Part shown: piece by piece, positions 1 to 35,212 of the stretch
Position numbering within the stretch: position 1 is the stretch's first letter
How the letters are laid out: every line of letters begins with the position of its first letter
Assembly: GCA_964583985.1 (NCBI GenBank)
Contig: CAZOYD010000037.1
Coordinates: 1-35,212 of the forward strand
Length of the DNA stretch: 35,212 nt
From: an uncultured archaeon
GTDB lineage: Archaea; Asgardarchaeota; Lokiarchaeia; Sigyniarchaeales; SOKP01
Reading direction: 5' to 3'
Notes under the pieces: generated by a model
The model's input: the letters and a program-made list of their open reading frames with translations, nothing else
Databases searched by the model: none
What the model was told of the DNA's origin: nothing
Translations under genes and position numbers: made by a program

Positions 1-2
1 TT

Positions 3-176
3 GAATTATATGATCTCTTTAAAGTACTCTTTGTGGAAACAAATCCCGGACCTATTAAATACGCTGCTGAAAAAATGGGAATCATGAATAAAAGAATGCG
101 ATTACCGTTAACTCCTCCTTTAAATGAAAATCAAGAAAAAATCAATCGCGTTTTACAGAAACAAAATTTAATCTAA
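3..176 (+). CDS. dapA: 4-hydroxy-tetrahydrodipicolinate synthase, 3' end (truncated by window edge)
   Basis: Manual translation ELYDLFKVLFVETNPGPIKYAAEKMGIMNKRMRLPLTP...; the LF.ETNP.P.K and RLPL motifs are typical of the DapA C-terminus, and it lies directly upstream of dapB. Confidence 0.9.
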   Translation, partial: ELYDLFKVLFVETNPGPIKYAAEKMGIMNKRMRLPLTPPLNENQEKINRVLQKQNLI

Positions 177-202
177 TGAAATTTCAAAAAAATGTGATAA
201 TT

Positions 203-1024
203 ATGATAAAACTACTAATTTTAGGTCCATCTGGTTCGATGGGGAAATTAATCAGTCAACTTGCATTAGAGGATGAAAGTATTGAGGTAGTTGCTGCTTG
301 CGATATGTCGAATAAAGGTGAATCTTTAGGTTTTGTTGCTAATGCATTTGATAAAAATAATATTATTATCACGGATGTAAATCAACTTGATGATGTTATT
401 GATGAAGTAAAACCTGATGTTGTTGTTGATTTTACAATTGCAAGTGCAACGGAAAAGAATTGCATGATTTGCGTTAATAAGGGTCTAAGATGTGTCATAG
501 GAACAACAGCCTTATCTCCCTCTTTTTTAATTGAATTTGAAGATTCAGTAAAGAAACATGAAGCTCCAGCAGTTATATCTCCAAATATGGCTACAGGCAT
601 GAATGTAATTTTCAAAATGGCATCAATTTTATCACAATACTTATCTGATTGGGACATTGAAATAATAGAAGCTCATCATCATCGGAAGGCTGATGTGCCT
701 TCAGGAACAGCGTTAACAATCGCCAAAGAAATATGTGCTACTCTTGGGAGTGATCCAGAGGAAACTCTAAAATTCGGACGTTCATTTGGACCAAACAAAC
801 GAAAAATTGGAGCTAAGAACGAAATTGGTGTGCATGCTATTCGGGGGGGAGATATTATTGGAGATCACACCGTATTATACGCCGGTTCAGGAGAGCGAAT
901 TGAACTGAAGCACCAAGCGCATAGCAGAATGTGTTTTGCGGAAGGGGCAATTAAAGCAATAAAATTTATTGCCTTAGCTAAGGAAAATAAAATTTATGCC
1001 ACAGATGAAGTTTTGGGAATTTAG
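203..1024 (+). CDS. dapB: 4-hydroxy-tetrahydrodipicolinate reductase
   Basis: GPSGSMG nucleotide-binding loop, VDFT, IGTT and EAHHHRKADVPSGTA motifs. Start placed at ATG 203 after GTGA; the track start at 176 is in frame. Confidence 0.95.
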   Translation: MIKLLILGPSGSMGKLISQLALEDESIEVVAACDMSNKGESLGFVANAFDKNNIIITDVNQLDDVIDEVKPDVVVDFTIASATEKNCMICVNKGLRCVIGTTALSPSFLIEFEDSVKKHEAPAVISPNMATGMNVIFKMASILSQYLSDWDIEIIEAHHHRKADVPSGTALTIAKEICATLGSDPEETLKFGRSFGPNKRKIGAKNEIGVHAIRGGDIIGDHTVLYAGSGERIELKHQAHSRMCFAEGAIKAIKFIALAKENKIYATDEVLGI

Positions 1025-1065
1025 CTCTCTCCTAGCTTACAAAGAAGAAAGATAAAATTACAAAA

Positions 1066-1140
1066 ACCATCAGTGCAGATCAGTATTATCATCAATCTAT
1101 AATGGATACAGATTTCATAATGCCAACACTTCATCGAGAT
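1066..1140 (-). ncRNA. Box C/D methylation-guide sRNA (candidate)
   Basis: Minus strand reads C box CGATGA (1136-1131), 12-nt guide, D' ATGA (1118-1115), hairpin AATCTGTA/TATAGATT, C' TGATGA (1094-1089), guide TAATACTGATCTGCA, D box CTGA (1073-1070). TTTATTAA lies about 25 nt upstream and a T-rich tract follows. Confidence 0.8.
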
Positions 1141-1253
1141 TAATAAAGGGTATCCAAGCCTTAATAAACTCATGTTTTTATAATTCTATCTTAAAGAATA
1201 ATAGTATTTCAAAAATAAATTACTTTTGCTAATGTTAAATTAAAAAAATGAGT

Positions 1254-2567
1254 TTATTTTAAATGATCTGGAATGATTTGACGTGCAATTAAATCATCAA
1301 AACTTTCTGCTTCCCTGATAGTATAAGTTTTTCCTTTATTTATCAGAATTTCAGCTGCACGCGTGCGTGAATTATAATTTGAGCTCATCATGAATCCATA
1401 TGCTCCCGTGTCAAGAATAGCAAGATAATGGTTTTCCTTTAATTTAAAAAATTCACGATCTTTTCCAAGAACGTCCCCTGATTCACAAATTGGACCAACT
1501 ATATCATAAGTCAATATTTCATTTTCATTTTGATTTTCACATTTTATTATATGATGATATGAACCATATAATATTGGTCTAATGAGCGTATTAAATCCCG
1601 CATTTAACCCTGCGAACCATTTGTAGCCGTTATATTTAATTGTATTAATCTGTGCTAAAATAATGCTTGCTTCTGCTATTAAATACCTACCCGGTTCTAT
1701 TTTAAATTGAGGGATTCCTAAATTCTTTTTTTCTACTACATTTTTAAACTTTTTTACTACCAGATTGACATAAACTTTTAGATTTAGTGGATCGTCTTTA
1801 GGATCATATGGAATTCCCAAACCTCCTCCAAAATCAATGAATTCGAATTTTAAGTCAAGATTATCCTTTATTTCCATAATAATTGCGAGAAATTTATCGA
1901 CCGCTTTTTCAAAATCAAGAGGATTGATTATTCCAGAACCAATGTGAATGTGAATTCCAAATTTCATAAAACCAAGATTTTTTGCCTTGCTGTAAGCTTC
2001 GATAACTTGATTATCTAAAATCCCAAATTTTATGTTTTTACCAGCCGTAATTGTATGAGAATGATGTCCTGCTCCAAATTCAGGATTTATTCGAAAGGAA
2101 ATTAATTCTTTTTCTTTTCCTAATTCATCAGCGATTTTCACAAAGCGATCTAATTGGCTTAAACTATCCAAATTCACTGAAATATTATGTTCAAGGGCAA
2201 ATTTAAAATCCTCGTCAGTGAACATGTTGCCAGTGAACAATATTTTATCAGGAGATATTCCCACTTTTAGACAAGTTCTTACTTCTCCTAAAGAGGTGCA
2301 ATCAAAACTAGCGCCTTCGGATTTTAAAATCCTTATAATAGCTAGGTTTGAATTAGCTTTTACCGCATAATGAATTTCATTGTTCTCGTATTCAGAATTA
2401 ATTGCATTCTTCAATTTATTATATCTATTTCTAATCATTTGTTCATTATAGACATAAAGTGGAGTTCCATACTGGTTTGCTAAGTTTATTGTATTAACAT
2501 CAGCAAAATATAAAATTCCATCTCGATATTCTAAATCTTTATTTTTTAGCCACTCTTCGTAATTCAT
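1254..2567 (-). CDS. lysA: Diaminopimelate decarboxylase
   Basis: GTPLYVY, YAVKANSN (PLP lysine), HIHIGS, DFGGGLG, EPGR, GPICESGD and GAYG motifs. Confidence 0.95.
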   Translation of the reverse strand: MNYEEWLKNKDLEYRDGILYFADVNTINLANQYGTPLYVYNEQMIRNRYNKLKNAINSEYENNEIHYAVKANSNLAIIRILKSEGASFDCTSLGEVRTCLKVGISPDKILFTGNMFTDEDFKFALEHNISVNLDSLSQLDRFVKIADELGKEKELISFRINPEFGAGHHSHTITAGKNIKFGILDNQVIEAYSKAKNLGFMKFGIHIHIGSGIINPLDFEKAVDKFLAIIMEIKDNLDLKFEFIDFGGGLGIPYDPKDDPLNLKVYVNLVVKKFKNVVEKKNLGIPQFKIEPGRYLIAEASIILAQINTIKYNGYKWFAGLNAGFNTLIRPILYGSYHHIIKCENQNENEILTYDIVGPICESGDVLGKDREFFKLKENHYLAILDTGAYGFMMSSNYNSRTRAAEILINKGKTYTIREAESFDDLIARQIIPDHLK

Positions 2568-2591
2568 TTTTTACCAGCTTATAATAAAATA

Positions 2592-3464
2592 TTAAAATTC
2601 AATTTGAGAAATCATACCTTCAAACACTTTCTCAGCAGGACCTTCCATGTAAGTATTTTGCCCATCATAAGTAATAATTAAATCACCTCCATCATTATGG
2701 ACGGTGACGGCATTATTTTTTTTAAAAACGCCTAATATCGTTCCTGCTACAACAGCAGCACAAGTTCCAGTCCCACAAGATTTTGTTATCCCAGCTCCTC
2801 GTTCAAACACTCTTAAATTAGCTTCATTTTCAGAAATAACTTTCACAAATTCCACATTAGTTCTTTTAGGAAAGCGTTCATTGGATTCGATTAAGGCTCC
2901 ATATGTATTTAATTGCTCATCATTTAATAAATCATTAGTGAAAATGATAGCATGTGGATTTCCCATCGAAATTGCAGTGAATTCGAATATTCTATCTAAT
3001 ACTACTAACGATTCATTCACACATCGATTATTCAAACCACTTGCGACTACTGGAATGCTATCGCAGTCTAAAATGGGAGGTCCCATATTAATCTTCACAG
3101 ATCTTACCTTTTCTTCTATTATAGTCAGTCTTGCAGTAATTATACCTTTTAGCGTCTCGATTTCTATATACTCTTTTTTGATGATCTCATTTTCATAAAT
3201 GTACTTAGCAAAACATCGAATACCATTGCCACACATTTCGGCTTCCGTACCATCAGGATTAAACATTTTCATGCGAATGTCTGTTTTATTTGAGTCGCAT
3301 ACAAATAATACACCATCAGCACCTATTGAAAAATGAGAAACGCATAAAATTTTAGCCAGATCCTTCTTTTTATCATCGTCAATTCCCCAACGTAGATTAT
3401 TAATAATTATATAGTCATTGCCTAACCCATGATGTTTTTCAAAATCGAGATTTTCTAATTTCAT
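2592..3464 (-). CDS. dapF: Diaminopimelate epimerase
   Basis: HGLGNDY, EMCGNGIRC, MGNPH, ERGAGITKSCGTG motifs. Confidence 0.95.
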   Translation of the reverse strand: MKLENLDFEKHHGLGNDYIIINNLRWGIDDDKKKDLAKILCVSHFSIGADGVLFVCDSNKTDIRMKMFNPDGTEAEMCGNGIRCFAKYIYENEIIKKEYIEIETLKGIITARLTIIEEKVRSVKINMGPPILDCDSIPVVASGLNNRCVNESLVVLDRIFEFTAISMGNPHAIIFTNDLLNDEQLNTYGALIESNERFPKRTNVEFVKVISENEANLRVFERGAGITKSCGTGTCAAVVAGTILGVFKKNNAVTVHNDGGDLIITYDGQNTYMEGPAEKVFEGMISQIEF

Positions 3465-3559
3465 GATGCACCTTTTTTAATTCTATCTTATTGAAACATT
3501 AAATAGTCTATAACCATTATAATAATATATATTTCATTAAAAATTGTGATTGTACCATA

Positions 3560-4078
3560 ATGAAACAGAAATTACTACTCTTATCAGTGTTGGTATTATT
3601 TGTATTTATTCCAACTAAAACTTATGCATTTACTCACATAGATGATATTAATAATGGAATCTCTGTTTTTTTTCTCGTTGATCTAAATGCCTCTGATACC
3701 ATTGAAATCAATGTAACTCATACCGGAAGCGGAAATTTCGAGTTATTTTTATTTGATGCCCGACCTGTGGATTCCTATGTAAAAATAGATAATACACTTA
3801 ATCCAGAAATTTATAATCAAGCAATAAACTATAGCACTGGCGATAATCCATACATTAATTATACGGTAACCTCACTGCAAATCTATTACATACAACTCGT
3901 TTTATTAAACAATGGTCCAGACACGTTCTTCCTATATTGCAATTATGATTTAGTCCGATATTATCTGCCTACAATACCCGGCTATAACATGGAATTCATA
4001 TTGCTTACTCTTGCCGCAACTTTAATGATTTTCTTAATTTTTCGAAAGAAACTCACGAAATCAATAATGTATAAATAG
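3560..4078 (+). CDS. Secreted/surface protein with Loki-CTERM-like C-terminal sorting signal
   Basis: N-terminal signal peptide; C-terminal IPGY + hydrophobic helix + RKK. Confidence 0.75.
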   Translation: MKQKLLLLSVLVLFVFIPTKTYAFTHIDDINNGISVFFLVDLNASDTIEINVTHTGSGNFELFLFDARPVDSYVKIDNTLNPEIYNQAINYSTGDNPYINYTVTSLQIYYIQLVLLNNGPDTFFLYCNYDLVRYYLPTIPGYNMEFILLTLAATLMIFLIFRKKLTKSIMYK

Positions 4079-4130
4079 TTATTCAACTAATTTTAAACCA
4101 ATTTAATGAATTAATTTAAGTGAAACATCC

Positions 4131-4751
4131 ATGAAAATGTATGAAAGAATTCATCCTAGTTATTTTTCTTATGTCGGATTGATCATTTTTGTTGTTGGAT
4201 TAATTCCTGCGATGATTGTGCAAACAGATTTTAGTTTCTTAGTCACTCATATCAGCGATCTTGGGACCCCCTCTAATGAAATGTATCTCTTCTTTAATTT
4301 TTGCTGGTTCTTAACTGGATTATTAATGATCTGCTTTTTATTGGGGTTTACTTATTATTTAAAAGATAAAGGAGCAAGTGGAAAGAGTGCGTGGCTCTCT
4401 TTTATTTTCAGTTGCCTTTCAGCAGTGGGAATTTTAGGCTTATCCATATTCAATAGTGAACAGGCACCAGACATGCATTTATTAGCGGAATACTTGTTTT
4501 TCTTTGCTGGCATTTTATATTTATTTGCTTATGCAATTATTGAAAGCAAGATTTCAAGTTTTTCCAAGTTTCAGGTGTTTTTTAATCTAATAGTGGCAGT
4601 CTTCTTCTTTCTCTATCTGGTGATGATCATATTAGATAAAATCAATCCGGGATTCGCACCCGAATTTCAATCCTTGGCTGAATGGTTATTCTTGTTTTCG
4701 AACCTATTCTGGTTTCTGGAAAATGGGATTTACATCCAAAAACACAAATAA
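4131..4751 (+). CDS. Polytopic membrane protein, DUF998/Frag1-like
   Basis: About 6 hydrophobic segments, ISDLG motif, H in the fourth helix, EW in the last helix. Confidence 0.65.
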   Translation: MKMYERIHPSYFSYVGLIIFVVGLIPAMIVQTDFSFLVTHISDLGTPSNEMYLFFNFCWFLTGLLMICFLLGFTYYLKDKGASGKSAWLSFIFSCLSAVGILGLSIFNSEQAPDMHLLAEYLFFFAGILYLFAYAIIESKISSFSKFQVFFNLIVAVFFFLYLVMIILDKINPGFAPEFQSLAEWLFLFSNLFWFLENGIYIQKHK

Positions 4752-4824
4752 TTTATTTTATTTTTTTTTAAATTTTGTTTTCTGAACAAAAATATTGTCA
4801 TCTTGATCGATTTTCAGCATAATT

Positions 4825-4878
4825 CAATTTAAATGATCAATTTGAATATCTACCTTTCAAAAAACCAATTTAAATGAT
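4825..4878. repeat. Direct repeat CAATTTAAATGAT x2 (4825-4837, 4866-4878) upstream of cdhD; possible regulator sites
   Basis: Exact 13-nt repeat with palindromic core ATTTAAAT, 41 nt apart. Confidence 0.4.
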
Positions 4879-5010
4879 TACTCAAATCGAAAAACCCAGT
4901 TGGGAATATTTATATTTTTTTCAATAATCCCCTTATTATTAAAAACAATTTAACATCAAAAGTGATTATATATTTCATTTGAAGAAATTAGCAAAAAACT
5001 TGCTCAATTG

Positions 5011-6194
5011 ATGAAAGATACCGAAGAAATTGAGCTTAGAGATGTCGATTTATTTGCAGATTACCTTGAGTTTCAAATGTTACCCCAGATGGTAGTTTCT
5101 GCTGCTCAAGCTACGTTACCCGGCATCGGAAAGGCTGAATGGAAAGACGTGAAGTTTAAACTTGACTTGAATTATCCCGGTAAAATTGAAACCATTGAAT
5201 TTGTTCGCTCTAAAGGTAAGAAGGTTACGATTGGTGGTGAAGTGGTGCCTCCTTTTTATAACTTCCTCGGACTTGATAAACGCAACCCCAATCCTCCACT
5301 GGTTACGTATGATGTGTTCGATATGGGTTCTAAAATGATGCTTCCAAAACCCATTAAGCAAGAGTATGGAGAAGTATTACAACATCCTGCTGAATGGGCT
5401 AAATTCGCAGTTGATAAATTCGGTGCTCAATGCATTACATTCCACTCTCTTGAAATTGATCCTGCCATGGGTGATGCACCAATAAGTCAATCCGTGAAAT
5501 ACTTAGAAGATATTTTGCAAGCAGTTGATGTACCCGTCATCATTGGATGTTCGGGTAATAAAAAGAAAGATATTGAATTATTCGAAGCCACAGCTCCGAT
5601 AACAGAAAGCGAAGTATTGATGCTATCTGCCGCAGACAAAGCCACATGGGAGGAAGTAATCCCCTTAGCAGTTAAATATGACCATAATTGCTTGTTATGG
5701 ACGAGTTTAGACCTCAACAATCAAATTAAAATGAATAAAGACGCTTTAGAGCTTGGACTCCCCCGTAATCGGATCGTAATGGATCCTACCTGCGCAACAG
5801 CATAATTTAAAAATCTTAAATTGCTGCGATTTTAGGCTACGGGATGGAGTACAGTTTTAGCATCTACCAAAGAATGCGAGTCGCGGGTCTTTTGGGTGAA
5901 GAAGATTTAGCGTACCCAATTAGTGGTGGAACTACTAACGCATGGGGCGCTCGTGAAGCGTGGATGAGCGAAAAACAAGTTCCTGAATGGGGTTTACGAC
6001 AGTATAGAGGACCTATTTGGGAAATCATAAATGCTCTTTCATTAAGCTTGGTTGGTTTAGATTTAGCCATGATGTTCCATCCCGTTTCAGCTAGCTATGT
6101 CAAGGAGATTACGGGACAATTCTTTGCCGAAATACCTAAAGTAATGGACAACTTGGGTTATTACGACTGGGTTTCCGCTCGTATAAAGAAATAA
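5011..6194 (+). CDS. cdhD: Acetyl-CoA decarbonylase/synthase complex delta subunit (corrinoid Fe-S protein small subunit); two exons 5011-5798 and 5831-6194
   Basis: ORFs 5008-5805 and 5844-6194 are the N- and C-parts of CdhD (VTIGGE, PAEWAK, IVMDPT / LGYGMEYS, NAWGAREAW, MMFHP). Joining 5798 to 5831 gives DPTCATLGYG in one open frame of about 383 aa. Confidence 0.9.
5799..5830 (+). other. Putative 32-nt bulge-helix-bulge (BHB) intron in cdhD mRNA
   Basis: Central helix CGCA (5793-5796)/TGCG (5825-5828), 3-nt bulges ACA (5797-5799) and ATT (5829-5831), intron hairpin GCA..ATTTAA/TTAAAT-TGC; contains the in-frame TAA. Confidence 0.85.
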
Positions 6195-6276
6195 TCTATT
6201 TTTTCATGCTTTTATAATTCTTATTTTCTATTCCTTTTTTTAATATACTAATCTTCATTTGATTGCATTCACCGTT

Positions 6277-7485
6277 TTAAATTCCTTTTAAAAAGCTTCT
6301 TTTTTTAAGAGTCATTTTAAGAATTAGAGATTCTATTCGTCGTAATGTAAGAACATCTTTTTTTGGAATGAGCTCATATATTTCCTCAAGGTCATCCTGA
6401 CTAAGGAGCTTGAAGAAATCCTTTTGCAATAAATATTGATAAGATTCAGAATCATCCTTTTTTAAGTATGAAATTATTTCTTTCTTGATAACATCTTTGG
6501 CTTTTGGAATATCTCTTTCAATTAATTCTTTAAGTAGCGGGTACCACACTCTTCTCTTCTCCATAAAGGCGAAATCCACTCTTTTTTCAAGCCAATCTTC
6601 AAATAACACTTCCAATTCTTCATTTGAAAAGAGATTTAGATATTTTTCATTAAGGTAAAATACAATCGTATTATGATTTTTGGACGCAATCCTAAATGCG
6701 ATGCTTTCCTTCAATCGAAAAATCGCTTTTTGATCTCCTAAGAACGCAATTTTCTTAAGTAAGGGGATCGATAGGCTACTGTGTAGAATTCGGAGATCAT
6801 AATCATGTTCATACCATGCTTGTAGATTAGAACAATGACCAAAGAATTCAGATTCTGGATCAATGATTTCATGCACATTTTCATGAATCTTGTCCATATT
6901 ATTGTAAATCTCAAAAGCTTGGTCAATCGAATCAATATGATCAAAATTAACAAAATCCTTTTGGGTGAGGTTCAGGAGGAGATACTTGCATTGGTTGAAC
7001 GGTTTTTCGCCAACAAAGATTATCGTTCGTCCCTTTATTAATTTTAACGCGAGATACTCATTGATCCTATATTCTTTCTCCTCAGGAAATATATCTTTTT
7101 CAACGATCTCTGCCCTCTCACTATTTCGAATATATCTCATATCCGCTAATCTTTCTTTGACTTCCATTGATTCAAGATTAAATGCATCAAGAAATTCTTG
7201 AGCTTCATCTCCTTGGTCAACAGAAATAATTTTACATTGATGATATTGAGCAGCATTCATTAATTCCATTTGAATATCTCGTGCTGCCTTGTAACTGACA
7301 AATCTTTTTTTTACTGGAGATTTTGCTCCCTTCCAAATAAAGATTCTCTTTAGATCTTCTCTAACAAGCACTAAAACCCGTTCAGGATTAAGATTTTGGC
7401 TTAAATCCTTCTCCGTGAATTCAAGTTCTTTTCGTTCTCCGTTATCTAACAGTTCAAAAGCAAAAAAAAATCTTAATTCATCCAT
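6277..7485 (-). CDS. Gelsolin-like domain fused to a Lokiarchaeia-type GHCSNLQAW domain
   Basis: N-terminal RIFIWKGAKSPVKKRF...VDQGDE.QEFL (gelsolin-repeat-like); C-part NEYLALKL...FNQCKYLLL...EFFGHCSNLQAWYEHDYD. Confidence 0.7.
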   Translation of the reverse strand: MDELRFFFAFELLDNGERKELEFTEKDLSQNLNPERVLVLVREDLKRIFIWKGAKSPVKKRFVSYKAARDIQMELMNAAQYHQCKIISVDQGDEAQEFLDAFNLESMEVKERLADMRYIRNSERAEIVEKDIFPEEKEYRINEYLALKLIKGRTIIFVGEKPFNQCKYLLLNLTQKDFVNFDHIDSIDQAFEIYNNMDKIHENVHEIIDPESEFFGHCSNLQAWYEHDYDLRILHSSLSIPLLKKIAFLGDQKAIFRLKESIAFRIASKNHNTIVFYLNEKYLNLFSNEELEVLFEDWLEKRVDFAFMEKRRVWYPLLKELIERDIPKAKDVIKKEIISYLKKDDSESYQYLLQKDFFKLLSQDDLEEIYELIPKKDVLTLRRIESLILKMTLKKRSFLKGI

Positions 7486-7782
7486 TTTAATTAAAAAATC
7501 TTATATTTTTGTATCAACTCGTCGTTGAGTTCATCAAGCAAGATGTTCATGCTTTCTGCAATAATTAGATTTATTTCTGATTTATAGACTTATTTTCTAT
7601 TTTTAATTTGTTTTTTGAAAGGGTTGGTTAATTTTGCATATCCGTATATTTTATATTTTTAACTTAGCAATACGAATTACTGTATAAGATCATCAAGATT
7701 ACATAATTTCTTTCATAAGTTTTAAATATTCTATTTTACCTAGAAAATTAGTTAGGAAATTAATAACGAGGGGGAAAATATT

Positions 7783-7887
7783 ATGAAAATTATGGATCTT
7801 TATACAGTTTTTCTTACAATTATAGGATTTTCCACTTTGTTTGCTTTAGGGTATTTAATAATTTTCTTTGCAAGTATCATTTTCTAA
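7783..7887 (+). CDS. Small hydrophobic peptide, 34 aa (not in the ORF track)
   Basis: MKIMDLYTVFLTIIGFSTLFALGYLIIFFASIIF*, preceded by purine-rich GAGGGGG. Confidence 0.5.
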   Translation: MKIMDLYTVFLTIIGFSTLFALGYLIIFFASIIF

Positions 7888-7951
7888 TGAAATATTGTTA
7901 ATTAACATCTCTTCATACTTCACATTATCTATCATTAATAGTCAAGAAGCT

Positions 7952-8569
7952 TCACTTTTCTAAGTATTTTTTCAATCGATCAGTACCAAAAAATCGAACC
8001 TCTAATAGGATTTTTCTGAAAAGATCTTGAGCTACATCATATTCATTAAATTTCTTTTCTAGTAATCGGAATTGTTTAGAGTGATTTGGGTATTTAATGT
8101 GTAAAATTTCATGATATAATAGAAATTTAATTAAAAATTTTGGAGTATTCTTAAAACTACTCGATATCAATACCTCATTTCGTATTTCACGTTTTCTATC
8201 GGTTCTAAAATACTTTCCCCCTAATTGATAGGTGACACGGGAATTCCACTTTACTTTAACAGAATTCAACAATGATTTTTGTTCTGTAGAAAAGGTATCA
8301 TATACGTTAGAATATTCTTTCTTGAGTTCTTCAATGAGAAGATAAAAATCTTCGTCTGAATCATAGGATGAACGTTTAAAAGAAGGGAAAGGGGCATTAA
8401 TTTTATTTTCCTTGAACAATATACCGTACGATACCCTGTATTTTTTATTATTTACCTGTAGTAAGGCCGTTTTAGGATTTTTTTTTAGGACAATGGCTTT
8501 GTTAAGCTTTCCATTAAAATGAAAAAAAACTTCATTTCCAATTTCCACATTTTTTTTTTCGATCATCAA
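7952..8569 (-). CDS. YgjP/DUF45-like (SprT/M48-related) zinc metallohydrolase
   Basis: LLYHEILHIKYPNHSKQF (HExxH...H.xxF). Confidence 0.7.
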   Translation of the reverse strand: MMIEKKNVEIGNEVFFHFNGKLNKAIVLKKNPKTALLQVNNKKYRVSYGILFKENKINAPFPSFKRSSYDSDEDFYLLIEELKKEYSNVYDTFSTEQKSLLNSVKVKWNSRVTYQLGGKYFRTDRKREIRNEVLISSSFKNTPKFLIKFLLYHEILHIKYPNHSKQFRLLEKKFNEYDVAQDLFRKILLEVRFFGTDRLKKYLEK

Positions 8570-8660
8570 TACTCAGTATAATGTTTCTACTTTTTACTAA
8601 ACTCTCTTTTTCATTCTAAAATAAGAAAATGCATATAAATTCTTTGAGTCAACAAGTTTT

Positions 8661-9437
8661 TTAGGGCAAGGATCTAAACAAGAGATCTTGAATTTTGTTG
8701 CTAAGTTCTTTTGCTAAATCATATACTATTTCATCAGGAGCATTTTCTAAGTATTCAGTCAGTTCAGTTTGAATTACTGGTTGAATATCTTTCATTACGT
8801 TTTCAATTACTCCATGTTTTCTTAGATAATCACTTTTATAGTATTGAATAAAGTTAGTATTTAACTTTTTTAACCATTTTTTTCCTTTTAATTCAAGACT
8901 CCTAAAAAGCTCTCTGCTACGAGTAGCATTAAAATTTTGAAACTCATAATCGTGAGTAGCTAAGTGTTCTTTTATGTAAGAAAGAATCTGGGTTTTTTCA
9001 TTTGAATTTAAATTTGTATGAGAATTAAGTAAAACAATAATCATGTATTTTTCAAACAAAAAATATATCTGTACTTTAATATTTGAGCCATAAACTTCAA
9101 AATGAGATAAATTTTGGATGTTTATTTGACCTGCAATATTTGTGATTGAACTAAAGTACATGGAGATTAATTCTAAGAGGTTTTCATCGTCTTTAGACAG
9201 ATAAGATTTAATTGGACCATAATTAGATCCTTCCTCGGAATTATATTCAATAACCATTAAGGTATATCCGTCAAAATTTGAGACAATTAAACCAATTATA
9301 GGAGGTGTATCATTAAAGTTACAACTACGATAGGCTATTTCACTTAATGTCTTATCTATTTGATTATTGTTTTTATAATAATCTTCCTTCAATTTTGTAT
9401 TAGATAGTGGTTTATTCATTTGAAATATCTTGCTCAT
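8661..9437 (-). CDS. Hypothetical protein, possible profilin/roadblock/longin-like fold
   Basis: IGLIVSNFDGYTL strand-DG motif, LISMYFSSI helix, then beta strands. Confidence 0.45.
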   Translation of the reverse strand: MSKIFQMNKPLSNTKLKEDYYKNNNQIDKTLSEIAYRSCNFNDTPPIIGLIVSNFDGYTLMVIEYNSEEGSNYGPIKSYLSKDDENLLELISMYFSSITNIAGQINIQNLSHFEVYGSNIKVQIYFLFEKYMIIVLLNSHTNLNSNEKTQILSYIKEHLATHDYEFQNFNATRSRELFRSLELKGKKWLKKLNTNFIQYYKSDYLRKHGVIENVMKDIQPVIQTELTEYLENAPDEIVYDLAKELSNKIQDLLFRSLP

Positions 9438-9630
9438 TTAATGTTGTTAAGGAATTGTAAAATACATTTAATTCCATTAATAAGAAAGGACGGTATTTGA
9501 TTTGTGAGTCTAATATTATCTAAGTGATATGTTTTGATTTAATGAGATATTATAAAATGAATAAAAATTTTAGATTTCGTAGACTTGAGAACTTGCGACA
9601 AAAATAAATTAAAAAAAAAAAAGTAAATAT

Positions 9631-11067
9631 CTATTTTACAATCATTCCAGCCTTATCAAAGTTCAGAAAATAACTGATCTTTTCTTTTAGAGGATAAAGA
9701 CCTTCCTTGAATAGGGTATAAAGAAATAATCCAATGAATATTATGGAACCTAAGCCAGGTGCAAAATTAGTGACTACATCGACAGCCGTAGATGAAGGAT
9801 CGATTGAAAAGAGGGTATAAATCAAGGAAGCTGCAGCAATGATAATTGATATGAAAGAAATTATCATCGCTGTCTTTTTACTTACATCTAAATGGAACGG
9901 ACCTACATCAACGTGAAAAGTTTTAGGCTGTACGATGATCGAAAGAACTGAATGATTTATCGTTTTCTCTTCAAATTCGACGTAAACATGTAAATGTCTC
10001 CTTTCACTTTCTTTCTTTTCTTTTCTCGTTCTCTTTTCCTTCTTTTTTATAGGCAATACAGAAAATATCATGACTGGAGGATTAATTGCATCCTTTTTAA
10101 CTTCCACTCTTCCCAATAATGGATGAACCTCAAAACCTACACCTTCTACCTTAATAGTTAACACGGGGGGTTCTTTTTTAATAGTCTTTATCGTAAAAGA
10201 GGTTTCAAAAATAGTTTTCCCTTCTTCATCCATTATTTTTAGTTCTTTATGCGATAAATAAATGTAAAATAAATAACTTGTCTTTTCCATCATGACTGAA
10301 TAATACTGAAGCCCCATATTTATTTCATAGACTGTTGGTTTAACTTCTTCGCTTTTCACTTCCTTCTTGAAAAAATCGGCGTCTGATATGCTAGAAAAAG
10401 TTGGCTCAGCAGCCTTCTTTGGTAGAGGTGCACCAGCTCCAGGCGGTGCTTTAGGTGGAGGACCACCAGGTGCAGGTGGAGCTGATTGTGGTGGAGGGGT
10501 AGGCAAATATTCCATGGATTTAGCTCTATCCATTTTTCTATCAGCTTCTCCAATCTCATCATCATAATCAAGTGCATCTTCATGCCTAGTATCTAATTCA
10601 CTGAGTAACTCTTCCTCCTCTTCTTTTTCTTCTTGATGTTTTATTGGTGCCTCGTCATGTGCCACTTTCTTCTCTTTCTTTTTAGCACTTGTTGTAGGTT
10701 TAACCATTTCTATAAAAAAAACATCAGAAGGTTTTTTCTCCTTTTTTCCACCAGATTTTCCTTTTTTTCCTTTTTTGGGTTTTTCAGCTTCTTTTTTGGA
10801 TATTAAAGCTAATTTTTTTATTTTAGTCTTTTCAGCTATAGGAGTGAGGGTAACAAAATCTACGATTTTTAAATTCTCTCTTTTCAATGAGGTTTGACCA
10901 AAAGAATCGTAAATATCGTCGAGTATTTTTGAAAGATTAGTATTTTTTGTATAATTACCAATGAACACGCGATCCATCAAATACACTGACAGAACCTCAG
11001 ATTTCTTGTTATAAAATACCTTATTGGTCGGAATGTTTAATTCTTGAATGGTTTGTAATGATTCCAT
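9631..11067 (-). CDS. Membrane-anchored hypothetical protein with Lys-rich, acidic and Pro-rich low-complexity segments
   Basis: KPKKGKKGKSGGKKEKK, EEKEEEEE and PTPPPQSAPPAPGGPPPKAPP tracts; two C-terminal hydrophobic helices. Confidence 0.65.
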   Translation of the reverse strand: MESLQTIQELNIPTNKVFYNKKSEVLSVYLMDRVFIGNYTKNTNLSKILDDIYDSFGQTSLKRENLKIVDFVTLTPIAEKTKIKKLALISKKEAEKPKKGKKGKSGGKKEKKPSDVFFIEMVKPTTSAKKKEKKVAHDEAPIKHQEEKEEEEELLSELDTRHEDALDYDDEIGEADRKMDRAKSMEYLPTPPPQSAPPAPGGPPPKAPPGAGAPLPKKAAEPTFSSISDADFFKKEVKSEEVKPTVYEINMGLQYYSVMMEKTSYLFYIYLSHKELKIMDEEGKTIFETSFTIKTIKKEPPVLTIKVEGVGFEVHPLLGRVEVKKDAINPPVMIFSVLPIKKKEKRTRKEKKESERRHLHVYVEFEEKTINHSVLSIIVQPKTFHVDVGPFHLDVSKKTAMIISFISIIIAAASLIYTLFSIDPSSTAVDVVTNFAPGLGSIIFIGLFLYTLFKEGLYPLKEKISYFLNFDKAGMIVK

Positions 11068-11192
11068 GTGATTCTCCTAATTGTGATTCTTAAAATGATA
11101 ATAGAATTAAAAATAATTATTTTTTGTATAACTTAAAGTTTTAGAGGAGGTTTAATAAAATTAATCAAAAATTAAAAAATGGAATGTGACAC

Positions 11193-12200
11193 TTATTTGA
11201 TTAAATCTCTGAAATAAGCTTTAATTTCGAACAGGTACCCTCTCAGATCCTTTAATTTCTTTATATTTTTATCAGAACCAATGATTCTTTCTATTACTTC
11301 ATTTACGATTTGAAGGTCTTTGTATGATTTGAAATCATCGAATTCTTGAGTTTCAAGTTTACCGAGCCATGGTTTTAATTTGGGCGTCTCGTTGATTGGT
11401 TGCAAATCCCAATTCAAGGTGAGTTTATATTTGTCAGTTAATGGTTTTAAATTCTGATGATCCCATCGATGTAGAATCCAAGGAGCATAATCGTTAAGCT
11501 TATCATAGTCTAATTCCAGATCATTTCGCCACTCATACTGATGATCCCAATTAGCTGTTGCTAGATAATTGTCATTTTGAGATTTTTCAATAGGAAAAAA
11601 TTTCCATGTATTTCTATTGATTTCTTCACTTTTATAAGGAATACCTTCGCCATATTGAAAAAAATAACCTATTGGAATGAATTCTTTTGGCTGGGAACTT
11701 GATACTTTAAAATACACTTCCACTTGGGTAACATCTAACTTATTTTTAAGCAACTCATTTTGATATAATTTATATATAATGTTTTTTGCTTTATTTGGGA
11801 GGCATTTACCACTAAAAATAGGATAGTACGAAAAACAAAAATAAGCGGTATTATCATCTAATAAGTCTTGATAAATTTCAAACCAGCATTCGATCAATTT
11901 AATGTATACATTGGTATGAATAAAATTATATAGCAAGATCCCTGAAATGCTTCCAGATACCAATAATATTGGATAGAAGATATAAGGATTAAAATAAATC
12001 GGTAATACCATGATGGAGATTGCAATATATATGAATGTGAAACCGACGATGAAAATGAGTGTGACTAATGATTTAAAAGCTTCATGTTCTTTATCCTTTT
12101 TAGAATGAAGAATAATGGGCGCATTTATGATAACCGCTTGATCTCCAAATTGATTTATAAATTCTTGAAAATCTACCTTTTTCCAATCAGAATTCGACAT
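11193..12200 (-). CDS. Hypothetical membrane protein
   Basis: 335-aa ORF with two N-terminal TM segments and a Trp-rich soluble C-part. Confidence 0.6.
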   Translation of the reverse strand: MSNSDWKKVDFQEFINQFGDQAVIINAPIILHSKKDKEHEAFKSLVTLIFIVGFTFIYIAISIMVLPIYFNPYIFYPILLVSGSISGILLYNFIHTNVYIKLIECWFEIYQDLLDDNTAYFCFSYYPIFSGKCLPNKAKNIIYKLYQNELLKNKLDVTQVEVYFKVSSSQPKEFIPIGYFFQYGEGIPYKSEEINRNTWKFFPIEKSQNDNYLATANWDHQYEWRNDLELDYDKLNDYAPWILHRWDHQNLKPLTDKYKLTLNWDLQPINETPKLKPWLGKLETQEFDDFKSYKDLQIVNEVIERIIGSDKNIKKLKDLRGYLFEIKAYFRDLIK

Positions 12201-12370
12201 GCTAAATAAAGGTTGTATGTGGTTTATAATCTAAAAAATAATATGGTAGAATTATAATAAATCTTGTCTATAAATTTATTTGATTTCACAATTTTCCAAA
12301 ACAAATGATTAAATCATATCTCCATGCTATTTTTAATTTTGATCCATCATTTTATTTAATGACATAATTT

Positions 12371-14680
12371 ATGATTGATTTCGAAGCCTTTCTGAAATAC
12401 ATCAAGTCTCAAGATTATTATACGGGGCAAATCTCTCATATTGAGACCTTTCCTGAATTAAGAGCGCGATATGATGATTTGGAAAAACCTTTACGTAAGA
12501 GACTTCAAAGATGGTTAGATGACAATGACATTAAACTATGGCGTCACCAAGCAGAAGCCATAAATAATATTCGCAATGGTAAAAACACAGTAACAGTGAC
12601 TTCTACATCTTCGGGTAAATCTCTCATTTACAATTTGTCAGTCATAGATTCTCTTTTTAAAGATCCAGAAACGACCGCATTATATTTATTTCCCACAAAA
12701 GCATTAGCAAGGGATCAACATGCAATTTTGTCGAAATTATTTGATGAAACACATATCAAACAGGATAGAATTGGAGTGTATGACGGGGATGTTGAAGCAA
12801 ATGAAAAGCGACTGATCTTAGCAAATGCAAACATAATTGTTTCTAATCCATATGGTCTACATTTTTATTTACCTTGGTTCACGCAAAAGTGGAGGAGATT
12901 TTGCTCCCATCTAAAATATATTGTTTTAGATGAAATTCATATTTACCGAGGAATCTTTGGATCCAATTTTGCTCTCCTGATAAGACGGTTAAAGCGAATT
13001 CTTGATACGTATGGAGTTAAACCAATATGGATTTTATCTAGTGCTACAATACACAATCCAAAAACATTTTGCGAGAAATTGATTGGAGAAGAATTTGTGA
13101 TTGTAGATAAAGACGATTCTCCCTCAGGAGCAAAGAAAGTAATTTTATGGGATTTACCTTATGATGAGACGAGTGGAAAATATCGATCTGCTCATCAAGA
13201 AACGAAAAATCTTTTTATCAGTCATTTAACATATAAAAACGGAATTCAAACTTTATTATTCACACTTTCTCGAAAAATGGCTGAATTACAAGCAATATGG
13301 ACAAGAAAGTCATTACCAGTGATAAAAAATAAGATTCAGAGTTATCGAGCGGGGATCTCTAAATCAAAACGACGCGAAATTGAACAGAAGTTCAAGCAAA
13401 GAAAATTAATTGGGATATCTTCCACTAACGCTTTAGAATTAGGCATTGATATCGGTTCTTTAGATGCCACAATTAGTTCGGGATTTCCCGGTACTATTGC
13501 TAGCTTTAAACAACAAATTGGCAGATCCGGACGAGGAACTGATCTCTCAATATCAACTTACATTCCAATGCCTAATCCTCTTGATTTGTTTTATATTCAT
13601 AATCCAGACAAGTTATTTGGACCAATAAAAGAAGAAGTATTAATCACCTTGCAAAATAAGTATATCCTTAAAAATCACCTTTGTTGTGCTTCTAAAGAAA
13701 TACCACTAAAAATTGACGAAAATTTAAAATTTGGAATCGAGGATCAGAAACTATTTGAAGAAATAATAAACGAATTATTAGAGGATTCACTTCTCATGAA
13801 GAGAGGGTCCCAATATTATTGGAAAGGAGTTTTTTTCCCAAATGAACGTTATACATTGAATGATTTATCAAACGATAGCTATAAAGTCATTCTTCGAACG
13901 AAATTGGGAAATGAAATTCTCACTATCGAGGATCAAAGCTTTGTATTTCGAGATTTACATCCTGGAGCAGTCTATCTCTTTGAAACCGAGACATATACCG
14001 TTCAAGAACTTGATATTCAAGAAAAACTAGTCTTTATTAAGAAATCTGATGTGGATTATTATACCCAATCTTTAAAACATACTGAAATCACTCCCTTAGA
14101 AGTAGTATATAATAAAAATATTGGTAAAATGAACAATATCGAGAGCTTTTATGGAAAAGTCAAGGTTCAACATGATTATTATGGATATAAAGTCTTAGAT
14201 ACGTATACTCAAGAAATTCGCTCACGTCATCCTCTTGAAGATATACCGATTGTTAATTTTGAATCGTATGCATTATGGTTCAATGTTCCATTTGATTATC
14301 AAAAAGAATTAGAGCTCAACGGTTACGATTTGGGAGGAACAATTCATGCAATTGAACACGCCATGATTGCTATGGCACCCGCTTTAGCTCAGATATCTCG
14401 TTGGGATCTTGGAGGCGTTTCCATCGATTTTGATCCCGTAAAACAGCAACCAGTAATCTATATATATGATGCATATCGGGGAGGAATTGGCATATCAGAG
14501 TTATTATACTTCAATTTACACGAATTACTTAAAATGGCTTATACATTAATAAATACTTGCACGTGTAAACAACCAGATGGTTGTCCTGGTTGTATTATGT
14601 CAAGTCGTTGTGGAAATCTAAATGATCCCCTAGATAAAAAAGGAGCACAATTCCTTCTTGAAAAATTAATAGGTATATAG
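12371..14680 (+). CDS. DEAD/DEAH SF2 helicase with C-terminal DUF1998 Zn domain (Hrq1/MrfA-like)
   Basis: HQ Q-motif, TSSGKS, PTKAL.RDQ, DEIH, SAT, ALELGIDIG, QQIGRSGR, C-terminal CTC..GCPGC..C. Confidence 0.9.
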   Translation: MIDFEAFLKYIKSQDYYTGQISHIETFPELRARYDDLEKPLRKRLQRWLDDNDIKLWRHQAEAINNIRNGKNTVTVTSTSSGKSLIYNLSVIDSLFKDPETTALYLFPTKALARDQHAILSKLFDETHIKQDRIGVYDGDVEANEKRLILANANIIVSNPYGLHFYLPWFTQKWRRFCSHLKYIVLDEIHIYRGIFGSNFALLIRRLKRILDTYGVKPIWILSSATIHNPKTFCEKLIGEEFVIVDKDDSPSGAKKVILWDLPYDETSGKYRSAHQETKNLFISHLTYKNGIQTLLFTLSRKMAELQAIWTRKSLPVIKNKIQSYRAGISKSKRREIEQKFKQRKLIGISSTNALELGIDIGSLDATISSGFPGTIASFKQQIGRSGRGTDLSISTYIPMPNPLDLFYIHNPDKLFGPIKEEVLITLQNKYILKNHLCCASKEIPLKIDENLKFGIEDQKLFEEIINELLEDSLLMKRGSQYYWKGVFFPNERYTLNDLSNDSYKVILRTKLGNEILTIEDQSFVFRDLHPGAVYLFETETYTVQELDIQEKLVFIKKSDVDYYTQSLKHTEITPLEVVYNKNIGKMNNIESFYGKVKVQHDYYGYKVLDTYTQEIRSRHPLEDIPIVNFESYALWFNVPFDYQKELELNGYDLGGTIHAIEHAMIAMAPALAQISRWDLGGVSIDFDPVKQQPVIYIYDAYRGGIGISELLYFNLHELLKMAYTLINTCTCKQPDGCPGCIMSSRCGNLNDPLDKKGAQFLLEKLIGI

Positions 14681-14683
14681 GTC

Positions 14684-17167
14684 TTAAAGCCACCTAAGTA
14701 ATGTATTCTTTTCTTTTATTTTATTAAATTTATCTGTGCTATATAAATTAATTTTAAGAGTTTTTTCAAGAGAATTATACAAATCCTTTAATTCATCAAT
14801 ATCTTCATTTTTATTGTTTAAAATAATTTCATTTAGATACTCTTTGTATTTACCTTTAATTCCCAATAGAATTCCCAATAATTCTGGACTAATTAAAACT
14901 ACATTAGTAGTATTATAGTACGTCTCCTTATATTTTACTGAGACAGGTAACCTTTTTATCAATCTCAAATGGCTCCAATTTGTTCCAATTAAAACTAAAA
15001 ATGAGCTAGGATAGTCTAGATACTTCTTTATCTTACGAGCAATAACTTCTGAATTTGTTTTATTTCTCTTAAAAAAAGCATTTGAGAAATCAAATAATAA
15101 ATGTTGTTTCCCTTCTAATTTTCTTAATAACAATAAAATTTCTTCGCTCTCCTGTTTATTTTTAATATTTGGATATAAATTCTTTACTTGCTCCTTGAAA
15201 AATGAAATAAGCGATATCGATACAAATAAGAACCCATCAATCCTGTGTTTAGAAGAAGAAAACAACTCTACTTCGGAATAATAAGTAGATGGAAAATTGC
15301 AATTATTTATACAATAAGATAATAATATATTCATCAAAGAATGAGTAATAACTCCTAAATTTGAAAATTTTCTTGGAATATATCCTGCATCGTTAATAAC
15401 ATCTGAAAGCTTCTTTCCGTGACGATTTAGTGCCTCAATAAAGCCACGATAATTGATTTCAACCTCCTCATAAGAAGGAGCTTCATTTTCAGAAAAATCA
15501 TAAATATCAAGCAATGTAGGTTGTATTATATCTTTAAAAAAAATTAGAAGTTCTTTATAAGATTTCTTGTCGTATAGCTGCCAAAATTTTTGTTTAAAAT
15601 TGAGTGTTATGTAAATATCAGATAATTTATAACCCAATCTCCTTATCGCGGTACGGAATCCGCTATAATCCTTAGCTACTTGCTCTTTTAGAGGAGCTTG
15701 TTTATCACTTAAATTGTATTTCTTCTTTAAATCAGGATATATAATTTTGACAAATATATCTATTAATTCCAAGAAACTTTTAGACTTGTAGTGAAATTCT
15801 TTTAGTGGTTCAAAACCATTTTTCTTTAAAAAATTTGCCCATATATTGTCGGTAGATCCTTCATTACTCGCTAATTTATATAGCCTGTCAATAAATCCCC
15901 GATAATCTCGACTTACTAAACCTTGTTTCAGGTAAGACCTCCGATCTACAGGATAATTTAATTCATAATGCGGTATAATTTCTTTATGATAAAACTCGAT
16001 AAGCATATCATAACTCATACCTGCATATTTTTCTTCGAAATAGGGCTCTAAACCCGCTGCTTTAGTAAGATTATTAACGCCTATTCCCAACTTCTTAATC
16101 GAGCTTCTAAATCCTCTATATCCAATTTTATCAAGGTCATGTGCTTTTGGTGTATTGTCAAATTTGGGTATAACCACTTCCTTGTAAAAATCTATTGCTA
16201 ACTGTTTATCATTTACCCATGCCCATCGAGTTTTTAATTTCGAAACGTCTATTCCTCTTTTTTCTAAAAACTCTACTTCTTCCTCAGTAAAAGAGATTGA
16301 AGAGATTTCATTTATATTAGTAGTATCAAGTAAAGCCATTATATCAGATTTCTTAAACTTTTCAGTAATTTTTTCTACCCAAAATTCAAAATATGCTGAG
16401 AACCTGTCAAATGCAGAAATATTCTCTTTTTTCTTACTGGGTTCAATTGGTTGGAGTCCAAGTAAGCACCTACAAGTACCTAGATTTAATATCTTATCAT
16501 AATAATCCTTGACTTGAATTAATGATAGATTTTGTTTATCTTCTATTTTCATTAAATTCATTTTTTCTTGTGTAGAATTATCTAACCATGTTTTTAATTC
16601 ATTTCTTAAACTTGTAGAGAAGGTCTTGATTTCTTCTGTATTAACAAACACTTCATAATGAATCCGAAGATGTTTTAATAATCTCTCAAACTGTAGTGTA
16701 ATTTCATCCATACCTTCCTTTATTGTTTCAAACGTGCTATTTATATCGTTCTTAATAGCCTTTAATTGTTTCTTGGTAATTTGTTTTAAATAAGAGGTCG
16801 TAAGTGTATTCATATAACCTGAGATGATTTTAGCACCTCTTCCTATCGTAACACTATATATCCAACTATTAATAAAAGTGTTTAATTCATCAGGGAACTT
16901 ATCTTTAATAATCGAAATTAAATTTTCAGGGGGTAGTCCACTTTTATCAAATAGACATGCTATTGAAGCATCAATTATTTCTCCAATTCTTTCATCAACA
17001 TATACTAAAGGAAGATGATGTTGTTTGCATTTTGGATATTTACCAAATCCTAAAAATCCAAGTTTTAGGGGTTTTACTCTTTTTATTGTTTCACATCCAA
17101 ATTGAGGACAAATAGCAATCCTGTCCTCATTTATAGATTTCCGACTCACTGTAGTATGTTCTACCAT
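14684..17167 (-). CDS. Large hypothetical protein: N-terminal Cys/His motif, four internal ~70-aa repeats, putative C-terminal PD-(D/E)xK-like nuclease
   Basis: CPQFGC...CKQH; repeated Y[RS]GF motif x4; C-terminal SEVEL...RIDG...FDFS...KIKKY. Confidence 0.55.
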   Translation of the reverse strand: MVEHTTVSRKSINEDRIAICPQFGCETIKRVKPLKLGFLGFGKYPKCKQHHLPLVYVDERIGEIIDASIACLFDKSGLPPENLISIIKDKFPDELNTFINSWIYSVTIGRGAKIISGYMNTLTTSYLKQITKKQLKAIKNDINSTFETIKEGMDEITLQFERLLKHLRIHYEVFVNTEEIKTFSTSLRNELKTWLDNSTQEKMNLMKIEDKQNLSLIQVKDYYDKILNLGTCRCLLGLQPIEPSKKKENISAFDRFSAYFEFWVEKITEKFKKSDIMALLDTTNINEISSISFTEEEVEFLEKRGIDVSKLKTRWAWVNDKQLAIDFYKEVVIPKFDNTPKAHDLDKIGYRGFRSSIKKLGIGVNNLTKAAGLEPYFEEKYAGMSYDMLIEFYHKEIIPHYELNYPVDRRSYLKQGLVSRDYRGFIDRLYKLASNEGSTDNIWANFLKKNGFEPLKEFHYKSKSFLELIDIFVKIIYPDLKKKYNLSDKQAPLKEQVAKDYSGFRTAIRRLGYKLSDIYITLNFKQKFWQLYDKKSYKELLIFFKDIIQPTLLDIYDFSENEAPSYEEVEINYRGFIEALNRHGKKLSDVINDAGYIPRKFSNLGVITHSLMNILLSYCINNCNFPSTYYSEVELFSSSKHRIDGFLFVSISLISFFKEQVKNLYPNIKNKQESEEILLLLRKLEGKQHLLFDFSNAFFKRNKTNSEVIARKIKKYLDYPSSFLVLIGTNWSHLRLIKRLPVSVKYKETYYNTTNVVLISPELLGILLGIKGKYKEYLNEIILNNKNEDIDELKDLYNSLEKTLKINLYSTDKFNKIKEKNTLLRWL

Positions 17168-17808
17168 CCCTTTAACGCCTTCTCCAAGATTCGATCTTTT
17201 TTAACAATCTTCTTTTCCGGTTGTAGTTCTGGAATTAATTTAGTAAGTTCATCATTTAATTGCATATAATTAATTCTCAATTCATCATAGAACCTTGAAG
17301 ACCAATGGTTAAGTATTTTACACACTGTGCAAGCTTCTCGAGTAAGATTTACGATGAACTTCATAAGTTTTGGGTGCAAATGAATTTCTTGCTCTGATAG
17401 TATATGAATAGAAGTAAACAGATTATTTGTCAAACACTTTATATCTCTAAGGAGCTCTTTGTGTTTATCATCTAGATTGAAGTTATTCATAATTCTTTCA
17501 AGTTCAACTTCATATGAAATACCATTTCCTCTAATTTGGGATAGTAATTTAATGAATTTCGAAGCTAAATGTTTAAAATTCACTTCAATCTCTTTATATT
17601 TTATATCTACTCTATCAAAACAAGGAGTTCTTTTAGGTCTAAATCTATATTGAATCGTAGCAGCTTTATAATTGAGAAAAGTTTGGAGTTGTCGTGAAAG
17701 CTCCTTAATCTTATTTAATCCATGTGTTTCATAAAAGTTATAAGGTATATCATCTGAGTCATATTCTATATAAGGACTCTCAAAATTAAAATCCATTTTC
17801 TGTTCCAC
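17161..17808 (-). CDS. Hypothetical protein whose stop overlaps the start of the downstream gene
   Basis: 215-aa ORF; 7-nt overlap (ATGGTAG) with the 827-aa gene suggests translational coupling. Confidence 0.55.
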   Translation of the reverse strand: MEQKMDFNFESPYIEYDSDDIPYNFYETHGLNKIKELSRQLQTFLNYKAATIQYRFRPKRTPCFDRVDIKYKEIEVNFKHLASKFIKLLSQIRGNGISYEVELERIMNNFNLDDKHKELLRDIKCLTNNLFTSIHILSEQEIHLHPKLMKFIVNLTREACTVCKILNHWSSRFYDELRINYMQLNDELTKLIPELQPEKKIVKKDRILEKALKGW

Positions 17809-17978
17809 ACTTCTTTTTTAATTTCATTATAAATTCTTTATATTTAAATAAAAAAACTCTGGAGAAAATTACAATATCATTTCAAACATATAGATCCTTT
17901 GGATAAAGAAGGGGCATTGTTTCTTCTAAGAATACTACTTTCGGAAGAACCCATTAATGCAATCTAATTTAACAGTCG

Positions 17979-19817
17979 CTACAAGTTATCTAATCCCAAC
18001 AATTTAAGCTTAGCTTTACTGGGTTTTCCAGTTTTTTTCTCCCAATCGCGATATTTATAAAAATATTCTTTTAATTTACCAAAATCAGGACTTCTTCCTG
18101 CAGAACCTCCAATAGAAAAAGATCTGGTTAAAATTTCAGGTAATCGATCATCTTTTGGGGTTAAACCCATTTTAATATTAAAAAGTCGTTTCATGGTTAA
18201 AATTCTTTCCCCAAATAACTTAACTTCCTCAATATCGAATTTGATTCCTATAGCATGTTTTAGCAGCTCAGCATTATGAGACGGTAAAGGGTTGCAAAAA
18301 GAACACATAATCATTGAACTATATAACGCTCGATAATCCATATCAAGGCTACAATATTTAGCCATATCCTCCCCATCATTATATTTATCAACAAGATCCA
18401 TACCTATCTCTTCTAGAGCAACACCTAATAGGGTATAATATGGATCACATGCATTATGAGACGGTCCTCTATATGCACCTCCCATTCCATAAGCTATTGC
18501 CATGCCATAATTTGAGCGAAGATCATGATAGGTGACTTCTAGACCTACAACAGTTGCTATTTCTTCTCTTGAGATCTTAAACTTATCAGCAAGTGCATTT
18601 GAACCATCAGCAAGGATATTTCCAATTCCTTTCCTGTAAACAATTTTTTCTAAAATCTCTTCTACAAAAGAAATGTCTCCCCATTTTGGTGCCATCCCAT
18701 CAATATCATCTGCATCAATATATCCCTTCTCATAATGGTGAATTAAACACGCAATTGACCCTCCACAACTTATAGTATCTATTCCATAGTCAAAACATTT
18801 GGTGTTTAAATGAGTAATTGCTTCAAGATTGTCATTTAAAATTAAACTACCAAAACTCACGATTGTTTCGTATTCAGGTCCTTCGACTTCTTCTGTTTGA
18901 TACTTGCCGTCCTTTATTTTGACCCTTCGACCACAACCAATAACACATGAATGACAGAATCTTCTATTAACTAAGATAGTTTCTGCCATGGTAGCACCCG
19001 AAATTTTATAAGCTTGCTCCCATTGGGGTTTGGAAAAATACTTAATGCATAATTCTCCCGTTGCGTTATACATATCTAGTGCTCCAGAAGTTCCTAACTC
19101 GCCTAAAACTTGGGTTCCAAAAGAAGCTTTGACGTAATTTCTCGCGTTATCTATTGCCTTCCTTAATTTTTCTTTATCATGGACATCGAGATTGGTATTA
19201 CTACCTTTTACAATTATAGCTTTTAATTTTTTTGAGCCTAAAATTGCACCCATTCCAGTCCTACCTGCCGCTCTCTCTTCCGATACGATGTTAGCATACT
19301 TTACTAAATTTTCTCCAGCTGGTCCTATGCAAGCTACCATCGATTTTTGATCATCAAATAGTTCTTTTAATATTTTAGTAGTAGCTATTGCGCCCTTTCC
19401 CCATAAAAAGCTAGCGTTTTTTAATTCAACTTGATCATCCTTTATTTCTAAATAAACAGGGGTTTTTGAAGCTCCTTTAATTACAATACCATCATACCCT
19501 GCTTTTTTCACTTCAGCTCCAAACCAGCTTCCACAATTTGACTCTCCCCATATACCCGTGTAGGGAGATTTTGAGCAAACAACCCACCTTCCCGTATTAG
19601 GTGCGAAAGTCCCATTTAATGGACCAGTCATTATCATTACTATATTATCAGGGGAAAGTGCATCTGTCTCCTTACTTATTCGTTCATACAAGTAGCGACA
19701 TGCATATCCCGCCCCTCCCAAAAAGTCTTTAGCAATTGTTTCATCCAATTTTTCTGTGGAAATTACGTGATTCGACAGGTCCACGTGGAGCAATTTTCCT
19801 CGAAATGCCTTTAACAT
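17979..19817 (-). CDS. aor: Tungsten-dependent aldehyde:ferredoxin oxidoreductase family protein
   Basis: KSPYTG, ESNCG, IGPAGENLV, GRTGMGA.LGSK.LKAI, CHSCVIGC, GPEYET, DDRLP. Confidence 0.9.
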   Translation of the reverse strand: MLKAFRGKLLHVDLSNHVISTEKLDETIAKDFLGGAGYACRYLYERISKETDALSPDNIVMIMTGPLNGTFAPNTGRWVVCSKSPYTGIWGESNCGSWFGAEVKKAGYDGIVIKGASKTPVYLEIKDDQVELKNASFLWGKGAIATTKILKELFDDQKSMVACIGPAGENLVKYANIVSEERAAGRTGMGAILGSKKLKAIIVKGSNTNLDVHDKEKLRKAIDNARNYVKASFGTQVLGELGTSGALDMYNATGELCIKYFSKPQWEQAYKISGATMAETILVNRRFCHSCVIGCGRRVKIKDGKYQTEEVEGPEYETIVSFGSLILNDNLEAITHLNTKCFDYGIDTISCGGSIACLIHHYEKGYIDADDIDGMAPKWGDISFVEEILEKIVYRKGIGNILADGSNALADKFKISREEIATVVGLEVTYHDLRSNYGMAIAYGMGGAYRGPSHNACDPYYTLLGVALEEIGMDLVDKYNDGEDMAKYCSLDMDYRALYSSMIMCSFCNPLPSHNAELLKHAIGIKFDIEEVKLFGERILTMKRLFNIKMGLTPKDDRLPEILTRSFSIGGSAGRSPDFGKLKEYFYKYRDWEKKTGKPSKAKLKLLGLDNL

Positions 19818-19974
19818 AGTTCAACCAAGTATTAATTTTATATGATTATTGGTTGTAAAAATTCACTTTTCATATAATATTCTTACCTTTTAATTCTATT
19901 AGTGAAACCTATTTTTTCTAATTTTTTTATTAATCAAAATAATTTTTATAATCAATTGATATTTTTTTATAATT

Positions 19975-20475
19975 ATGACTTCACTTTCAGATTTAAAATG
20001 GGATGATGTTGTATCACCCACCATGAGTCCAGATGATTATTTAGAACAATTTGGAGAAAAAGGGGAATATTATTGCAAGACTTATGACCCAAAAACTGAG
20101 GTTTTGGAAAAAATCGAGAATTTCCTTAAGCTAAATAAAGAAAAGCTTAAGATTGTGGCTTTAGGAGCCGATTGGTGCCCAGATTGCATTAAAAATGTTC
20201 CAAGAATGATTAAAATAATAAAAATAATGAAAAATAAACATATCGAATTCCGAATTTTGTATGGAATAATGGTCAATGCGCTCCATAAGCCAGGAGAAAT
20301 CATTTGGCATAAAAAACACTCTCCACCCGAAGCCATTGATCCACGATTTGAATTGAAAGCCATTCCAACATTCTATTTTTTCAATAAACATAAAGAATTG
20401 ATCGGTATTATAAAGGAACATCCAAAAGAAACTATTGAAGAGGACATGCTCGAAATTTTAGAAAAAAGTCTCTGA
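19975..20475 (+). CDS. Thioredoxin-family protein
   Basis: ADWCPDC active site and IPTF cis-Pro motif. Confidence 0.85.
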   Translation: MTSLSDLKWDDVVSPTMSPDDYLEQFGEKGEYYCKTYDPKTEVLEKIENFLKLNKEKLKIVALGADWCPDCIKNVPRMIKIIKIMKNKHIEFRILYGIMVNALHKPGEIIWHKKHSPPEAIDPRFELKAIPTFYFFNKHKELIGIIKEHPKETIEEDMLEILEKSL

Positions 20476-20558
20476 TTGTATTTTTTATCTCTTTTTCTTA
20501 TTGTTCGCCCAAAAGCAAAGCGTCAAGATTTATATTAATAAATCTCCATAATAAATCT

Positions 20559-22610
20559 ATGTCCAAATTAAAAGTTAAAAAAGTTATCAGTTATAAACAT
20601 GGGATCTCATATTACATTCTCCAAGCATCAATTAAAGGATCTGGAAAATATGAATTAGCATTTAAAATTAGTGAAATGGATGATGTTTTAAAATCTCTTT
20701 TTGTGATTGATACTAGTGAAAAAGGATACATAAGCTCTATTTCGTATGACACGGCTCTGGAGACAAGTGAATTATTAAAATCAATCATGCTAAATATTCC
20801 CGACATGGATTCCTTTTCATCATTGATAACTCAAATTAAAGGAGCGCCTGTTAGCTTGCTAATAGGGGGAGGAAAAAGTGTTAAAGGCATAATAATGGGA
20901 ATAGAAACGAGTGAGAAAGTTGTTAAAGAATTAATATCTACTGAGAAAATATTGATCTTGCTTCAAGATGACGATACAATCTCTAAAATCCCCTTTTCTG
21001 ATATTAAATCATTCGAAATTCTGAATGATGATATAAAGAAAGATCTAAAATTCTTCTTAGATACCGTTATCGCTGGAAAAAAGAAGGATGCAAAAAATAT
21101 ACTAATTAACTGTGAATCGGGAGGAGATGATGCGATTGAACGTGAAATTTTCGTTAGCTACATCTTAGAAAGCCCTATTTGGAAGACCTCATACAGATTA
21201 ATAATAAGCAAGGCGTTGGAACAAAAACAACAATGCTTACTTTCAGGATGGTGCATGGTGGAAAATACCACTAATCAGGATTGGGAAAATATAGAATTAA
21301 CTTTAGTAGCTGGAATGCCCGTATCGTTCCGGTATGATTTTTATAAACCCATCTTCATACAACGTCCTATCATTAAGCCTCCAACAGTTTTAAGTGCTAA
21401 ACCAACCAATATTGAGGAAGGTCTAGAACTTGAAAAATTCAAGGATTATGTTATGGCAGAAGAAGCAAGACCTGCAATGAAGAGGAGTAAAGTAATGAGA
21501 GGGGCATTACCTCCGGCACCTGCTATGGCTGCAGGAGCAGCATCAGAACGATATTTGGGAGTAATAGGTGCCTCCTTGGATGATGAAACCTTAATGGAAA
21601 AGGTTAAATCTCAAACCAAAACCCAAACAAAAGATTTAGGAGAGCTATTCGAGTATAATATATCCAATCCCGTGACCATTAAAAGAAAACATTCCGCTTT
21701 AGTACCCATTCTAAGTGAAGCCATAAAAGCAAGGCGGATACTCCTATATAACATTAATGAACACGATAAGAACCCTAATGCATGCCTTGAGATTACCAAT
21801 AATACCGCGTTAACCCTTGAAAGGGGACCCGCAACCATAATTTATGATGATAATTTGGCTGGAGAGGCAATAGTCCCTTTCTTAAATAAAGATGACACGA
21901 GATTACTTAACTATGCAGTTGAACAAGCCGTTTTAATCGTCCACGAGCAAAAAACTGAAAATTTAAGCGTTCATAAGGTGAAATTCGGAAGCGGATATTC
22001 ATACGAATATTACTTCACGGATTCACAAACATTCTATAAAATCAAAAACAAAACCAGTGAAGTGAAGGAATTATACCTTGATCATCCAAAAAGATCGGGG
22101 TTTAATTTTATCGAACCACCAATCAAACCCGAAGAGACACCGAATTATTGGCGATTCAAGATCACGCTTAAACCGAAGGATGCCATCGTGTTCACGCTCA
22201 AGGAACGTAGTGAAAATTATACATCCAACTATTTATGGAATTGGTCGAAGGAAAAAATCTTGGAACGGGTCGGATTCTATATTCAGCATAAATTCATTGA
22301 TAATAAGCTTGAAATTCAATTAAAAGAAATCGCAGACCTCATCCAAAAATCAAATGACCTCAAAACTCGCAGGGATAAATTATATAATGAACGAGATACC
22401 ATGAATGATGAACAAGCCAGATTAAGGGAAAATATAGCAGTGTTAGGACAGGATACTCAATCAGTCTCTTTAAAAGAACGGTACGTGAAAAAACTCAGCG
22501 ATCAAGAAAATCGATTCGAATCAATATCTGGAGATCTCAATAAACTTGATAAGGAAATTACTACTTTAAATAAAGATATTGAGGAAAGAATAAACAATTT
22601 ACAAATTTGA
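20559..22610 (+). CDS. DUF4139-type protein with C-terminal coiled coil
   Basis: YKHG.SY, MDDVLKSL, PIWKTSYRL, VENTTNQDW.NIELTLVAG.P motifs; heptad-rich tail. Confidence 0.75.
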   Translation: MSKLKVKKVISYKHGISYYILQASIKGSGKYELAFKISEMDDVLKSLFVIDTSEKGYISSISYDTALETSELLKSIMLNIPDMDSFSSLITQIKGAPVSLLIGGGKSVKGIIMGIETSEKVVKELISTEKILILLQDDDTISKIPFSDIKSFEILNDDIKKDLKFFLDTVIAGKKKDAKNILINCESGGDDAIEREIFVSYILESPIWKTSYRLIISKALEQKQQCLLSGWCMVENTTNQDWENIELTLVAGMPVSFRYDFYKPIFIQRPIIKPPTVLSAKPTNIEEGLELEKFKDYVMAEEARPAMKRSKVMRGALPPAPAMAAGAASERYLGVIGASLDDETLMEKVKSQTKTQTKDLGELFEYNISNPVTIKRKHSALVPILSEAIKARRILLYNINEHDKNPNACLEITNNTALTLERGPATIIYDDNLAGEAIVPFLNKDDTRLLNYAVEQAVLIVHEQKTENLSVHKVKFGSGYSYEYYFTDSQTFYKIKNKTSEVKELYLDHPKRSGFNFIEPPIKPEETPNYWRFKITLKPKDAIVFTLKERSENYTSNYLWNWSKEKILERVGFYIQHKFIDNKLEIQLKEIADLIQKSNDLKTRRDKLYNERDTMNDEQARLRENIAVLGQDTQSVSLKERYVKKLSDQENRFESISGDLNKLDKEITTLNKDIEERINNLQI

Positions 22611-22754
22611 TTTTTTTTTGGTTTTATTATTATATATTTATTATGAAGGTTAAGTAAAATTCTTAAAGCCCAATTTCATGTTATACATAAGCCCAATAAA
22701 TATGAAAATTGTATTACGAATTACCAATTTACATGTTTTTGAATGGTGAAAATC

Positions 22755-22964
22755 ATGAGCATTGATGAATTAGAAGAACAAGTTGAAAAACTATTAGATG
22801 AAAGAGATAAGTTAGAGGAAACTTGCGATACATTACCCCAATGTCAAGAAGACGATGGATGTGATACTTGCAAGATTTATAACAAAATTGCGGAAATCGA
22901 TGACAAAATAGAGGCCTTGGAAGATAAAATCGAGAGCTTAATGGGAGACGAAGAAGAAGAATAA
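22755..22964 (+). CDS. Small acidic coiled-coil protein with a four-Cys centre
   Basis: CDTLPQCQEDDGCDTC between two heptad helices; GGTGA SD 5 nt before ATG 22755. Confidence 0.7.
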   Translation: MSIDELEEQVEKLLDERDKLEETCDTLPQCQEDDGCDTCKIYNKIAEIDDKIEALEDKIESLMGDEEEE

Positions 22965-23266
22965 ACTTGTAGAATTGTATTTTTTTTTATTTATATCTTT
23001 ATTTCTTAATTTTTTACGAGAGTTCAAATATTAACTCTTAGATCTACTAGCGATAATTTCATTTAAGATAATTATCCCTTTCATTATAAATCTCAAAGTC
23101 ACTTCCGGAAAATACTGCTTTTCTTAGCAATCCTTCTGGTCAAAATCTCTAAATAGATACAAGTACATTAAATTCTGCAAAAAAAATTCAAATATGACTT
23201 CACATTTTCCATTTTATACGATATTTAACTTTTTAAAATACTATTAAAAAGAAGTGCGAAAAAAGA

Positions 23267-24562
23267 ATGCCTGGTAAAAAATTTGAAGTACAAGCTATAA
23301 ATGATGAGATTCTTGAAAAATTCAGCCTCAAGAATCGATATGCCTTCTTGAATAATAATCTAACAGCAGTATTATCTCAGAAAGAATTTAATTTCTTGAG
23401 AGAGGTTCAAAGATTTTGTTTACGCTTTGAAAAGAAAAACGAAATCACTCATGGACCCAATGAAGATATCTACGATTGGGTTCCTGAATTTGGAGAGAAG
23501 GGATACATAACCCGTCAGCATTCATTTGATGCGTGTGACGTTCAATATGATGAATGGGGACTTGCCGCTGATTTCATGAGAAATATTGCGCTAGACATAT
23601 TCGATCCCCAATTTGCAATGGGAGGTGGAGCAACTGTATTGGCTATAAATCCCATTTATGAACATCATGAAAACGTCCCAGTAAGATTAGAAGCCTTAAA
23701 GGACTTAGTTACTGGAAAAAGCCCCGGAGCGATCCTCATCACCGAACCAGAACGCGGTTCTGATGCCGTCCATCAACTAACAACCTGCAAGGAGCAACCA
23801 GATGGTAGTTTTCTCTTGACTGGTCAAAAAATCTTTAATACTAACGCTCCAAGAGCTAAATGGTTAGTGACTTATGCTACCGCAGAACAAAACAACGGTA
23901 ACACGATGGCACAATTTTTAGTTAATTCAAGGTGGGATGGCCTTAAAGTGGAGCGCGTGAACATACCTTGGGTCCCAAAGTTATTTTTAGGTAAAGAGAC
24001 GTTCACTGATGTACGTGTTCCGAAGGATTACATCCTCGGTCCCGTTGGAAAGGGGAGGGAACACTTATTTGAAGGATTAGTACCTGAACGAATTTCAATC
24101 GCTATAATGGGTGTTAGCGAATGCTGGGGAGCACTTGCTTACGCAGTCTTATATTCTAACCTCAGAAAGCAGTTTGATCAAGAAATCCTCAAGTTTCAGG
24201 GCGTTGGCTTCTTGCTATCGGATCTATGGGCAAGAACTACCAATTTAACGCTCGGACTCCTCAAATTCTGCGAATCTTATGATGAGAAATATGAAAAATT
24301 TGGTGGAGAGATTCCCAATAATATATCTCAAGCTATGGTTGCCTCTGCAAGTCAATTAAAATATCACGCCGCTAAAATGTCTAAGAAGGTATGTTATGAA
24401 TGTGCGAACCTCATGGGAGGGGCAGGTCTGTGCGACAACACCTTGATGCATGATTATCTTAATATTTCTCGAATCCAAGAAATTGTTGGCGGATCAAGAC
24501 AAATACAACAGTATATCATGTCCCTTTCTCTTAGAACACTTTTCAAGATGTCTGTAAACTAA
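23267..24562 (+). CDS. Acyl-CoA dehydrogenase (paralog 1)
   Basis: ITEPERGSD, GQKIFNTNA, RKQFDQEI.KFQGV, MGGAG, EIVGGSRQIQ. Confidence 0.9.
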   Translation: MPGKKFEVQAINDEILEKFSLKNRYAFLNNNLTAVLSQKEFNFLREVQRFCLRFEKKNEITHGPNEDIYDWVPEFGEKGYITRQHSFDACDVQYDEWGLAADFMRNIALDIFDPQFAMGGGATVLAINPIYEHHENVPVRLEALKDLVTGKSPGAILITEPERGSDAVHQLTTCKEQPDGSFLLTGQKIFNTNAPRAKWLVTYATAEQNNGNTMAQFLVNSRWDGLKVERVNIPWVPKLFLGKETFTDVRVPKDYILGPVGKGREHLFEGLVPERISIAIMGVSECWGALAYAVLYSNLRKQFDQEILKFQGVGFLLSDLWARTTNLTLGLLKFCESYDEKYEKFGGEIPNNISQAMVASASQLKYHAAKMSKKVCYECANLMGGAGLCDNTLMHDYLNISRIQEIVGGSRQIQQYIMSLSLRTLFKMSVN

Positions 24563-24861
24563 TTTATGATAAATTATTTCAAGATTTTTTTTTCTTTATC
24601 TTTATTTTTAACATGATTATTGCTAAAAACAACATCTTTTTTTTTAAGAATTTGCAAGTTGATGGGAAGATAAAAAATCCACTTATTTTTCAAAAAATCA
24701 TTTACTAAGTGATTAAAAGAAATACATGAAATATCATATTACTTGCATGCAATTGATCCAAATTCATTAATAAACCATAACAAAATTAAAAAGTCTAACA
24801 ATCTTTTTCCAAATATACCAATTAGTATAAAAACACACTAAATTAAATTAGGGATAAGATA

Positions 24862-26163
24862 ATGGAAGAAAAAAAGACTAAATTTATGGACCAAGCAATT
24901 AACGATGAAATCCTCGAAAAATTGAGCTTGAAGAATCGATATGCCTTTCTCAATACCAACTTGATGACGGTACTTGAACCTAAACATTTTAATTTTTTAA
25001 AATCGGCTGAAAAATTTTGTACTCGATTTGAGAAGAAAAATAACGTGACTCACGCCTCAGATGAAGAATTTTATCATTGGATACCCGATTTTGGCAAAGA
25101 AGGTTTGATCTCTCGGGCACATGCCTATGAAGAAATCGACTTGAATTTCGAGGATCACGGACTCGCCATTGAGTTGATGAGATGTTTGGCTCTAAGCTTT
25201 TTTGACCCCCAATTTGGAATGGCCGGAGGAGCTACCATCCTCGCAATTAATCCTGTCTTTTATCATCACGAAAACGTTCCAATAAGATTGGAAATATTGA
25301 AAAAATTCGTCACGGGAGAAACACCCGGAGCGATTCTCATCACCGAACCGGAACGCGGGTCAGATGCAGTTCATCAATTAACTACGCTTGAACCACAAAC
25401 CGATGGAAGTTATATCATCAACGGTGAAAAAATTTATAACACGAACGCTCCCAAAGCAGGATACGTGGTTGCGTATGCCACTGCTGAAAAAAATAACGGA
25501 AATATGATGGCACAAGTTTTAATCGATACTAAATGGGATGGCTGGCATTGCGATAGAGTCTTCATACCTTGGGTCCCGAAAGTGCACATAGGTCATGAAC
25601 ACCTTACGAATCTAAGGGTTCCTAAAGAATACATTTTAGGACCAATAGGCAAGGGTCGAGAACACATGTTTGAGGGATTGGTACCAGAACGAATTGGCAT
25701 AGCTCTTGATGCTCTTTCTCAATCATGGAATGCACTTGCTCACTGTTCAATATATTCTAACTTGAGAAAGCAATTTGACCAAGAAATCTTGAAATTCCAA
25801 GGGGTTGGATTTACCTTAACCGATATGTGGGCTAGAGTTATGAATGTTACGCAAGGACTTTTAAGATTCTGTGAAAAATATGATCTAACAGAAGAGAAAT
25901 ACGGCGGAGAAATACCAAAAAATATCGGTCAGGCAATGGTTGCCGCAGCATCTCAATTTAAGTATCATACCACGGCACTTTCTAAAGAAGTGTGCTACGA
26001 GTGTGCGAACTTAATGGGTGGAGCTGGATTGTCAGATAATACATTAATGCATGACCTAGTAAATATCTCACGCATCCAAGAGATTGTAGGTGGAAGCAGA
26101 CAAATTCAATTATATATATTATCAATGGCAATGCGTACGCTTTATAAAATGAGCGGAATATAG
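24862..26163 (+). CDS. Acyl-CoA dehydrogenase (paralog 2)
   Basis: Same ACAD motifs as paralog 1. Confidence 0.9.
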   Translation: MEEKKTKFMDQAINDEILEKLSLKNRYAFLNTNLMTVLEPKHFNFLKSAEKFCTRFEKKNNVTHASDEEFYHWIPDFGKEGLISRAHAYEEIDLNFEDHGLAIELMRCLALSFFDPQFGMAGGATILAINPVFYHHENVPIRLEILKKFVTGETPGAILITEPERGSDAVHQLTTLEPQTDGSYIINGEKIYNTNAPKAGYVVAYATAEKNNGNMMAQVLIDTKWDGWHCDRVFIPWVPKVHIGHEHLTNLRVPKEYILGPIGKGREHMFEGLVPERIGIALDALSQSWNALAHCSIYSNLRKQFDQEILKFQGVGFTLTDMWARVMNVTQGLLRFCEKYDLTEEKYGGEIPKNIGQAMVAAASQFKYHTTALSKEVCYECANLMGGAGLSDNTLMHDLVNISRIQEIVGGSRQIQLYILSMAMRTLYKMSGI

Positions 26164-26420
26164 AAATTGGGCATCTAGAGCAGTTTTTTTATTTTTTTAT
26201 TTACTTTTTAGCATAATATTGATATAAAGAAAAAATTCGAATTTTTTTTTGAATTTAGAAAAGGAATAAAGAAAGTTAAATTGATAATAGATTCAATCCC
26301 GATATTTACTTTATATTTAAATTCTTAAAAATGTATGCATTTTGACGAAAAATTAAGATATTAAGAAGTTTAAATCTTTCCTCAAAAAAAATAAAAAATA
26401 AAAAGATATTAAAGTTATAT

Positions 26421-27725
26421 TTAAATTCCCGTCATCTTGTAAAGTTGTCTCATGGCCATAGAAAGGATATAGGTTTGAATCTGGCGACTGCCACCAACTA
26501 TTTCAGCAATTCTGGACATGTTTAATAAGTCTTGCATCAAGGTGTTGTCGCACAGACCTGCCCCTCCCATGAGGTTCGCACATTCATACCCAATTTCAGA
26601 AGCGAGTTTAGCGCAATGATACTTGAATTGACTTGCAGAGGCTACCATTGCCTGAGAAATGTTTTGAGGAAGTGTACCTCCAAATTTTTCAACTTTCTCG
26701 TCATAGCTCTTGCAAAACATCAGTAATCCAAGCGAAACATTCGTTAATCTAGCCCAGAGATCGGTTAACAGGAAGCCAACGCCCTGAAACTTGAGGATCT
26801 CTTGGTTAAATTGTTTCCTGTTATTCACGTATATCGAGGCATGTGAAACCGCGTTCCAACTTGAGGATAGGCAATCGATTGCGATACCTATTCTCTCTGG
26901 AACCAATCCCTCAAACAAGTGCTCACGACCCTTGCCTACTCCTCCAAGAACGTACTCTTTTGGAACTTTAAGATTGACGAATTTCTCTTTGCCTAACCAA
27001 ACCTTGGGGACGTAAGGTATGAAGACTCTATCGCAATGCCAACCTTCCCATGTCGTATCTATGAGAAATTGAGCCATCGTATTTCCATTATTTTGTTCCG
27101 CGGTGGCATACGCAACCACGTATCTTGCTTTAGGTGCGTTGGTATTAAAAATCTTGTCTCCATTTAGTATAAAGCTTCCATCAGGTTGTTCCTTACAAGT
27201 TGTTAGCATGTGAACCGCATCTGATCCTCGTTCCGGTTCGGTGATGAGAATCGCTCCGGGTGTTTCTCCCATGACGAATTTCTTCATGACTTCTAATCTG
27301 ATGGGAACGTTTTCGTGGTGCTCATGAAGTGGATTGACCGCTAATACAGTTGCACCCCCTGCTAAACTAAATTGGGGGTCAAAGAAATTTACTGCCAAGT
27401 TTCTCATGAATTCAATGGTTGCGCCATATTCAGGATAATTGATGTCAATCATTTCAAAGGGATGAGCTCGGGTTAAATAGCCCTCTGCTCCAAAGGCTGG
27501 GATCCATTTATAGACATCTTCATCTGGACCGTGAGTAATGTTATTTTTCTTCTCAAATCGAGTACAAAATTTTTGAACCGATTTTAAAAAATTAAAATGT
27601 TTAGGTTCAAGTACCGTCATCAAGTTGGTATTGAGAAACGCATAGCGATTTTTGAGGCTTAATTTTTCAAGAATCTCATCGTTAATTGCCTGAGTTATAT
27701 ATCTTGTTTTTTTTTCTTCTTCCAT
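26421..27725 (-). CDS. Acyl-CoA dehydrogenase (paralog 3)
   Basis: Same ACAD motifs; the MEEEKKT start matches the paralog 2 N-terminus (track start 27734 is in frame). Confidence 0.9.
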   Translation of the reverse strand: MEEEKKTRYITQAINDEILEKLSLKNRYAFLNTNLMTVLEPKHFNFLKSVQKFCTRFEKKNNITHGPDEDVYKWIPAFGAEGYLTRAHPFEMIDINYPEYGATIEFMRNLAVNFFDPQFSLAGGATVLAVNPLHEHHENVPIRLEVMKKFVMGETPGAILITEPERGSDAVHMLTTCKEQPDGSFILNGDKIFNTNAPKARYVVAYATAEQNNGNTMAQFLIDTTWEGWHCDRVFIPYVPKVWLGKEKFVNLKVPKEYVLGGVGKGREHLFEGLVPERIGIAIDCLSSSWNAVSHASIYVNNRKQFNQEILKFQGVGFLLTDLWARLTNVSLGLLMFCKSYDEKVEKFGGTLPQNISQAMVASASQFKYHCAKLASEIGYECANLMGGAGLCDNTLMQDLLNMSRIAEIVGGSRQIQTYILSMAMRQLYKMTGI

Positions 27726-27866
27726 ATTTACCACTCAAATTTGTTTTAATTTCCATAAAAGATATGAGAAATAGTATTAATAATATTAAAGAGAGTATGA
27801 ATTATCTTTTTAATTTTATCATAACTCGTGTTTTTGAAAAAAACTTTCTCTTAATTCAGCACCATT

Positions 27867-28613
27867 TTAAGTGATTAATTTTCTCAAACGCGCGGAAAAT
27901 TTTTTTGAAATTATCATCACAGTTTCAAATGGGCTTTTTTTCTTGAATTGAATGACGGAAATGAAATTATCAATGCCAACAAGTGCAAGTATGCCATATT
28001 CTTCGAGAGAGATCAATTCATGGATTTGGGAATTCCCTATTATGAATCTGCTTTCTAAAAGTCGTATGATTTCCGAGAGCACGTTTGAACTCAAGTAAGA
28101 TATGATTACTCTTCCTGTTTGAGTTAATAAAGCGGAAGATATGACAAAGGAAGAAAATGTATGTAATTCTTCGAATACATCTATGAGTTCTTTTTGAATT
28201 TCTTCGGATACCAGTTTTTTGTTTTTTTCCATTATTTCATCGATATCATGCTTGAATTCTTGATAAATAGAGATGTCTCCATTAAAATTTTCTGTGAGGA
28301 GATTGAGATCAAATTTATCTAGAAATTGGCTTTTAATTTCTCTTAATTGATTTCTCAATTCTACTAAGTTATCAGTTCTATCACTAAATAATGCAAACAT
28401 CAACTCGCTGGAATTAGCTTTTTCAATTTCAAAAATGAACCGGAAAGGTCCCACTTCGATTTCAGAAAGTTCCTTTGTTTTCAAAGTTGCCTTTACAAAA
28501 GAGAATATGGCACTTAGAAAGCTACTAGTCAGCTTGATGTTAAATATATCTTCATAAGTCTTGTAGAAAATCAATTCTCCAGAAGATTTCATTATAAAGA
28601 TATTTTTGATCAT
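27867..28613 (-). CDS. Longin-like + roadblock-like two-domain protein
   Basis: N-terminal MIKNIFIMKSSGELIF...SSFLSAIFSF...F.GD (longin/mu-sigma-like); C-terminal SSALLTQTGRVIIS (roadblock-like). Confidence 0.65.
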   Translation of the reverse strand: MIKNIFIMKSSGELIFYKTYEDIFNIKLTSSFLSAIFSFVKATLKTKELSEIEVGPFRFIFEIEKANSSELMFALFSDRTDNLVELRNQLREIKSQFLDKFDLNLLTENFNGDISIYQEFKHDIDEIMEKNKKLVSEEIQKELIDVFEELHTFSSFVISSALLTQTGRVIISYLSSNVLSEIIRLLESRFIIGNSQIHELISLEEYGILALVGIDNFISVIQFKKKSPFETVMIISKKFSARLRKLIT

Positions 28614-28780
28614 GATTAAACTATAAAGAAAATGCTTGGTTTTTACATTCTTAATAAAAATACACTTATAAAAATCCTCTTTTAACGTAAACGCTTCTCA
28701 TTAAATCGATTTTTTGATACTGCGTGGTAGAAGTATTAAAAAGCAGGGATATGAAAGGCAAATTATATTAACCAGAAAGG

Positions 28781-29515
28781 TTAAAATCCATCAAACTTCG
28801 CCCATTCATCATCATCTTCAAACTCTTCGTCATCTTCATAAGTTGTGGGTGCTTTTTCGTCAACTTCCCGTTCAATGGACTCTTCCTCATAATATTCTTC
28901 ATCCTCATCAAAAGAAATGGCTTTTTCCAAGTCAGTTATGATATCTTCAGCAGTAACTTGAATCTCAGGAATGGGTTCCTCTTTAGGCGTCTTCTTTTCA
29001 ACTAGTTTTAAATAATCACCATGAATTTTGATAGTGATTGGAGTTTCTTCCTGCAATAATCTAACCACCACTTCCTCGCTGCTCGATGTGTCGTGAGGCA
29101 TCCTCATTACTATTGCTCGAGAGCCTTCAAAAACACCACTGATTATTTCTACGGTATCTCCTTCCTCTAAATATTCAGTGACACTTCTTGGAAGAAGAAC
29201 GTGTTTTAATTCTGTCAAATTTATGTTTTGAACAATTCTACCTTTGATGTGGGGGATTCCTTGCACGCCAATTTGCACATCACGCTTCTGGGGTGCCTCA
29301 AAGAAGATATAGCCCGGAAGTAGGGGGGAAATAAGTATGGCTCTAATATCGGGGACTACTTCGAGGATTTTGAAACGATAGAAAATCTGTTTCAAGATAT
29401 TACTCTCTTGATTGATTGTCGTTCGAACGGCGAATAAGGTCGTTAACTCCTCTTTATCATCTATCTCGACTGGTGTTAAATAATCATCATTTTCCTCATC
29501 TACATGTTCTCCCAT
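28781..29515 (-). CDS. spt5: Transcription elongation factor Spt5 (NusG family) with acidic tails
   Basis: FAVRTTINQE, LPGYIFFEA NGN domain; EGDTVEIISGVFEG KOW motif; ITIKIHGDY. Confidence 0.9.
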   Translation of the reverse strand: MGEHVDEENDDYLTPVEIDDKEELTTLFAVRTTINQESNILKQIFYRFKILEVVPDIRAILISPLLPGYIFFEAPQKRDVQIGVQGIPHIKGRIVQNINLTELKHVLLPRSVTEYLEEGDTVEIISGVFEGSRAIVMRMPHDTSSSEEVVVRLLQEETPITIKIHGDYLKLVEKKTPKEEPIPEIQVTAEDIITDLEKAISFDEDEEYYEEESIEREVDEKAPTTYEDDEEFEDDDEWAKFDGF

Positions 29516-29692
29516 TCTTCCTCACTTACCTTATTTGAATTTACAAATTTTTAAAATTCTTAAAAAAAAGCTTAAGATTCAAAGTTATTTCTAAATTATA
29601 AAATTTTGCTTTTATATCCCATCTTGTTTGTTTTAAATAATTAAGTAGCAATGGGAACATCCCCTTTCTGTTTGATTGAAGTTCCAGAATAA

Positions 29693-30034
29693 TTAGCACT
29701 CATATTTATCTTCTGGTTTATACGCTCCTTTGATAAATATTACTTTTAATTGATCCTTTGAATTATTATGAATATTGTGTGTTTCATTCGGTTCTATTAA
29801 AAACACACTTCCTTGAGGAGCTGCATGTCGTGTTCCATTAACAATCATGATACCGCTACCTTCAATGAAATAAAAAGTCTCATCCACTTCACGATGGCCA
29901 TGATCCACGTCTGCCATTGATTCGCCGGGATTTAACAGGATAATGCCCCAATCAATACTAGGTCCTCTCATTAAATATTTAACTCCTGAATCTCCCTTTC
30001 TATATTCAAAATCATTCTCGTTAACTTGTTTTAT
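29693..30034 (-). CDS. Cupin-domain protein; probable ATA start
   Basis: HGHREVDETFYF...PNETH cupin motifs. Frame extends upstream of the track ATG as IKQVNENDFEYRKGDSGVKYL, with GGTGA 6 nt before the ATA. Confidence 0.8.
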   Translation of the reverse strand: MKQVNENDFEYRKGDSGVKYLMRGPSIDWGIILLNPGESMADVDHGHREVDETFYFIEGSGIMIVNGTRHAAPQGSVFLIEPNETHNIHNNSKDQLKVIFIKGAYKPEDKYEC

Positions 30035-30212
30035 TTCTGATCACCTTTTTATAATGCGCTGTTAAAAAGAAATTATCAATTTTCTATTTTAAATGTTATT
30101 ATAATTAGTTTCCATCTTTTTTTGATTTTATGATGAATTTCATGATTAAATTATAATATGAATCATATGTTTAGATCATCTATAGAGTTATGCAATAATA
30201 GTGATAATAAAC

Positions 30213-31400
30213 ATGATCCCTTCATTTAATTTTGCTCGAATACCTCATATTATTTTTGGTCCCGGTAAATTAGTAAATCTTTATTCTCTTATCCCTCAAT
30301 ATGGAAAATCTGTTCTTTTAGTGGTAGGAGCTGGTTCTCTCGAGAAATCTGGTAAATTGGATGAGATTAAGATAGCTCTCGAAGAAAAGTTAATAGATTA
30401 TCACGTGTATGAAATAAAGGGAGAACCATCACCTAACATGGTAGATAAGGCAACCAAAATGTATCGAAATAAAAGGATAGATTTAGTAATAGGGATTGGT
30501 GGAGGAAGTGTTACGGATGCAGGTAAAGCAATTTCAGCCATGATTCCTAAAGAAGATTCGGTTAAAAATTACCTAGAGGGAATAGGCATTAAGAGCCATA
30601 ATGGCAAGAAAATCCCCTACATTGCAATTCCAACAACATCAGGGACAGGAAGTGAAGCAACAAAAAATGCGGTTATAAGTGAAATTGGACATGATGGGTT
30701 TAAGAAATCACTTCGACACGATAATCTAATTCCTGACGTTGCTATTATTGATCCAGAATTGATGAAATCTTGCCCTGCATCAATCACTGCGGCATGCGGG
30801 ATGGATGCATTCACTCAATTAGTTGAATCTTATGTGTCTTCTAATGCAAATCCAATCACAGATGCTTTAGCATTTAGCGGAATGAAATACATGAAAGATG
30901 CATTAATTCCAGCGTGTTCTCATGGATCTTCAGATATCAATGTTAGGAGCTCTATGGCTTATGGCTCTCTAATTTCTGGAATAACTCTTGCAAATGCGGG
31001 GTTGGGTGTTATACATGGATTCGCGTCCCCAATTGGTGCGTATTTTAAAATTCCTCATGGTGTAGTTTGTGGAACCCTTCTTGCTGAAGCCACTAAAATG
31101 AATATAAAGGTATTAAAAGAAAGGGGTTCTGAAGGTGAGGTGAGCTTGGAAAAATACGCTCATATTGGAGCTATGCTTTCCAATGAACCATTAAATAAGG
31201 GGGAGGAGATATCTCAATATCTCTTAATTCTCATTGAAACTCTTGAAAATTGGACTGATCTTTTAAAGTTAGATAAATTAAGTAATTATGGGATTTCTAA
31301 TGAAGATATTACTTATATTGTTGACAATACGGCTTTAAAGAATAATCCCGTGAGTCTTAATAAAAAGGATTTGATAGAAATTCTAAAAAATCGGCTATAA
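30213..31400 (+). CDS. Iron-containing alcohol dehydrogenase
   Basis: GGGSVTDAGK, PTTSGTGSE, GMDAFTQ, GLGVIHG, IPHG motifs. Confidence 0.9.
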   Translation: MIPSFNFARIPHIIFGPGKLVNLYSLIPQYGKSVLLVVGAGSLEKSGKLDEIKIALEEKLIDYHVYEIKGEPSPNMVDKATKMYRNKRIDLVIGIGGGSVTDAGKAISAMIPKEDSVKNYLEGIGIKSHNGKKIPYIAIPTTSGTGSEATKNAVISEIGHDGFKKSLRHDNLIPDVAIIDPELMKSCPASITAACGMDAFTQLVESYVSSNANPITDALAFSGMKYMKDALIPACSHGSSDINVRSSMAYGSLISGITLANAGLGVIHGFASPIGAYFKIPHGVVCGTLLAEATKMNIKVLKERGSEGEVSLEKYAHIGAMLSNEPLNKGEEISQYLLILIETLENWTDLLKLDKLSNYGISNEDITYIVDNTALKNNPVSLNKKDLIEILKNRL

Positions 31401-31430
31401 TTAAAAATCTAAATGTTTTAGTAATGAAAA

Positions 31431-31862
31431 ATGCGCTGTAATGTAGTAGTTATCGATGCAAACTTCATTTTTCTCCCAATCCAGTTTAAGATTGATTATT
31501 TTCGTGAAATAAACGATCTTTTAGTGGGAAAAACCTATTTCCTCATCTATAAACAAATTTTTGATGAGTTAGAATCAAAAAGAAAACGATTACATGAAAT
31601 CTCAAAATTTAGTAGAGAGTTAAAATTCGCTAGAGTCTATCTTCAAGCAAATAAAAATAAATACAATCTTATATCGATTGACAAGATTAAACAAATGTCT
31701 GAGACTACAGATCAATTTTTACTGAGGGAGTGCTTGCGATTGAAAAAAAGCCTTCCTAATATCTTTTTAGCAACTAATGATTCGCAATTACGTAGTGAAG
31801 CAAGTAAAGCTAACATCGCTAGTGTTTGCTTACGACAAAAAAAATATTTAGTTATAAGTTAA
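31431..31862 (+). CDS. PIN-domain protein (Fcf1/Utp24-like)
   Basis: VVIDANF, DEL, TDQ.L and LATND.QLR acidic PIN residues. Confidence 0.8.
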   Translation: MRCNVVVIDANFIFLPIQFKIDYFREINDLLVGKTYFLIYKQIFDELESKRKRLHEISKFSRELKFARVYLQANKNKYNLISIDKIKQMSETTDQFLLRECLRLKKSLPNIFLATNDSQLRSEASKANIASVCLRQKKYLVIS

Positions 31863-31975
31863 CGTCAAAACAAAGGTTTTTTTTAATAGAATTATTTCAA
31901 TATAACTATATTCTTTTAAATTTGTGATGACCTATGAGAAGATCTCGCTTTGATTCAATAATGAAATTTTAATGT

Positions 31976-32521
31976 ATGAAAAAAATGTCGACAGTCAAAG
32001 TTTTAAAAATTATTATAACTGGAAATGGTGGGGTGGGCAAGACCACCTTACTTCATAGGTATATAGAAGGTAGATTCCTGATAAACACGTACATGACAAT
32101 AGGAGTTGAATTTTTTATAAAAGAGTTGGATTTTGATAATAATAAAATTCTATTGCAGATTTGGGATTTTGGAGGGCAAGAAAGATTCCGTTTTCTATTA
32201 AGAAATTATGCAAAAGGCACAAAAGGCGCTCTTTACTTATTTGATTTAACTAGACCTCTTTCATTGGTAGATATTGATGATTGGATAGATATTTGTAGAT
32301 CGGAAGATCCCACGGTTCCAATATTACTGATTGGTTCCAAGGCAGATTTAGAAGAATCTATCTCTTTTGATGAGGATTTTGTTCAAAATATGCAACAAAA
32401 ATATAATTTATTTGATTTCATAAAAATATCAAGCAAAACTGGGAAAAATGTGGATGAAGCGTTCAAACTCATAGCTGAAAAAGTTATTAAATCTATTAAC
32501 GATAATGCTAATATAGATTAA
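31976..32521 (+). CDS. Rab-like small GTPase
   Basis: GNGGVGKT, TIGVEF, WDFGGQERFR, SKAD, SSK. Confidence 0.9.
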   Translation: MKKMSTVKVLKIIITGNGGVGKTTLLHRYIEGRFLINTYMTIGVEFFIKELDFDNNKILLQIWDFGGQERFRFLLRNYAKGTKGALYLFDLTRPLSLVDIDDWIDICRSEDPTVPILLIGSKADLEESISFDEDFVQNMQQKYNLFDFIKISSKTGKNVDEAFKLIAEKVIKSINDNANID

Positions 32522-32594
32522 AGATTTTATTGAAAAACCTTCGATAGGAATTTATTATTGCTTGTAGCGCTTATTTCTTTTTACATTTTAGATA

Positions 32595-33116
32595 TTAGAA
32601 ATTTTGTCTTTTTAAAATCATTCTTGTTAACAAGTCAAATGCTTTTTGTACGTTTTCACCCGTTTTGCTTGAAATTCGCAAATATTCAAATAAATTATAA
32701 TGGTTCTTAAAAGATTCAGCATATTCATCATCAACCATAACCTCTTCAGCTAAATCATTTTTTGTACCTATAAAAATCACTGGGAGGTTAGGATCACTCT
32801 TGCGAACAATATTTATCCATTGTTCCAAATTATCCAAGGTCATCGGGCGCGTCAAATCAAACATTAAAAGAGCTCCCTTAGCTCCCAATACATAGCTCTC
32901 TAGTAAAAATCTGAATCTCTGTTGCCCTCCAAAATCCCATAATTGAAGCGTGCATTGCTGTTCATCAATTATCGTTTCTTTTAGATAAAATTCTACACCA
33001 ATCGTCATCTTAGTTGAAGCTGAGAACTTGCCTTCTACAAGACGGTGAAGTAAAGTTGTTTTTCCAACTCCACCTTCGCCAGCTGTCAGAATTTTCAATA
33101 TAAATTTTTTAGGAAT
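32595..33116 (-). CDS. Rab-like small GTPase; probable ATT start
   Basis: GEGGVGKT, TIGVEF, WDFGGQQRFR, TKND, SSK. Frame extends to IPKKFILK with GGTGA 6 nt upstream. Confidence 0.85.
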   Translation of the reverse strand: MPKKFILKILTAGEGGVGKTTLLHRLVEGKFSASTKMTIGVEFYLKETIIDEQQCTLQLWDFGGQQRFRFLLESYVLGAKGALLMFDLTRPMTLDNLEQWINIVRKSDPNLPVIFIGTKNDLAEEVMVDDEYAESFKNHYNLFEYLRISSKTGENVQKAFDLLTRMILKRQNF

Positions 33117-33499
33117 CGTTGTTCACCCTGTTATAAGCATCAGTTTCATATCAATCATTATTCTTGGAATTCTTTTTTACGATACTCCTCTTTATTTTGA
33201 TCGTAGAACATTATAGAAGTGTTGCATGAGTATTAAATAATTAAATTTCTAATATAATTTGATCTTTATATTTTATTGTATTTTTCAGATATTTTCATTG
33301 AATAATACGATTCAACTATTAAAAATTAAATCATCATATAATTACGATAAAATTCTATATTATTTACTCTTTACATTTGATAAAATTTAAATTAGAATCC
33401 TTTTTAATGCCAAATTTAAATAATTAACAAGTATATATTATGAGGATTCTTATAAATATAATGAAACATTGCGAATTAGAGTTAAAATAAGTGATATTT

Positions 33500-33778
33500 A
33501 TGAAAAAAAAAATACCATCTGAAGGAGAATTAAAAAATCTAAAAGTGAAATCATGGGGAATATGGGAAAAGGAAAAAAGCATTTTCGATTGGTCTTATGA
33601 TGAAACTGAAACCTGTTTCATTCTGGATGGCGAAGTTGAAGTAACTGATTCTGAAACTGGAGAAAAATTAGAGTTTAAAAAAGGAGATCTCGTTCAATTT
33701 CCAAAAGGATTGAAATGTGTTTGGAATGTAAAGAAACCAATAAGGAAGTATTATAATTTTGGCGATTTGGATATATAA
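33500..33778 (+). CDS. Cupin_3 (DUF861-like) protein
   Basis: WGIWEKE.S.FDW.YD..ETC.IL.GEV...GDLV.FPKGL.C.W.V..PIRK.Y. Confidence 0.85.
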   Translation: MKKKIPSEGELKNLKVKSWGIWEKEKSIFDWSYDETETCFILDGEVEVTDSETGEKLEFKKGDLVQFPKGLKCVWNVKKPIRKYYNFGDLDI

Positions 33779-33874
33779 TTGACTAATTTCTCTTTTTTTT
33801 CTACTTTATAAAAGCTTATCTATATATATGAAGAGATCAAAATTATTTATGCTTAAGATAAAATTGTGTTTTTC

Positions 33875-35212
33875 ATGAATAATTTTCAAATAGAATTCAA
33901 TGATTTTTTTGAGGATGCTCCATTTTCCATAGTTATGTTTGATCTTAATGGTAAGATCATTCAAGTTAATGCTTCTACAGAAAAAATATATGGTTATACA
34001 AAAGAAGAATTAATCGGTACATCTTTCTTAGAGTATTCAGTTAATCATACCAAAGTGTTATCTCTTTTAGTGGAAAGATTAAAGAATGCAGGAGACGGAA
34101 TTCCTTTAAAACTGGAAGAGTTTCAGATTTATAAAAAGGATCGAAGTATTGCTTGGGTAATGTCTTTCATATCCCTCATTAAAACTGGTAATTCTTCCAT
34201 GTATTATGTAATAATATTGGACATCTCAGACCGAAAAAAAATTGAATCCTTGTTAAGAGAAAGAATTAGAACGGAAAAAACAATTTCGACCATCTCCTCT
34301 CGATTTGTAAGTGACACTGAGCTAGATTCAGCAATCTTTTCTTCTTTAAAAGATATGGGGTCATTATATAATGCAACTCGAGCTTATATTCTTATTTACA
34401 ATGATGTATCTATTTTGGATTTCTTTGCTCAAGTTCAATGTGATGACTCAGAAAAAGTCGCGGAAATTGATTTAAAATACATAGATCCTTCAAAATTTCC
34501 ATGGATTAGAAAACAGTTTGAAGAATTTGGATATATTTTTATAGAAAACACAAAAAATCTCCCCGAAATTGCTGATCAAACCAAAGGTCAACTAATTATG
34601 CTGAAAATTAAATCTCTTTTAGCCTATCCTTTAAACATAAAAGATGAAAATATTGGGTTCATCGTATTTGATAACGTTAAAGAGAATTTAAAATGGGATC
34701 CCAACGATTCAAGTTCACTACAAACTTGTGCCGAAATAATCGTAAATGCTCTGGATCGAAAATGGGCTAAGGAAACATTAAAGGGTAGTCATCAACTTTT
34801 AGGTGGTATCATATCTTCACTAACAGAAATGATATGCTTGGTCGATAGAGATTTAAATTTAATTTGGGTAAATAATGCCGCAAAAAATATTCTGGGTAAG
34901 GATTTCTCTGGGAAAAAATGTCATGAGGTTTTATTAAATCAAAATGACCCCTGTGAAAATTGTATAGGTCTAAAAACCTTTTCGGATGGCTTGATACATG
35001 AAAATGAGTTTCATGTAATTAATATTGATAACTCTAAACAGTATTGGTGGACTACATCGAATTCCGCTGCCTTAGATTTAGATGGTAGACCAGAAATAGT
35101 CGTACTTATTTTTAGAGATGTCACGAAAAGAAAGGAAATAGAACTTAATCTTGAAGCATCTCAAAAAAAATTAAAGGCTCTCAATGATCATCTCCTTCAA
35201 GAAGTCGAGGAA
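33875..35212 (+). CDS. PAS-GAF-PAS sensor protein (likely histidine kinase), truncated by window end; absent from the ORF track
   Basis: Manual translation: FFEDAPFSIVMFDLNGKIIQVN...YGYTKEELIG (PAS), ISTISSRFV...LKIKSLLAYPL...IGFIVFD (GAF), GKKCHEV...PCENC...FRDVTKRK (PAS/PAC). Confidence 0.85.
   Translation, partial: MNNFQIEFNDFFEDAPFSIVMFDLNGKIIQVNASTEKIYGYTKEELIGTSFLEYSVNHTKVLSLLVERLKNAGDGIPLKLEEFQIYKKDRSIAWVMSFISLIKTGNSSMYYVIILDISDRKKIESLLRERIRTEKTISTISSRFVSDTELDSAIFSSLKDMGSLYNATRAYILIYNDVSILDFFAQVQCDDSEKVAEIDLKYIDPSKFPWIRKQFEEFGYIFIENTKNLPEIADQTKGQLIMLKIKSLLAYPLNIKDENIGFIVFDNVKENLKWDPNDSSSLQTCAEIIVNALDRKWAKETLKGSHQLLGGIISSLTEMICLVDRDLNLIWVNNAAKNILGKDFSGKKCHEVLLNQNDPCENCIGLKTFSDGLIHENEFHVINIDNSKQYWWTTSNSAALDLDGRPEIVVLIFRDVTKRKEIELNLEASQKKLKALNDHLLQEVEE

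Follow-up and report, generated by a model that had tools for sequence, protein, structure and literature searches.

The Locus and Its Boxes

The window analysed here, a stretch of 35,212 nt from the genome of an uncultured Lokiarchaeial archaeon, carries near its beginning dapB and a lysA-type decarboxylase gene, the latter preceded by dapF. The interval between the two holds, on the strand of lysA, what we regard from its sequence as a true guide RNA of the box C/D class, whose predicted job is ordinary. The features of the locus are listed below, those of the RNA in its own 5' to 3' direction.

176-1024, plus strand: dapB, flanking gene
1254-2567, minus strand: lysA-type decarboxylase gene, flanking gene
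1210-1226, minus strand: A/T-rich block and candidate promoter element, AAAGTAATTTATTTTTG, lying about 26 nt before the 5' arm
1176-1192, minus strand: 5' arm of the A/U-rich outer stem, AAGAUAGAAUUAUAAAA, 17 bp, pairing with 1049-1065 (98% of alignment cells paired, 36 homologues)
1136-1171, minus strand: 5' hairpin with a stem of 12-13 bp and a conserved 9-nt loop, CUUGGAUAC (1150-1158)
1128-1134, minus strand: box C, AUGAAGU, a variant of the RUGAAGA type; AUGAAG is nearly invariant
1119-1127, minus strand: D' spacer, GUUGGCAUU, 9 nt, with a conserved GGC core and variable flanks
1115-1118, minus strand: box D', AUGA, invariant in the alignment
1094-1114, minus strand: internal stem-loop between D' and C', AAUCU...AGAUU, 21 nt with a 5-bp stem; the loop length varies by 17-40 nt
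1086-1092, minus strand: box C', AUGAUAA, conserved as AUGAWAA or AUGAUGA
1074-1085, minus strand: D guide, UACUGAUCUGCA, a 12-nt spacer in which the C at window position 1078 is N+5 and ACUGAUCUGC is nearly invariant
1070-1073, minus strand: box D, CUGA, invariant in 36 of 36 aligned homologues
1049-1065, minus strand: 3' arm of the outer stem, UUUUGUAAUUUUAUCUU; UAUAAUUUUAUCU is nearly invariant, and the G at 1061 of this genome gives a U.G pair

All four boxes fall on the minus strand between positions 1134 and 1070, in the correct order C, D', C', D. An earlier note on this DNA had described this order between dapB and lysA, together with a hairpin inserted between D' and C', and both are borne out, the hairpin being the stem-loop at 1094-1114. 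Box C is non-canonical, with A and not U at position 5, and the GA dinucleotides of boxes C and D are invariant. A UGAAGA variant of box C also occurs in published Pyrobaculum sRNAs (PMC4644070). The core from C to D measures 65 nt, and a U-rich tail follows 3' of box D. A pattern with the boxes in this order finds one match in the window and none in 100 dinucleotide shuffles; a looser version has a single match in the whole 3.8-Mb genome, which is the locus itself, and its reversed control has none. The guide RNA is previously unannotated. Rfam and ARAGORN returned nothing on the locus at normal or gathering thresholds, with just sub-threshold snoRNA-like matches from Rfam, and no description of box C/D guide RNAs from Lokiarchaeia turned up in the literature that we searched.

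The genome (G000; 31.7% G+C) also encodes the expected protein partners. The genes for Nop5 (C1:125608-126279) and fibrillarin (C1:126410-127075) are adjacent and form a nop5-fibrillarin operon, and two genes belong to the L7Ae family.

The D Guide and Its Predicted 16S rRNA Target

The genome has a single 16S rRNA gene (C19:43116-44604, minus strand). The earlier note had read the D guide as complementary to a helix-34 segment of 16S rRNA and had asked for a complement of at least 10 nt in the organism's own gene; that gene carries the predicted complement, GCAGGUCAGUAU, at 1154-1165, with 12 bp of which one is a G.U. Complementarity begins at position 2 upstream of box D, the spacer pairing with 16S positions 1154-1164, while the twelfth pair joins A1086, the last base of box C', to U1165. 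The N+5 rule then designates a helix-34 nucleotide, G1157, which is the first of the two Gs in CAGGUC, through a Watson-Crick C-G pair, in agreement with the G of GCAG singled out beforehand by the same rule. In our own alignment G1157 corresponds to E. coli A1197.

The duplex between guide and 16S rRNA reaches about -20 kcal/mol against -12.7 for the runner-up site, and is by far the best anywhere in the 16S sequence. With random or permuted guides, and with the organism's own 16S, a relative's 23S and the detectable tRNAs as targets, a 12-nt match in this fixed register (at most one G.U) arises by chance with a probability of about 0.003, and a 10-nt match with one of about 0.04. The target stretch, GGCAGGUCAGUAUGCCCC, is identical across 13 16S genes of the family, and covariation between guide and target therefore cannot occur. 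The G.U at N+6, which adjoins the predicted methylation site, is likewise invariant; the guide variants of one genus (g5), U9 to A or C, simply make a mismatch. Guide and target together predict that the RNA directs 2'-O-methylation of G1157 in the decoding region of 16S rRNA.

The D' Spacer

Archaeal box C/D sRNPs use spacers of 12 nt in both halves; here nearly all homologues combine a C'-D spacer of 12 nt with a C-D' spacer of 9 nt. The 23S rRNA gene is absent from the assembly, and the 23S sequences of three relatives (G099, G008 and G080) were used instead. No target of at least 9 bp for the D' spacer was found in 16S rRNA, in these 23S sequences or among the detectable tRNAs; its rRNA matches span 6-8 bp, and the best leads are no better than chance. 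Two candidates were rejected. The 5' end of 23S rRNA, ACGCCAAUAC, forms 8 bp with the spacer of this genome, but the G099 spacer mismatches the G099 23S and the pairing partly uses box C; the 16S site at 1282, GCCGACAU, gives 8 bp with two G.U, at chance level. A weak lead is the 16S motif UGCCA(N)C, located about 80 nt 5' of the D target near 1077-1083; it offers 7 bp and accommodates the R at the third spacer position. A mismatch arises in this organism, where N is C, and two relatives mismatch at N+5 or N+7. A role as a normal methylation guide is improbable for the 9-nt D' spacer.

As an aside, the 3' end of the G099 23S (L058, ..AAGUGUGUGGCAUU) resembles the stretch of box C and D' spacer AAGUGUUGGCAUU (window 1119-1131). 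Both are complementary to the 23S 5' end mentioned above, which may be coincidence.

A Conserved Three-Helix Fold

Archaeal box C/D sRNAs are small, 50-70 nt long with a short terminal stem. Here the boxes, and with them the 65-nt core, are embedded in a larger structure. The 144-nt RNA at 1049-1192 folds with -37.4 kcal/mol (z-score -4.1), a stability equalled by none of 200 shuffles, and the conserved fold spans 138-156 nt among homologues. In the structure that we defined by hand, pairing extends to 97.7% of the cells; sliding the partners by one to three columns lowers this to 44-56%. Double changes that preserve pairing are seen in three of its helices. In the 5' hairpin the pair 33/47 changes from A-U to G-C in 14 of 36 sequences, and the extended part of its stem differs in sequence between genera with pairing kept; in the stem between D' and C' the pair 86/114 changes from U-A to C-G. 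Box C position 7 and the base immediately before box D change together (from U-A to A-U in 12 sequences out of 36), and their pair coincides with stem II of a C/D k-turn. As judged from their sequences, boxes C and D can form such a k-turn, and C' and D' another, which a short stem closes.

In the outer stem, transitions affect nine sites. Seven are A-to-G changes giving G.U and one turns a G.U into G-C, while the ninth disrupts its pair and sits at the helix's inner end; there is no double compensatory change, compensation being by wobble-compatible changes only. These changes in the arms are suggestive, rather than decisive, in favour of an RNA helix over a repeat acting at the DNA level. 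No short terminal stem joins the bases directly beside boxes C and D. Since the strand before box C is taken up by the hairpin and the strand after box D by the outer stem, a three-way junction at the k-turn would replace the short terminal stem that is usual in such RNAs. A junction of this kind may resemble the 'k-junction' described by Lilley's group. The long terminal stem, the 5' hairpin, the internal hairpin and the one shortened spacer make this large fold unusual for an archaeal sRNA. In addition, the D' spacer shows partial complementarity to the D guide in the latter's 3' half, and this pairing, if it forms, might give a closed conformation that could compete with guide function.

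We consider it likely, on the combined evidence of boxes, guide and fold, that positions 1049-1192 of the minus strand specify a box C/D guide RNA that targets helix 34 of 16S rRNA from within a conserved three-helix structure. In the mechanism that we propose, L7Ae would bind both k-turns, and Nop5 and fibrillarin would assemble on the L7Ae-bound k-turns. The guide would pair with nascent 16S rRNA, and fibrillarin would 2'-O-methylate G1157, which pairs with the fifth guide base counted back from box D. The outer stem and the 5' hairpin would hold boxes C and D together in lieu of a short terminal stem, giving the three-way junction, and they may also mark the RNA for processing.

The extent of this fold bears on how transcription is envisaged. 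A TATA-like element upstream of the boxes and a T-rich end had been pointed out before, and both are present, but they are the two arms of the 17-bp inverted repeat, which hardly varies across the family. The supposed TATA element belongs to a flanking RNA stem and is probably not a promoter. The 5' hairpin begins 2-4 nt past the arm, and a promoter inside the arm could not produce the hairpin; transcription is therefore likely to start at or before the 5' arm. It would perhaps proceed from the A/T-rich block at 1210-1226, at whose distance from the arm (about 26 nt) the alignment of homologues has a semi-conserved AAAAATAAAAAT block, or else result from read-through from lysA.

Two further ideas about parts of the structure were examined. 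As an antisense element, the hairpin loop CUUGGAUAC gave matches of only 6-7 bp, no better than many other sites. The motif AATTTTATCT was rejected as a general sRNA or terminator signal, since elsewhere in the genome it is not linked to C/D-like sequences.

Distribution and Genomic Context

BLAST retrieves the element from about 75 of 100 genomes of the family at 73-86% identity. A covariance model (R1) built from 36 copies extends this to 103 of 130 family genomes and 11 of the 13 genera, and finds nothing in 19 genomes of the order's three other families. About 80% of the family genomes conserve the boxes together with the D guide, and the loop between D' and C' varies in both length and sequence. 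The persistence of the boxes in relatives, which had been proposed earlier as a check on the RNA, is thus observed. A strict pattern run over 399 Asgard genomes matches 84 of the 133 in the window's family against 3 of the 266 others (reversed control, 0).

The element lies between dapB and lysA at 22 of 29 loci; the remaining seven are without one or both genes. Neither gene occurs within 1.5 kb of two copies (L003 of genome G090 and L007 of genome G070) that are complete, arms included, which means that the unit has moved at least on occasion. A few genomes also hold partial extra copies (L052:1480-1751 in G099, L013:2560-2800 in G035, and L062/L063 in G027). These consist of the 3' half, that is D', hairpin, C', D guide, D box and 3' arm, and their distance from the main copy is 1.2-4 kb. 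Mutated D boxes were found in G027 alone, where the two copies read CUAA and CUGU.

Some GenBank titles place the element in Hod-, Hermod-, Thor- and Odinarchaeota. We do not follow these titles: GTDB-based placement puts the genomes concerned in the window's own family, and the titles look mislabelled. The contigs are L097, L109, L123, L151, L152 and L159, from one batch of GenBank MAGs (JBHL...); JBHLPZ010000296, for instance, equals G041:C296 and belongs to the same genus. A broader spread of the architecture among Asgard archaea is for this reason not claimed.

Comparison with Known Guides

The predicted target has counterparts in eukaryotes. Gm1428, guided in yeast by snR56, is equivalent to Gm1490 of human U25 and to Gm1431 in Arabidopsis, in helix 34 near the A site (PMC2794176, PMC8817022); the corresponding sites are Gm1506 in Dictyostelium and Gm1674 in Plasmodium. 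In snR56/SNORD25 (Rfam RF01188/RF00054, clan CL00049) the guide reads ...CAGACCUGUa followed by CUGA, in the register of the Lokiarchaeial guide and directed at the same rRNA nucleotide. The earlier note had named this link, correctly: the snR56 consensus guide, ACACAGACCUGUa followed by CUGA, aligns in register, its N+5 pointing to the first G of ACAGGUCUGU, and the papers cited above equate Gm1428 with Gm1490. The alignment itself is sub-threshold and not significant (12.4 bits with the snR56 covariance model, against a gathering score of 54), and SNORD25 was not listed in the Rfam search of the locus at E up to 10. The snR56 guide moreover precedes box D', whereas the Lokiarchaeial guide precedes box D. 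Beyond guide and boxes we detect no sequence homology between the two RNAs, and the comparison does not show common descent.

The same nucleotide is also addressed in other archaea. In Pyrobaculum calidifontis, sR32 (Dennis et al. 2015, PMC4644070, additional file 1) has the D guide UACUGACCUGCG in a 12-nt spacer by box D. Its register is identical to that of the Lokiarchaeial guide, the predicted target being again the first G of CAGGUC in 16S helix 34, and the pairing regions differ only by a C for U at N+6. In other respects sR32 is unlike the RNA described here: it is compact (49 nt), with a 3-nt linker between D' and C' and a 12-nt D' guide, CAACUCUGGGGU, it has neither flanking stem nor 5' hairpin, and no similarity is apparent outside the guide.

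We scanned one genome per prokaryotic species for a C-type box, the guide and a D-type box, which returned the Lokiarchaeial family, a handful of chance bacterial matches and compact archaeal sRNAs. Sixteen TACK or Jordarchaeal sRNAs carry the guide AACUGACCUGC-N-CUGA to the same 16S site. Compact sRNAs with the helix-34 guide occur in Thermoprotei, Thermofilaceae, Caldivirga, Pyrobaculum and Geothermarchaeota, as well as in Nitrosocaldus, Nitrososphaerota, Bathyarchaeia and Jordarchaeum. Unlike the Lokiarchaeial RNA, these compact sRNAs mostly hold the helix-34 guide in the D' position, have a second guide of 12-13 nt and a terminal stem set directly against boxes C and D, and have no 5' hairpin. 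Several of those from TACK MAGs (L119, L128, L136, L142, L150, L155, L166 and others) share a common second (D) guide, ...(G/A)UACCUCC(A/U)CUG.

An sRNA of another Lokiarchaeial family (genome G282) combines the same helix-34 guide with an internal hairpin between D' and C' and a long terminal stem of 11 bp. It differs from the RNA in the window in having the guide in the D' position, a stem that abuts boxes C and D, a second guide of 12-13 nt, and no 5' hairpin. This sRNA supports the view that the outer stem of our element is a terminal stem rather than a pair of transposon ends.

The distribution of the guide argues that the helix-34 target is ancient and not special to Asgard archaea. The earlier note had stressed that the site is also methylated in eukaryotes, which stands according to the papers cited; what does not stand is any reading of the site as a speciality of Asgards and eukaryotes, as it is also targeted in TACK archaea. 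The presence of the guide there argues for an old modification rather than a novelty of these two groups.

A more far-reaching scenario would derive the Lokiarchaeial and TACK guides and SNORD25/snR56 from one ancestor, the Lokiarchaeial RNA having been rebuilt into a eukaryote-like long form in which a k-junction-like three-way junction stands in for the terminal stem, and acting also on tRNA-Ala by means of the U-for-C change. We judge this composite scenario improbable. Were a single ancestral guide indeed inherited by eukaryotes, the helix-34 Gm would predate eukaryogenesis.

Alternative Interpretations

Other readings of the locus have to be weighed against a 16S methylation guide. One keeps the guide RNA but directs it, mainly or additionally, at the D-arm of tRNA-Ala(UGC), with methylation at G10 and one guide serving both RNAs. 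The tRNA in question lies about 130 nt after the 3' end of the 16S gene (G000:C19:42886-42986, minus strand; L001:1271-1371). ARAGORN calls it Lys(CTT); in view of G3.U70 and of a UGC, conserved in relatives, before the 3' strand of the anticodon stem, it is probably a tRNA-Ala(UGC) whose non-canonical intron varies in sequence. ARAGORN or Rfam detect no more than about 24 tRNAs in this genome. The guide pairs with positions 7-17 of this tRNA (GUAGAUCAGUA) over 11 bp with one G.U, at -17.1 kcal/mol compared with -19.6 for 16S, and GUAGAUCAG is invariant in 30 family loci. Every member of the family has U at N+6 even though C would pair better with 16S rRNA, and a C there would drop the tRNA match to -12.4 kcal/mol. 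A dual target could explain why U and not C is kept, because the guide has invariant bases, G and U, at the two positions where the targets differ and can pair with either. Against this, many other archaea, and snR56 too, use the same register with C for U, and there the rRNA is the only fit; U at N+6 is present in two TACK sRNAs as well, and the A/T-richness of the genome can explain the U alone. Mesophilic archaea are not known to methylate the ribose of tRNA position 10. On balance we find a tRNA target unlikely, though worth keeping in mind. Still less probable, in our estimate, is an RNA that acts as a folding chaperone on helix 34 of nascent 16S rRNA without methylating it, or a guide in decay. 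Such a role would accommodate the G.U beside the target nucleotide, the non-canonical box C, the 9-nt D' spacer with its self-complementarity to the D guide, and the one genome with broken D boxes, but it sits poorly with a Watson-Crick C-G pair at N+5, a D spacer of exactly 12 nt and an intact D box in all 36 aligned homologues, and the strong conservation of guide and boxes fits an active guide.

The two remaining readings deny that the locus is a guide RNA at all. A MITE-like mobile element, or an inverted-repeat switch at the DNA level, might merely resemble an sRNA, and the 17-bp terminal inverted repeats, the seven of 29 loci without one or both of dapB and lysA, and the partial extra copies near the main one in a few genomes are in keeping with this. 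There is also a precedent in P. calidifontis, whose MITE-like sRNA elements with flanking inverted repeats occur as 15 dispersed copies, mostly orphan guides (Lui et al. 2018, PMC6009581), and share with the Lokiarchaeial locus a C/D-like core between inverted repeats. Our RNA differs from them in being single-copy, mostly syntenic and equipped with a conserved rRNA guide. Each genome has one full copy, 22 of the 29 loci keep the position between dapB and lysA, the arm motif is found nowhere else in the genome, no transposase lies nearby, and the changes in the arms are mostly wobble-compatible, as expected of an RNA helix. A mobile or DNA-level element is therefore very unlikely. We give hardly any credence to a small protein gene. 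An open reading frame of 50 codons does exist in this genome (1021-1173, minus strand), but it is not open from end to end in any of the 36 homologues, where indels and lengths are not multiples of three, and its start codon is not conserved; because no homologue keeps the frame through the element, we do not consider it a gene.

Implications and rRNA Gene Organization

Returning to the 16S guide, its predicted function is that of an ordinary methylation guide, and its architecture is both unusual and family-specific. It provides a concrete pair of guide and target in the closest archaeal relatives of eukaryotes. The target is a nucleotide of the decoding centre whose methylation is conserved in yeast, human, plants, Dictyostelium and Plasmodium. 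The large fold, for its part, could show how the longer, single-guide snoRNAs of eukaryotic style arose.

Two observations concern the rRNA genes of the relatives. In two genomes (G008:C27 and G080:C35) a single contig carries the 16S and 23S genes at a distance of 50-70 kb, and the rRNA genes are thus unlinked. In several 16S sequences (e.g., those of G019, G005, G027, G053 and G006) the alignment to the archaeal SSU model is interrupted near model positions 496/517 and 828, which suggests insertions or introns, or contig ends.

What the first reader, a model, noticed from the sequence alone, without database searches (positions are those of the whole stretch)
5785..5846. Candidate tRNA-type (bulge-helix-bulge) intron inside the protein-coding gene cdhD of an Asgard archaeon
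Seen in sequence: cdhD is broken into two frames by a 32-nt insert carrying a TAA. The junction folds as a canonical BHB, with 4-bp helix CGCA (5793-5796)/UGCG (5825-5828) and 3-nt bulges ACA (5797-5799) and AUU (5829-5831) on opposite strands. It also has an intron hairpin (GCA/UGC plus AUUUAA/UUAAAU, loop AAAUC) and a weaker exon-exon stem (G.U, CCU/AGG, AUCC/GGAU). Established: archaeal splicing endonuclease EndA cuts after the second nucleotide of each bulge and RtcB ligates. Applying that rule removes exactly 5799-5830 and gives GCA AC|T TTA GGC TAC = A-T-L-G-Y, restoring both the frame and the gap-free CdhD motif DPTxxxLGYGxEY. Structure and homology therefore predict the same excision independently. 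The archaeal mRNA intron I know well is cbf5 of Crenarchaeota; I know of none in a Wood-Ljungdahl gene or in Lokiarchaeia. Inference: splicing-dependent expression of a core carbon-metabolism subunit, reminiscent of non-spliceosomal HAC1/XBP1 splicing. Other apparently frameshifted Asgard genes may hide such introns.
Basis: partly seen in the sequence, partly recalled or inferred. Interest (0 to 1): 0.95.

Follow-up and report, generated by a model that had tools for sequence, protein, structure and literature searches.

The report
tRNA-type mini-intron splits Asgard cdhD
The only gene for the delta subunit of acetyl-CoA synthase in this Loki-type Asgard archaeon is interrupted by a 32-base insert shaped like an archaeal tRNA intron; the mRNA almost certainly has to be cut and rejoined by the tRNA-splicing enzymes, which the papers I could search show for only one archaeal protein gene (cbf5).

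Summary
Window 5799-5830 is a 32-nt insert in the genome's only cdhD. About 65 related Promethearchaeota genomes lack the insert at exactly this point. Six other genomes and eight metagenome contigs carry a 32- or 36-nt insert at the same point. In all of them the central helix CGCA/UGCG, both bulges and the flanking helices are kept, and four base pairs show compensatory double changes. Both exons are under strong purifying selection (dN/dS about 0.05-0.06) between two carrier genomes. The genome encodes a two-subunit splicing endonuclease (EndA) and the ligase RtcB. It also carries same-shaped 30-31-nt inserts in single-copy core genes (RNA polymerase Rpo1N, NadE, LeuRS). cdhD of other species has such introns at two further sites. 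Carriers are scattered on the gene tree and share alleles within about 50 nt of the intron, which suggests lateral spread by recombination; support for that is moderate. No RNA data exist, so splicing itself is inferred. No paper I could search reports such introns in Asgard protein genes; cbf5 of Crenarchaeota is the precedent. This scan has already found the same phenomenon in at least ten other Asgard genomes and in other genes of this genome.

The parts
5011..5798 (+). cdhD exon 1. The start is probably ATG 5011 (relatives begin MKDTEEIEL); TTG 5008 is the first possible start. The exon ends after AC of the Thr codon.
   Evidence: Pfam CdhD positions 7-180; TIGR00381 positions 59-278.
5799..5830 (+). 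32-nt BHB mini-intron (phase 2). It shifts the frame and carries an in-frame TAA at 5803-5805.
   Evidence: no insert at this point in about 65 relatives; an exact 32-nt gap in the same-genus relatives aligned directly. A 32- or 36-nt insert is present at this point in 6 other genomes and 8 metagenome contigs.
5831..6194 (+). cdhD exon 2 (T of the Thr codon, then L-G-Y-G-M-E-Y... to stop 6192-6194).
   Evidence: Pfam positions 181-227, TIGR00381 positions 280-388. dN/dS 0.061 against the carrier L044.
5793..5796 (+). Central helix H, 5' strand (CGCA, exon 1). It pairs with 5825-5828.
   Evidence: Invariant in all 15 carrier sequences. TGC GCA is used by 7/7 carrier genomes but only 5/71 non-carriers.
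5825..5828 (+). Central helix H, 3' strand (UGCG, the 3' end of the intron).
5797..5799 (+). 5' bulge ACA; predicted cut AC|A.
   Evidence: Conserved in all carriers.
5829..5831 (+). 3' bulge AUU; predicted cut AU|U.
   Evidence: The first A is conserved; the other two positions vary (AUA, AAA, AGA) in other carriers.
5800..5824 (+). Intron hairpin h': 3 bp, a 2-nt bulge, 6 bp, then the pentaloop AAAUC (5811-5815).
   Evidence: 100% paired in 11 distinct sequences, with 4 pairs showing changes on both sides.
5789..5792 (+). Exon-exon helix h, 5' strand (CCUG). It pairs with UAGG 5833-5836.
   Evidence: 100% paired, with two one-sided (wobble) changes.
5833..5836 (+). Exon-exon helix h, 3' strand (UAGG).

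Best explanation
Window 5799-5830 is a bulge-helix-bulge (tRNA-type) intron in the pre-mRNA of the genome's only cdhD. The transcript folds so that the last four exon-1 bases before the 5' bulge (CGCA) pair with the intron's 3' end (UGCG). This presents two 3-nt bulges on opposite strands, flanked by an intron hairpin and a short exon-exon helix. The heteromeric splicing endonuclease EndA cuts after the second base of each bulge, and RtcB joins the exons and probably circularises the 32-mer. That restores ...DPTCAT|LGYGMEY... and a 384-aa CdhD. Unspliced mRNA would stop at the TAA six bases into the intron. Shown here: the insert, its geometry, its exact absence from relatives, structural covariation, purifying selection on both exons, and the presence of the enzymes. 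Inferred: cleavage and ligation themselves. A further, less certain inference is that the intron spreads between lineages by homologous recombination that carries about 50 nt of flanking exon on each side.
For: (1) Geometry and frame. (2) Not an artefact: the insert is present in 7 species-level genomes from different studies and in 8 metagenome contigs. About 65 relatives have an uninterrupted gene with no insert at exactly this point. (3) Structure is conserved while sequence changes. Across 11 distinct sequences helices h, H and h' are 100% paired, and 4 pairs change on both sides (A-U/U-A, C-G/U-A, A-U/G-C, U-A/C-G). No shuffle out of 500 reaches the observed values, and slid controls pair only 30-43%. 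(4) Exon synonymous sites that form H and h are fixed in carriers and free in non-carriers: TGCGCA 7/7 against 5/71, and all three exon features jointly in 0/71. (5) The gene is functional. dN/dS between carriers G000 and L044 is 0.053 (exon 1) and 0.061 (exon 2) at dS about 0.55. The four codons L-G-Y-G between the splice site and the first ATG change only synonymously in carriers. (6) It is the sole cdhD. Pieces match TIGR00381 at 59-278 and 280-388; the intact orthologue scores 349 bits against a cut-off of 253. The other strong PF03599 hit (C102) is CdhE, and a third, weaker hit on C23 (61 bits, model positions 268-385) was not examined. (7) Machinery: two EndA paralogues of 205-207 aa with 28% identity, one lacking the aligned Tyr/His, plus one RtcB. 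Asgard EndA is described as (alpha-beta)2 with the broad-specificity L1 loop (PMC5829648). (8) The same architecture interrupts single-copy core genes in this genome. The halves join without a gap in Rpo1N (PF04997 2-73|74-272) and NadE (PF02540 3-143|144-242), and almost without one in LeuRS (PF00133 1-134|145-225). The Rpo1N insert is exactly absent from 7 relatives. The strict motif occurs 11 times in the true geometry against 2 in mirror-image decoys, and 7 against 0 with the stricter hairpin threshold. (9) Chance: 0 of 200,000 shuffles.
Against: There is no RNA evidence of any kind: no spliced read, no circular intron, no junction peptide. A metagenome scan for the spliced junction found nothing. 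The 3' side of the motif is relaxed, with a G.U pair and a 4-nt bulge or an extra bulged U. A non-BHB fold is 0.2 kcal/mol more stable. At loose thresholds my genome-wide motif counts equal the decoy counts, because operon junctions dominate, so the motif alone is not diagnostic. For the lateral-spread part: intronless sister pairs also diverge more near the site (10-14% against 3-5%), the AU test groups were chosen after seeing the data, and selection for BHB-competent exons could explain the positions nearest the junction.
Confidence: 0.88

Rival explanations
1. A split gene. The insert is an intergenic hairpin, and CdhD is made as two polypeptides (265 aa, ending at TAA 5803, and 116 aa, starting at ATG 5844) that assemble after translation.
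For: An ATG lies four codons after the junction. Both halves are under purifying selection, which this model also predicts.
Against: The L-G-Y-G codons upstream of that ATG change only synonymously in carriers. The insert boundaries match relatives to the base and coincide with the BHB cut sites. The H helix and exon codon choice are constrained. The same inserts sit inside GHFGH|IEL of Rpo1N and inside NadE, where two-piece proteins are implausible. No promoter-like or terminator-like site was found at the junction (bacterial consensus only).
Confidence: 0.05
2. A recent pseudogene. A small hairpin element inserted into and inactivated cdhD.
For: The unspliced frame stops after 265 codons. 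cdhD here lies outside a cdh operon.
Against: dN/dS is 0.05-0.06 in both exons over dS of about 0.55 since G000 and L044 split, with the insert present in both. The insert persists in at least 7 species with compensatory changes. It is the only cdhD, and cdhE is present. There is no other copy of the insert in the genome.
Confidence: 0.03
3. Translational recoding. Ribosomes bypass the 32 nt (as in T4 gene 60) or shift frame.
For: A stop follows the take-off region and a hairpin follows that, as in gene 60 (from my own knowledge of that system).
Against: There are no matched take-off and landing codons: ACA or GCA before the insert, AUU/UUA after it. The 36-nt variants keep the frame and so would need no shift, yet keep the same BHB. 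Conservation of the exon-intron H helix and of bulge size has no role in bypassing. Many unrelated genes share the geometry.
Confidence: 0.02
4. An assembly or sequencing artefact.
For: Contigs of two relatives (G023, G019) end exactly at this site.
Against: The same insert appears in independent assemblies from different studies and in 8 metagenome contigs, with evolutionary variation.
Confidence: 0.005

Closest known systems
BHB intron in cbf5 (aCBF5 pseudouridine synthase) pre-mRNA of Desulfurococcales and Sulfolobales (Watanabe 2002; Yoshinari 2006; Yokobori 2009, PMC2738675)
   Same: A short protein-free intron inside a coding sequence, with a BHB motif at the exon-intron boundaries. The host has a heteromeric EndA. 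The intron is gained and lost among related species.
   Different: A different gene (cdhD), a different phylum (Promethearchaeota/Asgard), and no sequence relation. Here one gene carries introns at three sites across species (two species carry two). The same genome has further mini-introns in Rpo1N, NadE, LeuRS and other genes. cbf5 splicing was shown experimentally; here it is inferred.
Archaeal tRNA and rRNA BHB introns cut by EndA and joined by RtcB
   Same: The same predicted substrate geometry: a 4-bp helix between two 3-nt bulges, cut after bulge base 2, with half the motif built from exon. Asgard tRNA genes are known to be intron-rich (PMC11291895; preprint 10.64898/2026.10.13.758758). 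Here 12 of the 21 tRNAs that aragorn detected have introns.
   Different: The host RNA is an mRNA. The exon half of the motif must therefore be encoded in codons, which is visible as fixed synonymous choices. No tRNA body is available to help recognition.
HAC1/XBP1 unconventional mRNA splicing
   Same: Non-spliceosomal, protein-catalysed removal of a small intron from an mRNA at stem-loop-defined sites, followed by tRNA-ligase-type joining (from my own knowledge).
   Different: Ire1, not the tRNA endonuclease, makes the cuts there, and the event is stress-regulated. Nothing here indicates regulation.
Homing group I introns and inteins
   Same: A patchy distribution at highly conserved sites of conserved genes, and signs of co-converted flanking exon.
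   Different: There is no ribozyme (no Rfam match), no endonuclease ORF (32 nt) and no protein-level splicing. Any spread would depend on ordinary recombination.

Membership tests
Archaeal BHB (tRNA-type) intron, substrate of EndA/RtcB | [quoted passage not shown] | tested here: met
   CGCA/UGCG with bulges ACA and AUU. Kept in all 15 carrier sequences.
Archaeal BHB (tRNA-type) intron, substrate of EndA/RtcB | Flanking helices h (exon-exon) and h' (intron) | tested here: met
   h' has 3+6 bp and h has 4 bp; both are 100% paired across 11 distinct sequences. h begins with a G.U pair and leaves a 4-nt bulge or an extra bulged U, so the 3' side is slightly relaxed.
Archaeal BHB (tRNA-type) intron, substrate of EndA/RtcB | Cutting after the second bulge base restores a functional product | tested here: met
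   The excision joins Pfam positions 180|181 and TIGR00381 positions 278|280, and equals the intronless orthologues.
Archaeal BHB (tRNA-type) intron, substrate of EndA/RtcB | The host encodes the splicing endonuclease and the RtcB ligase | tested here: met
   two EndA paralogues (alpha-like and beta-like) and one RtcB.
Archaeal BHB (tRNA-type) intron, substrate of EndA/RtcB | Cleavage and ligation occur in RNA (spliced mRNA, circular intron) | not testable with these tools
   No transcriptome is available. A scan for the spliced junction in metagenome contigs gave 0 hits, which is uninformative.
cbf5 pre-mRNA intron lineage | Located in cbf5 and homologous to the crenarchaeal intron | tested here: not met
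   The host gene is cdhD. It is the same kind of element, not the same lineage.
Group I / group II self-splicing intron | A ribozyme core | tested here: not met
   The insert is only 32 nt. There is no Rfam match at E<=1 in 5500-6100.
MITE or IS insertion | Multiple copies in the genome | tested here: not met
   No other copy in the 3.8-Mb genome.
Programmed translational bypass (T4 gene 60 type) | Matched take-off and landing codons around the gap | tested here: not met
   the codons flanking the gap do not match. The 36-nt variants preserve the frame yet keep the BHB.

The most novel reading that the evidence does not exclude
Loki-type Asgard archaea host a population of stereotyped 30-36-nt BHB mini-introns. 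The typical layout is 1 nt, a stem of about 9 bp, a 5-nt loop, the return strand of the stem, a 4-nt H strand and 2 nt, with both bulges usually starting with A. These introns colonise the most conserved motifs of many protein-coding genes: RNA polymerase A', LeuRS, NadE, probably DnaG, and cdhD at three sites. They are gained and lost on the time scale of species, and they move between lineages as DNA by homologous recombination that co-converts about 50 nt of flanking exon. mRNA splicing by the tRNA machinery would then be a routine and essential step of gene expression in the closest prokaryotic relatives of eukaryotes.
Probability: 0.55. Interest if true: 0.92.

Novelty: new member of a known kind. 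Interest (0 to 1): 0.85.

Why it matters
In the papers I could search, protein-free BHB splicing inside an archaeal coding sequence is documented only for cbf5 in Crenarchaeota. Here a central Wood-Ljungdahl gene depends on it. So, in the same genome, do RNA polymerase, a tRNA synthetase and NAD synthetase. The organism belongs to the archaeal group closest to eukaryotes. Four consequences follow. (1) Automatic annotation of Asgard genomes miscalls such genes as frameshifted, split or pseudogenes, which distorts metabolic reconstructions such as 'cdhD missing or truncated'. (2) It gives a concrete, testable system for asking how introns enter and persist in protein genes without a spliceosome. 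(3) The presence/absence differences, the multiple sites per gene and the shared flanking alleles bear on an open question: how BHB introns arrive at new sites. (4) The exon half of the motif constrains synonymous codons, an unusual RNA-level constraint on coding sequence.

Tried and rejected
(1) Structure-first genome scans. With loose criteria (H at least 3 of 4 pairs, any hairpin, intron length 20-110 nt, ORF fusion, coding flanks), the true geometry and a mirror-image decoy gave equal counts: 21,270 vs 21,527, and later 181,443 vs 181,456. Chance motifs at operon junctions dominate. Enrichment appears only with a strict H helix, A-initial bulges and length 28-37 nt (11 vs 2; 7 vs 0). I therefore make no claim about the total number of introns in the genome.

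(2) Paralogue-collinearity search for split genes. It recovered only one mini-intron (C2:124178-124207) and did not recover cdhD. Most of its hits were in-frame TGA codons, which are selenocysteine sites, not introns.

(3) Pfam on the exon halves was inconclusive for the dnaG candidate (42-aa first exon, no hit) and for the AIR-synthase-like gene on C123.

(4) A metagenome scan for the spliced junction found 0 hits. This is uninformative.

(5) Whole-stretch folding energy is not unusual (z -0.35), so thermodynamic stability does not argue for the structure.

(6) The co-conversion tract. My first reading was a tract of 115-150 nt. I reduced it to about +-50 nt after control pairs of intronless sisters also showed raised divergence from +50 to +100. 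'All carriers form one clade' in the patch is neither supported nor clearly rejected (p-AU 0.053).

(7) A search for other copies of the intron in the genome found only AT-rich chance matches.

(8) Rivals considered and rejected: intein, group I/II intron, MITE, translational bypass (see the membership table).

Full report
WHAT IS THERE. The plus strand of window 5008-6194 carries a CdhD-family gene in two frames. The upstream frame, 5008-5805, ends VMDPTCATA*. It matches Pfam PF03599 positions 7-180. The downstream frame, from 5832 (LGYGMEY...), matches positions 181-227, so the two pieces abut without a gap in the model. NCBIfam gives the same picture: TIGR00381 (cdhD equivalog) positions 59-278 and 280-388. 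The uninterrupted orthologue of a relative (L046) scores 348.9 bits against a cut-off of 252.9. The other strong PF03599 hit in the 3.8-Mb genome (contig 102) is the gamma subunit CdhE; a third, weaker hit on C23 (61 bits, model positions 268-385) was not examined. So this is the only identified cdhD. Its neighbours are dapB, lysA, dapF and membrane proteins, not a cdh operon.

H is CGCA 5793-5796 with UGCG 5825-5828. The bulges are ACA 5797-5799 and AUU 5829-5831. The intron hairpin has 3+6 bp with loop AAAUC. The exon-exon helix is CCUG 5789-5792 with UAGG 5833-5836. Cutting after the second base of each bulge removes 5799-5830 (32 nt) and yields ...TGC GCA AC|T TTA GGC..., that is C-A-T-L-G.

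IS IT MORE THAN CHANCE? Overall folding energy is unremarkable. The minimum-energy fold (-15.8 kcal/mol, z -0.35) slips the 5' bulge to form CAGCA/UGCUG. The BHB-constrained fold is only 0.2 kcal/mol worse. The relevant question is whether a BHB falls in the register that homology demands. In 200,000 shuffles of the 32 nt, a 4-bp H helix in a compatible register appeared in 0.9%. H plus three closing pairs appeared in 0.05%. The full motif never appeared.

COMPARATIVE EVIDENCE. Among 40 related genomes, most same-genus genomes have an uninterrupted 398-aa frame. Their DNA lacks exactly 32 nt at this point. A wider fetch of 80 loci, whose record titles name Promethearchaeota/Promethearchaeia MAGs, gave about 65 intronless genes. 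It also gave six more carriers at the same site: one with 32 nt (L044) and five with 36 nt (L067, L068, L075, L088, L089). A pattern scan of metagenome contigs added eight more 36-nt carriers.

Across the 11 distinct sequences, H is invariant and helices h, H and h' are 100% paired. Four pairs change on both sides: A-U/U-A in the outer intron stem, and C-G/U-A, A-U/G-C and U-A/C-G in the inner stem. No shuffle out of 500 reaches the observed covariation, and sliding the partners by 1-3 columns drops pairing to 30-43%.

The exon half of the motif is written in synonymous sites. TGC GCA is used by 7/7 carrier genomes and all 8 metagenome contigs, but by 5/71 non-carriers. The three exon features together occur in 0/71 non-carriers. 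These counts are not phylogenetically independent.

THE GENE IS ALIVE. G000 and L044 both carry the intron and have diverged to dS of about 0.55. Their dN/dS is 0.053 for exon 1 and 0.061 for exon 2. The four codons between the splice site and the first downstream ATG (L-G-Y-G) differ among carriers only synonymously. That argues against independent initiation at ATG 5844. The unspliced frame meets TAA two codons into the intron in every carrier.

MACHINERY. The genome has two EndA paralogues of 205-207 aa. Each has the N- and C-terminal endonuclease domains, and they are 28% identical. One lacks the Tyr and His that align with the other's. This fits the (alpha-beta)2 enzyme with the L1 loop that has been described for Asgard archaea and linked to broad substrate range (PMC5829648). 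One RtcB is present. Aragorn finds only 21 tRNAs in a genome scored 100% complete, and 12 of them have introns. That is in line with reports of heavily interrupted Asgard tRNA genes (PMC11291895; preprint 10.64898/2026.10.13.758758).

NOT AN ISOLATED CASE. First-stage notes on this genome had flagged similar inserts in other genes, so I scanned the genome myself. Loose motif criteria give as many hits in a mirror-image decoy geometry as in the true one, because operon junctions dominate. With a 4-bp H helix, A-initial bulges and length 28-37 nt, there are 11 true-geometry hits against 2 decoys, and 7 against 0 with a stricter hairpin. cdhD is one of the 11. A recurrent layout is 30 nt: 1 nt, a 9-bp stem with a 5-nt loop, 4 nt of H strand and 2 nt.

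Pfam on the flanking frames shows gap-free continuation in three cases:
- RNA polymerase Rpo1N: PF04997 positions 2-73 | 74-272, with a 31-nt insert inside GHFGH|IEL.
- NAD synthase: PF02540 positions 3-143 | 144-242.
- LeuRS, nearly gap-free: PF00133 positions 1-134 | 145-225.
The Rpo1N insert is exactly absent from seven aligned relatives, including the closest one. Genes like these cannot be dispensable, so the organism must remove such inserts.

MORE SITES IN cdhD. Other species carry BHB mini-introns at two further positions in the same gene.
- Site A corresponds to window 5657|5658 (E-V|I-P) and is 30 nt long. In L099 and L105 it reads GAAG or GATG, then [TA|N], a 9-bp stem with a 5-nt loop, CTTT or CATT, then [AA|A].
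- Site B lies 9 nt upstream of our site, after AC of the Thr in DPT. It is 32-33 nt long, with H helix CCCA/UGGG, in L087, L116 and L121.
- L067 and L075 carry both site A and our site. Their site-A insert has no in-frame stop and a degenerate hairpin.

HOW IT GOT AROUND (less certain). On the cdhD tree, carriers of our site are scattered. Outside the junction region, 'carriers form one clade' is rejected (p-AU 5e-38). L068 groups with three intronless sisters at 100% support.

Within about 50 nt on either side of the intron, L068 differs from those sisters at 24-26% of positions, against 2-7% in the bins upstream of the site. At the differing positions it carries the allele of the other carriers in 68-82% of comparisons, against about 35-50% elsewhere. 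These include ten positions at -42 to -24, beyond any BHB helix. L089 and L067 show the same pattern against their sisters. On this 170-nt patch the native clade of L068 is rejected (p-AU 0.014), and carriers cluster more than any of 500 label shuffles.

Four caveats apply. Intronless sister pairs also diverge somewhat more here (10-14%). The groups were chosen after looking at the data. The patch is short. Selection for BHB-competent exons explains the nearest positions. I read this as moderate support for transfer of the intron with short flanking tracts by homologous recombination, and against one ancient gain followed by many clean losses. The intron has no other copy in the genome and no Rfam match.

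COMPARISON WITH WHAT IS KNOWN. In the searchable literature, BHB introns inside archaeal coding sequences are documented only for cbf5 of Crenarchaeota (Watanabe 2002; Yoshinari 2006; Yokobori 2009, PMC2738675). A 2025 paper on archaeal splicing endonucleases still cites only these. Six full-text searches combining Asgard or Lokiarchaeal terms with BHB, intron, protein-coding and splicing endonuclease found only tRNA- and rRNA-related work. The element is therefore a new member of a known kind, in a new gene and a new phylum. At the level of the genome it points to something larger.

This scan's own records show that the same phenomenon has already been found and followed up in at least ten other Asgard genomes (uL11, EF-2 paralogue, MglA-like GTPase and others). 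Those are unchecked AI notes and I did not use them as evidence.

VERDICT. The interpretation as a BHB intron is supported at about 0.88 confidence. The missing piece is RNA or biochemical proof. HAC1-like regulation is unsupported.

Noticed in passing
L099, L105, L067, L075 (corresponds to window 5657|5658; not present in the window): A second BHB mini-intron site in cdhD of other species. It is 30 nt long; in L099 and L105 it has a 4-bp H helix, a 9-bp stem and a 5-nt loop. L067 and L075 carry both this intron and the one at our site.
   Followed up: partly
L067 and L075, site-A insert: In these two loci the 30-nt site-A insert has no in-frame stop and a degenerate hairpin (1-3 contiguous closing pairs). 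It may be read through as a 10-aa insertion (exonisation), or it may be decaying.
   Followed up: no
L087 (Loki_b32), L116, L121 (9 nt upstream of window 5799): A third BHB intron site, after AC of the Thr in DPT: 32-33 nt, H helix CCCA/UGGG, bulges AC|A and AA|A. Its 5' part (..TGTGCATAATT..) resembles the sequence around our site. This could be intron sliding or an independent gain.
   Followed up: partly
G000 C2:24757-24787 (-), C85:7886-7915 (+), C64:4237-4266 (-), C2:124178-124207 (+), C26:12729-12759 (+), C123:4513-4542 (-), C12:36593-36622 (+), C19:45917-45948 (+): Other 30-32-nt canonical BHB inserts in protein genes of the same genome. Rpo1N, NadE and LeuRS were verified by Pfam continuity. 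One unnamed gene (C2:124178) was verified by paralogue collinearity. The dnaG and AIR-synthase-like candidates were inconclusive. The last two in the list were not examined.
   Followed up: partly
mini-intron hairpin loops (window 5811-5815 and the loci above): The 5-nt loops are often A-N-[AT]-T-C (AAATC, ATATC, AATTC, ATTTC, AGTTC). This could reflect a shared constraint or a recognition element.
   Followed up: no
G000 C60:16288-16290, C23:22617-22619, C11:14996-14998, C13:37961-37963; C13:36364-36366, C11:13446-13448, C23:21045-21047: In-frame TGA codons in conserved contexts (DDC[GS]I-TGA-[VI]L.GP and V.[IV][VA]G-TGA-...EC) in multi-copy genes. By motif they look like hdrA-type and mvhD-type genes, and the TGA codons are most likely selenocysteine codons. 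I did not run family searches on them.
   Followed up: partly
L007/L045 (G023) and L010/L064 (G019): Contigs of two related MAGs end within a few bases of the intron site. G019 has a second contig that overlaps the site without an intron. This suggests mixed intron-plus and intron-minus (or patch-variant) populations that break the assembly.
   Followed up: partly
whole genome G000: Aragorn detects only 21 tRNA genes (12 with introns) in a genome scored 100% complete. Many tRNA genes are probably too interrupted to be recognised.
   Followed up: no
L052 and several JBHL* loci: Record titles disagree with where the loci fall on the cdhD tree. One contig with a Promethearchaeota-type cdhD is titled 'Candidatus Nanopelagicaceae bacterium'. 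MAGs titled Hodarchaeota, Hermodarchaeota, Odinarchaeota or Thorarchaeota sit inside the same cdhD clades as Promethearchaeota MAGs. Mislabelling or mis-binning is likely.
   Followed up: no
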